A stretch of DNA of 46,337 bases, from assembly GCA_019057375.1 (NCBI GenBank), contig DXJF01000069.1, positions 1 through 46,337 of the forward strand, written 5' to 3'. How positions within the stretch are numbered: position 1 is the first letter of the stretch; the number at the start of each line of letters is the position of its first letter. Source of the stretch: Candidatus Heimdallarchaeota archaeon. Its GTDB lineage: Archaea > Asgardarchaeota > Heimdallarchaeia > Heimdallarchaeales > Heimdallarchaeaceae. Positions 1-46,337 of the stretch are shown here, one piece after another. The translations under genes were made by a program, and so were the position numbers. Below the pieces are notes generated by a model that ran no database searches, was not told the origin of the DNA, and saw only the letters and a list, made by a program, of their open reading frames with translations.

Positions 1-501
1 ACAAATTTTGAAGGAAAATTTTGGAAATTAGAAAATAATAGAAACTATCCAAAACCAATCCAAAAACCTCATCCACAGATTGTTTTAGGCACTACTGGTA
101 GAAGAATGACTGAAATCGCTTGTAGGGAAGCAGATGGAATAAATCTACCATATGTTAAAAAGGATGATTTACCTAAGACAATTAATAATATTCACAAACA
201 CTTGGAGAAATTTAACAGAACTAATGAAAAATTTGAAATCTCTTACTTTGGTGGAATAAACCTAGTTAGTAGTCAAGAAGAAATTGACAATCTTGTAAAT
301 ACAATTATTGATAGAGCAAAAGAAGATGCAAAACCATCCCGAGAGGAAGTGTTGAAAAATCAATTTATAGGATATCCTGAAGATATCAAAGAGAAAATAA
401 AAGAGTATGAAGATCTGGGGATTAATAAGATGGTAATTGCTATAAGAAAATCTGATACCATTGAAGATCCGCTTAAGATGTTCTACGATAGAGTAATGTA
501 A
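1..501 (+). CDS. LLM-class (luciferase-like, flavin/F420-dependent) oxidoreductase, 5'-truncated by window edge
   Basis: Frame +1 is open from base 1 and reads TNFEGKFWKLENNRNYPKPIQKPHPQIVLGTTGRRMTEIACREADG, matching the typical LLM segment F.G.(F/Y)..L......PKP.Q.PHP.I..G.......A...ADG. The ORF track started it at an internal Met (106). Confidence 0.8.
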   Translation, partial: TNFEGKFWKLENNRNYPKPIQKPHPQIVLGTTGRRMTEIACREADGINLPYVKKDDLPKTINNIHKHLEKFNRTNEKFEISYFGGINLVSSQEEIDNLVNTIIDRAKEDAKPSREEVLKNQFIGYPEDIKEKIKEYEDLGINKMVIAIRKSDTIEDPLKMFYDRVM

Positions 502-506
502 GAGGA

Positions 507-755
507 ATGAAAATGTATTCGAGTATATTAACACGTTTAAGAATAATAATCGCTGAAATGGCAGATGTAAGAAGTCATGTTGTTACAACAAATACTTACT
601 TTCAAGATGACTTAAACCTCAGTAATAATGATTTAAAAGAACTTGGTATAAGAATCGAAGATGAATTCGACATTAAATTACCTAAAAAAGTTTTCAAGGA
701 ATTTAACACCGTTGGAGAAATTGTTGGTCTTATTGAAGCAGAAAGGGGAAGATAA
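507..755 (+). CDS. Acyl-carrier-protein-like protein (non-canonical phosphopantetheine motif)
   Basis: 82 aa; F.DDL....D..EL...IEDEFDIKLP.......TVGEIV aligns with the ACP fold. GAGGA precedes the ATG. The position of the DSL motif reads SNN. Confidence 0.75.
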   Translation: MKMYSSILTRLRIIIAEMADVRSHVVTTNTYFQDDLNLSNNDLKELGIRIEDEFDIKLPKKVFKEFNTVGEIVGLIEAERGR

Positions 756-780
756 ATAAAAAATAGATATGGAGAAGGAT

Positions 781-2055
781 TTAAAGTACTTTTTCTCCTT
801 CTTCTAAACTTAACATTGTAAAACCGCTTATCATCTTAGGATAGAAGTCAGTGGCTTTCTGAGGCATTCTTTCATGGTTTTTAGAAACTTTTAGAACTTC
901 ATCAGCAGAAGTTGGATTAAGAATAAAAGCTACCTTGTAAGTACCTTTGTCGACCTCTTCAACAGCTTCATTCCACCATCTTTCATAGAAAATGTCATCA
1001 TCGATGTGAAGTTCTTCAAGACCCATGATTCCATGGAATATCATATCTCTCAGAATGACTACATCGAGGTTTTTGTATTCCTCACTTACATCGCTGACAT
1101 ATCTATTAATTGCAGAAATGTCTTTCATTATCAAGGAAATAGCTCTACTATCCTGATACATAATAAAGGCATGTTTATCCTCATTCTCTTCAAGGAATTT
1201 AGGAATTTCAGATCTCATTATTTCATCCATGTCAAAGAAAATCTTGAGTTCATTCATTTTTTCTTCAGAAACAGAAACTTTAGCTAAGCATCGATGAGTT
1301 GCTAAGATGACTAATCCTTCATCCTCGACAGGTACTAAATAAGTCATGCGAAATTCAGGGGCAGCATTTTCATTCCTAACACCAGCTTTCTCTCTGCGCA
1401 TATCTCGATAGGTGATAGCTGTTTCATAACGATGGTGTCCGTCGGCAATTACTAATTGTTGTTCAGCAAACATATCTTGAATTATCTTGATTTGCACAGG
1501 ATTAGAAATTTTCCAGATTCTATTTAAAACCCCTAGATCATCTTTAGCTTTTATTAGAGGTTCTTCTTTTGCAATTTCATCAAACAGATTGATTGTCTTC
1601 TTCTCTGGATCTGAATAAAGTATAAAACCAGTTTCTAAGGTATGTTTGGTTGTCTTCAACATATTCAATCTATCGATTTTTGGTCCACTATGTGTTTTTT
1701 CATGAGGTAGAACAATATTCTCTTTGAAAGGATGGAGTCTTAGTGCTCCTATGAATCCTTTTCTGATATATTGCTTTCCAAATAATTCATATTCTTGATA
1801 ATAAACATAAATTCCAGGAACTTCATCTTTTTCCAATATTCCTTCAGCTAACCATTGTTCTAACCTTTGTCTTGCAATTTCATACCTGTTTTCTTCAATT
1901 GGTAAGGTTAATCTGCAATAGTTATATTCTGATTGAGCGTAATAAGCTTCTTGCATTTCTGCATCAATTTTATCATAAGGCTGGACTATTAGCTTTTCGA
2001 TGTCTCCAGCTTTTTCAGTATATCTTATAGCTTTGAATGGTTTAATGTCTACCAT
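781..2055 (-). CDS. DUF1015 family protein (ParB/Srx-like fold)
   Basis: N-terminal I.PFKAIRY, HEKT....K.DRL, IADGHHRYETA and C-terminal MPQK.T.FYPK..SG motifs. ATG at 2055 preferred over TTG at 2064. Confidence 0.9.
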   Translation of the reverse strand: MVDIKPFKAIRYTEKAGDIEKLIVQPYDKIDAEMQEAYYAQSEYNYCRLTLPIEENRYEIARQRLEQWLAEGILEKDEVPGIYVYYQEYELFGKQYIRKGFIGALRLHPFKENIVLPHEKTHSGPKIDRLNMLKTTKHTLETGFILYSDPEKKTINLFDEIAKEEPLIKAKDDLGVLNRIWKISNPVQIKIIQDMFAEQQLVIADGHHRYETAITYRDMRREKAGVRNENAAPEFRMTYLVPVEDEGLVILATHRCLAKVSVSEEKMNELKIFFDMDEIMRSEIPKFLEENEDKHAFIMYQDSRAISLIMKDISAINRYVSDVSEEYKNLDVVILRDMIFHGIMGLEELHIDDDIFYERWWNEAVEEVDKGTYKVAFILNPTSADEVLKVSKNHERMPQKATDFYPKMISGFTMLSLEEGEKVL

Positions 2056-2161
2056 TGTAATCAAACTAGCTCTTCAAGAAATCTATTTTAATTTTGTTAT
2101 TAGAATATAGAATTAATGGATTGTATTTATAGAGAGTTTAGAATATAATCACCAAAGAAGA

Positions 2162-2207
2162 ATGATATACCATTCCAACACGATATATCTTACACAAGAT
2201 ATATCTT
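2162..2207. promoter_or_regulatory. Three tandem GATATA(T/C)C palindromic boxes in the DUF1015/actin divergent intergenic region
   Basis: atgatataccat (2162-2173), acgatatatctt (2180-2191) and the perfect palindrome aagatatatctt (2196-2207), just upstream of TATA-like tttattaaat (~2217-2226). Confidence 0.5.
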
Positions 2208-2302
2208 CAATAATGTTTATTAAATTTGAAATAATATTCTTGCATTAGAAGAAGGCGATTAAAATTAAACCAAAATCAAAACCCAAACACTGTGGTAAAA
2301 CC

Positions 2303-3718
2303 ATGCATCGGCTTTACATCAGAAAAGGTACAAAAAAAAGAACATGGATAGCAGTTGGGTATTATTGTGATGAGTGTTCTAAGACTTTGAAAGGAAATGA
2401 TTTAATGAAAACAGGAGGTTTACAAAATCTACCTGAGGATTTAATAGAACTGAAGGACAGAGTTACTAATCCTAAGACTATCGTATTAGATCCAGGTTAT
2501 TCTTTAACCAAAGTTGGATTTACAGGAGAAAAAGAACCTAGATTCATTTTCGATTCAGCAGTCTATTTTACAGATACTGAAGATTCCTTTATTCAAAATG
2601 CAAATAAAATTGAAACAAAAACTAGAGTAAAAAAGACTAGCAACTTATTTCGTAAACTGAAAAATAGTGAAGTACTTGATCAAGAAGTGTTTGATATATT
2701 TCTTGCACATATTTTCGAGAAATTAAAAATTAAGTCTTCAGAAACAGCTGTATGGGTTGTTGAAAAATATTACAATGCCAGATTTTCAGATTACTTAAAA
2801 GGCAGATTGGATGTCATCAATAATAATTCTTTACCGGAGAAAGCTAAAGATTTTCTTAGAAAGGAGAAAATGGTTGAGTTTATCAACGGGTTTGAAACTG
2901 CATTCTCTATTAGACGAGCTATGTCAGAAGTGTTTTTTAATAGATTTAATATTCCTAAAGTATATTTCTCATTAGGTGAACTCCTCTCACTCTATGCAGA
3001 TGAACGAGTTACAGGAGTTGTAGTGGGAATAGGAGCAAGTTCAACTAGAATAATTCCCATCTATGAAGGTTTCATTATATCTCACGGAGTCAGCATACGT
3101 GAGAAAGCTGGGCAAGATGTTGTCAAACAACTTGAAAAATATGTACAAAAAGAGGGTGGAGATATACCAAAAACCCCTCATGAAAAGAGTCAGATACTAA
3201 AGAATATTCGATTAGTATCTGAAGAATTATGTTATATTTCACAAAACATCAAAGAAGAAAGTCAGAAGTGGACTCAATCAGATAAATATATCAAATCCAT
3301 AAATATTATTAACGATAAACACGTCAAATTGGATGAAATCAGATATCTCGCACCAGAAATTCTGTTTGAAGAAGAGCCACTGAGTATCTTGAATAATCCA
3401 GGAGACTTAGCTGATGCTGTTATTGAATCTATTCAGAAGTGTGATAAAGGATTAGCTAAAAGTCTATATGCCAACATATTGCTAGTAGGGGGAGGTTCGA
3501 TGTTTGAAGGTTTTAAGGAAAGGTTCACTAAATCTTTTAAATCAAAAGTTTCAGATCACTTGATTTTCAATATAACTGCAAAGTCTGATAGACTTATTTC
3601 AGGTTGGATTGGTGGATCAATACTTTCTGGTATGAAACTTTTTGAAGAACGCAACTTCTGGGTTTCTAAAGCTGAATACGATGAGAAGGGATCAAAAGCT
3701 GTTGATAGATGCATTTAA
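2303..3718 (+). CDS. Divergent actin-family protein (Asgard actin-related protein) with N-terminal Cys/His ribbon
   Basis: Phosphate-1 VLDPGYSLTKVGFTGEKEPR; FNIPKVY..L...LSLYA...TGVVV.IG..ST.IIPIYEG; RYLAPEILF; IQKCDKGLAKSLYANILLVGGGSMFEG; WIGGSILS and WVSKAEYDEKG..AV.RC are all collinear with eukaryotic actin. The true start may lie upstream (see findings). Confidence 0.92.
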   Translation: MHRLYIRKGTKKRTWIAVGYYCDECSKTLKGNDLMKTGGLQNLPEDLIELKDRVTNPKTIVLDPGYSLTKVGFTGEKEPRFIFDSAVYFTDTEDSFIQNANKIETKTRVKKTSNLFRKLKNSEVLDQEVFDIFLAHIFEKLKIKSSETAVWVVEKYYNARFSDYLKGRLDVINNNSLPEKAKDFLRKEKMVEFINGFETAFSIRRAMSEVFFNRFNIPKVYFSLGELLSLYADERVTGVVVGIGASSTRIIPIYEGFIISHGVSIREKAGQDVVKQLEKYVQKEGGDIPKTPHEKSQILKNIRLVSEELCYISQNIKEESQKWTQSDKYIKSINIINDKHVKLDEIRYLAPEILFEEEPLSILNNPGDLADAVIESIQKCDKGLAKSLYANILLVGGGSMFEGFKERFTKSFKSKVSDHLIFNITAKSDRLISGWIGGSILSGMKLFEERNFWVSKAEYDEKGSKAVDRCI

Positions 3719-3728
3719 TTTGCGAGAT

Positions 3729-4781
3729 TTACTTAATACCCCATATTTCCTTGGTTTTTTGTTCTAATTTCTCCAATTCTTTTAAAGATGGCTTTTTCTT
3801 TCCTTCTTCAAATTCATGAACTTCATCTAGAACATATTTATTGAGAGGAGTTGGAACATTATATTTTTCCCCTTGTTCAACTAAGTAACCATTAAGAAAA
3901 TCGATTTCAGTTCGTCTCCCAGCTTCAATCGACTGTAAGCTGGATGATTTAAGGTCCTTATATTTCCTTCCAATAATCTTGATTATAATTTGTTTATAGA
4001 AATACTTGAAAGAAAAACCATGAAGTTCTTTTTTTGTCAATGCTAGTGAATAAATATTCAAGTTATTTAATTTCTGTAACTGCACACCTTTAGCTTCAGC
4101 TACTTTCACTCCTTCAGTCATTACTGTTAAAAATGCGATTCTAGTGAATTTTCTTGCTAACATTTCACCGAGCATCAATCCACTTATTACTCCAAATGAA
4201 GCAACTGATACATTAATCAGTAGTTTAGTGAATTTTTCGTTAGTAATATTGTCTGAATACGATGTTGGAACAGTTTTTGACAGTAATTCCACAAGTTTAG
4301 CATCTATTTCTTGCTTCGGCCCCTTTTTTCTTCCAATTACCATCTCACCAAGGGAAGTTTTTATCGCTTCTGCATGCCCACTTCTTGTTGCACCAAAACT
4401 TACAACGCAACCTAACAAATTTTTACCATCAATTAGTTCCTCTAGTTTCTCTTCATACATACCATTTGTCATAGTAATTAGAGTGCAATCTTTGCTAAGT
4501 TTACCCTTAATTCTGTCAAAGGCATCTTGAATCTCAGTTAATTTTGTAACCAAGAAAACAATATCAAGTTCTTCAGGTAAATCCTCTATAGTAAGTACAG
4601 GCGTTAAATTATCTTTAACAATATATTCTCCACTTACACCAGTTACCTTCAACCCTCTTTTCTCAATCAAATCAAGAGTTTCTTGATGTTTACATACAAC
4701 ATAAAGAGGAAAATCATTTTGAGCTAAATCGGCAGCAATAACTGTTCCAATTGCACCCAAACCAACTAGCGCAGCTTTCAT
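3729..4781 (-). CDS. panE: 2-dehydropantoate 2-reductase (ketopantoate reductase) family
   Basis: Rossmann G.GAIG, the NG motif (MTNGM), K...N and SS.LQ.IEAGRRTEIDFLNG motifs. Confidence 0.85.
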   Translation of the reverse strand: MKAALVGLGAIGTVIAADLAQNDFPLYVVCKHQETLDLIEKRGLKVTGVSGEYIVKDNLTPVLTIEDLPEELDIVFLVTKLTEIQDAFDRIKGKLSKDCTLITMTNGMYEEKLEELIDGKNLLGCVVSFGATRSGHAEAIKTSLGEMVIGRKKGPKQEIDAKLVELLSKTVPTSYSDNITNEKFTKLLINVSVASFGVISGLMLGEMLARKFTRIAFLTVMTEGVKVAEAKGVQLQKLNNLNIYSLALTKKELHGFSFKYFYKQIIIKIIGRKYKDLKSSSLQSIEAGRRTEIDFLNGYLVEQGEKYNVPTPLNKYVLDEVHEFEEGKKKPSLKELEKLEQKTKEIWGIK

Positions 4782-4841
4782 GATATTCAATAAACTAGCT
4801 ATATTTTAAAATTTTCTAAAAAATAAGAAAAAAGAGTAGGG

Positions 4842-5765
4842 TTAAAGTTCTTTAAAAGATTCAATAACTCTCTCTGCTGCTTGAATGCTTGCTCTGTAGT
4901 TTCCTTCTTTTGTTTGAGCACCTATATGAGGGCTGATTATAACATTGTCATGATGTAGAAGAGGATTATCAGGTTCAGGAGGTTCTTGTTCAAAGACATC
5001 GGTACAATAATATCCAAGTTGTTCAGATTCAAGTGCTTCATGTGCTGCAGCTTCATCAACAATTCCACCTCTAGCACAATTAACAATTACTGAACCTTTC
5101 TTCATCATCGATAATTGTTCTTTTCCAATCATGTGTTTAGTTTCTTTAGTCAATGGAAGATGTAAGCTAATGTAATCTGCTTCTTTAAGTACTTCATCCA
5201 TGGAAGACTTCATCTCAACAACAGGATTTTCAGGTACAAATGCATCATAACCTATTGCATTCAAACCTAAAGCCTTACATTTTACAGCTAAAGCAGTCCC
5301 GATTCTACCTGTTCCGATCAAACCTAATGTTTTACCATCAATTTCCCTGGAAAAAAGTTCTTTCTTCATTGATTTGAATGATCCGGGATCAGCTTTAATC
5401 TGACAAGTCCCTTTAACGACGTCTCTAGTCGATGCAAGTATCATTGTCAAAGCTAATTCAGCAACAGAATTTGTGGTTGCGGCTGGAGTATTCACTACTT
5501 TGATACCTCTTGCCATAGTAACTTCAAGATCTATATTATCGAGACCCACTCCAGCTCGTCCTATAACCTTAAGGTTAACAGCTTTTTCTAGGAGCTCTCC
5601 TCGAATTTTTGTAGCTGATCTTACTATTATGGCATCATACTCCCCAACTATTTTGGGGAGTTCTTCTTTTGGAATATCCCATCCAACTTTCACTTCAAAT
5701 CCTGCATTTTCAAGTACTTCTATTATTTTTTCATTTAATTTGTCAGATAATAATACTTTTGGCAT
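4842..5765 (-). CDS. serA: D-3-phosphoglycerate / D-2-hydroxyacid dehydrogenase (SerA-like, no ACT domain)
   Basis: VRSATK, GRAGVGLDNID, VNTP.A.T.SVAE, G.IG.GRIG, SLHLPL, NCARGGIVDE, SPHIGAQT. A GGTGA RBS overlapping the upstream stop codon places the ATG at 5765. Confidence 0.8.
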   Translation of the reverse strand: MPKVLLSDKLNEKIIEVLENAGFEVKVGWDIPKEELPKIVGEYDAIIVRSATKIRGELLEKAVNLKVIGRAGVGLDNIDLEVTMARGIKVVNTPAATTNSVAELALTMILASTRDVVKGTCQIKADPGSFKSMKKELFSREIDGKTLGLIGTGRIGTALAVKCKALGLNAIGYDAFVPENPVVEMKSSMDEVLKEADYISLHLPLTKETKHMIGKEQLSMMKKGSVIVNCARGGIVDEAAAHEALESEQLGYYCTDVFEQEPPEPDNPLLHHDNVIISPHIGAQTKEGNYRASIQAAERVIESFKEL

Positions 5766-5774
5766 TTTTTTCAC

Positions 5775-6854
5775 CTATAGATTCCATACTTCTTCAATTG
5801 CTGCTAAAAGTTCCTTCAATCCATCTAGGGTATGATCTCCCATGTGTCCTATTCTAAAGGTCAAACCTTTAAGTTTACCATAGCCATTGGCAACAACAAG
5901 ATTCTTCTCAGCTAAACCTTTGTTAAGCTCTCCAACATCTTTCTCTAGTTTATTTTCCACAGTAGTTACTGTTACAGATCTATAACCATCTTCAGCAAAA
6001 AGACCAAAACCATGTTTTAGAGCCCATTCATGTGTATAGTCAGCCATTTCTTTATGTCGTTTGAAGATATTTTCTGCTCCTTCTGCTAACATCTGTTTAA
6101 GCTTGTAATCTAAAGCGAATAGTAAAGAGATATTTGGAGTTGAAGGTGTCTGTTTCTTCTTTTCATAATAGCCTAGGATTTTTTCTAGATTTATGTACAA
6201 TCCTTTCGAAGGAACTTCTTTTGCTCTGTCTAAAGCTTTTTGTGAGACGATTCCAATTGCAAGACCAGCAGGCAATGCAAAACACTTCTGGGTTGATGCA
6301 AAAACCAGATCTGTACCCCATTCATCAGGAAGTAGCATATCGCCACCCATTGCTGAAACTGCATCGACAACCAATAAAGTATCAGGATAGTTTTTAAGTA
6401 AATTCCCAATTGCTTTGAGATCAGCTTTAACTCCTGTACTGGTTTCATTGTAACAGATAGTCACAACCTCATAGTCTGATGTATCAAGTCTTTCTTTTAT
6501 CATCTCTACAGTAATTGCCTTTCCCCACTCAACTTCTAGTTTTGATGCGATTCTTCCGCTGTCAACGATTGCTTCATACATTCTCCCTGAAAAGGAACCA
6601 TTCACACAACAAAGTGCCTTTCCTACAGGAGTAATCAAGTTTCTTGCAGTTATATCCATGAACAATGTTCCGGATGCAGTCAAAACCAAAACATGCTGTT
6701 CTGTTTTGAAAAATTCTCGTAATTGTGTTAGAACACTATCGTAAAGAAGTGTAAAATCATTACTTCTATGACCAAACAAGGGTTTAGCTTGTTCTTTTAG
6801 AACATCCTCTTTTACCTCTGTTGGACCTGGTATCCATAATTTTTTGTGCATCAT
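5775..6854 (-). CDS. Class V PLP aminotransferase (AGAT/serine-pyruvate or archaeal phosphoserine aminotransferase type)
   Basis: LWIPGPTEV, NETSTGV, VDAVSAMGG, STQK (PLP lysine) CFALPAGL, TP.TP, FRIGHMG; AGGTGAT RBS. Confidence 0.88.
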   Translation of the reverse strand: MMHKKLWIPGPTEVKEDVLKEQAKPLFGHRSNDFTLLYDSVLTQLREFFKTEQHVLVLTASGTLFMDITARNLITPVGKALCCVNGSFSGRMYEAIVDSGRIASKLEVEWGKAITVEMIKERLDTSDYEVVTICYNETSTGVKADLKAIGNLLKNYPDTLLVVDAVSAMGGDMLLPDEWGTDLVFASTQKCFALPAGLAIGIVSQKALDRAKEVPSKGLYINLEKILGYYEKKKQTPSTPNISLLFALDYKLKQMLAEGAENIFKRHKEMADYTHEWALKHGFGLFAEDGYRSVTVTTVENKLEKDVGELNKGLAEKNLVVANGYGKLKGLTFRIGHMGDHTLDGLKELLAAIEEVWNL

Positions 6855-6918
6855 ATCACCTTATTTATTACGTATTATTGAAAACACTATATAGAAAAAG
6901 GTTATTGTCAATAGATGA

Positions 6919-7428
6919 CTAATCTTCAGATGAGGAAATTCTGTATAGAAGTTGTTCAATTGGTCCTTTATCTATTTTTACTGGAAGCTCATACCCACTA
7001 GAACGATTGTTTAACCACAATTTGATTCCAGAGTAAGACAATGAACTTAATTGCAAAGATACTGTAAATATGAGAGAGAAGAAGAGAACATCTTGGGGAG
7101 CGACTTTGAAGAACAAAAGAATTATCGATATTGGAATTATAAGAATGCAAATTGAAGCCATTGGCAATCCTAGAAAAAGATATACTGACTCATTCCAGAT
7201 TTGGAGTAACACAACTCCTCCGCTTTCTCTTAGAATTGAGATGAAAACAACCATAAAGAGAAGAATGGCGGCAATTGACAACAGAACAACTGCAAAGGCA
7301 ATTAACCAGACATTGTGAATAAAAGAATTAACAATTATCAGCAATAAACCAACAATTAAGAAGAAAAAACCAACAAATACACCTTCACTGTAAACATTCT
7401 CCTCATTGTTTTTCAAAGCTGAAATCAT
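6919..7428 (-). CDS. Hypothetical membrane protein (about 4 TM)
   Basis: 169-aa ORF with four hydrophobic stretches; fills the gap and has normal composition. Confidence 0.65.
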   Translation of the reverse strand: MISALKNNEENVYSEGVFVGFFFLIVGLLLIIVNSFIHNVWLIAFAVVLLSIAAILLFMVVFISILRESGGVVLLQIWNESVYLFLGLPMASICILIIPISIILLFFKVAPQDVLFFSLIFTVSLQLSSLSYSGIKLWLNNRSSGYELPVKIDKGPIEQLLYRISSSED

Positions 7429-7606
7429 TATGATAGTTTCTCATTATCTTCTATAAATTTTTTTCAAGAACAAATTAGCTTGAGAAGAGAAACTACAAAA
7501 GTATTACAGCTTTATATAAAGTTTCTAAAAAGCAAAAGGAAAACCCTTAAAATACCATAATTCGTCAATTAGAAGCCCTTAAACTTGAAAATCACTTTAG
7601 ATTATT

Positions 7607-9268
7607 ATGGTAAGGTTTTTTAGGTCGAGTTTTGAATTGTGGTTGATGGCTATCCAAGATAGAGATAAACAGAAGTCAGCATTGAAAAAAACTCTTCAAA
7701 AATTTACAGAGTTATTGCCTTCTGTTAAACCTGAAGTACCTCCTGCTGAAAAAGCGTTAGTTATTATTGATGGTACTGCTAAATCAAAAGCAGCTGTTCT
7801 GTGTGCAGGGGAGCTAAATAGACATTTTGGAACAAAAATCGATGTTGTTTGTTTCTATACAGAACAACCTCCAACAACTTCAGAGACAACTAAAGAAAGC
7901 TATGAAGCCTCTCTAGCTTTCGCATATGAACATCTTCGTAGTGAGGATTTTGAAATTAAAGGAGAAGTTGTTGAAAACTTGGAAAATCTTAGGTCTATTC
8001 TGGACAATGTTCTTCTGACAACAGAATATGATCTTATTATTGTACCTTCCTCATTTATAGGCTTGGAGGAAAAGCAGATAACTGAAGATGAAGATGAAGA
8101 TACAGAAGCCAGTATTACAGTTTTAGGAAGTTTATTTGATCATCTTCTAGAAGATATCGAAGAGATCCCTGTTCTTTTAGTAGAGAGTGAAAGGATAAAT
8201 CTCGACTTACTATTCAAAAATATTGGTTTATTTTTCAGCAATACTACACAATTACCTTATATGTTTGAAAAAGCTCTAAAATATAGTTTAAAGAAATCGG
8301 ATATACATTGTTTGATTAATATTGATCCAAGTTATCATGAAAGTAAAAGTAAAGAGGAATTAGAAGCTCTTGTAAAGAAATCAAAAGAAGATTTAGAAAG
8401 GTTTGAAAGAGCAAATTCAGAAGTCTTTCGTGAAGCATCAAGATTCGTCGATACACACATAATGTCAACAGACAGTGTAGAAGTTTTTAAACAGGAACTC
8501 TCAAGGTTCGGCAAGGATACGGGTATTCTTATGATTTATATGCCCACTACACATTCTAGCCTCTATGGTTTTTTCACAGATTTGCTTGAAGATCCAGATA
8601 TAGCATTTCCAATTTTAATTGCAAAAGGAAAAATAGTAGTTGAAAAAGAAGAACCAAAGGAAGAAGAAGAAGAAGAACAGGAAGAACAAGAAGAAGTGGA
8701 GGAAGTAAAGGAAGTTAAGGGAGAAGAGGAAGAGAAGATTGTCCTGGATGAATCCTTAAAAAACTCAATCAAAGAGAAAGTGAAGAAGGATATTTTAGGG
8801 ATTACTGATAAAGAAGAGTCAGAGGAAGAGGGAGTAAAAAAGATTCCTGAGATTAAAGAAGATATGCATGTTGAAGAAAAGGAGGAAGAGGATATGACTG
8901 AGATGGACGAAATCAAAGAAGAAGTAAAGGAAGAAGTAATTGAAGAGATAAAGAAAGAAGTCGTTAAAGAGGTTAAAGATGAACCTAAAAAAGAAATAAA
9001 GAAAGAAGTATCTAAAGAGCTCAAAAAAGAAGAAAGTATTGAAGAGCTGAAAGAAACGATTATTGAAGAAATCAAAGAAGAGATCAAAGAGGAAATCAAG
9101 TATGAATTAAGAAAGGATCTCAAGGAACCTAAAAAAGAATTGAAAGAAAAAGTCATTGAAGAAATAAAAGAAATGAAAATTCCTGAAGAGGAAGAAGTTG
9201 AGGAAGAAATTTCTGAAGAGGAAGTAGAAGAGGAAAACGCGGTAGCTTCCAGAACTGACTTTGAATAA
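7607..9268 (+). CDS. Tandem universal-stress-protein (USP)-like domains with ~210-aa Glu/Lys-rich tail
   Basis: KALVIIDGTAKSKAAV..A.EL...G.KI.VV; DLIIVP...GSLFDHLLE..EIPVLLV; a second degenerate USP ending in PILIAK; then (E/K/I/V)-rich repeats. Start may be ATG 7646. Confidence 0.65.
   Translation: MVRFFRSSFELWLMAIQDRDKQKSALKKTLQKFTELLPSVKPEVPPAEKALVIIDGTAKSKAAVLCAGELNRHFGTKIDVVCFYTEQPPTTSETTKESYEASLAFAYEHLRSEDFEIKGEVVENLENLRSILDNVLLTTEYDLIIVPSSFIGLEEKQITEDEDEDTEASITVLGSLFDHLLEDIEEIPVLLVESERINLDLLFKNIGLFFSNTTQLPYMFEKALKYSLKKSDIHCLINIDPSYHESKSKEELEALVKKSKEDLERFERANSEVFREASRFVDTHIMSTDSVEVFKQELSRFGKDTGILMIYMPTTHSSLYGFFTDLLEDPDIAFPILIAKGKIVVEKEEPKEEEEEEQEEQEEVEEVKEVKGEEEEKIVLDESLKNSIKEKVKKDILGITDKEESEEEGVKKIPEIKEDMHVEEKEEEDMTEMDEIKEEVKEEVIEEIKKEVVKEVKDEPKKEIKKEVSKELKKEESIEELKETIIEEIKEEIKEEIKYELRKDLKEPKKELKEKVIEEIKEMKIPEEEEVEEEISEEEVEEENAVASRTDFE
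9065..9100 (+). repeat. 12-bp tandem repeat x3 encoding (EEIK)3 within the E/K-rich tail
   Basis: gaagaaatcaaa gaagagatcaaa gaggaaatcaag. Confidence 0.7.
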
Positions 9269-9356
9269 AATAGAATAAATATAACCGTTTGATTATCAAA
9301 ATCAAACATGATCAAAACCAAGCAAATCTTGGTTTAAAGTGAAAGATTGTGATTAA

Positions 9357-10868
9357 TTGGCAAGTGTTCTAGATAATTATGGATGGGTTGTAACTATCAT
9401 AATCGTAATTATTGTTCTTGCCACAATTCTATTACTGATGAAGGAAGGGGTTGATGCAACTAAAATTACAGTAACAGGTGCAGTTGTTGTTGCATTGATT
9501 TACATGTTCTTTATGAACTGGTCATTAGGATTTGAAGAAAACCTTAGCTTTGAACATGTACCGCACAATTTTCTAGAAGCTTTAGCTCAAACAATTAATG
9601 TAGAAGCGATTCTGATTATTTTCTCAGTTAGTATTATTGTAGCTCTTACTCGTGGAGCAGGGTTCTTCGATTTCATCTCTCTTTCTATTGTTAAATTAAC
9701 CAAAGGAGATCCTAGAAAATTAATGATAGCATTAGGGGGATTAACTTTCTTTGTTTCAATGTTTTTTGATAACCTTTCAGCAATTATTCTGTTAGGTTCC
9801 TTAACGGTAGTTATCTGTAGGCAACTAGAATTGAGATTAAGACCCTTTGTTCTCTTTGTAGGAATTAACACCATAATTGGAGGACTTCCCACTCCTGTTT
9901 CTTCACTCCCCAATATTATCTTCTATAACTTACTTAAACCAGGAACATTAACTAAAAATATTAGTTTCATTTCTTTTATGGGCTATATGCTCCCAATAGC
10001 TATTTTCTTTTTTGGGATTGCAACTGCTTTCTTCTTCTTTATCTATAGGAAAGATATAATGATTGAAGTATCTGATGAGAAAAAAGAACAACTGGGAAGA
10101 ATCAACCCATGGTCAGGTATCGAAAATAGAATGAACATCTGGAAATCTATTATCCTCTTAGGGATTCTATTTGCTGGTTTCTTATTAACAAGTATTAAAA
10201 TCGAGGGAACTTTAATTGGTGTTGCTCTAACTCAAGTAAAAGAAGTACCTATAATTCAAAATGCGTCAGATGGTTTTACCAAAACAATATTCCAATTTCC
10301 AGATGTAGCATTTGTTGCACTAATTGTTTCTGTAATAGGTGTTTTTATGTTTAGAGCAGATTTGAAGCAATATATTGAGGAAGGAGTTGAATGGGAAATG
10401 ATAGTTTTCTTCATAGCACTTTTTGTTTTAATGGGTGTTTTAACTGCATCTGGTGCATTATCACCTCTTACCAAAATAATGACGAATTTCTTGACAACGG
10501 ATCCTTCAACGGGGAAAATTGCTATAGGTGGTCAAATGATTGTTGCTGTAATAATCGGTGTTGTAGGTTTACCAATTACGGGTTTTCTAAATGGCTCTTC
10601 AGCTGCGTTGATTTTTTCATATATTTTCCAGACCCTACCTCAAGGTATTGTACCAGGTTTATGGATAGGGTTTGTCTTAGGAGGGAATATTGGTGGTTCT
10701 CTTTCACCTTTAGGTTCAATTACTATTCTCATGGCACTTGAAATACTCAATCGCGAAGGGGATAGAATTTCTTTCCTACAGTATATGGTAAAAATGCTCC
10801 CTCTCACTCTGTTTTTTGCTGTTCTAAGCATTGGATATTCAATGTTATTGATAGGAATTGGAATGTAG
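9357..10868 (+). CDS. ArsB/NhaD/SLC13 (IT superfamily, P-protein-like) permease
   Basis: About 12 TM; FDNLSAIILL, NTIIGGLPTPVSSLPNII, EWEMIVFF.ALFVL.G.L and GGNIGGSLSPLGS..I motifs. Confidence 0.85.
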   Translation: MASVLDNYGWVVTIIIVIIVLATILLLMKEGVDATKITVTGAVVVALIYMFFMNWSLGFEENLSFEHVPHNFLEALAQTINVEAILIIFSVSIIVALTRGAGFFDFISLSIVKLTKGDPRKLMIALGGLTFFVSMFFDNLSAIILLGSLTVVICRQLELRLRPFVLFVGINTIIGGLPTPVSSLPNIIFYNLLKPGTLTKNISFISFMGYMLPIAIFFFGIATAFFFFIYRKDIMIEVSDEKKEQLGRINPWSGIENRMNIWKSIILLGILFAGFLLTSIKIEGTLIGVALTQVKEVPIIQNASDGFTKTIFQFPDVAFVALIVSVIGVFMFRADLKQYIEEGVEWEMIVFFIALFVLMGVLTASGALSPLTKIMTNFLTTDPSTGKIAIGGQMIVAVIIGVVGLPITGFLNGSSAALIFSYIFQTLPQGIVPGLWIGFVLGGNIGGSLSPLGSITILMALEILNREGDRISFLQYMVKMLPLTLFFAVLSIGYSMLLIGIGM

Positions 10869-10870
10869 TA

Positions 10871-11920
10871 TTAGCTTTTCTCTTGCCAAGTTCTACCTGC
10901 CCAATGAGTCATACCATGAGGAGATCCATCTGGTTTTACACCTTTTTCTAGTTCCTCTTTAGTTAACCATTTTAATGAAGGATGTTCAGTGTTGTATAAG
11001 ACATTGTATGCTTTAGGGAGAATAGTAGCTATTACATGTTTACTAATATCTTGAGGTTCCCAAATCTCTCCATCATGTTCCATTGCAATAGGTTTTTCTA
11101 ATTTTACTTCTATTTTTTTAGCCTGTGTATAAATGGTATTTTTCATATATTTGTGGTCGCCTTTGTGAATTTTCTTGATACCAATAAGTGTCTGGAATTT
11201 AGACATGTTTTCTGTAATAAACACGTCAAAGAAATCATTTTGTGGGTGCCCATCAACGCACACTAGCATTCCGCCACCTAAGGCTTTGAAACCAATAGCT
11301 AGAAGCATTAGACGAAAATCGATAGGATCACCATCGTCCAATATAACTACTCCAGGTATTTGTTTAACAGAAACTAGCTTCTTGATTGCTAGAAGCGTAT
11401 ATTTGAATGGACCTTTCATCCAACTCATTTCTCCTCTGGCATTAGCAATATTAACTAATGAAGAAATTCCAAAATCAAGGCAATTTCCAAAATAACTTGA
11501 TCCACCTGTATCTGGTTGTTCTATTTTACCTGCAGAAGCAGGGGAGACTTCTGTTTTATTTAAGAGCGTGTTAATTGCATTTTCAGGATTCCATGGTAGC
11601 CCTAAGAATGTGCTGTAATCATTTCCTGTTCCAAATGGAAGTACTCCAAACGCTACAGCTTTTCGTTTTGCTTCTGATAGCTGCATCAGTCCATTTACAG
11701 CTTCATTGACAACTCCATCGCCACTTGCCACTATAATTCTATTAAAACCTCCATTAACTGCTTTTTTGACCCTCTCCATACCCTCTTTTGGTGCAGCTGT
11801 GAATTCAACATCATAATCTATACCACTTTTTGCTACAATAGGTTCAGCTTTTTCCCACCTTTTAACACAAAGAGTTGAACCAGCATTTGGGTTAATTATA
11901 AATTTCCATTTTAAAGCCAT
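10871..11920 (-). CDS. Diacylglycerol kinase family lipid kinase (YegS/DagK-like)
   Basis: IINPNAG, (S)GDGVVNEAVNG, LPFGTGND, F.N...G, ALGGG, EHDGE motifs. Confidence 0.85.
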   Translation of the reverse strand: MALKWKFIINPNAGSTLCVKRWEKAEPIVAKSGIDYDVEFTAAPKEGMERVKKAVNGGFNRIIVASGDGVVNEAVNGLMQLSEAKRKAVAFGVLPFGTGNDYSTFLGLPWNPENAINTLLNKTEVSPASAGKIEQPDTGGSSYFGNCLDFGISSLVNIANARGEMSWMKGPFKYTLLAIKKLVSVKQIPGVVILDDGDPIDFRLMLLAIGFKALGGGMLVCVDGHPQNDFFDVFITENMSKFQTLIGIKKIHKGDHKYMKNTIYTQAKKIEVKLEKPIAMEHDGEIWEPQDISKHVIATILPKAYNVLYNTEHPSLKWLTKEELEKGVKPDGSPHGMTHWAGRTWQEKS

Positions 11921-12037
11921 AAGAGCTACTTATTTTGAAGTTACATAAAAAGTCTTTAGTGTTATATCATCAAATAACATTGTTTAAGCTAATTTTGTAA
12001 GATTGGAATAATTATATATCTCAAAAGCCAACTTTAT

Positions 12038-13467
12038 TTGGGAACTAAGATGCTTTCAAAGTATGACATCATCATATTGGGAGGAGGTACAACTGGATTG
12101 GTTACTTCAAAATATGCTGTTTTATTAGGTGCGAAAACACTCTTAATAGAAGCAGATAGAATTGGGGGAGATTGTACATGGACTGGCTGTATACCAAGCA
12201 AATCATTAGTATTTGCTTCCTCTCTAGTTAAAAAAACTTCAGAAACAGTTGATTTAGGATTTATTGACGCTGATTATGAGGTTAAATTTAATGCTGTCAA
12301 GGACTATATCAAAAAAACAGTAAATGACATCTATGAGGAAGAAAAACCAGAAGTTCTTCAAAAAGAAGGAATTGATGTATTAATTGGTGAAGCTCGTTTT
12401 GTTTCATCAAAGGAAGTTGAAGTAGATGATCAGAGATTTAAAGCTAAAAAATTCATTATTGCTTCAGGAGCAAAACCAATAATTCCAAGTAAGAATATTG
12501 AAGGATTAGATGATGTACCATATCTTACTTCTGATTCTATTTTTGGAATTCCTGAACTTCCTAAACATTTGCTTGTTTTAGGTGCAGGACCTATAGGTTG
12601 TGAGCTTAGTCAAGCATTCAAGAGATTAGGCTCAAAAGTTACTTTAATAGATATGAAGAAAAATATTTTACCTCGTGAACATAAGAAAGTTAGTTCTGAG
12701 TTAGAATTAATTCTAAAAGGTGAGGGTATTCGATTGGCTTTGGGAGATCCTGTGAAAAAGGTTAAAAAAAATGCTAAAGGTGCAGTAGAAGTTTATACAA
12801 AAACAGGAAATAAGTTGATTGGTTCAGATTTACTTATTGCTGTCGGCAGAGAACCTGCAATTGATAAATCAAGTCTGGAGAAAGCTGGAGTTAAGGTTTC
12901 TAATAATGAAATCATTTTAGACAAATATCTAAGAAACACATTTATGCAGCAGGAGATTGCGTAACCCAATACAAATTCACTCACATTGCAGGATATCAAG
13001 GTTACATAGCTGTTCGTAATGCCTTGCTACCCTTTAAAAGCAAAGGAATGCCTAAATATATCTCTTGGACAACCTTTACTGACCCAGAAGTTGCATTTGC
13101 GGGAGAAACTAACAAAATTAACTCAATTGTCAGAGATGAGTTTGAGAAGCACACTTTACTTAACAATCAAATTGATAGAGCTATAACTGATAACCAAGTA
13201 GAAGGATTTATTCAGATATATTCTTCAACAAAAGGGAAAATTACTGGAGCATCTATTGTCTCTTCTAGAGCTGGTGAATTGATAAATGAGTTTTTACTTG
13301 CTATGTTAAGTAAGACCAGTATTTCAAAAATAGCTACGATGGTTCATTCTTATCCGACATATTCAATGGGAAACATGCAACTAGCAGGAAATGTTGTGGA
13401 AAAAAATATTTTTCAAAGTTATCTAGGTAGATTCTTAAAGAAACTTTCAAGAATTTATAGATTATAG
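12038..13467 (+). pseudogene. FAD-dependent pyridine nucleotide-disulfide oxidoreductase (MerA/E3-like), frameshifted near 12934
   Basis: ORF1 has G.G..G, redox-active GGDCTWTGCIPSK and GAGPIGCE. After YLR the conserved KHIYAAGDC..FTH.A..QG..A..N continues in the -1 frame into ORF 13024..13467 (FTDPEVA, GELI, HSYPT). Confidence 0.8.
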
Positions 13468-13478
13468 AAATAAGTAAA

Positions 13479-13739
13479 TTATTCTAAAGGCCATTTTTTC
13501 TCAACTAGAGGGGATTCACACTTCCTACAGACATTTTGCTTAAATTGAGAATAACCGAATTTGTCAATTCCGTTTTCAACTTTTGTCGCTTGAGTACAGA
13601 TAAAATCAAAATTGCAGTTTGGGCAATGAAAATATGTGTTAGGTGTGCTTATCATAGGTGAAATCATCTGTCGAGGGCATGTAGACCCCTTTATTGCTTT
13701 TGAACAGTCACATACTAGATGATTTCCTAAGATAGTCAT
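13479..13739 (-). CDS. Small Cys-rich protein (paralog of 28118..28441)
   Basis: From ATG 13739 it aligns without gaps to ORF 28118; 8 Cys and 2 His are shared. Confidence 0.75.
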   Translation of the reverse strand: MTILGNHLVCDCSKAIKGSTCPRQMISPMISTPNTYFHCPNCNFDFICTQATKVENGIDKFGYSQFKQNVCRKCESPLVEKKWPLE

Positions 13740-13813
13740 GGGTAAAAAACAAAAGAACACATTAAAAAATTTTGGATAGAGAGAGAGAAACAAAAAAAAA
13801 GAAACAAGAGTGA

Positions 13814-14281
13814 TTAAGGTAAATTGATAGGTATATCACCCAACTCTTGCATTAAGAAATTCAGAGGTATTCCAATATATATGGGTGTAGCTGAAATTTC
13901 AGCAATCAGTGCTATTGAATTTCCATCGGTGATATAAACTATTATATCCATCTCAAAGATAACCGTGAAATTAATTACCTGCGATGTTCCTAGTTTTACA
14001 GTTACCTGTAAAGGATCACCAAAGACCTCTGTCCCGTTCATTATAATTATATCAATTCTTGCTGATTTTGGTATGTACCCTAGTGTAGGAGTCGTAATAG
14101 TAGTTGTTACATCTACTGAACTATTATCAGGAGCTAAAGCAAAAACAGGAGTTGAATATGAGAAAGCTCCAGGATTGTCATTGAAAGTTTTCCAGCTCAA
14201 ATAGACGTCTACACCAATAACAACGCCCCCCGCTAAAATCAGTAAAAAGATTACCAGAAATACTTTTGTTCCAGTTCTCAT
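13814..14281 (-). CDS. Hypothetical protein with N-terminal membrane anchor and beta-rich domain
   Basis: MRTGTK followed by a hydrophobic helix; the remainder is beta-strand-like. Confidence 0.65.
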   Translation of the reverse strand: MRTGTKVFLVIFLLILAGGVVIGVDVYLSWKTFNDNPGAFSYSTPVFALAPDNSSVDVTTTITTPTLGYIPKSARIDIIIMNGTEVFGDPLQVTVKLGTSQVINFTVIFEMDIIVYITDGNSIALIAEISATPIYIGIPLNFLMQELGDIPINLP

Positions 14282-14401
14282 AACTGGTTATGGGCTTCTC
14301 AATATTATAAACGTTTGCAGATAACAAAAACTCAAGAAATGCATTCTGTTTTAGATGGTTAGCAACTAAATTTTATATAGTACTCAACTGACCTAGATTT
14401 T

Positions 14402-15277
14402 ATGACAAAAAATTTTGGTATCATTACTGACTCTGGCGCTGATTTCAGTTTAGAGTATCAGAAAAAGAATGAAATCATACTTATTCCAACCAGAATTATG
14501 GTTGATGACTTAGAATACATTGACCGTCAGAATATAACAAGAGAAGAAATCATTGAAAAGATGATTAACGATAAAGCCAAAACCTCAACATCTGTAGCTT
14601 CTCCTGCTGATTTTCATCAAATAATTTCTGATTCACTTAAGAAGTATGACAAAGTACTCTACATTGCAATAAGTGCTAAGATGTCTGCTACACTACAAAA
14701 TGCCATATTAACTGCAAAAAAGTTAAAAACTGATAATTTTATTGTTTTTGATACAGAAACAGTATCTTGGGGTATGACGCTATTACTTGATCATGCAGTA
14801 AGAAGAAAAAATCAAGGTATCTCTTTAAACAAAGTTATTGAAGAACTTGAACAAATGAAATCCAACCTTAAGATCTTCTTCATGGTAGATACACTAGAAT
14901 ACCTAAGAAGGGGGGGAAGAATAGGAGCAGCTAAAAGTCTTCTTGGAACATTAATTGGCGCCAAGCCTATATTAACTGTTATGGATGGAGAAATATCCGC
15001 ATCTGATACAGTCAAAAGCTTCGAAGCTGGAATGGCATATTTCAAGGATATAATAGAAGAGAAGAGCATAGAATTCGGGAATTATGTAATTACTATGATT
15101 TATGGTCTAGATACACCAGAATTCAAAGGATTTTCTGCAGAAATTGAAGAGCAATTTAAGCCTTTACTTTTCCATTACGCAGCTATTGGGGCAAACATTA
15201 TAAGTCATGCAGGGCCAAAATTGTTTGGATTTGGGATAATTAAGATTCCTGATGATGCTGTAGATACTTACAAATAA
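14402..15277 (+). CDS. DegV family fatty-acid-binding protein (FakB-like)
   Basis: IITDS.AD, STS..SP.DF, ISAKMSAT.QNA, FDT..VS.G, VDTLEYLRRGGRIG, L..KPIL...DG, SHAGP. Confidence 0.92.
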   Translation: MTKNFGIITDSGADFSLEYQKKNEIILIPTRIMVDDLEYIDRQNITREEIIEKMINDKAKTSTSVASPADFHQIISDSLKKYDKVLYIAISAKMSATLQNAILTAKKLKTDNFIVFDTETVSWGMTLLLDHAVRRKNQGISLNKVIEELEQMKSNLKIFFMVDTLEYLRRGGRIGAAKSLLGTLIGAKPILTVMDGEISASDTVKSFEAGMAYFKDIIEEKSIEFGNYVITMIYGLDTPEFKGFSAEIEEQFKPLLFHYAAIGANIISHAGPKLFGFGIIKIPDDAVDTYK

Positions 15278-15355
15278 ATGATTAAAATGATATTTGTAAC
15301 ATCAGCTAATTTTTTTAAAGAAATATTTTAAAAGTGTTTTTCTATCACATTCCTA

Positions 15356-16774
15356 ATGGATGGTTTAAAACCTCGATTTGCTTATTTCAAAAAGAAAATC
15401 CAAATGAATAAAAAAGAATTATTCTTCAGAATTTGTCTTATTCTGGTTTTATTTGCCATCTCCGCGATGATACAACATTTCGTATCAAGTTGGTTCCTAA
15501 GAATAAATGGTGGTTCTCTAGACTATTTTCATGAATCAGGTGTTTACTGGGAGGCTGTAAGCGATGTTAAAGAGTATTATGAGCCCTACCTTTTGGCATT
15601 TCGTGAGGGAAACTGGGATATTTATCAACCTGGACAAGAACTTCCATTAAAAGTATATTATTATGGTCCTTATTTTGTGTATTTCCTAACTTTTATTTCT
15701 CTCTTCGTAGATTTATTTACTAATGCATCTGAAGCTTTTGTTGTTGAACAAACTGTTAGGATAGCTCCTTTTCTGTTTGATGCTTTTTCTACCGTAATGA
15801 TATTTCTAATTATTGATGGAAAATTAAGTAAATCCGAAAAATCAAGGAAACGAACATGTATTGCCATCTGTGTTGCTTTATGCTATAATTTTATGCCTAT
15901 TGTTTTATTGTATAATGGGGTTCTAGGACTTAATTCATACATGTTTACTTCTTTAACCCTACTCTCGCTTTATTTCTTTGAAAAGAAAAAACCCATGGCA
16001 GCTGGATCTATATTGACTTTGTCCTTTCTCACTAAGCAGATGTCTCTTTTCTTTCTACCAATCTGGTTTCTAATTTTAGTTAGGAATGATATAGAAGAGA
16101 GTATAAAGTTTCTTATGGCATTTTTCTTATCATTTATACTCTTATCTCTTCCTTGGATTTTCAAACATCCCACTTATTACATTGGCGTTCTTCTAGGTCA
16201 AGGTTATTCAGGCATAACACATTTTTCAATTAGTCAGGAATATATACTATTTTCAACTACTCCTTTTCATACACTACTTTTCATAGGTGCTAACAAACTA
16301 GCTTATGCGTACTATATTCTTAACAAAATTTATATTCCTTTCATAGTTTTCTCTTTGATTTTTTATAGAATTGCATTAATCAAAGGAGATCATTTAATTG
16401 ATAATAGAAAATCATTTTTCACCTTTAATGCAATTTATATCATAGGTATACACATGTTCATTTCTCGTGGTGTTTACAAAAATTACTATACTTTTCTCAT
16501 TCCTTTTATTCTTATAGCAATAGCTGAATGGATCACAAATATCAAAAGAAACTGGATGAGTATTGTCCTTTTGATTTCAATGCTTTTTTGGTTAATTGGG
16601 GTAAATATTCTTATTATCTGGTTGTCAAAATATATTCATACGGTACTCTTAGCTTTATTGTGGGTTCCACTTTTCATCACTTATAACAAGGAAATGCATT
16701 TAGCGTTGTTTCTAATGGAAAATTATGAAAAAACAACAAAATACTTCAAGAGAATCTTACATATAATTAAATGA
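15356..16774 (+). CDS. GT-C superfamily polytopic membrane glycosyltransferase (GT87/PIG-M-like)
   Basis: TM1, then a luminal loop with a Y.YGP.F.Y motif, D...T..I, N.Y, and a L.KQ...F.LP motif across ~11 TM. Start may be ATG 15404. Confidence 0.6.
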   Translation: MDGLKPRFAYFKKKIQMNKKELFFRICLILVLFAISAMIQHFVSSWFLRINGGSLDYFHESGVYWEAVSDVKEYYEPYLLAFREGNWDIYQPGQELPLKVYYYGPYFVYFLTFISLFVDLFTNASEAFVVEQTVRIAPFLFDAFSTVMIFLIIDGKLSKSEKSRKRTCIAICVALCYNFMPIVLLYNGVLGLNSYMFTSLTLLSLYFFEKKKPMAAGSILTLSFLTKQMSLFFLPIWFLILVRNDIEESIKFLMAFFLSFILLSLPWIFKHPTYYIGVLLGQGYSGITHFSISQEYILFSTTPFHTLLFIGANKLAYAYYILNKIYIPFIVFSLIFYRIALIKGDHLIDNRKSFFTFNAIYIIGIHMFISRGVYKNYYTFLIPFILIAIAEWITNIKRNWMSIVLLISMLFWLIGVNILIIWLSKYIHTVLLALLWVPLFITYNKEMHLALFLMENYEKTTKYFKRILHIIK

Positions 16775-16831
16775 AAAGCTCTTTTTCTATTCTTAACAAA
16801 TTATATAATCTCATGAAATGTTGTCATATAC

Positions 16832-17371
16832 ATGAAGGAAAAACAGTTGAGTACAATAAATGAATCTACACTATCAATGTCAAGACTAAACAAGATTCTG
16901 AATATACTACTTGATGAAATCACACAAATGGAGGATTTCGAAAGAGATCAGCCTTTAACATGGAGTGTGAAGCATATGTTTTCATGTTCTCAAATATCTA
17001 AGCTAATTGCTGCATCTAGAAAATTGGATATAGAAATCGCAGGAATAGCTGGTGCTATTCATGATTTGTTTTTAATTCGTACAGGTATTTTTGATGACCA
17101 TGCTCCCAAAGGGGGACCTCTTGTGATAGATTTTTTAAATAAATTCAACCAAACATATGGAGAAGAATTTGGGCATCTTTCTGAAAAAGAAATAGAAATC
17201 ATTTATCAGGCTACAATTCTCCATACAGACAAAACAAATTACACAAAAGATGAAATTGTAGAATTAACAAAAGATGCAGATGCCTTAGACAGATTTCTTC
17301 ATGGAAATGACATACCAAAACATTATATTCCTCGTTATGAAGCTGCTTTGATAGATTTGAAACTTCTTTAA
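16832..17371 (+). CDS. HD-domain metal-dependent phosphohydrolase
   Basis: H...(C/V)..L..LIA, AG..HDL, DHA..G, H, KDADALD. Confidence 0.8.
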   Translation: MKEKQLSTINESTLSMSRLNKILNILLDEITQMEDFERDQPLTWSVKHMFSCSQISKLIAASRKLDIEIAGIAGAIHDLFLIRTGIFDDHAPKGGPLVIDFLNKFNQTYGEEFGHLSEKEIEIIYQATILHTDKTNYTKDEIVELTKDADALDRFLHGNDIPKHYIPRYEAALIDLKLL

Positions 17372-17380
17372 AATATTTTA

Positions 17381-18196
17381 TTACTCGTCATCACTCGGAT
17401 CTATAGTAGGTGAATCATAAGAAGGCATAGCGACTGTTTCAAAGATCAATTCTTCCGTTTCCCCGCCTGTACTTATTTTTCTATCTTTTGTAAGAATCCA
17501 GATTATGAAAAGAAATGGTGTACCTGAATTAAACTCAATTAAACTGTTGAAGAGAAGAACTGATACTAGATCAGTTGCAGGTCTAATGCCTGCAGATAAA
17601 AGAGAGATTTCCATCCCAAAGTGAACTATAAAGCCTATCAGAACCAAAAATCCAATCTGCTTCCATGTTACAGATTTGAAAGGTTTCCAAACATATTTGA
17701 AAAGGATAATAGCTGAAAAACCACCTAGTGACATACCTATTTGCAACCACCGTCCTGAAGCCATCTCTCTCGCAATGAAAACTGTATTATCTGCTAAAGG
17801 TAAAACTTTTGGAAAGAAAGCAACAAAAAACCAACCTATGTAAAGAAACATAGTCCAATATAGCATTTTTCGCCATCTTTTCGCACTGAACATAACAGCA
17901 ACATAGCTGAATTCAATCATACCATATGTAAAAGAGAAGTAAATTAAGAATAGCAAAGGTCCCCATGTATCACCTAGATTTGTGAAAAAATCTGGCAGAG
18001 CATAGATCTTTCTAGTACCTTTAACAATATACCATAAAACATAATCGAACAAAAAGACAACAACTGTTCCAAATAGACCAATTAACCACTGAAGGATATA
18101 CTTCTTACGTATTAGAAAAGCCATCCAAATTATACAGAATATTATATCTAAAATTATGAATTCAGCACCAAAAGTTCTTGCTACAACATGAGCCAT
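17381..18196 (-). CDS. Hypothetical polytopic membrane protein (~7 TM)
   Basis: 271-aa ORF with alternating hydrophobic segments and an acidic C-terminal tail. Confidence 0.75.
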   Translation of the reverse strand: MAHVVARTFGAEFIILDIIFCIIWMAFLIRKKYILQWLIGLFGTVVVFLFDYVLWYIVKGTRKIYALPDFFTNLGDTWGPLLFLIYFSFTYGMIEFSYVAVMFSAKRWRKMLYWTMFLYIGWFFVAFFPKVLPLADNTVFIAREMASGRWLQIGMSLGGFSAIILFKYVWKPFKSVTWKQIGFLVLIGFIVHFGMEISLLSAGIRPATDLVSVLLFNSLIEFNSGTPFLFIIWILTKDRKISTGGETEELIFETVAMPSYDSPTIDPSDDE

Positions 18197-18239
18197 AAAG
18201 TTGTGAATTTAGAAGTTTTTCTTAAAGCTTTTGTAATTC

Positions 18240-19046
18240 TCATATGAAATTCCTAATTAGAAAATCTACCCATGATACAGGTAAATATTCAAGAAGTCCT
18301 CTTTGTTTATTGTTCTTCACTTTATAGCGCCTCTTAGGTTTCTTCTCATGAACAGCTTTATACACTTTCTTAGCCACAAAGATTGGGTCAGCATATCTTT
18401 CAGTTTCAAGAACCTTCCATATTCTTGAAATTTCTTCCTTAAAATCAGAATTTTCCATGTATTTCTGATAATTCTTAACAGTTACTTCTGGTAAGCTTGT
18501 TCTAATTGCACCTGGTTGAATAATTACAACTTTCATGTCTAGAAACTGAAATTCACGTCTCAATGAATCAGAAAATGCCTCTATTGCATATTTGGACATC
18601 GAGTATGGACCATTAAATGGAAAAGCTATTCTTCCTACCTCAGAACTCATATTAACAACCCTACCTTTGTTAGTTTTTAATAAAGGATAAAATGATTGAG
18701 TAATTCTTAGATAACCAAGAACATTTACATCAAACAGCTTTTGAATATCCTTGAAATCAACTTCGACTAAAGGACCACCAACAAATAATCCTGCATTATT
18801 GACTAAACAATCAATACCATCAACCAATTTTTCTACTTCATCAACTGCATTCTGAATACTATCTTGATTGGTTACATCCATTTCTATAGTATGAATTTTG
18901 TCTCTGGAGTAATACTTTACTAAACCTTCAGTATCATAGTCTGTAGCAACAACAAAATCACCATTTTGACTTAGATACTCTGTTATAGCTTGACCTATAC
19001 CATAAGCTGCACCTGTCACTAAAACAACCTTTGATTTCTTCTTCAT
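18240..19046 (-). CDS. Short-chain dehydrogenase/reductase (retinol/hydroxysteroid-dehydrogenase-like classical SDR)
   Basis: TGAAYGIG, LVNNAG, N.SS, YSMSK (YxxxK), IQPG.I.T. Confidence 0.92.
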   Translation of the reverse strand: MKKKSKVVLVTGAAYGIGQAITEYLSQNGDFVVATDYDTEGLVKYYSRDKIHTIEMDVTNQDSIQNAVDEVEKLVDGIDCLVNNAGLFVGGPLVEVDFKDIQKLFDVNVLGYLRITQSFYPLLKTNKGRVVNMSSEVGRIAFPFNGPYSMSKYAIEAFSDSLRREFQFLDMKVVIIQPGAIRTSLPEVTVKNYQKYMENSDFKEEISRIWKVLETERYADPIFVAKKVYKAVHEKKPKRRYKVKNNKQRGLLEYLPVSWVDFLIRNFI

Positions 19047-19096
19047 TTAAATCAGTAAACTTTCAGAACAATGACTCTATTATAAATTTAATGCGA

Positions 19097-21127
19097 TTAT
19101 TCCGGAATTTTAGTTTTCTCGAAAAATTCTTTTGAATATTTTTTTATCCAAACTAGTAAAGAAGATTTTCCTTTATTTCCCCATGAAAAATATGGACGAG
19201 CGGTTAATTCTTCATTCTCTTTATTCAACATTTTCAGTTTTGTTAATCCTTCAGAACTATATGCAACAGCTTTTCTCTTTATATTGACATGTTCTTTCAA
19301 AATGTCTAGATTAGGGTTGTCTAAACTTTCAAAACAGTACACTAATGGACCTCTTGAAAATGCAACTCTGTTCCTATTTTTTCTAACGTTTTTATGAGAG
19401 TTATGAATATTAATCGGCATCGGAAAATTAATTTTGATAATATTATGAGAATTCCAATCTTCCTTCATGCTAATATAATATGATTCGTAAGGAATGATTC
19501 CAGAAGCAGTTTTTACTTCTTTCAAGTTTAGTTTTAGTTTGTCCAATTTCTTTCCATTAATGTGGATCTCTGGCTTATCTGTCCAACTAGGTAAACGTAT
19601 ATTCAAATAGAAATCTAAATTCTCTTTACATTCAAGATTAATCGTTATTCTTCCATCCCAAGGTAAATTGCTTTGCATATCAACTTTGATCTCTGACTCG
19701 TTTATTCCATTTAATGGAACTTTAACTTTACTTCCAACAAATTGATGAATCCATAAATTACGCTCATTAAAACTATAGATGTACTTACTAAGTCTGGCAA
19801 GGGTTCGTGATATGTTTGAAGGACAACATGCGGTCTTATACCATTCTTTTCGTTCGAAAGTTTTATCCACCTCCAAGGGATTCCTATAAAAATAGGATTT
19901 TCCATCAGCTGACATACCTACAAGTACAGCATTGTAAAGTTGCCATTCAAGCAAATCAGCATACTTAGCATCACCTGTTGATAACAACATTTCCCAGTTC
20001 CAGAAAACAGAGCTTATTGCTGCACATGTTTCATTGTAAGCATATTTATTGTTTAGTTCATAATTTCTTCCAAAACCTTCTAGAAGAGGAAGAGAACCTA
20101 TTCCTCCTGTAATATACATTCGTTTCTTAACCATATGATCCCATGCTTTTTGAAGAGATTTAAATAATTTTGTATTTCCTCTTTCTTGATACAGCATGGC
20201 AGCTGCTGTAACTAAATATCCCCATCTAACACTGTGACCGATAGGTTTGTTTAGTTTCCTTAAGGGTTTATTTTGTTGGAAATACTTTCCAGATATTGCA
20301 GATAATATAAATCTTATTCCTAATCCTCTTGGACCATCTTTGGATAAATCACCCATCAGAGTTTCTTGTTTAATTTCTTTTTTATCAAAAAAGATTTCTT
20401 TTTGTCTTGAAACTTCTTTAGCTCTTTTCTTTTGGGAGGTATTTTCTTTAAAGATTCGCATTCCAAATAAAAAGAATCTCCCCCTCTTTTCTAGAAGCTT
20501 TTCTGCAAGTATCAAGTATTTCTCTTCTTCTGTAAATCTGTATAGCTTGATTAATGCGATTTCTACTTCAGGGTGACCTGGAGTTTGTTTAGAAGAAGCA
20601 TTAGAAAACACTTTTACCAGTAAATCAGCAGCTTTTATTCCCAAATCTAGATAACTTTCTTTATTAGTTGCCTTGTAAGAAATAATCGCTGCTTCAATTA
20701 GATGACCAAGTGTATATAACTCATGTTCTATCTGATGGTTTATCCACCTTTCACTGGGAAAATGGAACTGATTATATGTGAAAATATATCCATCTTTTTC
20801 TTGAACAGAAATAAGAAGATCAAGATTATTTGAAAGAATTTTCAATAAATCATTATCTTCTCTAGACATCAGAATTGTTGCAGCTGCTTCAGCCCATTTG
20901 TGTGCATCAGAATCAGCATAGAAGTATCCTTTTCTGAATGCTTCCTTTTCTCCTTGAATAATTCGAAAATTTTCTATAGTCTTTGATTCTTCAAGTTTCT
21001 TCCATTGATGGAAGATTGCTTCTTCTGAGTTTACTTTTAGTTTTTCAGACCAGAAACTATCTTTTATTCCGACTTGTTCAAAAGGTATTTCTAATGACAC
21101 CTGATGCTTTAACTGATGCATATTCAC
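19097..21127 (-). CDS. Glycoside hydrolase family 127 (beta-L-arabinofuranosidase-like, DUF1680)
   Basis: F.DSD..KW.EA, HELY..GHLIEAA, GH.VR..Y, YITGGIGS...EGF, YNETCAAI (E-x-C), ACCP.N..R (C-C), YPW/LPW.G, RGPLVYC.E. Confidence 0.9.
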   Translation of the reverse strand: MNMHQLKHQVSLEIPFEQVGIKDSFWSEKLKVNSEEAIFHQWKKLEESKTIENFRIIQGEKEAFRKGYFYADSDAHKWAEAAATILMSREDNDLLKILSNNLDLLISVQEKDGYIFTYNQFHFPSERWINHQIEHELYTLGHLIEAAIISYKATNKESYLDLGIKAADLLVKVFSNASSKQTPGHPEVEIALIKLYRFTEEEKYLILAEKLLEKRGRFFLFGMRIFKENTSQKKRAKEVSRQKEIFFDKKEIKQETLMGDLSKDGPRGLGIRFILSAISGKYFQQNKPLRKLNKPIGHSVRWGYLVTAAAMLYQERGNTKLFKSLQKAWDHMVKKRMYITGGIGSLPLLEGFGRNYELNNKYAYNETCAAISSVFWNWEMLLSTGDAKYADLLEWQLYNAVLVGMSADGKSYFYRNPLEVDKTFERKEWYKTACCPSNISRTLARLSKYIYSFNERNLWIHQFVGSKVKVPLNGINESEIKVDMQSNLPWDGRITINLECKENLDFYLNIRLPSWTDKPEIHINGKKLDKLKLNLKEVKTASGIIPYESYYISMKEDWNSHNIIKINFPMPINIHNSHKNVRKNRNRVAFSRGPLVYCFESLDNPNLDILKEHVNIKRKAVAYSSEGLTKLKMLNKENEELTARPYFSWGNKGKSSLLVWIKKYSKEFFEKTKIPE

Positions 21128-21192
21128 AACTTAATAAATCAATATCAATATAAGAAATTTTGTGAAAAATAAAAAAGATTCTATGAGAAAAG

Positions 21193-22287
21193 CTATTTTT
21201 TCTTCTTCATAAATCTTGGATCTATTTCTTCTCGATGAGAAGAATCAGAATAATTTTCTTTAGCTTGCTCTTTTGCTTCCTCAAGAGTTTCATCTTTATG
21301 ACATTTCCATCTCAGATGTGTTGACGCTGGTTTACCACACCATGGGCAAAATAAATCGTCAAGTAAATCCATAATTTTATTGTGTGCATGTAGATTCCTT
21401 CTATGCTTTCCTCGTTCCTCAATAATAGGCTTTGTAAGAATTTCAGCTGCTTTCTTTTTACCAACTGAAACAGCTTTTTTCACCGTTTCAATCTCATCTT
21501 TAGGAATCTCAATACTATAGCCTTCCTTTGAATCACCAACAACTTCAATAGGAATACCTTCAGTTAAAATAGCCTCTTGCTCAGCTCGGGGTATTTTCTT
21601 GATTTGAGAAACAAACTTGCTTGCTTGATCTTTCCCCATATCCTGTTCGACAATTTTTTCATAAGTACTTTTTTGCAAATCTGGATCGCTAATTGTCGAC
21701 AATCTTGAAAGTACTCTCTCTGGTATTCTCTCGTCAACTGGTTTACTTAATTCCTCATTAATAATATCTGGGGCAACGCTTGCAGCTTCTAACCATAATC
21801 GTAGGGTATTAGATTTAATATGTATTTTTGCACAAATCTCATCAATTTTTTCTTCAGTTGGAATTAAAGAAAGATTTCTTGATTTTTTCCGCTCAATACT
21901 GTTAATAATATTAGCTAGACTTTTAGGTGTTTGTACTATTCCTTCACTTCTAAAAATCTCCATTACACCTCTACCTTTCTCAATCATGTAAAGATCTTTT
22001 CGATGTATATTTTCAATTAAAGATTCTATCCTTTGCTGACTTTCATCAATATCTTTAACAATCGCATAAATTTTCTTCAAACCTGCAAATTGAGCAGCTC
22101 TCCATCTTCTTTCTCCTGCGACTATCTGATATGTTTCGTCTCCAGTTTGTCTTAACAAAATAGGATTTAATAAATCATAAGCTTTTATTGAATCAGCTAA
22201 TTCTTCAATTGCTTCTTTATCAAAGGTTTCTCTTGGCTGAAAAGGACTTGGACTTATTTTTTCGATAGGTATTTGGACTATTTCCAT
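21193..22287 (-). CDS. parB: ParB/Spo0J family protein (CTPase domain + HTH) with C-terminal Cys/His motif
   Basis: I.P.PFQPR..FD...I.ELA.SI....LL.PI.LR, YQIVAGERRWRAA, LIENI.R.DL; C-terminal CPWCGKPASTHLRWKCH. Confidence 0.85.
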   Translation of the reverse strand: MEIVQIPIEKISPSPFQPRETFDKEAIEELADSIKAYDLLNPILLRQTGDETYQIVAGERRWRAAQFAGLKKIYAIVKDIDESQQRIESLIENIHRKDLYMIEKGRGVMEIFRSEGIVQTPKSLANIINSIERKKSRNLSLIPTEEKIDEICAKIHIKSNTLRLWLEAASVAPDIINEELSKPVDERIPERVLSRLSTISDPDLQKSTYEKIVEQDMGKDQASKFVSQIKKIPRAEQEAILTEGIPIEVVGDSKEGYSIEIPKDEIETVKKAVSVGKKKAAEILTKPIIEERGKHRRNLHAHNKIMDLLDDLFCPWCGKPASTHLRWKCHKDETLEEAKEQAKENYSDSSHREEIDPRFMKKKK

Positions 22288-22293
22288 TTATAT

Positions 22294-22524
22294 TCACCCA
22301 TGTTCTTTTATTAATTCAAATGCAATATCCTTCCAAGGGTATTGTTCTATAACCCAACTATCCTCTTCTGTATTAATACAGAGAAGCTTTACGTTTTCTC
22401 CATTACCGTTTTTCACTACGTCCTTCATCTGAGATATTGCTTCAGGTCGTGTAGTGAATATCCATTTCTCAGTACCAGCATCTAAAACATAAAATTGATT
22501 ATCATCTAATTTCAAAGTTTTCAC
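22294..22524 (-). CDS. Small hypothetical protein translationally coupled to parB
   Basis: 76 aa; its stop codon overlaps a GGTGA RBS 6 nt before the parB ATG. Confidence 0.7.
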   Translation of the reverse strand: MKTLKLDDNQFYVLDAGTEKWIFTTRPEAISQMKDVVKNGNGENVKLLCINTEEDSWVIEQYPWKDIAFELIKEHG

Positions 22525-22578
22525 CTAGTTTCATCGTAGAATGCATTCTTAGGATGTTTTACATTTATATTTTTTATA

Positions 22579-22597
22579 AATCACTTAAAAAGTGATT
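22579..22597. promoter_or_regulatory. 8-3-8 inverted repeat next to the parB-operon TATA region
   Basis: aatcactt-aaa-aagtgatt. Confidence 0.45.
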
Positions 22598-22777
22598 GTA
22601 TTACTACGATTAAAACCTATTATGAACTTTTTTGTTAGGAATATTTTCGTTTTTAACTAATTTGCATAAATTGGAAAAAAGAATAACAATAAAATACAAA
22701 TATCGTCCAAAAATTATTATTCATACTCTTTTCAGTTTTACAAGAGTTTAGGGCTTCTAGAGTTGAATCTTTTTTTT

Positions 22778-22793
22778 CGTTTCATGTGAAATA
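22778..22793. promoter_or_regulatory. parS-like 16-mer (overlaps putative BRE of degV2)
   Basis: cgtttcatgtgaaata versus bacterial consensus tgtttcacgtgaaaca, 13/16 identical. Confidence 0.3.
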
Positions 22794-22821
22794 TTATTAA
22801 GAACTTACTCTTTCAATAATT

Positions 22822-23694
22822 GTGACCAACTCATATACTATAATTATAGATTCGGTATCAGATCTTCCAAAAGAACTTGAAGAAAAATATAAAATACCTA
22901 TTGTTCCTGCGAGAGTCATTATTGGGAGTAAAGATTTTCTAGATAGAGTTGGAATTACTCGAGAAGAATTCTTACATGAGATTGTTCATTCAAAAGAAAA
23001 AATCACAACATCTCAACCCTCTCCTAAGGATTTTCATGATGTTTTTTCAAAAACTCTAGAAGAAACTGATCACATTCTTTATCTTGGTGTTAGCCACAAA
23101 CTAAGTGCTACTTTTCAAAATGCAACAATAGCATCAAAAAGATTCAAAGGAAAAATTACATGCATTGACACTTTATCGGTTTCTCTTGGAATTACAATGA
23201 TTGCTCACCATGCAGCTCTACGAAGAGAACAAGGTATGGAACTGAGTCCACTAGTTGATGAAATCAAAGAAATGATGCAAAACACTAAGATTTACATTTT
23301 GGTTGAGGAATTAAAATACCTTCTTAGAGGTGGAAGGATTGGAAGGGCTCGACATGCTATTGGATCTTTATTGAACATGAAACCTTTACTGCATTTTGTT
23401 GAGGGGGAGATAGATGCTCTAAAAAATATTCGAGGTGTGGAAGCAGGATATGAATCGATGATAGAAGAAGTTACAAGAGACGCTCAAAAATTTGGTAATT
23501 TTGCTCTATCTGGAGCGTATGGTATTGAAAACGACAAATTTGAGAGGTTATCTAAATCTCTTCAAAATAAGATTCAACCCTTGAGCTATTTTTATGAACC
23601 TATTGGACCAGCTGTAACCTGCCATGTTGGACCTAATGTAGAAGCACTTTTCATTACAAAGATTCCAGAAAGTTCTGTTGAAATATATAAATAA
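22822..23694 (+). CDS. DegV family fatty-acid-binding protein (second copy)
   Basis: IIIDSVSDL, TTSQPSP.DF, VS.KLSATFQNA, IDT.SVSLG, LKYL.RGGRIG, L.MKPLL...GE, CHVGP. Confidence 0.92.
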   Translation: MTNSYTIIIDSVSDLPKELEEKYKIPIVPARVIIGSKDFLDRVGITREEFLHEIVHSKEKITTSQPSPKDFHDVFSKTLEETDHILYLGVSHKLSATFQNATIASKRFKGKITCIDTLSVSLGITMIAHHAALRREQGMELSPLVDEIKEMMQNTKIYILVEELKYLLRGGRIGRARHAIGSLLNMKPLLHFVEGEIDALKNIRGVEAGYESMIEEVTRDAQKFGNFALSGAYGIENDKFERLSKSLQNKIQPLSYFYEPIGPAVTCHVGPNVEALFITKIPESSVEIYK

Positions 23695-23705
23695 AGCAAA
23701 AAGAA

Positions 23706-24512
23706 TCACTCTTTAACTGCCTTTATTGAAAAAACTAGTGGCAGGTTATACTTTTCATTTTTGAATGTCCAAACCCCTTTTTCTTTCTCTTCCATGAAAG
23801 GAAATTGTTGAAAATAAGTATGTGAATATTCTTTAATTTCTTTGATTTTCAATCCTGCTTGAATAAGTGATGTGATTATGGTTCCAAAAGTGTGTTGCCA
23901 ATTATAATTGTCAATGTTCTCAAGGATTTTTTCTTGTTCAGTATATGTATATTCAGTTTTGTAGTGAAGAGGATTTTTACCATAGAAGTAGGGATATTTG
24001 TATTCCAGTTTGCTAGTGTTTTCATCATCAAAAATCCATAGAAATGGATGAAATTCTGAAATGAAGAATGTTCCACCTTTCTTAAGATATTTAGAAACAA
24101 TCTTTGCCCATTGTTCAATATCGTGTAACCAGCATAGAACACCATAAGATGTAAAAACTATATCGAATTTCTTATCTAATACATCAGGAAGATCATAAAT
24201 ATTAGAACAAATGAACTTTGCAGGAAGTTTGAGATGATCATTGATTTCATTAGCTAGTTTAATTGACTTATCTGAAAAATCCACTCCTGTAACATTAGCT
24301 CCTAATCTTGCCCACGAGAGTGTATCCATTCCAAATTGACATTGGAGATGGAGTAAAGACTTATCTTTAACGCTTCCTAGACTTTCAAGTTCGATCTTAT
24401 GTAAACTGTTATTACCTCCCATAAAACCTTCAAGATCATAGTCAGAGGATTTTGCGTGAACTGCAGCGGTTTCGTTCCATCTAGCTAGATTGGCTTTCAA
24501 GTATTCATCCAT
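23706..24512 (-). CDS. Class I SAM-dependent methyltransferase
   Basis: LLHLQC.FG.DTLS.AR.GA.VTGVDFS, FDIVFTSYGVL.WL.D, LK.GG.F...EFHP. Confidence 0.9.
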   Translation of the reverse strand: MDEYLKANLARWNETAAVHAKSSDYDLEGFMGGNNSLHKIELESLGSVKDKSLLHLQCQFGMDTLSWARLGANVTGVDFSDKSIKLANEINDHLKLPAKFICSNIYDLPDVLDKKFDIVFTSYGVLCWLHDIEQWAKIVSKYLKKGGTFFISEFHPFLWIFDDENTSKLEYKYPYFYGKNPLHYKTEYTYTEQEKILENIDNYNWQHTFGTIITSLIQAGLKIKEIKEYSHTYFQQFPFMEEKEKGVWTFKNEKYNLPLVFSIKAVKE

Positions 24513-24586
24513 TTTAATCTAATTCGAGATATAGTATCTTCTTAAATGAATAACGATTCGCGAGACAAAGAGAAAAGAAAGAGATT

Positions 24587-25366
24587 TCACTCAGGAAGTT
24601 TAACATTTCTTGTTGCTGGATTGAAATCAATTACATCTAATTCTTCCAGATGCAATAATGATGATTTAATCAGAACAGCTGTAGAGTCAATAAGGTCTGC
24701 AATTTCATCAATTGTCATACTTCTTGGATGTGCTTCTACAAGTCCTAAGTAAATCTTTCCTTGATCTGTTGAATTCAAAATCGAACGTATACTTTCATTT
24801 TGAGCCATTATAGGCTCTTCTTTCGATTTGAAATCAGTATATTCTTTTTCAGTTGACTCTAAATTCTTCTTAAGTTCATCTTGAAGAGTTTTAGTTTGTT
24901 CGTAAATAGTTTCAAGTGAATCAAATTCAGCTTTCAGCTTAGCAAGTTTATTAAGGGCTTCTTCATATTGTGCTTCTATTTTCTTTAGATTCTTGTCCTT
25001 TTCACTACTGAGAATATCCTTTTCCTTAACTTGAGTTCTTAAATCTTCCATTATTTGATCTTTTTCTGCAACCTTTTCTAGTTCAGCTTCAAGTTCACTT
25101 TGAAATGCGTTAAATTCACTTATTGCTTTTTTTAGTAATTTTTCTTGTACTTTGTATTTATCAGTGAAACTTGAATTAGTAGATTTGAGTTCTATTTGAA
25201 CACTCTTTAATCCGTTATCAATATCTCTAGAAGATTTTTCTAGTTTCTCCAAAATAACATCTTTTTGTTTCTTATCTTCATTGATGAATTTTTCAAGTGT
25301 TCTTATCTTTGTCTCGAGATTCTTTATATCTTCAGTTAATTCTTCGTTGCTTTTCTTCTTAACCAT
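24587..25366 (-). CDS. Long coiled-coil protein with C-terminal winged-helix domain
   Basis: About 195 aa of heptad-like E/K/L-rich sequence, then Q.KIY..LVEAHP..MTIDEIADLI....V.IK..L..LEELDVIDF (wHTH-like); AGGTGAT RBS. Confidence 0.7.
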   Translation of the reverse strand: MVKKKSNEELTEDIKNLETKIRTLEKFINEDKKQKDVILEKLEKSSRDIDNGLKSVQIELKSTNSSFTDKYKVQEKLLKKAISEFNAFQSELEAELEKVAEKDQIMEDLRTQVKEKDILSSEKDKNLKKIEAQYEEALNKLAKLKAEFDSLETIYEQTKTLQDELKKNLESTEKEYTDFKSKEEPIMAQNESIRSILNSTDQGKIYLGLVEAHPRSMTIDEIADLIDSTAVLIKSSLLHLEELDVIDFNPATRNVKLPE

Positions 25367-25455
25367 AAGATCACCTACAAATATATAATATACAATTAAG
25401 AAAGAAGATGTTTTAAAGATTACTTAAAGGGAAATAGAAATTAAATAAAAAATCA

Positions 25456-25480
25456 GAAAAGAAAGAAAAAGAAAGAAAAG
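25456..25480 (-). terminator. Oligo-U archaeal terminator after small protein S1
   Basis: A-rich gaaaagaaagaaaaagaaagaaaag on the + strand directly downstream of the S1 stop codon. Confidence 0.5.
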
Positions 25481-25487
25481 CTTAAGC

Positions 25488-25751
25488 TTAATGGAACGTT
25501 CCAATAATCTTGAATTTTAATTCTAATGCTTTGTTCCTTTCTTTTTCTAGCTCTTGTCTGATTTTATAGTTTTGATAAGCTTCATATCCTGGACATTTTC
25601 TATTATCATGCTGACATTCAAATAATATTTCAGCGAGCTGATCAATTAATTTGATTACTTTTTCTTCATCATCAATATTCACATTAGATAATGTTTTAAC
25701 ATTCTTGAAGGATCTTATTAGCTCGTTTTTATAGTCTGATTTTAGTGCCAT
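25488..25751 (-). CDS. Small helical protein S1 (87 aa), paralog of S2
   Basis: GGTGG RBS before ATG 25751; gapless 27/87 identity to S2 by hand count. Confidence 0.8.
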   Translation of the reverse strand: MALKSDYKNELIRSFKNVKTLSNVNIDDEEKVIKLIDQLAEILFECQHDNRKCPGYEAYQNYKIRQELEKERNKALELKFKIIGTFH

Positions 25752-25856
25752 GATACCACCTCTGATTATATGATTAGTACTAGTCTTATTAACTATCAAC
25801 CACAATCTGTGATTACAAATTGTGTCATTTTCTACCATTAAAAGGATATAAAGAGG

Positions 25857-26120
25857 TTAAAGGAAAGAACCTTTGTGTAAAAGAAGCTTGGACAGGGATT
25901 TGTTATGCTCGTTTTTTAGAGCTGTGCGAAGGATATGATCCTCATACTTATCGTGATCTTTTGAGTATTCATCTGCAAGAGTATAATTATACATATTCTC
26001 TGCAACCTGATTAAGAATCTGGAATAAGCTCTCTTCTTCAACAAACTCGTAATTAAATAGCTCTTTTAATGCTTTGAAATTTCTTATCAATTTATTTTTT
26101 TGCTCGATTTTCAATACCAT
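25857..26120 (-). CDS. Small helical protein S2 (87 aa)
   Basis: GGGTGA RBS, its own BRE/TATA and operator, and a paralog of S1. Confidence 0.8.
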   Translation of the reverse strand: MVLKIEQKNKLIRNFKALKELFNYEFVEEESLFQILNQVAENMYNYTLADEYSKDHDKYEDHILRTALKNEHNKSLSKLLLHKGSFL

Positions 26121-26170
26121 TTTTATTTTTCACCCGATTTTTTCTTATTCCTAAGAGATTGTAATCAATA

Positions 26171-26217
26171 TTCTCAATCTCTGAGAACATGTTCCCATAT
26201 ACATATATAAATGTTTC
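26171..26217 (-). promoter_or_regulatory. S2 promoter: BRE/TATA GAAACATTTATATAT plus TTCTCA-N5-TGAGAA operator
   Basis: + strand ttctca-atctc-tgagaa (26171-26187) and atatataaatgtttc (26203-26217); same layout as at 30769 and 32028. Confidence 0.75.
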
Positions 26218-26312
26218 TTATGGCGCGAACGTAAGATACTGCATGAAGAATTTATTCTTGCCTCAACGAAAGTTTAATATATACTTCTGCGAAGAGAGTA
26301 TACAGGAGAAAA

Positions 26313-27206
26313 ATGAATATGAGCACACTAGGGGGATATAACGACGTTCCTGAAGATTATGATCATTTATTAAAACAAGTAGAAGTAATAAGGGATCGAG
26401 AGAAAGTGGAGATGTTCTACGATCAAGGTTACTGGCCTATTCTGGCAATTTTAAGAGAGGGGCGTTTAACAGTAAGAGAAATAACTGCTAGATCAAATCA
26501 ACTTATTGAAAAAAAAGAATTACCCAAACTTAAAGAAAAATTAGAAAATTGGGAAATCCCTGAAGATAAAGAAAAATTGGAAAAGATTCTAAATAAAATA
26601 TCTGATTGGGAAACACTTCAGACTAAAGCTAAAGATTATAGTAAAGTTTTGAATGAAGACAAAATTAGTAGTTTAATAAAAAAAGAGAAATTCTCCAAAG
26701 AAGATGTTAAACTTATTAGAGATGTTATGTTGTTGTATAAACTTGACCATCACAAGAAATCTGATAAGACAATTTATAGATATATAAATGAATTAACTCA
26801 ATCAGGTCTATTAATAAAAGCTGGACAGCGAGTAATTACTGGTAAAACTGCTACAGAAACACTGTATGCACGTAGAGCAAAAATTTTCCTTTTGCGTCAA
26901 CAGTCCCATGATACCTGGAAATGTGATGAATGTAAAACTACACTTAAAAAAGTTGGTGCGCTTATAGGGTTATCAAAAAATATGGATTCACCATCAGTAG
27001 AAAGCCTAGCAAAACTTATGTCTAAAATAGATATGTACCATGAAGAAGAACAAATTAGATTGTTTGAGCAAAATGAGAAGGAAGTTCTAGGAATCATTAA
27101 AGACTGTAGTTTTAAGGAAACATCACATATTTTAGATACTTTTAGGATTGTTCATTTGCTAATGAATTTTCAAGAATTTAAAGAAGAGCTGGAAGATTGT
27201 TGCTGA
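26313..27206 (+). CDS. Winged-HTH (ArsR-like) transcriptional regulator, paralog A, with ~80-aa insertion
   Basis: PIL..LRE..LTVREI, KSDKTIYRYI.EL...GL..KAGQRV.TG.TATE.LYAR.A family motif shared with B-E. Confidence 0.8.
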   Translation: MNMSTLGGYNDVPEDYDHLLKQVEVIRDREKVEMFYDQGYWPILAILREGRLTVREITARSNQLIEKKELPKLKEKLENWEIPEDKEKLEKILNKISDWETLQTKAKDYSKVLNEDKISSLIKKEKFSKEDVKLIRDVMLLYKLDHHKKSDKTIYRYINELTQSGLLIKAGQRVITGKTATETLYARRAKIFLLRQQSHDTWKCDECKTTLKKVGALIGLSKNMDSPSVESLAKLMSKIDMYHEEEQIRLFEQNEKEVLGIIKDCSFKETSHILDTFRIVHLLMNFQEFKEELEDCC

Positions 27207-27263
27207 ATCAGCCTAAAATCTCTTCTTAGCATTCTTATTTTTTATCCAGAGGATAGAAAAAAC

Positions 27264-27301
27264 ATGTTTCTCTTTCAAAAAGTTTAAGTGGAGAGAAACA
27301 T
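27264..27301. promoter_or_regulatory. 10-bp inverted repeat bracketing the BRE/TATA of regulator B
   Basis: atgtttctct-[ttcaaaaagtttaagtgg]-agagaaacat. Confidence 0.5.
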
Positions 27302-27336
27302 TATTTAGAAGGTTAGAAATAAATATACTGTCTGAA

Positions 27337-28044
27337 ATGGAGAAAACTAACCAATCTGATTCTGAGTACAGAGATTTTATTGATAAAGAGTTCAAACAAG
27401 ATGGGTTCAAAATCATCAGAGATTCTGAAAAAATAGAGTTCTTCAAAGATAAGAATTATTTTACGGTATTAACTGTTCTGCGAGAAAAACCTATGACAGT
27501 TAAGGAAATAACTGTAAAATACAATCAGAAAATAGAAGAGAAAAGCAAAATATTTAACTGGACTGAAAGGGAGAGAACAGCCAGATTAAGAACAGATAAG
27601 ACTTTATACAGATATATCAAAGATCTTGTTAGGACAGACTTTATTGTTCAAGCAGGTCAAAGAGTTGTACTCGGTAGAACAATTACAGAAGCACTTTTTG
27701 CACGAACCGCAGTATTATTTTTCTTAGACGAAGAACCCATAGAATGGTGGGAGAGTAGGGTGGGAGAAAAAACGATAGAAAAAATTGCTGAACTAATGGA
27801 ATTATACTTAGACATTCCTAAACCTTCAACAGATTGTATAAAAAAGCTGGTTATCAAAATTGTTAAGTTTAATCAAAAAGAATTTTTCAAAGTTTTTGAG
27901 CAAGGCGCAGAAAAAGCATCGAAAGTTGTTTATTCATCAGAAAGGCTAGAGATAAATAGAGCTGTCCAAATTGTTAATATTATTTTAGCAATCATAAAAT
28001 CAGATGAATATGAACAAGAACTAAGAGATTGTCTTGGACTTTGA
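27337..28044 (+). CDS. Winged-HTH regulator, paralog B
   Basis: VL.VLREKPMTVKEI..KYN, RTDKTLYRYIKDL, AGQRV..GRT.TEALFARTA, WWES. Confidence 0.8.
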   Translation: MEKTNQSDSEYRDFIDKEFKQDGFKIIRDSEKIEFFKDKNYFTVLTVLREKPMTVKEITVKYNQKIEEKSKIFNWTERERTARLRTDKTLYRYIKDLVRTDFIVQAGQRVVLGRTITEALFARTAVLFFLDEEPIEWWESRVGEKTIEKIAELMELYLDIPKPSTDCIKKLVIKIVKFNQKEFFKVFEQGAEKASKVVYSSERLEINRAVQIVNIILAIIKSDEYEQELRDCLGL

Positions 28045-28117
28045 TTGTTTTTCCAAAAGGGGACCTGGGACCTTATTACAAGGTAAGTATTTATAGTACT
28101 TTCTTCTAGCAGTTAGT

Positions 28118-28441
28118 ATGACAGAAATAGCATACCACCTACGATGTGATTGTAAGAAATCAGTAAATGCTTATTCCTGTCCAGTTGGGTTGTTAAAACC
28201 AACTACTAAGCACAATTATGACTATTACCATTGTTCTTATTGTGATTTTGACTATATTTGTGATCATTCCATCAAAATAGAATTTGATTATGATGACAAA
28301 GGACTGCCAATGCAAAACACAATAGTATGCTCCAGATGTGGAACACAGCTAGAAGTATACTTATGGCCAAAACAAGGAGAAGAGCTGGGAGAGAGCGATT
28401 ACAAGACAAGATATGTAAGCATTTATAAACGAAACTATTAG
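28118..28441 (+). CDS. Small Cys-rich protein (paralog of 13479..13739)
   Basis: HLRCDC..CP..YYHC..C.FDYIC..VC..C...L....WP. Confidence 0.78.
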   Translation: MTEIAYHLRCDCKKSVNAYSCPVGLLKPTTKHNYDYYHCSYCDFDYICDHSIKIEFDYDDKGLPMQNTIVCSRCGTQLEVYLWPKQGEELGESDYKTRYVSIYKRNY

Positions 28442-28549
28442 CACTCAAGAAACTTTTCTTCAATAATGTAACTGTGATATTTTATATGACATGAAATCTT
28501 TGTTTTGTTAAGATGAAAATTTAAGAATAACAAGTACATACTCATCTCT

Positions 28550-29371
28550 ATGGTAAAGAAATCTCGTCAAAGAATAGAAAAATTCCCAATAACTCGTCAA
28601 ATTCTTTCAACATATAATGAAATTATTGTTCAATTCCCATATATGAGAGGTTTAGTTGAAGTTGATGTCACTGATGCCAAAAATAAAATCAGTTCATATG
28701 CGGATAAAACTGGTAAAAAAATATCCTTTACAGGCTGGGTTATCAAAGCAGTTAGCGAAGCTATCAAAGAGAACAAGATGATTCACGCATATAGAATTAG
28801 CAAAAGAAAAATAGTGATTCCTGATGAAGTTAGATTTGGTATAATGGTAGAGAGAAAATCTGAAAATGGCACTAAAATTCCCTCAATGGAAGTAATTTCA
28901 ACCCCTGAAAGCAGAACAGTAATTGAAATATCAGATGAAATACGAGCTTTACAAGATCTAATTATTGATGAAAAAGAACAACTCATGGGGAATCAAAATA
29001 TCAAGAGAAAACTGCAAAATATTTTATTCGCTATACTACCAGATTTCATTAGTAGAAGAATTATCAAGGGAATAGCAACCAATAAGGAGTTCATTACTAA
29101 ATTCAGTGGAACAGTAGGAGTTACAGCTTTAGGAATGTTTGGAAAAGATGCAAGTGGATATGCTATACATTTCCCAACAAGAACAATCGATTTAGCTCTG
29201 GGAACAGTTTCAGAGAAACCTAGGTATATTGATGGTAAACTAGCAAAACGAGATATTCTGAATGTGACTTTCAATATTGATCATAATATTGTAGATGGTG
29301 GTCCTGCTGCTAGATTCGTTTCTCGAGCAATAGAATTGATGCAATCAGCTTTTGGATTAGAAGATTTATAG
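28550..29371 (+). CDS. 2-oxoacid dehydrogenase acyltransferase (E2) catalytic-domain-only protein
   Basis: EVDVT, SFT.W.IKA...A, GT..VT..G, DH.IVDG..AARF (catalytic His); no lipoyl or E3-binding domain. Confidence 0.85.
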   Translation: MVKKSRQRIEKFPITRQILSTYNEIIVQFPYMRGLVEVDVTDAKNKISSYADKTGKKISFTGWVIKAVSEAIKENKMIHAYRISKRKIVIPDEVRFGIMVERKSENGTKIPSMEVISTPESRTVIEISDEIRALQDLIIDEKEQLMGNQNIKRKLQNILFAILPDFISRRIIKGIATNKEFITKFSGTVGVTALGMFGKDASGYAIHFPTRTIDLALGTVSEKPRYIDGKLAKRDILNVTFNIDHNIVDGGPAARFVSRAIELMQSAFGLEDL

Positions 29372-29375
29372 ACGA

Positions 29376-30026
29376 CTAATTTTCAGGAAAACTCTGCTGT
29401 AATTCCTTATTATAACTCTCAGGATGACGAAAAATCATTACTAAGGATAACAACTTAACAACTCTCATTATTTCTTCAGTCGAGCTGTCTTTGAAGATTT
29501 CATTAATTTTTCGTTTATTTTTATCGAAGAAACTGCTTAATTCTAGAGAGGTTAATGAATAAATTTTCAGAAGTAATTCTTTCAAATCATTATGGGAAGA
29601 ATCATCTTTATTGGTATGAAATGAAATCAACTTCCTTACTATTTCTATTAGCTTTTTACTTTCTTCAGATTCCCAATATTTTCTCTCAATTAAAACCATA
29701 GGAAACATTACAAGTGCAACGTTTGCATAGAGATTTTCCGTTGCGGTAGAGAATCGAGGTGTTCTCCTTCCTGCATTGATTACCAAGCCCACATCTTCAA
29801 GCTTACGAACATAATTATAAATAGATATTTCAGATTTCGGTGGAATATTTGTCTTATTATATGAAGAGGCTATCTCTTTGATAGTAGCAGGACCAGATCT
29901 TAGAATACGTATAATTTTAGACAAATTAGGATCACTATATGCTTTCAGTTGTTTTCTGTTTTGAATAATAAAAAGAGGTTTAGATTGAACAGTTATCAAA
30001 GTCTTAATATTGTCTTTAGTAGCCAA
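29376..30026 (-). CDS. Winged-HTH regulator, paralog C
   Basis: DP....II.ILR.GP.TIKEI...YN, KSE.SIYNYV..L...GLV..AG.R, TATE.LYA, YWESEES. Confidence 0.8.
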   Translation of the reverse strand: MATKDNIKTLITVQSKPLFIIQNRKQLKAYSDPNLSKIIRILRSGPATIKEIASSYNKTNIPPKSEISIYNYVRKLEDVGLVINAGRRTPRFSTATENLYANVALVMFPMVLIERKYWESEESKKLIEIVRKLISFHTNKDDSSHNDLKELLLKIYSLTSLELSSFFDKNKRKINEIFKDSSTEEIMRVVKLLSLVMIFRHPESYNKELQQSFPEN

Positions 30027-30030
30027 TTTA

Positions 30031-30678
30031 TTACCTCTTTATGTTGTCAAGCATCTTTAATTCTTTAAGAGATTCGACATAATTTTGGGGATTAAGTAGT
30101 ATAACTAGAGTTTCAAGCATTCTAGTTAGTTTATCAATTTGTTCAAAATCCAAATCAGAACAGAGTTTATTCACACTATCAGGATCTTTTTCGAAAATTT
30201 CAGCAACAATCACTTCTGATTTTGAATATATGTTCATAAAAAAAGATGATAGATCATCAATTTTAAACGGTTCAGAGTCAGTATACAGACTTAAAAGCTG
30301 TTGGCATTTCTCAAGAACATTCTTACTCTCTTCTGTTTTCCAGAAATCTTCAGATAAAATTACGGGATAATAGAGTATCGCGCGACGACTGTAAAGCACT
30401 TCACTAGCAGTTTTACCAGTAATTACTCGCTGACCAGCTTTCATTACTAGGCCTTGTTTGATAAGTTCTTGTAGATAATTGTAAATACTTGTTTGTTTCC
30501 TAGGTTTGTCTGCAATTTTGTTGTATTCATCAACTAAGTCTTTAATCGGTAGAGGTCTCTCTCTTAAAGCAATAAGGATATGAGTATATTTTGGATCAGT
30601 GACTAAATCAAATTTGAATTGCTCTTTCACAATACAAATTTGTTCAGGTTCATAAGTGATAAAATCCTGATACTCCAT
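30031..30678 (-). CDS. Winged-HTH regulator, paralog D
   Basis: DPKY..IL.ALRE.PL.IKDL..EYN, KQTSIYNYL.EL..QGLV.KAGQRVITGKTASE.LYSRRA, FWKTEES. ATG 30678 preferred from paralog alignment and an upstream TATA. Confidence 0.8.
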   Translation of the reverse strand: MEYQDFITYEPEQICIVKEQFKFDLVTDPKYTHILIALRERPLPIKDLVDEYNKIADKPRKQTSIYNYLQELIKQGLVMKAGQRVITGKTASEVLYSRRAILYYPVILSEDFWKTEESKNVLEKCQQLLSLYTDSEPFKIDDLSSFFMNIYSKSEVIVAEIFEKDPDSVNKLCSDLDFEQIDKLTRMLETLVILLNPQNYVESLKELKMLDNIKR

Positions 30679-30768
30679 TAATTCACATCTAAAACATTTG
30701 ACAATAAAACTTTTTCCTTGGAAATTTAAAAGTTTTGTCTTTTTTTGAATATCAGTCACAAGTTATGC

Positions 30769-30814
30769 GAAACATTTATATATTTTATGATAGATATTCT
30801 CACCAAGTGAGAAT
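30769..30814 (+). promoter_or_regulatory. S3 promoter: BRE/TATA GAAACATTTATATAT plus ATTCTCAC-caa-GTGAGAAT operator
   Basis: 15-mer at 30769-30783 is identical to that of the S2 promoter; perfect 8-3-8 palindrome at 30796-30814. Confidence 0.75.
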
Positions 30815-30914
30815 GACAGTGGAAGCACTAAAATTTTCAGAAGAGACTTAGCAAGACAAGAGACGGACTAATTTATCTCCTTGTCTTTTCTGAAAATTAA
30901 CATCTGGTGATTGA

Positions 30915-31202
30915 ATGACTCAGGAAATCAAGCAAAGAAGTCCAATAAACACAGTAAATGCACTAGTTTCAAAATTAAACAATGCTAAGGATATCTCTGA
31001 GGAAACTTTACTAAGAATATTTGATCAAATGGCTTCTGAATTTACAGTTACGCAACAGGAGTTTAATTTTCTACCAGATTTCAGGATTGAGTACAGTCAA
31101 TTAAAAGAAGAAACGGATGAACAACAAATAAAAACTAGAAAAAAAGTAGAATGTAGAGAAGATACTAAACTTTGTGGAACATATGCCAGTTTAATCGCTT
31201 AA
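30915..31202 (+). CDS. Small protein S3 (95 aa), divergent from regulator D
   Basis: GGTGAT RBS and its own promoter; EETLLRIFDQMASE resembles S1/S2 EE.(V/L)..(L/I).(D/N)Q.AE. Confidence 0.7.
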   Translation: MTQEIKQRSPINTVNALVSKLNNAKDISEETLLRIFDQMASEFTVTQQEFNFLPDFRIEYSQLKEETDEQQIKTRKKVECREDTKLCGTYASLIA

Positions 31203-31228
31203 GTTAAGATGAATAAAAAGTGCAATAT

Positions 31229-31263
31229 GATTTGAAAAAGCTCACCTTTTCAAATCTTTTTTT
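31229..31263. terminator. Hairpin plus U-tract between convergent S3 and regulator E
   Basis: gatttgaaaa-agctcacc-ttttcaaatc (10-bp stem) followed by a T run. Confidence 0.55.
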
Positions 31264-31928
31264 TAACAACCACATTTTTCGAGTTCTTTTGAAAAATCTT
31301 TGCTTTTCATTAGGAGAATTAAAGTACCTAAGATATCAAATATATTGTCAACTTCTTTGAATGTAAAGCCTGAAATTATTTTATAAATTGCATCATTGTT
31401 TTCTTCAAAGAATGCGCCCAGCGTATCTGAGGATGTTTTATAAGTTTTATTCAAAAGATTACCTAGATCTTCAGCAGATATCGTAGAGTTCTCTTGATAG
31501 AGACCCAGTATATCTCTAAGTGCGTTTAGAGTTTTTTTACTATCTTCACTTTTCCAGTAATCTTCTTTATCAGTTAGATTCCAAAATATTTTTGCAGTTC
31601 GACCATACAAAGTTTCAGCGGCAGATTGACCAGTTTTGATTCTTTTTCCAACTTCTTTAACAAGGTCTATTTTATCTAATTCTTTTACATACCTGTAAAT
31701 TGTCATTTCAGATTTTGTTGTTATTTCAGATTTTGGATCTTCTGCAAGTTGATTATACTTCTCAACTAATTCTTTAATTGTTAAAGGTCCCTCACGAAGA
31801 ACAATTATTATAGGTTCCATGTTTTTATCAAATAATTTAGAAGTAATTTCTTTATCTCTTATAAGCTTGACACCTATTTGAGGTCGAGTAATAACGTCTT
31901 GAGTTTCATCAGAGTTCATTTTGTTCAC
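31263..31928 (-). CDS. Winged-HTH regulator, paralog E
   Basis: LIRDKE, PII.VLREGPLTIKEL..KYN, KSEMTIYRYVKEL, VG.R.KTG..A.ETLYGRTA, YWKSEDS. Confidence 0.8.
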   Translation of the reverse strand: MNKMNSDETQDVITRPQIGVKLIRDKEITSKLFDKNMEPIIIVLREGPLTIKELVEKYNQLAEDPKSEITTKSEMTIYRYVKELDKIDLVKEVGKRIKTGQSAAETLYGRTAKIFWNLTDKEDYWKSEDSKKTLNALRDILGLYQENSTISAEDLGNLLNKTYKTSSDTLGAFFEENNDAIYKIISGFTFKEVDNIFDILGTLILLMKSKDFSKELEKCGC

Positions 31929-32027
31929 TTTTTCGTTTCATGATAAGTATGTTTTAATCATTAATAAGTGTTTTTATAAGACATGATGGGTGTCATTTCA
32001 ACAAATGTGGCAAGAATTTCATAGAAC

Positions 32028-32075
32028 GAAACCTTTATTAACACATAATGGTATATTGTTCTTAAGCAATGAGAA
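32028..32075 (+). promoter_or_regulatory. S4 promoter: BRE/TATA GAAACCTTTATTAAC plus TTCTTA-N5-TGAGAA operator
   Basis: gaaacctttattaac (32028-32042); ttctta-agcaa-tgagaa (32059-32075), one mismatch to the motif. Confidence 0.65.
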
Positions 32076-32087
32076 TGGTGAAAGAAA

Positions 32088-32324
32088 ATGGCAACAACAA
32101 CAATCTCAAAAAACTCAAAAATCTCTGATTTCAGGCTCAGAGAAGAAGTATCAGTGTATGACCGTCTTACAAAATTAACCAAAGACGCAAAGAAGGTCTA
32201 TTCCTTAAATGGATCTAATCACAATAACCTTGAGGTTTCAACTGAAGTAGTTGAAGCTCATTTAGCTAGACAAAAAGCAAAAGCTTTCAGAAGCATATAT
32301 CACACTGGTGCATTCCATCACTAG
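32088..32324 (+). CDS. Small protein S4 (78 aa), divergent from regulator E
   Basis: GGTGA RBS, its own promoter and an oligo-T terminator; C-terminal KA...G.FH resembles S1/S2. Confidence 0.72.
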   Translation: MATTTISKNSKISDFRLREEVSVYDRLTKLTKDAKKVYSLNGSNHNNLEVSTEVVEAHLARQKAKAFRSIYHTGAFHH

Positions 32325-32346
32325 TTTTTCTTTTTTTTCTTTTTTT
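32325..32346 (+). terminator. Oligo-U terminator after S4
   Basis: A long T-rich tract broken by single C bases follows the stop codon directly. Confidence 0.55.
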
Positions 32347-32395
32347 CCTCTTTAGAATACAATAATCATTAAATACTTACATTAAGCTATTAATC

Positions 32396-33916
32396 TTGAT
32401 GTCTTCTCCAGATTTTGACACAATTGTAATTGGAGCTGGAGTCTCAGGTCTTTCATGTGCAGCTCATTTAGCTAAAGAAGGTAAGAAGGTAATGGTCTTC
32501 GAACAAGGGAAAAAACCTGGTGGGTATTGTTGTTCATACACCCGTAAGAAACTTGTTTTTGATCCAGGTGCTCATTGGATCTTAGATGGACCGGGGTTTA
32601 ATTCTCTATTAGAGTCTTTGAACACTGAGCCAATAGATTTCATTCGCTTGAATTCTGTTTATAGGATACTTGGTCCAACAAAATATGTTGATATTCACTT
32701 TTCTGAGAAAGAGCTTTTTATTAAATCTATGAGAAAATCTTTCCCTCATGTTAAAGATGCAAATCTAACTAAGCTGATAGATATAGCAGATACCATTAAA
32801 AAAGAAATGGACGAAATGCCGACTGATAGTCTAGAACTGCTTTCACTATTTGGTAAAGTTAAAACTGGCGTTACTATGCTCTTGAAAGCTCGTAATATGA
32901 TGAAATACAGCTCCCTTAAGCTTCAGGTTTTCTTAGATGAATTATTCCCGGGAGACGATTATAAGGACTTAAGAGCCGCTCTCCACATAGCTCCAGGTGA
33001 AGACATAACAGCTATTGCACTTTTAGTTTTTCTAGCTTTTGGGATGGAAAAATCTGCATGGAGTCCAAAAGGTGGTGCTCAAAAGATATCCGATGCTCTT
33101 GCAAAAGCTGTTAAGAAGAATGGGGGAAAAATAGTTTACTCCAAGAAAGTTGTGAAAATTGAAATTGAGGGTAAAAGAATCAAAGGAGTTGTATTAGACG
33201 ATAAATCTAAATTTACAGCTAAATCTGTCGTTGCAGCCATAGATGCGAAACAGCTTTATTATCAACTATTGAGCCCAGAAATAATTCCAAAGAAGTTAAA
33301 GCGCAAAATTGATGAGACACCCTTTGCAGATTCTTGGTTTTCTGTTTCCATTGTAACAGATTTGAATCCTACAAATTACGATTTTGATGGTTCAGATGTT
33401 CTTTTACTGAACACTAATGACATTGTAGAAGCAGGTAAACCGAACAATCCTGAGAAAAACAGTTTTGTAGCAAAGTTTAACACACTTCACGATGATTCCT
33501 TTAAACTTATAGGAGCAAAAGCAGAACATCATGGGATCCATCTCCTCTCTCCAGCTACCTTTGATTATAGCAATTACTGGAAAGCAGGAAAGAAGCTAAA
33601 TCGTGGGGAAAAATACATTAAATTCAAGGAAAAATTTGCTCAAAAGCTTATAAAACGGATGGAAGAAAGAATACCTAATCTTAGCAAACACATTGTTCAA
33701 ATGGATATTAGCACACCCTTAACGTATCATAGATACACTCTCAATCATTATGGCTCAGGATTGGGATGGTCAGATATGCTCCTTTGGAAACAAAAAATCA
33801 GATTCATGAAAGGCCTTTACGCATGTGGCATGTGGAGCTTTCCAGGACCAATGGTTGAACCTTCAATAGAATCTGGAAAAAATGCAGCTGAATTAGTATT
33901 AAAGTATCTCAAATAA
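32396..33916 (+). CDS. Phytoene desaturase / retinol-saturase-like FAD-dependent oxidoreductase
   Basis: VIGAGVSGL..A..LA..G.KV.VFEQ...PGGY, FD.GAH, PKGG...I..AL, TPLT..RYT....GS..G, LY..G....PG. Confidence 0.8.
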   Translation: MMSSPDFDTIVIGAGVSGLSCAAHLAKEGKKVMVFEQGKKPGGYCCSYTRKKLVFDPGAHWILDGPGFNSLLESLNTEPIDFIRLNSVYRILGPTKYVDIHFSEKELFIKSMRKSFPHVKDANLTKLIDIADTIKKEMDEMPTDSLELLSLFGKVKTGVTMLLKARNMMKYSSLKLQVFLDELFPGDDYKDLRAALHIAPGEDITAIALLVFLAFGMEKSAWSPKGGAQKISDALAKAVKKNGGKIVYSKKVVKIEIEGKRIKGVVLDDKSKFTAKSVVAAIDAKQLYYQLLSPEIIPKKLKRKIDETPFADSWFSVSIVTDLNPTNYDFDGSDVLLLNTNDIVEAGKPNNPEKNSFVAKFNTLHDDSFKLIGAKAEHHGIHLLSPATFDYSNYWKAGKKLNRGEKYIKFKEKFAQKLIKRMEERIPNLSKHIVQMDISTPLTYHRYTLNHYGSGLGWSDMLLWKQKIRFMKGLYACGMWSFPGPMVEPSIESGKNAAELVLKYLK

Positions 33917-34052
33917 ACAGGATTTCTGAGTATGTTTCTAAATTACACAAAATAATCCAGTTACTGAACTGGAAAACTTTGCTAATTAAGTAAAAGAGAA
34001 GACTGTTAGTTTATATATTACTAATGTTTAAAATTTACAGGAGAATGATTTT

Positions 34053-34307
34053 ATGAAAACTCAAAAAGTTGGAGAAGTATTCAATTTTTTTGTAAAACAT
34101 TGTGTAGCAGCTATTGATGTACTTGGAGAGATAAACATTGGAAACAAATTATTATTTTCAGGAGCAACTACAGATTTTGAAATGATAGTAAAATCTATGC
34201 AAATTGAAAGCGAAGAAGTGAAAATCGTCAAAAAAGGTCAAAAGGTAGGTATTAAAGTCCCAGAAAGAGTACGTCCTAGCGATGAAGTTTTTAAAATATT
34301 AGAGTAA
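34053..34307 (+). CDS. Small beta-barrel protein (EF-Tu domain II / U32 peptidase C-terminal-like)
   Basis: VG.V..(F/Y)F.K..VA, IG..L.F.G.TTDF...V.SMQIE.......KG..VGIKV.ERVR..D.V.K. Confidence 0.7.
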   Translation: MKTQKVGEVFNFFVKHCVAAIDVLGEINIGNKLLFSGATTDFEMIVKSMQIESEEVKIVKKGQKVGIKVPERVRPSDEVFKILE

Positions 34308-34352
34308 TAAGAGAGATTTTACAAAAAAAAAAGAAAATTTGGTGTTAATTGT

Positions 34353-36428
34353 TTATTTTTCTCTTTTACGCATAATCACATAAGCCACAAACACAATGGT
34401 AGATATTAGCACCAGATTGCTTATTAAACCTAATTCTGGAACAACATGGGTGACAGTAATTGTGACCGTGTCTTCTGCAATATTTCCTGCAAGATCCATT
34501 ACTACAATTCTGTAAACAAATACTCCAGAAGTAACACCACCAGTAGTAAGACCATCTACATTTATAACTATGGGAGTACCAGCTGTCCAATTAAGCGACT
34601 GTTGAAGTACATCATCTTTGTAAATACTATAATTCCAAGGATTCATATCTGTAGCATCCCAGCTAATAACATTACCTGTATCTCCTTCAACATAGCCAAA
34701 ATCTGCAACATCAGAAACATATGGATTTAGAAAATCAATAGTTGTTTCTAAAATAAACGCTTCCATTAAGCCAGGATATAGAAAATATTGCAAAATGTTT
34801 GAGCTTTTTTCGAAATAAAAAACTATATTACCTGACCAATGTTCTAATGTCCATACATCTGTATATTCCCAGAGCATACTTCCATTTACTGTTAGAATAT
34901 CCGTCCAAGGTACATATGCCATTTTATCTCCTACAACTGGACTTGGTAGTAAAGAACTAAAAGGGAAGAAATGACGATATTCAAAGAACATATTAGAACT
35001 ATCCATTGCTACATACCCATTAAGTACATTAACAGTCAAGAAATATTCACCATACATAATTGTACCCCCAGCATCATACTGGTGGACAGTGAAATGAGTC
35101 AGCATCTCAAAGGTTGAAACCCAAGTAGTGAATGTAAAGTTGAAGTCACCGGTTAATCCACCAACTAAGTCCAATTGTCTATAATTTAAAATGTCACCTT
35201 CCTTGATATTTACAGTGGGGATAACATTATTAGAATCGATATTAACAGTATCTGAAGCCATAGACGCGTCATTCCAAGTACCTTCAAGAAGGATAGTGTT
35301 TGTTCCGTTTTCAAATACTGGAACAATACATTCAGTAGAAGAACCACCATAAGAAATTGTAGTTATATATTCTGTATTAACATATACATCAATTGTGTCC
35401 AAATCAAATGGCTCACTAGCATCGAATTCTACAAGAACTGATCCCCCTTCAACTGTTTGACTGTCAGAAGGAGAAAGGATATCAAATGTGCGAACAAATA
35501 GCGATAGATAGAGCATCAAATATTCTCCTTCACCATCAAAATCAATGTAAACAGAAGAAGAATTTAGTACATAGCCATCAGCATTTGCCTCAACGATATA
35601 GTCACCAACACCTAGATTAGTGAAATTATAGAAACCAGTACCATCGGTAATACCATTGTCTATATAGTAATAATATTCATCGTAAAGCCAAACTTCTGCT
35701 CCTACAATAGGAGTGTGAGTAACATTATCGTTGACGAAAACATCAATGAAACCGACACCGGACACATATTCTGGCTTAAGATTGATTTCCATTTCTTCTC
35801 CTTCACCATCATAATCAATGGTAACAGAATCAGATTGGTAGTGATAACCAGAAGTGGAGGATTCAATAGTATAAGTGGCAGCACCTAAACCTGTGAAATT
35901 GTAGAAACCAGCGCCGTCTGTAAGACCATCTGTTAAGTAGGAGCCATATTCATTGTTTAACTGAACAGATGCTCCAGCTATAGGATCTGTAGTTTCAAAA
36001 TCCTTGACATAAACATCAATGAAACCATCGCCAGGTACGAAGATTTTTGCAAGATAGAATTCAACAATTTTTTCTTCATCTTCAGATTCAATAGTTACAT
36101 AAGATCCATTGTTTTCATAATCAGTAGCTCTAATTTCAATTTCATAGAAACCAAGACTTAAACTAGTGAAATTGATGAATCCATCAATATCTGTAATACC
36201 AGAATCTATGGTGATATAAAATTCATCATAAAGCTCAACATCTGCACCTTGTATGGGATCCAAAGTAAGTTCATCATAAGCATAAACTTCGATATAAGCA
36301 TCATCTATGTTTAATTTAAATGGATCATCAACGGTATCTAAAGTTGATTGAGATAACAGTGGTGAGATAATTCCTAGTATTAATAAAGAGAAAATAAACC
36401 CAGAAAGGATTTTCTTTTTGTTTTTCAA
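34353..36428 (-). CDS. Secreted surface protein: 3x carboxypeptidase-regulatory-like repeats, Ig-like domains, C-terminal VPE-TM-basic sorting signal
   Basis: Signal peptide; three ~85-aa repeats I.V...D..T..PI.GA.V.L.......G.TD..G..NFT.L..G.Y.IE; ends VPELGLISNLVLISTIVFVAYVIMRKREK. Confidence 0.8.
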   Translation of the reverse strand: MKNKKKILSGFIFSLLILGIISPLLSQSTLDTVDDPFKLNIDDAYIEVYAYDELTLDPIQGADVELYDEFYITIDSGITDIDGFINFTSLSLGFYEIEIRATDYENNGSYVTIESEDEEKIVEFYLAKIFVPGDGFIDVYVKDFETTDPIAGASVQLNNEYGSYLTDGLTDGAGFYNFTGLGAATYTIESSTSGYHYQSDSVTIDYDGEGEEMEINLKPEYVSGVGFIDVFVNDNVTHTPIVGAEVWLYDEYYYYIDNGITDGTGFYNFTNLGVGDYIVEANADGYVLNSSSVYIDFDGEGEYLMLYLSLFVRTFDILSPSDSQTVEGGSVLVEFDASEPFDLDTIDVYVNTEYITTISYGGSSTECIVPVFENGTNTILLEGTWNDASMASDTVNIDSNNVIPTVNIKEGDILNYRQLDLVGGLTGDFNFTFTTWVSTFEMLTHFTVHQYDAGGTIMYGEYFLTVNVLNGYVAMDSSNMFFEYRHFFPFSSLLPSPVVGDKMAYVPWTDILTVNGSMLWEYTDVWTLEHWSGNIVFYFEKSSNILQYFLYPGLMEAFILETTIDFLNPYVSDVADFGYVEGDTGNVISWDATDMNPWNYSIYKDDVLQQSLNWTAGTPIVINVDGLTTGGVTSGVFVYRIVVMDLAGNIAEDTVTITVTHVVPELGLISNLVLISTIVFVAYVIMRKREK

Positions 36429-36639
36429 TTTTTACACCTTTTTTTTAATTAGTTTTCAGTATTCTAATTGTTAAACTATTGACATAAGATTGATAAAAGT
36501 TTCTGTTCACAATTTCAGTTTATATAATTAGTAATTATTCAAGGAATTATTTACATCATTAAAAAAAAGGATTAATAAAACCTGATTAAAGTGTATTTTT
36601 ATTCATTATTGGAATAATCATTATCGTAAGTCTTAATGT

Positions 36640-37641
36640 TTATTCAATAAAGAGAATTCCTTCCTTTCCTTCTTTTCCCTTTATTTCAAATCCATTCTTT
36701 TGATACATACCTATTGCTCTTTTGTTTGCTAATGTAATAGCAGAACCTATATTTTCACAATTTAGCTCTTCAAAATATTTAATTATAGTATTTCTGAACA
36801 ATGCTTTTCCCAAACCAAAACCTTGGTATGAAGGATCAACAGCAAAATCTATAATGTAACCATGTTGATTTTCTGGAGCCAGAGTGATAATATATCCTGC
36901 TAGCTCATCTTCCTCAGTTAAAGCAAAATATGAAGTCTCTTCACTCAGAGAACCGTAATAACCACTGAAAAGTCTCTTAATTACAGATATATTGTAGTCA
37001 GGACTGTTCTTAGAAAGTATATTTATGTTATCCTCAAAATCAATGTCTGAATAGACTTTATTTTGGAGTTCTGCTACTTTTGTCCAAGAAACCTCATTTA
37101 AACCAACTAAAGTAAACTTCTTTGACTTTTTCTTTCTAGAAACTTTGAACTTCTTATGAAATTCTAAATTATCTGTAGATATTTTAGGGAGTTCATTCTT
37201 GTCTTTATCATACCATTTTTCTTTGTAATCTGAGAGAGAGAGATTCATTCCAACTCTCATGTAAATTGCTACCAGATTCGAGAGCTTTTCAATATCTATA
37301 TTCACAAAACTATTTTCATTGATAGTATGAGTAAAAATAACGTCTATATACTCTTTTTTACAGAAATTCATCAACTTATTAAACACATGTCCTTCCTTGA
37401 AATTAAAATTGAGTTCAAAAGCTGCATAAAGAAGTTCCATTATGTTATAGGCTTTCTCGTCTCGTATAGAAATTAAGACGCCTTTGATCTCAGTTTCTTC
37501 TTTAAACGCAAGTACATACGTTTCAGGGATATTAAGAAATCTATTTGTGATATCTTTAGGAGTTTTATCGAATAGGTTACCTAAAAAAACAGCAACATTT
37601 TCGAAATCTTCTTCATGATTCCACTTCATCATTAAATGCAT
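36640..37641 (-). CDS. GNAT N-acetyltransferase (tandem-domain type)
   Basis: C-terminal IIDFAVDP.YQG.GLGKAL and N..AI.MYQK.GF. Confidence 0.8.
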   Translation of the reverse strand: MHLMMKWNHEEDFENVAVFLGNLFDKTPKDITNRFLNIPETYVLAFKEETEIKGVLISIRDEKAYNIMELLYAAFELNFNFKEGHVFNKLMNFCKKEYIDVIFTHTINENSFVNIDIEKLSNLVAIYMRVGMNLSLSDYKEKWYDKDKNELPKISTDNLEFHKKFKVSRKKKSKKFTLVGLNEVSWTKVAELQNKVYSDIDFEDNINILSKNSPDYNISVIKRLFSGYYGSLSEETSYFALTEEDELAGYIITLAPENQHGYIIDFAVDPSYQGFGLGKALFRNTIIKYFEELNCENIGSAITLANKRAIGMYQKNGFEIKGKEGKEGILFIE

Positions 37642-37752
37642 GGTATTCGAATATTATAATGTTTTCCTCCCTAAAACAAGGAAGGTGATATAATTAACTT
37701 TAAATATATACTAGGCAGTAAGCGGAACAAAAAGATTGGAGAAAAAGGGTTT

Positions 37753-38712
37753 ATGAGTGATTACATTATTGAAACTTCGCAGCTAACCAAGAATTTCGAA
37801 AATATTAGAGCTGTAGATCACATAAACCTAAGAATTCAAGACTCTGTAATTTTTGGTTTACTTGGCCCCAATGGTTCAGGAAAAACCACAACTTGTAGGC
37901 TTTTAACAGGAATGCTTCAGCCCTCTAAAGGAACTGCAACCGTACTAGGTTTGGATACTCTAAGGGAAGGTGACTTAATCAGAGAAAAAACGGGTATTTT
38001 AACTGAGACACCTTCTTTATACCCAAGACTTACAGTTAGAGAAAATCTTCATTTTTATGCAAAAGTCTATGATATTCCGAAAGTAGAAATAAAGAATAGA
38101 GTTGAAGAATTAGTTGATTTATTTGATATTTCTGAAAAGATTAACGAACCTGCAGGAACACTGAGCAAGGGAATGAAACAGAAAGTAGCTTTAGCACGTT
38201 CAATCATACATAATCCAGAACTACTTTTTCTAGATGAACCTACAAGTGCACTAGCACCAGAATCAGCGAGAATGGTTCGAGAACTTATACTAAACTTAAC
38301 TGAAAAAGAAAATCGTACTGTTTTTATCAATACTCATAATTTAGAAGAAGCTGAGAAGCTTTGCACACAAATAGGCATTATTGAAAGGGGAAAACTCATA
38401 GCACTAGGGACTCCAGCTGAACTTAGAAAACGTCTTCAGAACGAAATCCTAACTGTTATATCATTCAGTAAATGGACTAAAGAAATAGAAAGTTATTTAG
38501 ATTCTAAAAAAGCTAAAGTTGTTGAAATTAACAAGCTAGATTCTTCTGTATCTCTTAAGCTAGAAGATATTGATGAAGAAACACCAAAACTCATTAAAGA
38601 TTTAGTTAATCGGAATATTGGAATCAAAGAAGTAAAACATACTAGGCCTACACTTGAAAGAATCTACTTTGAGTTGGTAAACGGAGATAATTCGCAGGAG
38701 GAAGATGAATGA
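37753..38712 (+). CDS. ABC-2 transporter ATP-binding protein
   Basis: Walker A GPNGSGKTT, LSKGMKQK signature, Walker B LFLDEPT, H-loop THNLEEAE. Confidence 0.95.
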   Translation: MSDYIIETSQLTKNFENIRAVDHINLRIQDSVIFGLLGPNGSGKTTTCRLLTGMLQPSKGTATVLGLDTLREGDLIREKTGILTETPSLYPRLTVRENLHFYAKVYDIPKVEIKNRVEELVDLFDISEKINEPAGTLSKGMKQKVALARSIIHNPELLFLDEPTSALAPESARMVRELILNLTEKENRTVFINTHNLEEAEKLCTQIGIIERGKLIALGTPAELRKRLQNEILTVISFSKWTKEIESYLDSKKAKVVEINKLDSSVSLKLEDIDEETPKLIKDLVNRNIGIKEVKHTRPTLERIYFELVNGDNSQEEDE

Positions 38713-39527
38713 AAGCTAGAAGAATGTGGGCTTTGGTTATTAAGGATTTGAAAGAAATTACTAAATCCAAGTACATTCTAATTTCAATAATTGTACTCCC
38801 CTTAGTATTAGGCGCAGTTGTACCCTTTCAAGTTATGTTATATGCGGGTTCATTTCGAAAAGGAGAAACTTTTGATTCGGGTTTTGGTAATTTTATGGAA
38901 GGCATTCTTTCAGATACAGTAAAAGATTGGGAAAGTTTTACAGATCAAGCAAAAGCAAATATCTCCTTAGCTTACATCACACTCATTATTGTTGCAATGA
39001 TGCCTGTAATCATAACAGCTATGATAGGAGCAGAGACAATTGTAGGAGAAAGGGAACGAAAAACTATAGAGGCCCTATTAGCTTCACCACTAAGGAATAC
39101 TGAAATCGTTACTGCCAAAATCGTTTCTTCATTTATTCCTTCATTTATTGCTACTATAGTATCAGTACTTAGTTTTTCAATTGTTATGGATATAATCCTA
39201 TATCCTTTAATTGGAAGAATCTACTTTCCAGATACTCTTTCATTATTCTTCATGTTCATAATAAGCCCTCTTTTAACAGTTATTGCTATTGAATTACTAA
39301 TAATGATTTCAACAAAAATTTCGACAGTTAGAGACGCAACTCAGGTAGGAGGAGTTTTACTCATACCTTTAATGATTCTGATAATTGGATATGTAGGCTT
39401 ATATTTCATTAATTCTATTCTTGGGTTGATAATTGGTCCAGCAGTTTTGTTAGCTTTAGCAGGTGTCTTTTACCTTATATCATTGAGAATATTTGTGAGA
39501 GAAAAAGCTCTCACAAAATTAGTTTAA
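38709..39527 (+). CDS. ABC-2 type permease
   Basis: 6 TM; I.GERERKTIEALLASP......I..AK motif; overlaps the ATPase stop codon (ATGA). Confidence 0.9.
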   Translation: MKARRMWALVIKDLKEITKSKYILISIIVLPLVLGAVVPFQVMLYAGSFRKGETFDSGFGNFMEGILSDTVKDWESFTDQAKANISLAYITLIIVAMMPVIITAMIGAETIVGERERKTIEALLASPLRNTEIVTAKIVSSFIPSFIATIVSVLSFSIVMDIILYPLIGRIYFPDTLSLFFMFIISPLLTVIAIELLIMISTKISTVRDATQVGGVLLIPLMILIIGYVGLYFINSILGLIIGPAVLLALAGVFYLISLRIFVREKALTKLV

Positions 39528-39528
39528 T

Positions 39529-40269
39529 TTATCTATGAGCTTTCCTTAGTATGAAGTTTTTCAACCAACCAGGCATAATATATCCAAGATAGCCTAGAAA
39601 TACACCTATCATAGCAAAGGTCCATCCAAGATAATAGAATGGGGAATAACCTTTTCCAAGAGAAGCCATTACACTATCTAATGCAAAAAAGATAAACAAT
39701 AGACTCACAGAGATTCCATATGTTGCAATAAGATTAAAGCCTGATCTTGGAAGTTTATCTGTGTTTAATTTTGCTTCCTTAAATGCATAAATTGTTAAAA
39801 TAATATATGTCACTAAAGAGATTATTGCTAATAACACAAGTATGTAAAATTTATCAGCTAATAAACCAAACTCCTTTTTTGAGAACCAATAGATAATAGC
39901 TTCAATAGACATTCCAACAGCAACACCATTAATCACAAGAAATGGAAGAGCAAAGTCTATGCCCTTATTAACAAATACTGTTTCAACAAAGGCAATAACA
40001 AAACAATTTGAAATTGCTAGCAGTAAGAATGCAGATATATTCGATAGGTCGGTATAACCAACAGTTTCATTACCTAAGAAATATCCTAACCATCTGCCTA
40101 TTGCCGATATTAGACTCGCAAGAGAAAAGCTAGAGAAAGTTAACAATAAATAAAGAACCGGTTTCTTTCTCCTTTGGATGTATTTCAATAAAATCAAAAC
40201 AAATACAGTAATTAGCATTACACTAATAAAAGTTTCAAATATAATTGCTGAAAGAGGGACTTCCGCCAT
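39529..40269 (-). CDS. Seven-transmembrane protein (Asgard-type 7TM, unknown function)
   Basis: Seven hydrophobic helices ending GY..P.W; the RBS GGTGA is formed by the Trp-stop codons of the upstream longin gene. Confidence 0.75.
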   Translation of the reverse strand: MAEVPLSAIIFETFISVMLITVFVLILLKYIQRRKKPVLYLLLTFSSFSLASLISAIGRWLGYFLGNETVGYTDLSNISAFLLLAISNCFVIAFVETVFVNKGIDFALPFLVINGVAVGMSIEAIIYWFSKKEFGLLADKFYILVLLAIISLVTYIILTIYAFKEAKLNTDKLPRSGFNLIATYGISVSLLFIFFALDSVMASLGKGYSPFYYLGWTFAMIGVFLGYLGYIMPGWLKNFILRKAHR

Positions 40270-40274
40270 AATTA

Positions 40275-40721
40275 TCACCAAAATGAATCAGAAACGATTT
40301 TTGTTGCTTTCCTTTGTGCAATCTCCTTATCTCCCTTCTCAATCATTTCTTCAATAAAATTTTCTATTTCAACGATCTGCTCTTCTGTAAGAAGATTATA
40401 ATCAGATATGTTTGGAAACCTACCAGAGATTTCTCGTAGAATTTCTGCGGTTATTTCATGGATTATAGATCTTTCTATTTCAATTTGAGCTTTACGTAAT
40501 AAAGCAACTGCAATTTCATCTGATAATTCAATGAAAACCTCGAATTTTTTTGTATCAACAAACTTAGGGACACCTACATCAATTTCTTCCATAGCTGATT
40601 GAATTGCGGTCATTATTCCACTGAAAAGAGCTTGATCTGAAAAGCTACTGTTTTCATCTCCCTTGTCTACAACTACAATAGGTAACCCTGTTCTAGAGAT
40701 GATATAAACAGCTTGAATCAT
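40275..40721 (-). CDS. Longin/roadblock-like domain protein
   Basis: MI..VYII..TGLPI, D..LFSG..TAI.....E pattern typical of Asgard longin-like domains, with a beta-beta-alpha-beta-beta-beta-alpha layout. Confidence 0.7.
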   Translation of the reverse strand: MIQAVYIISRTGLPIVVVDKGDENSSFSDQALFSGIMTAIQSAMEEIDVGVPKFVDTKKFEVFIELSDEIAVALLRKAQIEIERSIIHEITAEILREISGRFPNISDYNLLTEEQIVEIENFIEEMIEKGDKEIAQRKATKIVSDSFW

Positions 40722-40796
40722 TACTCTAAAAATTATTTACTTTAATTTAAATGTGACGCTTCATTTTTTAAAGAAAACATCAATATTGCTAAAAAA

Positions 40797-41021
40797 TTAG
40801 AGATTATACCCTTTGTATAGAGCTCTAAACACTTCCTCCTTTGATCCTCCATGTTTATTTATAATATCAATAATGATTGCACCTAACAATTGAACTTCTT
40901 CAGCTGTAAAGTCCCTCTGCTCTAATTCTTCTTGTAATTTTCGCAAAGCTGTCCATTTATTTGCTGAGAAATCAATTCTTCCTTCGTATCTTTCTTTCAA
41001 TTCATCCATCAAGTAGCTCAT
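40797..41021 (-). CDS. Small helical hypothetical protein (74 aa)
   Basis: Protein-like composition, fills the gap, same strand as the longin gene. Confidence 0.6.
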   Translation of the reverse strand: MSYLMDELKERYEGRIDFSANKWTALRKLQEELEQRDFTAEEVQLLGAIIIDIINKHGGSKEEVFRALYKGYNL

Positions 41022-41162
41022 TAGTAACGTTATATCTTGGTAAAATGAGATTTATAAGGATTAAGGAAGTCCTCAGCGAAGTAATCAAACAAGTAAATTT
41101 TGGGTTAATCTTTAATAACAGTGTGCAGAAAAATTTCTATATATCTCAAACATAGTGATGGA

Positions 41163-41765
41163 ATGAAAACAAAATTCAATCAAAGAAGAAATAAATTCCT
41201 TTTTTTACTATACTTTTCTTTATTGAATATAAGTTTAATTTTAGCGCTAAGTTATATTCAAGCTAAGGATGACAATGGTGACGACGATGATGGTATTGGC
41301 TTAATAGGTGATGATTTAGCTAAAGATATAGGCACAATTGCAATAGGGCTTTTTGCTACGGGTATGATCAACGTTATCGTACTTTATGTATATAAGTTTA
41401 CAAGGAAATTTCTAAATGATGAAGGAAAAACTGGAAAAATCAAAAGTGTTACGCGAGAAGTATATTTGAAAACGAGAAAACCTCTAAACTACCTCCATTA
41501 TTTGCTAACTCTTGCTGCTACAACAATAATTATCCTTCATGGGATAGAATTTATTAAAAAAGAGCAAGAAGTAGGCATCTTTGGATGGGTAGCTGTAGCG
41601 ATTTTTCTATTTTACATTTTGACTGGAGCTATTATTAAACTAAAGATAAAACCGCTTTGGACATCAAAAAGAGGTCGTAAAATACTAAATAAGCTTCATC
41701 GCAGTCTGCTAATTTTTCTAGTTGTGATTGCTATTCACATAGTTCATGTTTTACTTACAGATTAG
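41163..41765 (+). CDS. Membrane protein with paired His helices (ferric-reductase/cytochrome b-like)
   Basis: LHY...........LHG and LHR...........HIVH, His pairs about 13 residues apart in TM helices; ATG 41163 preferred. Confidence 0.55.
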   Translation: MKTKFNQRRNKFLFLLYFSLLNISLILALSYIQAKDDNGDDDDGIGLIGDDLAKDIGTIAIGLFATGMINVIVLYVYKFTRKFLNDEGKTGKIKSVTREVYLKTRKPLNYLHYLLTLAATTIIILHGIEFIKKEQEVGIFGWVAVAIFLFYILTGAIIKLKIKPLWTSKRGRKILNKLHRSLLIFLVVIAIHIVHVLLTD

Positions 41766-41855
41766 GTTAAAAACATTTAACTTAACCGTTTTATTATTTA
41801 AAACAATCCTAAGCTAATGTAAAAATTTATATGCATTAAAACATTAGTAGGTGTT

Positions 41856-42269
41856 ATGTCAGAAACGACAACAACAACAACAACAACAACAGCAAAGAAA
41901 CCAACTAAGTCAAATTGGAAATTTGCAGGATATTGGAACGCTTTAATAGGAGGGTTTTTACTTCTATTGTCGGGATTCTTAACATTCTTCTCATATCTTG
42001 CCCCAGGACTATATTTTGTAAGTAGTGCTTCCTTCTTTACATTTGCATATATACCATGGTTAACTGGGTTAATCCAAATGCTTCTAGGTTTCTTAGTACT
42101 ATTTTTAGTTTGGGAATGGTTACAAGATACACTCAAGACTGGACCTTTAGTTAAAGAAATAATGTGGTTAGGAATAATACTATTAGTTATAGGCTTGATT
42201 ACTGGAGGTTTGGGAGGAATTCTTGTTTTAGTAGGTGGAATTTACTATATACTAAGCATTAACAAATAA
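41856..42269 (+). CDS. Small 4-TM membrane protein with N-terminal poly-Thr
   Basis: AGGTG RBS, four hydrophobic segments and a downstream oligo-T terminator. Confidence 0.75.
   Translation: MSETTTTTTTTTAKKPTKSNWKFAGYWNALIGGFLLLLSGFLTFFSYLAPGLYFVSSASFFTFAYIPWLTGLIQMLLGFLVLFLVWEWLQDTLKTGPLVKEIMWLGIILLVIGLITGGLGGILVLVGGIYYILSINK
41868..41891 (+). repeat. (ACA)8 trinucleotide repeat encoding poly-Thr
   Basis: Eight perfect aca units after an acg codon. Confidence 0.9.
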
Positions 42270-42585
42270 AATAGAACTTTTTTCTTTTTTTTTTCTTTTC
42301 TTTTCAGCTTTATTGATTGTAAACCGACTTAAGATATCTTTCTTCTCTAAGATGGAATATGTTCTCTCTTTTGGGAATAATGAAAATACTCATTTTTTTT
42401 CTTTTTTTTTATTACTTTGGTAAATTAACACATAAGCTTTAAATATGAAATCTAGCCATATAAGAGAATTAGTAACACTATTAACTTAGGTTATTTTTAT
42501 GGGACTATATAGTTTTGTCTGATTCATAGGCAAAATTGATAAATTTCTATACAAAACGATGTAGTGAACCTGCCGCTGTGATTCT

Positions 42586-43485
42586 ATGAATGAACTAGTT
42601 TATGCATTTTCTTCTTCTGTTACTGATGTTGAAACTATGTTGTTGGTGGAAAGCATTAGAATTTTCGGTGGATCTCTCTCCGATTGTCCTGTTTGGTTAT
42701 TTACAGTTAAAAATAAAGAAGAAATTCCTGAAGATATAATAACGAAACTAGAAAAATTAGATGTAGATATTGTTACATTTGATTTGGAACCTGAAATTGC
42801 TAAATTTCCATTTATAGGACATGTTTATGCTGCAAATAAAGCTGAGGAAATGGCCATTAATAAGTCAAAATTTCTTGTTTATCTAGGTACAAACATAATT
42901 TTCGTTCAAGAACCGAAGCTTTTCCTTCTTAAAGAGGGAACTAATTTAGGTTATCGTCCTGTACATCACACATTGATCGGTTCAATTTATAATCAACCTA
43001 TGGATAAATTCTGGAGGATAATCTACGAAAAAACAAATGTTACTGAGAATATGCTTTTTCCTATGCAAACACATGTTGATGGTAACATTCTCAGACCATA
43101 CATAAATTCAGGATACCTAGTTGTAAGGCCAGAAAGAAGGTTTCTGAGAGAATGGTGGAAATCTTATCAACTACACTACAACGATCCAGAGTTTGAAGAA
43201 TTCTATAATAAAGATGATTTTTACTTAACTTTTATCCATCAAGCTATTTTATCGGGTGTATTTTTATCGTATTTGAAGAGGGAAGAAAGTAGAGAACTCC
43301 CCTTTGAATATAATTATCCGATCAATTTGTTTCATGAAACCTCAGAAGATTTCAAACCAAAGCGTTTGAATCAACTTGTTACTATAAGATATTATCTAGA
43401 AAAAATTAAATCGATGGATGATTTTAAGCAAATACCTTTTGAAGAGCCTTTGAGAAGTTGGTTATCTGAACGGATTCATAAATAG
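42586..43485 (+). CDS. GT-A (GT8-like) fold hypothetical protein
   Basis: L..SIR..GG, K..A...AE, LV.L[GTN]..F..EP, Y.NSG..V.RP, F..QA.LS, LP..YNYP resemble GT8-like proteins. Confidence 0.45.
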   Translation: MNELVYAFSSSVTDVETMLLVESIRIFGGSLSDCPVWLFTVKNKEEIPEDIITKLEKLDVDIVTFDLEPEIAKFPFIGHVYAANKAEEMAINKSKFLVYLGTNIIFVQEPKLFLLKEGTNLGYRPVHHTLIGSIYNQPMDKFWRIIYEKTNVTENMLFPMQTHVDGNILRPYINSGYLVVRPERRFLREWWKSYQLHYNDPEFEEFYNKDDFYLTFIHQAILSGVFLSYLKREESRELPFEYNYPINLFHETSEDFKPKRLNQLVTIRYYLEKIKSMDDFKQIPFEEPLRSWLSERIHK

Positions 43486-43490
43486 AAATA

Positions 43491-43664
43491 TCATTGAGCT
43501 TTCTTCTCTTTGTTATTTTTCCAATTTAGAAAATCAACAGTGAACTCCCCTTGTTTAAATGGGTTCTTCTTTGTTTTTGCCATATATTCCGCAATCATAT
43601 CTTCTAAATGTTCGTCGCCTTCTTGAAGTAAATCTAAAATTTTGTTTGCAAAGCTCTTATTCAT
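43491..43664 (-). CDS. Small hypothetical protein (57 aa)
   Basis: From ATG 43664: MNKSFANKILDLLQEGDEHLEDMIAEYMAKTKKNPFKQG; fills the gap between + strand genes. Confidence 0.45.
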   Translation of the reverse strand: MNKSFANKILDLLQEGDEHLEDMIAEYMAKTKKNPFKQGEFTVDFLNWKNNKEKKAQ

Positions 43665-43790
43665 CTCAGAGTGGGTTCTAATAATCTCTTTTAAAACTAG
43701 TCTATTTGGTAGAAGATACAATTGAAGTATTAACAAGCTGATTTTGAGACACTTTTTTATATACATAGATTAACAAAATTAACGAAGAAG

Positions 43791-44960
43791 ATGAATAAGG
43801 AAAAAGTTTGTTCTGCAATAGATGAAATGAAAGAAAAGCTATTTAGTGTAAGTAAAGAAATTTGGGAAAATCCTGAACTCAATTTTAAAGAATTTAAAGC
43901 TTCTAAACTACTTTCTGACCATTTAATTGAAGCAGAATTTGATGTAGAATATGGTATCGCATCTCTTGAAACAGCTATAAGAGCTATACATCCTGAAGTT
44001 AACGATGGTCCAACAGTTGCTATTCTAGCAGAATATGATGCCCTTCCTGAAATGGGACATGGATGTGGTCACAATTTAATTGCAACAGCTGCTCTAGGAG
44101 CTAGTTTAGCACTGGGAAAATTCAAAAAGGATTTACCTGGTAAGCTCATTTTCATGGGGACACCAGCTGAAGAAGGAGGAGGGGGGAAAATCTATATGAT
44201 AAGGCATGGTTTGTTTGAGGAAGTTGATGCAGCTATGATGTTCCATCCATCTTCGACTAAAAATATAGTGCATCGTGGTGGGTTAGCTATTACTGAAGTT
44301 AAGATAGAATTTAAGGGAAAGACAGCTCATGCTTCAGCAGAACCTGAAAAGGGCATCAATGCTTTAGATGGAGTCATTCAAACTTTCAATGGTATTAATG
44401 CATTAAGGCAACATATTCCCAGTGATGCACGAATTCACGGAGTTATCACACATGGAGGATTAAAACCAAATATAGTTCCAGATTATGCTTCAGCATCCTT
44501 TTACATTAGAGCTCTCAAAGATGCTTACTGTAAAGAACTGGTTAAGAAAGTTGAAAACATAGCAAAAGGTGCAGCTTTAATTACTGGAGCTGAAATGATC
44601 TTTCAAATAGTGGGGAATCCATATAGATCGCGCAATGTAAACTTCATTCTTGGAGAAGCTTGGGCAGAAAATTTGAAGTCACTTGGTCTTCCAATACATC
44701 AAATGAAACCTGGAGCTGGACTAGGTTCAAGCGATATAGGAAACGTCAGTCATGAAGTACCAACAATTCATCCGTATATAGGTATAAGTGAAAAAGAAAT
44801 TAACGCTCATTCAACAGATTTTGCAAAAGCAGCTATTTCAGACTATGGTCAAAATCAAATGATATTCGCAGCAAAGGCTCTAGCTATGACTGCTATTGAT
44901 GTCTTTACTAATCCTGATTTAGTATCTAAGATGATAGAGGAATTTGATCAAGGAGAGTAA
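43791..44960 (+). CDS. M20 family amidohydrolase (Acy1L2/AbgB-like)
   Basis: PEL.F.E, AEYDALP..GH.CGHN.I, GTPAEEGGGGK, G..AHA...PE.G.NALD, GSSD.GNVS..VP.IHP. Confidence 0.92.
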   Translation: MNKEKVCSAIDEMKEKLFSVSKEIWENPELNFKEFKASKLLSDHLIEAEFDVEYGIASLETAIRAIHPEVNDGPTVAILAEYDALPEMGHGCGHNLIATAALGASLALGKFKKDLPGKLIFMGTPAEEGGGGKIYMIRHGLFEEVDAAMMFHPSSTKNIVHRGGLAITEVKIEFKGKTAHASAEPEKGINALDGVIQTFNGINALRQHIPSDARIHGVITHGGLKPNIVPDYASASFYIRALKDAYCKELVKKVENIAKGAALITGAEMIFQIVGNPYRSRNVNFILGEAWAENLKSLGLPIHQMKPGAGLGSSDIGNVSHEVPTIHPYIGISEKEINAHSTDFAKAAISDYGQNQMIFAAKALAMTAIDVFTNPDLVSKMIEEFDQGE

Positions 44961-45012
44961 ATTGCTCAAATTTTACCACAGCAAAGGAATATAAATTCAA
45001 AATAGAATGGTC

Positions 45013-45531
45013 TTAAAGTATTTTTTCCATATAAATCCAATTATGCCTTACTTCCTTAGGGACTTCAGATTCAGGATATTCTTCAATATCATAAAAACCA
45101 GCAGATCGGTATACTTTCTGAGCTGTTTTCATAAATACACCTGTATCAAGACATACTTTAGAATATCCAATATTTTGTGCAGTTTCAAGCAATTTATCTA
45201 AGAGAGCTTTACCTAGACCTTTACCTCTGAAATCTGGTTTAACATACATTCTTTTAACTTCTACGATATTTTCAGTAATACATCTCAAGCCACCCATACC
45301 TACAATTTCATCATTAATAGAAATTAAGTAAATTACACTTTCAGGAGGTATCATAGATTCTAACATTGGCAATGAATTCTGTACATACTCATCAATGGAA
45401 CCAATAGAATCTATCATATCTAATCCAAATTGTTCTAGATACACATCTCTCAACCAATTTAGGTATGAAATGTTCATTTCTACAAATTCAGTTCGATGTA
45501 TTGAAGAATCATATATATGAAAATTAACCAT
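45013..45531 (-). CDS. GNAT N-acetyltransferase
   Basis: VG.GGL, EVKRMYV.P.FRG.GLGK.LL, LDT...M..A..VY...GF. Confidence 0.9.
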   Translation of the reverse strand: MVNFHIYDSSIHRTEFVEMNISYLNWLRDVYLEQFGLDMIDSIGSIDEYVQNSLPMLESMIPPESVIYLISINDEIVGMGGLRCITENIVEVKRMYVKPDFRGKGLGKALLDKLLETAQNIGYSKVCLDTGVFMKTAQKVYRSAGFYDIEEYPESEVPKEVRHNWIYMEKIL

Positions 45532-45632
45532 TATTTTTCATTAAAATTCATATTATTAAATTTTTACCCAATTTTTGTTTTTACCTCCACTCAAATAGAA
45601 TTATAAATGAAAAAATGAATAGAATGTATTGT

Positions 45633-46337
45633 ATGAAAGTATCAAAAGAAAATGTTAGATACTTAGTCTTTGAAGGCGGAGGCGGAAAAGGTGTTACCTA
45701 CGTTGGGGCTCTTCAAGCTTTGGAGAAACTAGGGATTGTTTCTTATCTGAAAAAAGAGATTAATGGAGTACATGTTTCTCGTCTTGATCCTAGGAAAATT
45801 TATGGGATTTCAGGTACTTCAGTTGGTTCAATTACTGCACTATTAATCGCCTGTGGCTATACACCAAATGAAATAGAGGAAATCGTAAAAAGTGATTATA
45901 GTGAAAATCTATTAGACACTGTAGAATTTGATAGGATTCCAACAATTTATACAAAAGACAATCCTACAATTGTTATTAACAATCCAGCTACAGAAAAGGA
46001 TCAGCTTCTAGTTGATAAATACATGAAAACATTTGTTGAATCTGAGAAAAAGTCTTTTGGTGATTTAATAAAAATACCAGGAAAATATTTTACTCAGCTT
46101 AACTTTAAGTTCTTAGCTACTCTCATGAAAGGGTTTGTTTACTATGAATCTAGAAAAACTGATGTTGAAGATAGTCGTAAACATGAATTTATTCCATCTG
46201 TTCCTGATCTCGTACACAATAAAACTACTAAAACTGCAATAGACATGATCTTGGATAGTCCTTCAGAGAGTTTTAATAGTTTGAAGTATGAATTTGGTTT
46301 CTTTCTAGCTGAAAAATTCAGGATCTTAGTTGATAAA
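45633..46337 (+). CDS. Patatin-like phospholipase, 3'-truncated by window edge (absent from ORF track)
   Basis: Manual translation MKVSKENVRYLVFEGGGGKGVTYVGALQALE...ISGTSVGSITA shows the oxyanion GGGxxG and nucleophile GxSxG motifs. In-frame ATGs also occur at 45615 and 45624. Confidence 0.88.
   Translation, partial: MKVSKENVRYLVFEGGGGKGVTYVGALQALEKLGIVSYLKKEINGVHVSRLDPRKIYGISGTSVGSITALLIACGYTPNEIEEIVKSDYSENLLDTVEFDRIPTIYTKDNPTIVINNPATEKDQLLVDKYMKTFVESEKKSFGDLIKIPGKYFTQLNFKFLATLMKGFVYYESRKTDVEDSRKHEFIPSVPDLVHNKTTKTAIDMILDSPSESFNSLKYEFGFFLAEKFRILVDK

What the first reader, a model, noticed from the sequence alone, without database searches (positions are those of the whole stretch)
2480..3718. 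Actin-related protein with hydrolysis residues substituted, altered D-loop region and a ~41-aa insertion
Seen in gap-free local alignments to alpha-actin: D11, G13 and K18 are kept, but S14>Y, Q137>G, D154>G, D157>A and H161>R. The H73 sensor-loop motif (PIEHG) is not recognisable and the D-loop region is remodelled. There are 49 residues between the E107 and R116 equivalents instead of 8. The adenosine motif (GGGSMFEG) and the actin-like C-terminus (WVSKAEYDEKG..V.RCI) are retained. Established: Q137, D154 and H161 serve Mg/ATP hydrolysis, and eukaryotic nuclear ARPs show such losses and insertions. Inference: a non-hydrolysing, probably non-polymerising scaffold ARP distinct from lokiactins, relevant to ARP origins.
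Basis: partly seen in the sequence, partly recalled or inferred. Interest (0 to 1): 0.8.

Follow-up and report, generated by a model that had tools for sequence, protein, structure and literature searches.

The report
Zinc-ribbon actin relative of Heimdallarchaea
This is a real, conserved but heavily remodelled extra actin gene found only in a few Heimdall-group Asgard archaea; it has lost actin's ATP-splitting residues and filament loop, carries a small zinc-ribbon head, and sits behind a DNA box array found nowhere else in the genome, so it may be a DNA-linked regulator or anchor instead of a filament builder.

Summary
ORF 2303..3718 is an actin-fold protein (Pfam Actin 5e-61; model Z 41.5 to alpha-actin). 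It has S14Y, Q137G, D154G, D157A and H161R, a deleted D-loop, no PIEHG motif, and a 41-aa insert in the Pro-rich loop. Across about 40 orthologues the losses are family-wide: H161R is invariant, D154 is N/G, and Q137 varies.

- The protein is distinct from the genome's canonical actin. A recent origin from it is rejected (AU p=0.008).
- Loss of hydrolysis and of canonical polymerisation is a reasonable inference, not shown.
- "Relevant to ARP origins" is not supported. The family is confined to one Heimdallarchaeial order and has no supported affinity to any eukaryotic ARP.

- A conserved N-terminal HC..CxxC zinc-ribbon-like head. In this genome it starts upstream of the first ATG.
- A promoter array, GATATACCATT-N7-GRTATAYC-N8-GATATAYC. 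It lies upstream of every complete orthologue examined (one has a degenerate middle box). The two-box core occurs once per carrier genome apart from one coding-repeat match. It also precedes an unrelated gene that carries the same head.

Best reading (about 0.5): a non-hydrolysing actin-fold protein tethered to its own promoter boxes. This scan has already reported the family and this reading from seven other genomes. I found no paper describing it.

The parts
2164..2205 (.). Array of three palindromic boxes: GATATACC at 2164-2171 (followed by ATT), GATATATC at 2182-2189, GATATATC at 2198-2205. Spacing is 18 and 16 bp, directly upstream of the BRE/TATA region.
   Evidence: This is the only cluster of 3 or more boxes in the 3.47-Mb genome. 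The same array with the same spacing is upstream of nearly every complete orthologue examined in g1, g2 and g6; one g1 orthologue (L019/L076) has a degenerate middle box. The two-box core occurs once per genome and only in carriers, with 1 hit for the reversed control pattern.
2216..2225 (+). TATA-like box TTTATTAAAT. This is the putative promoter of the gene. A transcript start is expected near 2245-2250 (inference).
   Evidence: Read from the sequence. The position and AT-rich motif are conserved in orthologous loci. No transcript data could be obtained.
2249..2302 (+). 18 in-frame codons upstream of the first ATG, encoding KKAIKIKPKSKPKHCGKT. This is the first knuckle (H-C) of the zinc-ribbon head. 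There is no ATG, GTG or TTG. Candidate non-canonical starts are ATT at 2258 and ATT at 2264.
   Evidence: all other orthologues have a canonical start 11-16 codons upstream of the Met that equals 2303. The 91%-identical G019 locus shares the missing start. The stretch differs from G019 at 3 of 54 bases, the same rate as the intergenic DNA (10 of 184), so constraint cannot be shown.
2282..2392 (+). N-terminal zinc-ribbon-like head: PKHCG..M.R.YIRKGT..R.W..VGYYC..C, a three-stranded beta module rich in Lys and Arg.
   Evidence: H, C and CxxC plus YIRKGT, R and W are invariant in the family. An AF2 model of the head alone has pLDDT 79 with strands 17-23, 29-36 and 43-45. The best fold matches are weak and are GRF-type zinc ribbons (Z 3.3 and 2.7). 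A stand-alone relative has a full CxxC..CxxC.
2399..2455 (+). Flexible, poorly conserved linker between the head and the actin fold.
   Evidence: pLDDT is below 50 for model residues 48-66. The columns are variable in A1.
2471..3718 (+). Actin fold with all four subdomains (P0001 residues about 57-471, plus the stop codon).
   Evidence: Pfam Actin 5e-61. AF2 pLDDT 87, pTM 0.81. VIA Z 41.5, rmsd 2.4 A over 352 residues to alpha-actin 8gt3. Foldseek top hits are all actins.
2489..2512 (+). Phosphate-1 loop DPGYSLTK. D11, G13 and K18 are kept. S14->Y and G15->S.
   Evidence: Positions 14 and 15 vary within the family. D63, G65 and T69 are invariant and K70 is nearly invariant.
2558..2677 (+). Remodelled subdomain 2. 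The D-loop is deleted (12-residue gap against actin), the PIEHG sensor motif is absent, and a family-specific FIQ motif is present.
   Evidence: The N-terminal half has no significant solved relative beyond the P1 loop.
2765..2911 (+). The 49 residues between the E107 and R116 equivalents, i.e. a 41-aa insert in the Pro-rich loop (actin 108-112). It is predicted as three short helices with a conserved core, LKGRxDVINNSTLPEKAK.
   Evidence: alignment; conservation; G167, L177 and L185 are invariant; helices at model 176-180, 184-187 and 194-202; pLDDT 85-96.
2975..2977 (+). Codon of G225, the equivalent of the catalytic Q137.
   Evidence: The position is G, K, E or N in the family, and Q in one member only.
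3026..3049 (+). Phosphate-2 loop GIGASSTR. D154->G, D157->A, H161->R.
   Evidence: G244, T248 and R249 are invariant. Position 154 is N in most members and G in this subclade.
3488..3511 (+). Adenosine-binding motif GGGSMFEG, retained.
   Evidence: G396, G397 and G403 are invariant.

Best explanation
The gene encodes a lineage-specific actin-fold protein of Heimdallarchaeaceae and a sister family. Besides it the genome has one canonical actin gene.

Shown:
- The four-subdomain actin fold, the adenosine pocket and the barbed-face cleft motifs (LSLYA, PIYEGF, WIGGSIL..F) are kept.
- The residues that activate water and hold Mg for ATP hydrolysis are replaced in the whole family: Q137, D154, D157, and H161 changed to an invariant Arg.
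- The D-loop is deleted.
- A conserved, structured 41-aa insert fills the 108-113 loop.
- A basic HC..CxxC zinc-ribbon-like head is joined to the fold by a flexible linker.
- An array of three GRTATAYC palindromes sits just upstream of the gene's TATA box. It is unique in each genome and travels with the gene.

Inferred:
- The protein may still bind nucleotide but does not hydrolyse it at actin's rate.
- It cannot make canonical double-stranded F-actin contacts through its pointed face or its lateral face.
- The head is a nucleic-acid-binding module that recognises the boxes. The protein would then sit on its own promoter and control its own expression.
- The actin body would serve as a nucleotide-state or partner-binding module. 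Its intact barbed-face cleft is free for a partner such as the D-loop of the canonical actin, or a profilin- or gelsolin-type protein.
For: Fold and family:
-.

Family-wide loss of catalytic residues, D-loop deletion and the insert:
-.

Purifying selection:
- dN/dS is 0.21.

The head:
- It is conserved and folds as a beta zinc-ribbon-like module.
- The best, weak, fold matches are ssDNA/RNA-binding GRF zinc ribbons.
- A distant stand-alone relative (30% identical to the head in A4) gives a weak Pfam hit to a GRF-like ribbon.

The boxes:
- This is the only triple cluster in the genome.
- The extended first box is not enriched genome-wide: 15 found against 22 expected. All other copies are in coding sequence.
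- The array lies upstream of every complete orthologue examined, including g2 where the neighbouring genes differ.
- The two-box core occurs once per genome, only in carrier genomes and next to the gene.

Link between head and boxes in a second architecture:
- P0128 has the same head on an unrelated 390-aa body. It has two exact and two one-mismatch boxes within 200 bp upstream.
- Three homologues of that body without the head have no boxes in their promoters.
Against: - No binding, ATPase or polymerisation data exist.
- The fold matches of the head are weak (Z 3.3).
- More distant head homologues (P0127, P0250) have no boxes upstream.
- The head has only three Cys plus a His adjacent to one Cys, so zinc binding itself is an inference.
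- In this genome the first knuckle lies upstream of any canonical start codon. If translation starts at ATG 2303, the head would be incomplete here.
- The boxes could be bound by a separate transcription factor.
- One genus member (G025) has deleted the gene but still has intact boxes. The deletion looks recent: the last 30 nt of the gene remain at about 90% identity.
- The box link to a second architecture rests on a single contig.
Confidence: 0.5

Rival explanations
1. Filament-end cap or anchor. The protein docks with its conserved barbed-face cleft onto the D-loops at the pointed end of the canonical actin filament. Lacking a D-loop of its own, it blocks or nucleates growth there, in the manner of Arp10/11 or Arp2/3. 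The zinc-ribbon head tethers the end to another partner, and the promoter boxes are bound by a separate transcription factor.
For: Barbed-face motifs are conserved while the D-loop is deleted. The model is closest to conventional actin (Z 41.5). FastTree placed the family near Arp10 and a Hodarchaeales ARP.
Against: The Arp10 grouping disappears under the mixture model. The 41-aa insert sits where the cross-strand contact of a two-stranded filament is made (established F-actin contacts K113-E195). This reading does not explain why the box array follows the head in two protein architectures. The gene is dispensable: it was found in 16 of 24 genus members at E<=1e-60, one further genome (G011) holds a contig-truncated copy, and one case is a clean recent deletion.
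Confidence: 0.2
2. A fused adaptor-plus-motor DNA segregation device, analogous to ParR/ParM/parC. The head binds the box array as a centromere-like site, and the actin body self-assembles into a non-canonical polymer or couples the locus to actin filaments.
For: There is a unique repeated site directly upstream of an actin-fold gene, as parC lies upstream of parM (the parC arrangement is established knowledge). The head is on a flexible tether.
Against: Catalytic residues that drive dynamic polymers are lost. There are only 3 boxes. The gene is absent from about a quarter to a third of genus members. There is no evidence of self-assembly.
Confidence: 0.08
3. An ancient ARP lineage that bears on the origin of eukaryotic nuclear ARPs.
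For: It lies outside the canonical-actin clade. A recent origin from the local actin is rejected. Asgard ARPs are reported to cluster with eukaryotic ARPs in published trees (PMC9834061). A DPGY P1 loop is shared with one solved Arp4.
Against: Distribution is limited to one order. There is no supported sister relation to any labelled eukaryotic group. Sister to the Asgard actins is not rejected. The DPGY motif is confined to this subclade of the family, so it is convergent. Arp2-9 could not be sampled with names.
Confidence: 0.1
4. An ordinary, hydrolysing, filament-forming actin isoform whose differences are neutral drift.
For: The overall fold and the adenosine pocket are intact.
Against: The substitutions hit exactly the catalytic and polymerisation elements and are fixed under purifying selection. 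Identity to the canonical actin is only 32%.
Confidence: 0.03

Closest known systems
Canonical Asgard actin (lokiactin): the genome's own copy on contig C132, and the best solved sequence match, PDB 9wc4 'HC1 actin'
   Same: Same Pfam family and four-subdomain fold. The adenosine motif, hinge, barbed-face cleft motifs and C-terminal ..RCI are shared. The C-terminal two thirds align at about 35-40% identity.
   Different: 32% identity overall. It has no D-loop, no PIEHG motif, and Q137, D154, D157 and H161 are replaced. It has a 41-aa insert in the Pro-rich loop and an N-terminal zinc-ribbon head. It forms a separate long-branch clade.
Uncharacterised Asgard ARPs (for example the three non-lokiactin homologues of Ca. 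Lokiarchaeum ossiferum, PMC9834061 Fig. 5d)
   Same: Divergent, low-copy actin paralogues of Asgard archaea with patchy distribution. No function has been tested for them.
   Different: This family forms its own clade and does not group with the Loki, Hodarchaeales or other Heimdall paralogues sampled. The head-plus-box arrangement was seen only here and at P0128.
Eukaryotic ARPs with degenerate nucleotide sites or capping roles (Arp4, Arp7, Arp8, Arp9 of remodellers; Arp10/11 of dynactin)
   Same: An actin fold used as a non-polymerising module. Catalytic or D-loop elements are lost, with loop insertions. One stacking face is kept. These points for the ARPs rest on established knowledge, not on tests here.
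   Different: There is no supported orthology. Eukaryotic ARPs work inside multi-subunit complexes and carry no zinc-ribbon head.
GRF-type zinc ribbons (APE2, NEIL3, ZCCHC4)
   Same: A small three-stranded zinc ribbon with a C/H-C...C-x2-C ligand pattern, a basic surface and nucleic-acid binding. These are the top fold matches of the head (Z 3.3 and 2.7).
   Different: The matches are weak. GRF domains bind single-stranded DNA or RNA without known sequence specificity. The GRxF signature is absent.
Type II plasmid partition (ParM / ParR / parC)
   Same: An actin-fold protein gene lies immediately downstream of a short array of repeated protein-binding sites that overlaps its own promoter. This is an analogy only.
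   Different: In the plasmid system ParR is a separate RHH protein, ParM is an active ATPase polymer, and parC has 10 repeats. Here the putative DNA-binding part is fused to the actin fold and the ATPase is degenerate.

Membership tests
Actin family (Pfam PF00022) | Profile score above the curated cut-off, and a four-subdomain actin fold | tested here: met
   207 bits against a cut-off of 27. Z 41.5, rmsd 2.4 A over 352 residues to actin.
Conventional actin / lokiactin | Catalytic Q137, H161, D154 and D157, and the S14/G15 phosphate loop | tested here: not met
   G225, R249, G242, A245, Y66 and S67 stand in their places. The replacements are family-wide.
Conventional actin / lokiactin | D-loop and H73 sensor loop (PIEHG) for longitudinal contacts and nucleotide sensing | tested here: not met
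   There is a 12-residue gap at the D-loop and PIEHG is absent.
Conventional actin / lokiactin | Membership of the canonical Asgard actin clade | tested here: not met
   The canonical clade (97*) excludes it. A clade with the Heimdallarchaeaceae actins is rejected, p=0.008. A sister position to all canonical Asgard actins is not rejected, p=0.09.
Eukaryotic ARP classes (Arp1-Arp10) | Supported orthology to one class in a phylogeny | tested here: inconclusive
   Only Arp1 and Arp10 could be labelled. FastTree puts the family near Arp10, but the mixture model does not. Arp2-9 were not sampled by name.
Zinc ribbon (GRF-like) | Four zinc ligands on two knuckles of a three-stranded sheet | tested here: inconclusive
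   H-C and C-x2-C are invariant, and a relative has CxxC..CxxC. The beta fold is predicted. The best fold matches reach only Z 3.3. Metal binding cannot be tested here.
Autoregulatory DNA-binding protein | Its own specific binding sites in its own promoter | tested here: met
   A unique box array lies upstream of every complete orthologue examined and of a second head-bearing gene. It is absent from head-less homologues of that gene. This shows co-occurrence only.
Autoregulatory DNA-binding protein | Direct sequence-specific DNA binding by the protein | not testable with these tools
   This needs EMSA or footprinting.

The most novel reading that the evidence does not exclude
An actin-fold protein that binds DNA sequence-specifically through a fused zinc ribbon, at a site that is unique in the chromosome. 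At the least it would be a transcription regulator built from actin. At the most it would be a tether that links one chromosomal locus to the Asgard actin cytoskeleton through its intact barbed face. That would be a prokaryotic precedent for actin-family proteins working on DNA or chromatin.
Probability: 0.3. Interest if true: 0.85.

Novelty: new variant of a known kind. Interest (0 to 1): 0.6.

Why it matters
Asgard archaea are known to have 'ARPs', but none has a tested or even proposed function. This family gives a concrete hypothesis that can be tested cheaply: a 50-residue head, an 8-bp palindrome, and a 42-bp probe. If the head binds the boxes, it would be the first case of an actin-fold protein acting directly on specific DNA in a prokaryote. 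It would also show that degenerate, non-polymerising actin modules were recruited for regulatory roles independently of the eukaryotic nuclear ARPs.

It does not, on present evidence, bear on the ancestry of eukaryotic ARPs. The family is narrow, dispensable and phylogenetically unplaced.

Tried and rejected
Jobs that did not run or did not finish:
- Complex prediction of the actin body with the genome's canonical actin was counted but NOT FOLDED, because the alignments held eukaryotic rows. There is no information either way.
So there are no transcript data for the start codon or for expression.
- IQ-TREE with the mixture model on 109 rows did not finish. I used FastTree on 109 rows and the mixture model on 52 rows.

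Searches that gave little:
- Naming of unnamed actin-family representatives by cluster look-up gave few names. A tree with all ARP classes was therefore not possible.
- Paper searches found Asgard ARPs only as a category and nothing on this family.
- The N-terminal half has no significant solved relative beyond the P1 loop.
- The fold search of the head gave only weak matches.

Leads that turned out uninformative:
- Gene neighbourhood. The DUF1015 / ApbA / serA / aminotransferase order is conserved only within genus g1 and differs in g2. The gene is monocistronic.
- Other box clusters in the genome (C63, C65) and the other copies of the extended box, including C17, lie in coding sequence.
- A second match in G025 (contig C12) is a coding HDIS peptide repeat.
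- The head occurs nowhere else in this genome.
- More distant head homologues (P0127, P0250) have no boxes upstream.
- Constraint on the 18 upstream codons could not be separated from that on the promoter DNA.
Full report
**1. The gene**

The window has about 32% G+C. The ORF 2303..3718 (+) gives a 471-aa protein, P0001.
- It matches Pfam Actin at 5e-61 over residues 58-469.
- By phmmer it matches solved actins, Arp1 and 'HC1 actin' (9wc4) at about 1e-47 to 1e-49. Only residues 204-469 align well.
- The assembly is 3.47 Mb in 159 contigs and 89% complete. It has two actin-family genes: a canonical 381-aa actin on contig C132 (447 bits) and this one (201 bits).

**2. The observation**

- D11, G13 and K18 are kept as D63, G65 and K70.
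- S14->Y66, Q137->G225, D154->G242, D157->A245, H161->R249.
- The D-loop is a 12-residue gap and PIEHG is gone.
- 49 residues lie between the E107 and R116 equivalents, against 8 in actin. This is a 41-aa insert inside the Pro-rich loop (actin 108-112).
- GGGSMFEG and the actin-like C-terminus are present.

**3. A family, not a one-off**

A search of 5.8 billion clusters found about 40 proteins of 471-519 aa at 41-96% identity. Almost all of those that carry a source name come from Heimdallarchaeota or Heimdallarchaeaceae MAGs. After these comes a gap down to 30% identity, where eukaryotic actins and centractins appear.

In 33 aligned members (A1):
- R249 (H161->R), G244 and T248 are invariant.
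- Position 154 is N in most members and G in this subclade.
- Position 157 is A, S, G or N.
- Position 137 is G, K, E or N, and Q only once.
- The insert has a conserved core, LKGRxDVINNSTLPEKAK.
- The barbed-face motifs (LSLYA, PIYEGF, WIGGSIL..F) and the adenosine motif are kept.

dN/dS against the 91%-identical orthologue is 0.21, so the gene is under purifying selection.

A profile of the N-terminal half, run against 1.84 billion representatives, finds only 6 at E<1e-10.

In whole genomes the family is present in 16 of 24 members of the genus, 2 of 2 of a second genus, and 1 of 1 of a sister family. It is absent from the other 52 genomes of the class that were searched.

**4. Structure**

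An AF2 model of the protein read from 2258 has pLDDT 87 and pTM 0.81. It shows three parts:
- a beta-rich head at residues 9-45,
- a disordered linker at 48-66,
- a complete actin fold at 72-486.

The fold aligns to alpha-actin with Z 41.5 and rmsd 2.4 A over 352 residues. Foldseek returns only actins. The insert is predicted as three short helices at high confidence. In F-actin the 110-115 loop makes the cross-strand contact and the D-loop makes the longitudinal contact (established knowledge). Both are altered here, while the cleft that receives a neighbour's D-loop is conserved.

**5. Phylogeny**

I assembled actin-family genes from 10 further Asgard genomes plus the window genome's own actin, together with unnamed and named representatives.
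- The family is monophyletic (100) on a long stem.
- FastTree puts it in a weakly supported long-branch group with Arp10, a Hodarchaeales ARP and some Loki and Heimdall paralogues.
- Under LG+C20 PMSF on 52 rows, that grouping dissolves. The family sits in a polytomy outside the clade of canonical Asgard actins, eukaryotic actin and Arp1 (82).
- AU tests: the family plus all canonical Asgard actins as one clade is not rejected (p=0.09). The family plus the Heimdallarchaeaceae actins as one clade is rejected (p=0.008).

So it is not a recent local duplicate. Nothing ties it to a eukaryotic ARP class, and Arp2-9 could not be sampled by name.

**6. The N-terminal head and the start codon**

All relatives carry ..KPKHCGK.M.R.YIRKGT..RKW..VGYYC..C before the actin fold.

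In this window the codons for KKAIKIKPKSKPKHCGKT lie in frame between the stop at 2246-2248 and ATG 2303. There is no ATG, GTG or TTG among them. The 91%-identical G019 locus is the same. Every other orthologue has a canonical start upstream. Either ATT 2258/2264 is used, or this species pair makes a head without its first knuckle. The stretch is no more conserved than the promoter DNA around it, so this stays open.

The head alone folds as a three-stranded ribbon with pLDDT 79. Its best fold matches are weak and are GRF zinc ribbons of APE2, ZCCHC4 and NEIL3 (Z 3.3-2.7). Related heads occur as stand-alone 47-69-aa proteins, one of them with CxxC..CxxC. The head also occurs at the front of an unrelated 427-aa protein, P0128. 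No Pfam family covers it. It occurs once in this genome.

**7. The promoter boxes**

Upstream of the gene are GATATACC(ATT) at 2164, GATATATC at 2182 and GATATATC at 2198, then a TATA-like box at 2216.
- This is the only cluster of three in the genome. The two two-box clusters elsewhere are in coding sequence.
- The extended first box is not enriched genome-wide, and all its other copies are in coding sequence.
- The same array with the same 18- and 16-bp spacing is upstream of nearly every complete orthologue in three genera (one g1 orthologue has a degenerate middle box; g2 and g6 arrays differ in box number). This holds even where the neighbouring genes differ.
- Across 83 genomes of the class, the two-box core occurs once per genome, next to the gene, and only in the two genera g1 and g2. 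The reversed control gives 1 hit.
- The g6 copy has 17-bp spacing and is seen.

Two apparent exceptions were resolved.
- G011 has the gene cut off by a contig end.
- G025 has a clean internal deletion of the gene. It leaves the promoter, the boxes and the last 30 nt. Its second match is a coding peptide repeat.

The P0128 gene, which has the same head on a different body, has two exact and two one-mismatch boxes within 200 bp upstream. Three homologues of that body without the head have none in their promoters. More distant head homologues lack boxes.

**8. Reading**

The safest statement is this: it is a catalytically degenerate actin-fold protein that does not polymerise in the canonical way, it carries a zinc-ribbon-like head, and it is under purifying selection. 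The most likely mechanism, at about 0.5, is that the head binds the boxes, so that the protein occupies and regulates its own promoter. The rivals are:
- a pointed-end cap or anchor for the canonical actin, with the boxes bound by another factor;
- a ParR/ParM-like fused segregation device;
- an ancient ARP lineage;
- an ordinary actin.

**9. Prior knowledge**

Papers mention Asgard ARPs only as a category (PMC9834061). I found none on this family. This scan had already reported the same family, and the same head-plus-boxes reading, from seven other genomes. I reached that reading before seeing those notes, so it is a repeat on new DNA and not independent evidence of function.

New to my own analysis on this window, and not stated in the short notes the look-up returned:
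- the missing canonical start codon,
- the AU tests,
- the G025 deletion allele,
- the contrast between head-bearing and head-less homologues of the P0128 body.

Noticed in passing
window 2249-2302: The first knuckle of the zinc-ribbon head is encoded upstream of the first ATG with no canonical start codon. The closest relative (G019) shares this. Either an ATT start is used or the head is truncated.
   Followed up: partly
L084 (G025:C159) 2375-2603: A genus member has a clean internal deletion of about 1.4 kb of this gene. The promoter, the three boxes and the last 30 nt of the ORF remain between ApbA and DUF1015. The gene is therefore dispensable and the loss is recent.
   Followed up: yes
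L079 228-1550 (protein P0128): The same zinc-ribbon head is fused to an unrelated body of about 390 aa with no Pfam family, and similar boxes lie upstream. Homologues of the body in three Asgard genomes lack both the head and the boxes.
   Followed up: partly
window 781-2064 (-): A DUF1015 gene is the divergent neighbour in all genus-g1 loci but not in g2. Its own promoter motif (CTCTATTTTAATTTT on the + strand) is conserved.
   Followed up: partly
window 507-755 (+) and 1-501 (+): A small ACP-like ORF (weak PP-binding hit in orthologous loci) follows a luciferase-like monooxygenase gene. The pair is conserved in the genus.
   Followed up: no
window 7607-9268 (+): A 553-aa protein with a very long Glu/Lys-rich low-complexity C-terminal half. 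It is conserved in position in related genomes and has no Pfam hit on record.
   Followed up: no
L061, L065, L058 (Loki-type genomes G163, G134, G143): A separate, well-supported clade of actin-family proteins of about 510-536 aa. Earlier notes of this scan describe them as ARPs with a double zinc-ribbon insertion. Tethering zinc ribbons to degenerate actin folds may therefore be recurrent in Asgard archaea.
   Followed up: no
L083 (G025:C12) 2345-3139: A membrane protein with a tandem HDIS/HDVS peptide repeat. Its codons mimic the box pattern, so it is a false positive for the box search.
   Followed up: yes

Follow-up and report, generated by a model that had tools for sequence, protein, structure and literature searches.

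Probable local repression by an expanded family of PH1932-like winged-helix factors in a Heimdallarchaeia lineage

The window analysed here, a stretch of 46,337 nucleotides from a Candidatus Heimdallarchaeota archaeon (GCA_019057375.1, contig DXJF01000069.1), contains five paralogous winged-helix-turn-helix (wHTH) proteins, A to E, and four small genes, S1 to S4. We consider it probable, at roughly 60% for the explanation as a whole, that PH1932-like winged-helix repressors of the ArsR type have expanded specifically in this lineage, within one Heimdallarchaeia family, and that the S genes are the cargo of the repressor paralogs. Asgard archaea are the closest prokaryotic relatives of eukaryotes, and their gene regulation is almost uncharted. 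The locus provides a candidate DNA site for the structurally solved, functionally blank PH1932-like family, and this site is conserved over several sampled Asgard families. It further provides a small, well-defined regulon and a family of small proteins that is under selection, restricted to the lineage and apparently governed by two distinct switches. Since every part is short enough to be synthesised, binding, repression and partners are open to in vitro testing without a cultured host.

The nine open reading frames form three head-to-head units, a layout already described in the first-pass annotation. S1 (25488..25751, minus strand) and S2 (25857..26120, minus strand) diverge from A (26313..27206, plus strand) and B (27337..28044, plus strand), which lie in tandem. 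C (29376..30026, minus strand) and D (30031..30759, minus strand) face S3 (30915..31202, plus strand); only 4 nt separate D from the downstream C, and a GAGGT site is located within the 3' end of D. E (31263..31928, minus strand) is paired with S4 (32088..32324, plus strand). As had been noted, every small gene has its own ribosome site, of the GGTG type, and T-rich, terminator-like tracts follow the stop codons of S1, S3 and S4. The S1 reading frame also exists, but its start had been placed at 25838 and was moved to 25751 as the most likely position, where a GAGGTGG site is found; orthologues are likewise 87 aa long.

The motifs by which A-E had been recognised as paralogs were present, and the five proteins aligned over their full length with 27-35% identity. 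Regulator A carries an insertion of ~60 aa preceding the recognition helix. All wHTH matches of A-E to Pfam were below threshold; HTH_5 (ArsR) was matched by 27 of 59 family members (best E 2.5e-8). When the PDB was searched with the family profile by hmmsearch, 1uly_A was matched with an E value of 2.9e-14, profile positions 15-207 corresponding to chain residues 3-183. For regulator E, an AF2 model with a pLDDT of 92.7 was submitted to Foldseek, and 1uly (E 9e-11) and 2cwe (E 2e-9) emerged as the only strong fold matches (TM 0.54-0.61); lower-ranked matches span the wHTH alone. Both are structures of PH1932 from Pyrococcus horikoshii OT3. Judged by profile and predicted fold, A-E are full-length homologues of PH1932, with which they share ~20% identity, and probable ArsR-type factors with the same two-domain fold of an N-terminal wHTH and a C-terminal helical part.

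To our knowledge, no operator or regulon has been described for PH1932, and our literature search revealed none for PH1932-like factors, PH1932 appearing as a family label only. In contrast to PH1932, the family described here has grown to 11 paralogs in the genome, whose arrays are tandem and divergent and for which an operator and target genes can be identified. Classical ArsR/SmtB metal sensors share with A-E a wHTH of probable ArsR type and, as proposed here, dimers that bind an imperfect palindrome and derepression by a ligand. Unlike these sensors, the regulators have no conserved metal sites, since Cys and His are absent from the invariant and nearly invariant columns of both family alignments. 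They also possess an additional helical C-terminal domain of ~100 aa, and their targets are not metal-resistance genes.

Three copies of the palindrome TTCTCA-N5-TGAGAA are present in the window, at 26171, at 30797 and, with one mismatch, at 32059, compared to 0.52 expected occurrences, and all are situated in divergent intergenic regions. This bears out the proposal that the S2, S3 and S4 promoters share one operator. At the S2 promoter, the putative operator TTCTCAATCTCTGAGAA (26171..26187) is preceded at a distance of 24 nt by a predicted BRE/TATA element, GAAACATTTATATA (26204..26217, minus strand). The S3 promoter combines a predicted BRE/TATA element, CGAAACATTTATATA (30768..30782, plus strand), with the operator TTCTCACCAAGTGAGAA (30797..30813), 22 nt after the TATA start. 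The S4 promoter has a TATA-like box, TTTATTAA (32034..32041, plus strand), and the operator variant TTCTTAAGCAATGAGAA (32059..32075), directly followed by a GGTGA ribosome site. In two other MAGs, L022 and L023, the S2, S3 and S4 operators are retained despite changed spacers. The S3 site is found there as exact palindromes at the same place, the TTCTTA left half-site of the S4 operator is kept, and the block GAAACCTTTATTAACA of the S4 promoter is invariant across the three genomes. Conserved blocks at the S promoters correspond to BRE/TATA, operator and ribosome site.

The distance from TATA to operator is 22-25 nt for S2, S3, S4, S5 and a C45-like gene, which in the window would place the palindrome over the transcription start of the divergent neighbour. 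At D the geometry is different. Its probable TATA box lies downstream of the operator, so that the site could either activate or repress D; the quasi-symmetric TATA of the S3 promoter may also serve D on the opposite strand. The promoters of A and E showed no operator. An inverted repeat in the A-B spacer (GTTTCTC...GAGAAAC, 27266-27298) was discounted as an operator, as it is not conserved in L022 or L023. A search of positions 25000-32600 against Rfam gave no match.

Since the operator would sit on the start site of the divergent neighbour, we favor a local-repressor reading. Each factor would bind DNA as a dimer, as suggested by the palindromic site and by natural fusions: proteins of 450-520 aa with two family stretches account for roughly one in five of the top 150 representatives of the family (two were inspected). 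Heterodimers are probable for A-B and for D-C, the co-expressed tandem pairs, the gap between D and C being only 4 nt. The co-localization of sites and genes points to the 17-18 bp palindrome TTCTCA-N5/6-TGAGAA as the binding site. On an occupied operator TBP and TFB could still bind, whereas recruitment of RNA polymerase would be blocked, leading to repression. The helical C-terminal domain is expected to mediate dimerization and probably senses a signal that releases the DNA. All paralogs carry the same recognition-helix motif and the same half-site; the paralog acting at a given promoter is for this reason not assignable, and cross-talk is likely.

MDR1, LrpA and Phr are archaeal repressors that bind past the TATA box, at the transcription start. 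Together with TrmB, MDR1, LrpA and Phr/PF1790 share with the present regulators a palindromic site 22-25 nt past the TATA box and, as predicted for the latter, a dimeric wHTH and local control, often of a neighbouring gene, but they belong to other families. We know of no case in which at least five paralogs share one half-site in one locus. The circuit is real and conserved, but its logic is that of an ordinary local repressor and not of a new kind of machine. The suggestion of an undescribed type of system was not supported, as PH1932-like ArsR-type factors with an operator over the start of the divergent neighbour represent a classical arrangement.

Genome-wide, eight exact palindromes were found (six N5 and two N6, compared to ~1 expected per spacing), all of them intergenic. 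For seven of these, the nearest of the 11 paralogs is no more than 165 bp away, although the paralogs together with flanks of this length make up only ~0.3% of the genome as estimated from coordinates. The eighth (C154) has no adjacent paralog and lies before a GNAT gene with a paralogous counterpart beside paralog C89b. Palindromes with one mismatch fall mostly within coding regions, matching chance. Because the palindrome recurs beside family genes of four further Asgard families, it is the predicted operator of the PH1932-like family. The genes it controls here would be mixed: S genes, two GNAT-like genes, a C45/AAT-like hydrolase, methylase-like genes and a membrane-protein ORF. The S proteins therefore look like regulated outputs rather than obligatory partners. 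In other Asgard families that lack S genes, the operator lies beside family members and would control unrelated genes. The proposed genome-wide association held phylum-wide for the operator, but was found for small genes of the S type only in two genera (g1 and g2). The idea of a duplicated regulator/target module with a common operator was borne out. The whole array is conserved in other Heimdallarchaeota MAGs, in three MAGs within a syntenic chromosomal block, and the small genes are under purifying selection.

Under the repressor reading, the S genes would be regulated cargo, encoding three-helix proteins of 78-95 aa and, in 34-aa versions, the last helix alone. S1 and S2 are small helical proteins of 87 aa each and share 31% identity; the resemblance of S3 (95 aa, a divergent member) and S4 (78 aa, S4/S5 subtype) is weaker. 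S1-S4 have in common a K-x-K-A-L...G-x-F C-terminal tail, and in the form KxKAL...LLHxG(S/T)F it ends all members of the family. The family comprises 52 clusters, and every cluster bearing a source name derives from Heimdallarchaeota. Orthologues of S2 form 22 clusters with 55-100% identity and are nearly all exactly 87 aa long; the length of S3 differs among genomes (69 aa in L022). The dN/dS values were 0.17-0.33 for S1, 0.08-0.28 for S2 and 0.3-0.66 for S4. S1 and S2 are under purifying selection. An AF2 model of S1, built from a four-sequence alignment, showed three helices (pLDDT 68), and Foldseek returned no fold match in the PDB for this low-confidence model. Likewise, the ESM Atlas contained no relative of the S proteins, matches to Pfam and NCBIfam, toxin families included, did not rise above noise, and our literature search revealed no account of these proteins.

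The S2-S1 spacer contains a second operator-like element, ACACAATTTGT...ACAGATTGTG (25801..25825, minus strand). Its sequence is unlike the first operator, and L022 and L023 retain it in their orthologous spacers. As this spacer has its own conserved element, S1 is not simply the second gene of an S2 transcript. A near-identical element precedes both 34-aa S-tail micropeptides (C12 and C41), suggesting that S1 and the two micropeptides would answer to a second, different operator of the form ACACAAnTTGT...TTGTGG.

The S proteins might also be feedback partners, the tail helix of S binding the C-terminal domain of the neighbouring regulator as an anti-repressor or co-repressor, so that each unit would be a self-contained switch. 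The genome contains seven full-length S genes, five of which are paired head-to-head with paralogs whose operator they carry. This pairing is retained in the genus and in its sister genus. S genes were found only in g1 and g2, and paralog matches per genome reach their maximum in g1 (up to 13). A pairing this strict, across two genera, might indicate a role beyond that of cargo. However, the same family and operator are associated with unrelated genes, here and in Asgard families that have no S genes, and the two remaining full-length S genes and both micropeptides are not adjacent to any paralog and are served by other operators. Co-phylogeny of S and regulator subtypes was not apparent in the paralog tree, which is poorly resolved. 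A profile-profile comparison, in which S was tested as a decoy of the C-terminal domain, revealed no relation between the S and regulator families. Complex prediction for E and S4, the single pair modelled, gave a score of 0.00, the fold of S4 itself being uncertain, and this score weighs neither for nor against an interaction. We regard feedback by S as unlikely, and the former proposal that S proteins are regulator ligands, anti-repressors or toxins found no support, given the unrelated genes beside the operator and the S members unlinked to paralogs.

A still more doubtful variant is that the S proteins and their 34-aa versions are diffusible partners, with the shared C-terminal helix docking either onto the helical domain of the PH1932-like regulators or onto a single common target in the cell. 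If true, the array would act as a transcription switch operated by small proteins, for which archaea offer no described counterpart; its pairs would be specific to each paralog, and the second operator would supply a further input. RRNPP signalling, which combines a TPR receptor with an exported pro-peptide, differs in both features. The C-terminal domain of the regulators matches PH1932 by profile and fold and not a TPR receptor, and the S proteins, read directly from their sequences, have charged, hydrophilic N-termini and no hydrophobic leader.

It is very improbable that an unlinked factor of another kind recognises the palindrome and that the paralogs are simply its neighbours. The exact C154 site would be consistent with such a factor, but the clustering of the other exact sites around the paralogs speaks against it, and the association recurs across deep divergence in the four other Asgard families. 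Furthermore, spacer length tracks regulator phylogeny: N6 sites are used by w56 and by the f6 pair, which group together in the tree (93/84 support). A toxin-antitoxin-like or defence module, in which the wHTH protein would be the antitoxin-like repressor of a small S toxin or S effector, would explain why each genome has several pairs of a small protein and a neighbouring DNA-binding protein, but is hardly credible, since S and regulator genes are divergent with separate promoters and not co-transcribed in one operon as in type II systems, S matched no toxin family in Pfam or NCBIfam, the array lies in the conserved syntenic block and not in a patchy mobile context, and the JGI label 'YafQ' on one S1 orthologue was rejected, the sequence being that of a plain S1 orthologue.

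Concerning the S tail, C-terminal docking tails of the HbYX or GQYL type occur in proteasome activators, where the motif ends the protein and its penultimate residue is aromatic. A similar reading of the S tail is a weak lead only, because the S tail keeps no fixed position at the very C-terminus. The conserved Gly is located three residues from the end in 30 of the 52 clusters and four residues from it in 15, and four clusters have 7-8 residues past this Gly. The residue after S/T is F, L, Y or I.

The window has a low GC content (∼32%) and belongs to a genome assembly of 3.47 Mb (159 contigs, 89% complete); all homologues with a named source are labelled Candidatus Heimdallarchaeota. All open reading frames listed in the first-pass annotation were present. 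The paralogy of the winged helix-turn-helix (wHTH) regulators A (26313-27206, plus strand), B (27337-28044, plus), C (29376-30026, minus), D (30031-30759, minus) and E (31263-31928, minus) was borne out by full-length alignment (27-35% identity), in which the quoted motifs were found. The small genes S2 (25857-26120, minus), S3 (30915-31202, plus) and S4 (32088-32324, plus) had been delimited correctly. S1 is a gene as proposed, but its start had to be revised, giving 25488-25751 (87 aa), since a GAGGTGG site lies upstream of the new start and the orthologues have 87 aa. Ribosome sites of the GGTG type upstream of all four small genes and T-rich tracts 3' of S1, S3 and S4 were likewise recovered. 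Synteny with GCA_030603365.1 and GCA_029856355.1 extends over the whole array, S1 through S4. Two genes unrelated to the array are embedded in it. One encodes a Cys-rich zinc-ribbon-like protein of 107 aa (28118-28441) and has held its position at the syntenic loci of both MAGs; the other encodes a stand-alone 2-oxoacid_dh acyltransferase catalytic domain (28550-29371) and has held its position in GCA_030603365.1 (locus L022). A 2-oxoacid_dh acyltransferase also adjoins a regulator-family member in a third genus (locus L031). Directly downstream of S1, a gene with synteny kept in other MAGs (24587-25366, minus) encodes a 259-aa coiled-coil protein with a weak PspA/IM30-like match, whose C-terminal segment looks winged-helix by eye.

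The shared operator TTCTCA-N5-TGAGAA, postulated from the window, occurs there three times (0.52 expected), always within one of the three divergent intergenic regions. Genome-wide, six exact sites with N5 and two with N6 were found, where ∼1 is expected per spacing. All eight are intergenic, and seven have one of the eleven regulator-family genes no more than 165 bp away. The eighth is located upstream of a GNAT gene paralogous (E 1e-15) to the one that diverges from the family member at C89:28637. Most sites with one mismatch fall within coding sequence, as would be expected by chance. Two or three N6-type sites surround the promoters of the paralogs on contigs C90, C150 and C56, which suggests that these paralogs are autoregulated. 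The palindrome (N5 or N6) also flanks regulator-family genes of four other Asgard families, where it adjoins, from case to case, the regulator's own promoter, a methylase-like gene, a membrane-protein ORF of 890 aa or a GNAT-like gene; the recognition element is thus old and family-wide. The palindrome is genuine and most likely serves as the operator of the PH1932-like regulator family. A TTCTCA-N6-TGAGAG site at C57:7339-7356, 8 nt past a TTTATAA box and immediately upstream of pyrB-pyrI, could either add to the regulon or have arisen by chance. An inverted repeat GTTTCTC-N19-GAGAAAC in the A-B spacer (27266-27298), enclosing the TATA-like AAAGTTTAAG, was rejected as an operator; it is not conserved in the two orthologous loci.

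The promoters of S2, S3, a further small gene on contig C131 (S5) and a C45/AAT-like gene on C89 share the block (G)AAACATTTATATA, with the palindrome 22-24 nt further. The S4 promoter reads GAAACCTTTATTAACA, at a palindrome distance of 25 nt. Archaeal transcription starts ∼25 nt past the TATA box, and therefore the operator covers the transcription start. The archaeal repressors MDR1, LrpA and Phr block polymerase recruitment from this same position. In an alignment of orthologous intergenic regions from three genomes, the conserved blocks are BRE/TATA, operator and ribosome site. The operator spacer varies freely. All three genomes retain the unusual TTCTTA half-site at S4. On C89, a regulator paralog is flanked by the genes of two C45/AAT-like (Ntn-hydrolase type) proteins (13081-14151, minus, and 14967-16082, plus), which are paralogous to each other and apparently secreted; one of these two genes has the S-type promoter with operator.

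Against Pfam and NCBIfam, all wHTH matches of A-E were sub-threshold. A 59-member family profile matched PH1932 of Pyrococcus horikoshii over both domains (E 2.9e-14), and the AF2 model of E (pLDDT 92.7) gave strong fold matches to 1uly and 2cwe only. An HTH_5 (ArsR domain) match was obtained for 27 of the 59 members. An exhaustive HMMER scan yielded 411 clusters (50% identity) at an E-value cut-off of 0.001, 324 of them reaching 1e-10. In the phylum, a match is present in 117 of the 201 genomes sampled. About one fifth of the best 150 representatives have 450-520 aa and two family stretches; two were inspected, and both proved to be complete fusions in tandem. Given these fusions, the palindromic site and the D-C junction of 4 nt, the regulators probably work as dimers, including heterodimers of A with B and of D with C. 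Paralogs of the source taxonomic family form one clade (88/94 support), indicating a lineage-specific expansion; the deeper order is poorly supported. Regulator A carries a lysine- and glutamate-rich insertion of ∼60 aa within its wHTH, after the second helix and before the recognition helix, present in its orthologues (276-322 aa) and absent from other paralogs.

S1-S4 form one protein family with S5 (C131:6274-6510, head-to-head with a regulator paralog), S6 (C150:99854-100126) and S7 (C54:31531-31791). They are predicted, with low confidence, to be three-helix proteins. The family ends in K-x-K-A-L-x7-G-(S/T)-(F/L/Y), and the Gly is conserved 3 or 4 residues from the C-terminus in 45 of 52 clusters. 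All 52 are unnamed or 'hypothetical', and every source-named one is from Heimdallarchaeota. S1 and S2 are real genes under purifying selection (dN/dS 0.08-0.33); for S4 it is weaker (0.31-0.66). Within the sampled class, the family occurs in 11 of 12 genomes of its own genus and both of the sister genus, and was not found in three other genomes of the same family or 43 of other families. Searches of Pfam, NCBIfam, PDB folds and the ESM Atlas found no relatives. The small proteins thus constitute a well-defined orphan family.

The duplicated module of regulators and targets is genuine and conserved, and its statistics are sound. The first-pass annotation had proposed it as a candidate for an undescribed system; it is more probably a local repressor circuit of the ArsR type in a variant rich in paralogs, conventional in mechanism, and it offers a useful way into gene regulation in Asgard archaea. 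A possible action of the small proteins on the regulators has found no support so far, and profile comparison showed no relation between the S family and the regulator C-domain. The S2-S1 spacer contains a second conserved element, ACACAATTTGT...ACAGATTGTG (25801-25825). A near-identical element followed by AGGTGCAAAAAATG lies upstream of two 34-aa ORFs, C12:84094-84198 (minus, C-terminus LILHKGSFL) and C41:664-765 (plus, C-terminus MVLVNGTLL). Each has a strong ribosome site and is a one-helix version of the S tail, and both appear to be micropeptides of the family that have escaped annotation. S7 closes an operon of three small-protein genes (62, 53 and 86 aa; C54:31531-32175, minus; locus coordinates L015:1032-1676), which is preceded by further palindromes, TTACTGCA/TGCAGTAA, distinct from the other S-gene operators. 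With the second element at S1 and the micropeptides and the other palindrome at S7, the S family would thus answer to more than a single regulator, a pattern more in keeping with outputs than with dedicated partners. The 53-aa protein of the S7 operon (...KRARRTRRAKARSRFP...) is homologous by eye to a 64-aa gene product at C150:117123-117317 (minus), encoded divergently from the C150 paralog among three TTCTCA-type sites. The two look like a second small-protein family linked to PH1932-like regulators.

Follow-up and report, generated by a model that had tools for sequence, protein, structure and literature searches.

A TATA-proximal palindrome as the probable operator of a PH1932-like wHTH regulator family in Asgard archaea

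Asgard archaea are the closest prokaryotic relatives of eukaryotes and most of them are uncultured; to our knowledge, almost nothing has been established experimentally about gene-specific transcription control in these organisms. Among the better described systems, SurR of Pyrococcus furiosus carries two wHTH domains per chain, recognizes the motif GTTn3AAC and has a redox switch, PadR has an operator, ATGT-N8-ACAT, with 12 bp between the centres of its arms, and some archaeal repressors also use a site at the BRE/TATA to block TBP/TFB. In the case of Phr, LrpA, MDR1 and TrmB, an inverted repeat 3' of the TATA box blocks polymerase recruitment (cf. review PMC7289017). A structure has also been described for PH1932 of Pyrococcus horikoshii (2008, Proteins 70:1631, cited in PMC4486848). 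In the literature that we searched, PH1932 has no reported operator, regulon or ligand, and we found no account of an operator in Asgard archaea.

Here we analyzed a 46-kb stretch of DNA (the window), which is contig C14 of a 3.47-Mb, 159-contig assembly; the names of the closest database proteins point to Candidatus Heimdallarchaeaceae. The window carries three copies of a palindrome, each of which precedes a small ORF that is divergent from one member of a paralogous wHTH family (A-E), as follows.

25488-25838: S1, which follows S2 after an 18-bp gap
25857..26120, minus strand: S2, small protein of 87 aa, first gene of the putatively regulated transcript
26171..26187: palindrome O(S2), TTCTCAGAGATTGAGAA on the minus strand, 16 bp 3' of the TATA 8-mer of the S2-S1 promoter
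26203..26217, minus strand: BRE/TATA of the S2 promoter, GAAACATTTATATAT, TATA 8-mer at 26204-26211
26215..26231: degenerate second palindrome over the BRE of S2, weak in the window (6/10 core matches)
26313..27206, plus strand: wHTH paralogue A, 297 aa, divergent from S2
27337..28044, plus strand: wHTH paralogue B, 235 aa
29376..30026, minus strand: wHTH paralogue C, 216 aa, 4 bp 3' of D
30031..30759, minus strand: wHTH paralogue D, divergent from S3
30769..30783, plus strand: BRE/TATA of the S3 promoter, GAAACATTTATATAT, TATA 8-mer at 30775-30782
30797..30813: palindrome O(S3), TTCTCACCAAGTGAGAA, 14 bp 3' of the TATA box
30915..31202, plus strand: S3, small protein of 95 aa, with a leader of ~100 nt
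31263..31928, minus strand: wHTH paralogue E, 218-221 aa, divergent from S4; the protein whose structure was modelled
32028..32042, plus strand: BRE/TATA of the S4 promoter, GAAACCTTTATTAAC, TATA 8-mer at 32034-32041
32059..32075: palindrome O(S4), TTCTTAAGCAATGAGAA, with one arm mismatch, 17 bp 3' of the TATA box
32088..32324, plus strand: S4, small protein of 78 aa
32396-33916: FAD amine-oxidase-like gene after S4

Paralogues C and D probably form one operon, and the true start of D is likely the ATG at 30678, which lies behind a TATA-like box of its own. Pfam and NCBIfam searches with the five regulators and the four small proteins, S2 included, gave no family above the cutoffs. Two further regions of the window showed repeats of a different kind. 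The S3 leader contains, between 30832 and 30898, an inverted repeat (AAUUUUCAGAAGAGAC...GUCUUUUCUGAAAAUU) with a 16-bp stem and an MFE of -32 kcal/mol (z-score -2.57), which might serve as attenuator, terminator or a further binding site; a 12-codon ORF also begins in this leader, at 30814. The region upstream of paralogue B (27207-27336) contains a wide inverted repeat, GTTTCTC-N20-GAGAAAC; its right arm continues into the BRE/TATA-like GAAACATTATTTAGA, and the spacing of the repeat does not fit the operator.

Read in the direction of transcription, the S2 promoter (minus strand) consists of GAAACATTTATATAT (26217-26203), N15 and TTCTCAGAGATTGAGAA (26187-26171), the S3 promoter of GAAACATTTATATAT, N13 and TTCTCACCAAGTGAGAA, and the S4 promoter of GAAACCTTTATTAAC, N16 and TTCTTAAGCAATGAGAA, where one arm is TTCTTA instead of TTCTCA. 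In all three the palindrome is located 14-17 bp 3' of a TTTATATA-type TATA box. Re-reading of the sequence confirmed these strings as they had been written in a preliminary description of the locus, and also its observations that the 15-bp BRE/TATA is the same in two of the three promoters (S2 and S3) and that the palindrome is absent from other intergenic regions of the window. TTCTYA-N5-TGAGAA matches at these three places alone, compared with a mean of 0.14 matches in dinucleotide shuffles of the window (GC 30-35%), none of which reached the observed count in 100 trials. The shared 15-mer has just three copies in the whole genome; separately, the BRE/TATA string AAACATTTATATA has only seven copies genome-wide, four of them at promoters with the palindrome. 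Orthologous sites are found for O(S2) in loci L002, L004, L005 and L030, and for O(S3) in L006, L007 and L008, and the orthologue of O(S4) in L007 is a perfect palindrome, TTCTCAAGAACTGAGAA.

The preliminary description had proposed that the motif should be enriched beside family members, and the scan of the complete genome was strongly positive. There are six copies of the perfect TTCTCA-N5-TGAGAA, where base composition would predict ~0.4 (an estimate), and five of these sites (two in C14, C89:14168, C89:28517 and C131:6243) are in intergenic promoters divergent from wHTH family genes, at 38-142 bp from them. The sixth, C154:24088, precedes a GNAT-like gene and lies next to no member of the family. 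A search with an HMM of the paralogues identified 11 family members in this genome, and the three most distant ones (C90, C150, C56) have upstream variants with one extra spacer base, TTCTC-N8-GAGAA. When the spacer of TTCTC-Nx-GAGAA was varied from 3 to 12, the total number of sites formed a flat background (6-18 per spacing), while sites within 400 bp of a family gene occurred five times each at x = 7 and x = 8 and were absent at seven other spacings; the single site at x = 9 is located inside a family gene. The functional core of the motif is TTCTC-N7-GAGAA, with N8 at the distant paralogues. Furthermore, the composite of a good TATA box, a gap of 14-17 bp and an exact palindrome was found five times in the genome, in all five cases beside family genes, compared with 0-1 in a reversed-genome control.

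Sites with one mismatch behaved differently: composites of a TATA box with a one-mismatch palindrome were at background frequency (15 and 1, vs 20 and 5 in the reversed genome), and such sites near the single-copy family genes of other families of the order were not significant alone. Their use for widening the regulon was rejected on this ground, and from then on only exact sites were counted. Because one-mismatch sites are at background, O(S4) is credible only through its context and its orthologues, including the perfect one in L007.

The predicted targets in this genome are diverse. Sites precede two MFS transporters, the GNAT-like gene on C154, a secreted AAT/Ntn-hydrolase-like protein, and a gene for a small protein, after which comes a zinc alcohol dehydrogenase. 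The site at C89:28517 precedes a gene that resembles the C154 gene in size and N-terminal sequence, as judged by reading the translations; of the two proteins, that of C154 matches Pfam GNAT and that of C89 has no Pfam match. The association with small-gene promoters that had been described at S2, S3 and S4 thus holds for these three but is not specific, since MFS transporter, GNAT-like and hydrolase-like genes carry the motif too. These modules of regulator and target resemble the local divergent layout of PadR, MarR and TetR systems. In addition, C154:24088 (G000) and C132:3854 of a related genome (G011) share an identical 17-mer, TTCTCACGCAATGAGAA, 5' of a GNAT-like gene that has no regulator of the family beside it; the TATA-like CTTATAAG lies 3 bp 3' of it, in a register that differs from that of the other sites. 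We regard this site as a candidate remote member of the regulon.

We then compared the site in a set of 31 promoters. The TATA 8-mer and the palindrome were separated by 16 bp in 18 of them, 14 bp in four, 17 bp in four, 15 bp in two and 12 bp in three. Ten core positions had been fixed by the search, with one pyrimidine/purine swap allowed, and their constancy is no evidence. No base had been prescribed at positions 6 and 12, which were A in 26 and T in 23 of the 31 promoters, respectively, and the spacer was free. In a set of 60 distinct sites, positions 6 and 12 were A/T in 47, and the sixth base next to the arms was A in 100 of 120 half-sites. The other 13 sites deviate at these positions, with loss of complementarity in 12. 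The centre of the palindrome is free as well: the 60 sites contain 48 different central 5-mers, and the inner spacer positions are complementary at chance level (17 and 11 of 60). The centres of the two arms are 12 bp apart. If the TATA box is centred near -26/-27, as is usual in archaea, the main palindrome would span about -8 to +12, across the expected start. GGTGA ribosome-binding sites directly 3' of the palindrome, at S4 and at C131, fit a start inside the repeat.

Some promoters have an additional copy of the palindrome over the BRE. In 10 of the 31, a second palindrome with at least 8/10 core matches ends 3 bp 5' of the TATA box; at offsets 4-9 no promoter had one, and at offsets 0-2 there were 0-2. 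Its centre is 42-44 bp from that of the first, which is about four helical turns, in phase. The clearest layout is that of C90, where the TATA box of the divergent MFS transporter gene lies between two perfect sites at a distance of 44 bp from each other, and the upstream site abuts the BRE/TATA of the regulator itself. In the window these BRE-overlapping sites are degenerate (6-7/10 core matches), and relatives have a strong second operator in the register of the degenerate palindrome at 26215..26231. The BRE (GAAAC) may also double as a degenerate, GAGAA-like right arm of the upstream operator.

Regarding the protein, a profile search of PDB sequences gave a full-length match to PH1932 (1uly/2cwe), with E values for 1uly_A of 1.5e-6 using profile A1 and 6.3e-11 using the broader cross-phylum profile A3, the latter covering profile positions 15-213 of 217 and residues 3-184 of 192. 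According to the AF2 model (pLDDT 85.5), paralogue E has two short N-terminal strands, helices at 35-43, 48-59 and 71-83, the last being the recognition helix, a wing at 87-107 and five C-terminal helices. A Foldseek search with this model placed 1uly and 2cwe on top (E 8e-10 and 4e-9, TM 0.58-0.66); the next matches, PadR, LmrR, YodB and CzrA, were six orders of magnitude weaker and covered the wHTH only. The regulator is thus a full-length homologue of PH1932, an ArsR-type wHTH protein, which is also its best structural match and has the same order of an N-terminal wHTH followed by a C-terminal helical domain. Sequence identity is only ~21%, and the Asgard proteins differ in having a variable insert on the N-terminal side of the recognition helix and a lineage-specific expansion. 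Pfam HTH_5 (PF01022) stayed below its gathering threshold (best 15.5 bits vs a cutoff of 22, in one of the five paralogues), as did NCBIfam HTH_metalloreg (12.9 vs a cutoff of 55). The family is a small one, with 419 clusters at E <= 1e-3 among 1.84 billion representatives, and a word-index search with the broad profile returned Asgard proteins alone.

Paralogues are ~30-35% identical to each other, and they all share one recognition helix and one motif. The segment of recognition helix and wing, KSDKTIYRYLKxLExxGLV..AGxRV, is conserved across paralogues and phyla and the C-terminal domain varies, a pattern that fits a single DNA specificity with diversified sensing. Several variations on this plan were observed. 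Paralogue A (26313-27206) has a Lys/Glu-rich insert of ~75 aa in its wHTH, after helix 2 and ahead of the recognition helix, and paralogue B and C89:28637 have shorter inserts at the same place. Two Cys recur in the C-terminal domain in alignment A3 and in the C-terminal parts of paralogues A, B and E, one in S..C[LI] in mid-domain and one in L..C at the C-terminus, the latter with the variant CC/CGC in paralogues A and E; they are present in many members, and paralogue E lacks the first (S..CL). As judged from the alignment, the two cysteines could form a redox or metal sensing site. Additionally, P0036 and about 30 others among the matches listed are tandem single-chain regulators of 450-520 aa. 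They contain two complete copies, and a TIYRY recognition helix is present in each copy; these fusions support a two-fold binding unit.

The preliminary description had also called for a scan of relatives, which was likewise positive. Of the 41 genomes in the order, 38 encode members of the wHTH family, with 0-12 copies (mostly 2-12) per genome in the genus and mostly one elsewhere. The 24 congeneric genomes contain 56 perfect palindromes, compared with 10 for the reversed control pattern; 34 of the 56 are within 250 bp of a listed family gene (coordinates compared by hand), a zone that makes up ~0.1% of each genome, and counts such as these come from related genomes and are to be read as non-independent samples. 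Nearly all same-genus loci (L002-L022, L027, L030) have the site, L003 only in the one-mismatch S4 form. We also analyzed 80 further loci from species-representative genomes (260 kb, GC 34-49%), labelled as Heimdall-, Thor-, Odin-, Hermod-, Hod-, Kari- and Promethearchaeota MAGs, and found 57 exact TTCTC-N7/8-GAGAA sites vs ~1.5 per control pattern. The loci span GC contents of 34-49% and ~30% protein identity, which argues that this non-coding conservation is not inherited noise. In the Thor loci, the order of TATA box, 16 bp and palindrome is again found before the neighbouring gene, and in the Hermod/Promethearchaeota group the palindrome is 4-5 bp 5' of the TATA-like box of the regulator itself, a position typical of self-repression.

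Other features of the Hermod/Promethearchaeota loci were also conserved. In L056, L061, L064, L066, L069, L071-L073, L082 and L101, a lone half-site, TGAGAAYAA, lies ~45 bp 3' of the palindrome and just 5' of the start codon of the regulator, and the downstream gene, which is convergent, codes in every case for a secreted protein with a PDYWPTDGWR motif. The GNAT-like protein of C154 showed weakly significant similarity to a Promethearchaeota neighbour protein (E 9e-5 over 100 residues), and the comparison of the C89 protein with the same neighbour was not significant (E 0.24); this is no more than a hint of a common ancestral GNAT-like partner gene across phyla.

These data have to be weighed against other explanations of the palindrome. 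It could be bound by an unrelated regulator, with the wHTH genes as targets or bystanders, given that the family assignment derives from co-localisation alone, that the perfect site C154:24088, identical in G011, is far from any family gene, and that 22 of the 56 congeneric perfect sites are not beside a listed family gene. However, the ~10 background matches indicated by the reversed control explain much of this unlinked fraction, and the wHTH family is the sole gene class common to all sites, the targets being as different as small proteins, MFS transporters, GNAT-like, AAT-like and ADH genes. The association also holds across phyla where nothing else is conserved, and conservation of the recognition helix parallels that of the motif, so that we consider an unrelated binder unlikely. 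The same wHTH protein might, on the other hand, be an activator or a dual regulator that recruits TBP/TFB, for example, from the BRE-proximal site. SurR, TrmBL1 and other archaeal regulators activate or repress according to site position, and this precedent, together with the second site just 5' of the TATA box in 10 of 31 promoters, speaks for such a role. Nevertheless, the invariant site is the one 3' of the TATA box, across the expected start, which is the classical repressing position, and the upstream site, with its end only 3 bp from the TATA box, overlaps the BRE instead of lying 5' of it; an activating or dual role appears improbable on these grounds.

Explanations that dispense with a bound protein fare worse. 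The palindrome would be partly transcribed and could fold into a 6-bp stem with a 5-nt loop, and an RNA hairpin at the 5' end of the transcript might affect stability or translation. Yet among the sites that vary at the sixth stem position, 12 of 13 are unpaired, and it is the arm sequence and not the pairing that is conserved; with a free centre and uncompensated deviations the palindrome is better understood as a protein site than as an RNA stem. Moreover, second copies lie 5' of the TATA box, where they are untranscribed in that direction, and the repeat would contain the expected start. Rfam gave no match either, apart from a sub-threshold chance match to a viral CRE in a scan of 25400-32500. 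We consider a hairpin very improbable. A functionless, neutral remnant of a recent duplication of the whole module has in its favour that the modules are clearly paralogous and that S2 and S3 share the identical 15-mer. The adjacent wHTH proteins are, however, only 30-35% identical, too little for non-coding similarity to be left over from duplication, paralogous promoters have unrelated sequences in the TATA-palindrome interval and at the central 5 bp, and the motif is also kept in other phyla; this block-wise pattern of conservation effectively refutes a neutral remnant, to which we give hardly any credence. HSF-type heat-shock elements, which are also of the form TTC..GAA, were dropped as a candidate because there was no homology signal.

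We consider it likely, then, that members of a PH1932-like ArsR-type wHTH family bind TTCTC(A)-N5-(T)GAGAA as their operator, where a dimer would occlude the start of the divergent gene. That the palindrome is the putative operator of the divergently encoded wHTH family, as originally proposed, is supported by every computational test available. The window encodes five paralogues of the regulator family. In the proposed mechanism, a dimer, with one recognition helix per arm, would bind 14-17 bp 3' of the TATA box, cover the expected start of the divergent gene (S2-S1, S3, or S4 with the oxidoreductase) and block the recruitment of RNA polymerase. A signal sensed by the variable C-terminal helical domain would release the dimer. 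In some promoters the second palindrome, 42-44 bp away, would additionally cover the BRE, and where the promoter of the regulator itself abuts this second palindrome, the regulator probably represses its own gene too. Physical binding, dimer stoichiometry, the start site, repression rather than activation, and the inducer are all inferred from sequence.

The arrangement resembles that of Phr, LrpA, MDR1 and TrmB in its repeat 3' of the TATA box and, sometimes, an extra site over the BRE/TATA, but those regulators belong to other protein families with other motifs, come from Euryarchaeota/Crenarchaeota and have been footprinted, whereas the Asgard site comes from comparative genomics alone. PadR/LmrR regulators (B. 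subtilis PadR on its operator, PDB 5X11) also combine a wHTH with a C-terminal helical domain and are local regulators divergent from detoxification or transporter genes, and the PadR operator has the same 12-bp centre-to-centre spacing of its arms; the half-site sequence differs, however, as do the promoters, which are bacterial, the structural similarity is weak and limited to the wHTH (Foldseek E about 3e-3, TM about 0.3), and the Asgard regulators have no Pfam PadR match. The tandem Asgard forms of 450-520 aa recall SurR and, by analogy, may act like a covalent dimer reading a two-part site; the GTTn3AAC motif and the redox switch of SurR are unrelated to the Asgard system.

More tentatively, the data may reflect an ancient regulator-operator pair common to most Asgard phyla, with the fixed geometry of TATA box, 16 bp and palindrome, the regulator of which would have expanded in Heimdallarchaeaceae to 8-12 paralogues forming a network of cross-talking repressors; we regard this as possible but doubtful. 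In such a network, the paralogues would all have retained a common recognition helix and a common operator and differ in their diverged C-terminal sensor domains, so that several sensors would converge on the same sites and control small unannotated proteins and detoxification-type genes. The possible conserved Cys pair might act there as a redox or metal switch, and paired sites would bracket the TATA box.

A repressor on the start site is a conventional mechanism, and the main value of the finding is the conserved regulator-operator pair. The analysis yields a testable candidate cis-element for Asgard archaea, a 17-bp site in a defined promoter register, together with its candidate cognate regulator. 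The predicted regulon is small and consists of small proteins, MFS transporters, GNAT-like enzymes and oxidoreductases. Genomes labelled Heimdall-, Thor- and Promethearchaeota share the pairing of regulator and site, which makes it accessible to tests that use synthetic DNA and recombinant protein. The pairing would also be a first functional lead for the PH1932 family, whose structure is solved and whose function is orphan.
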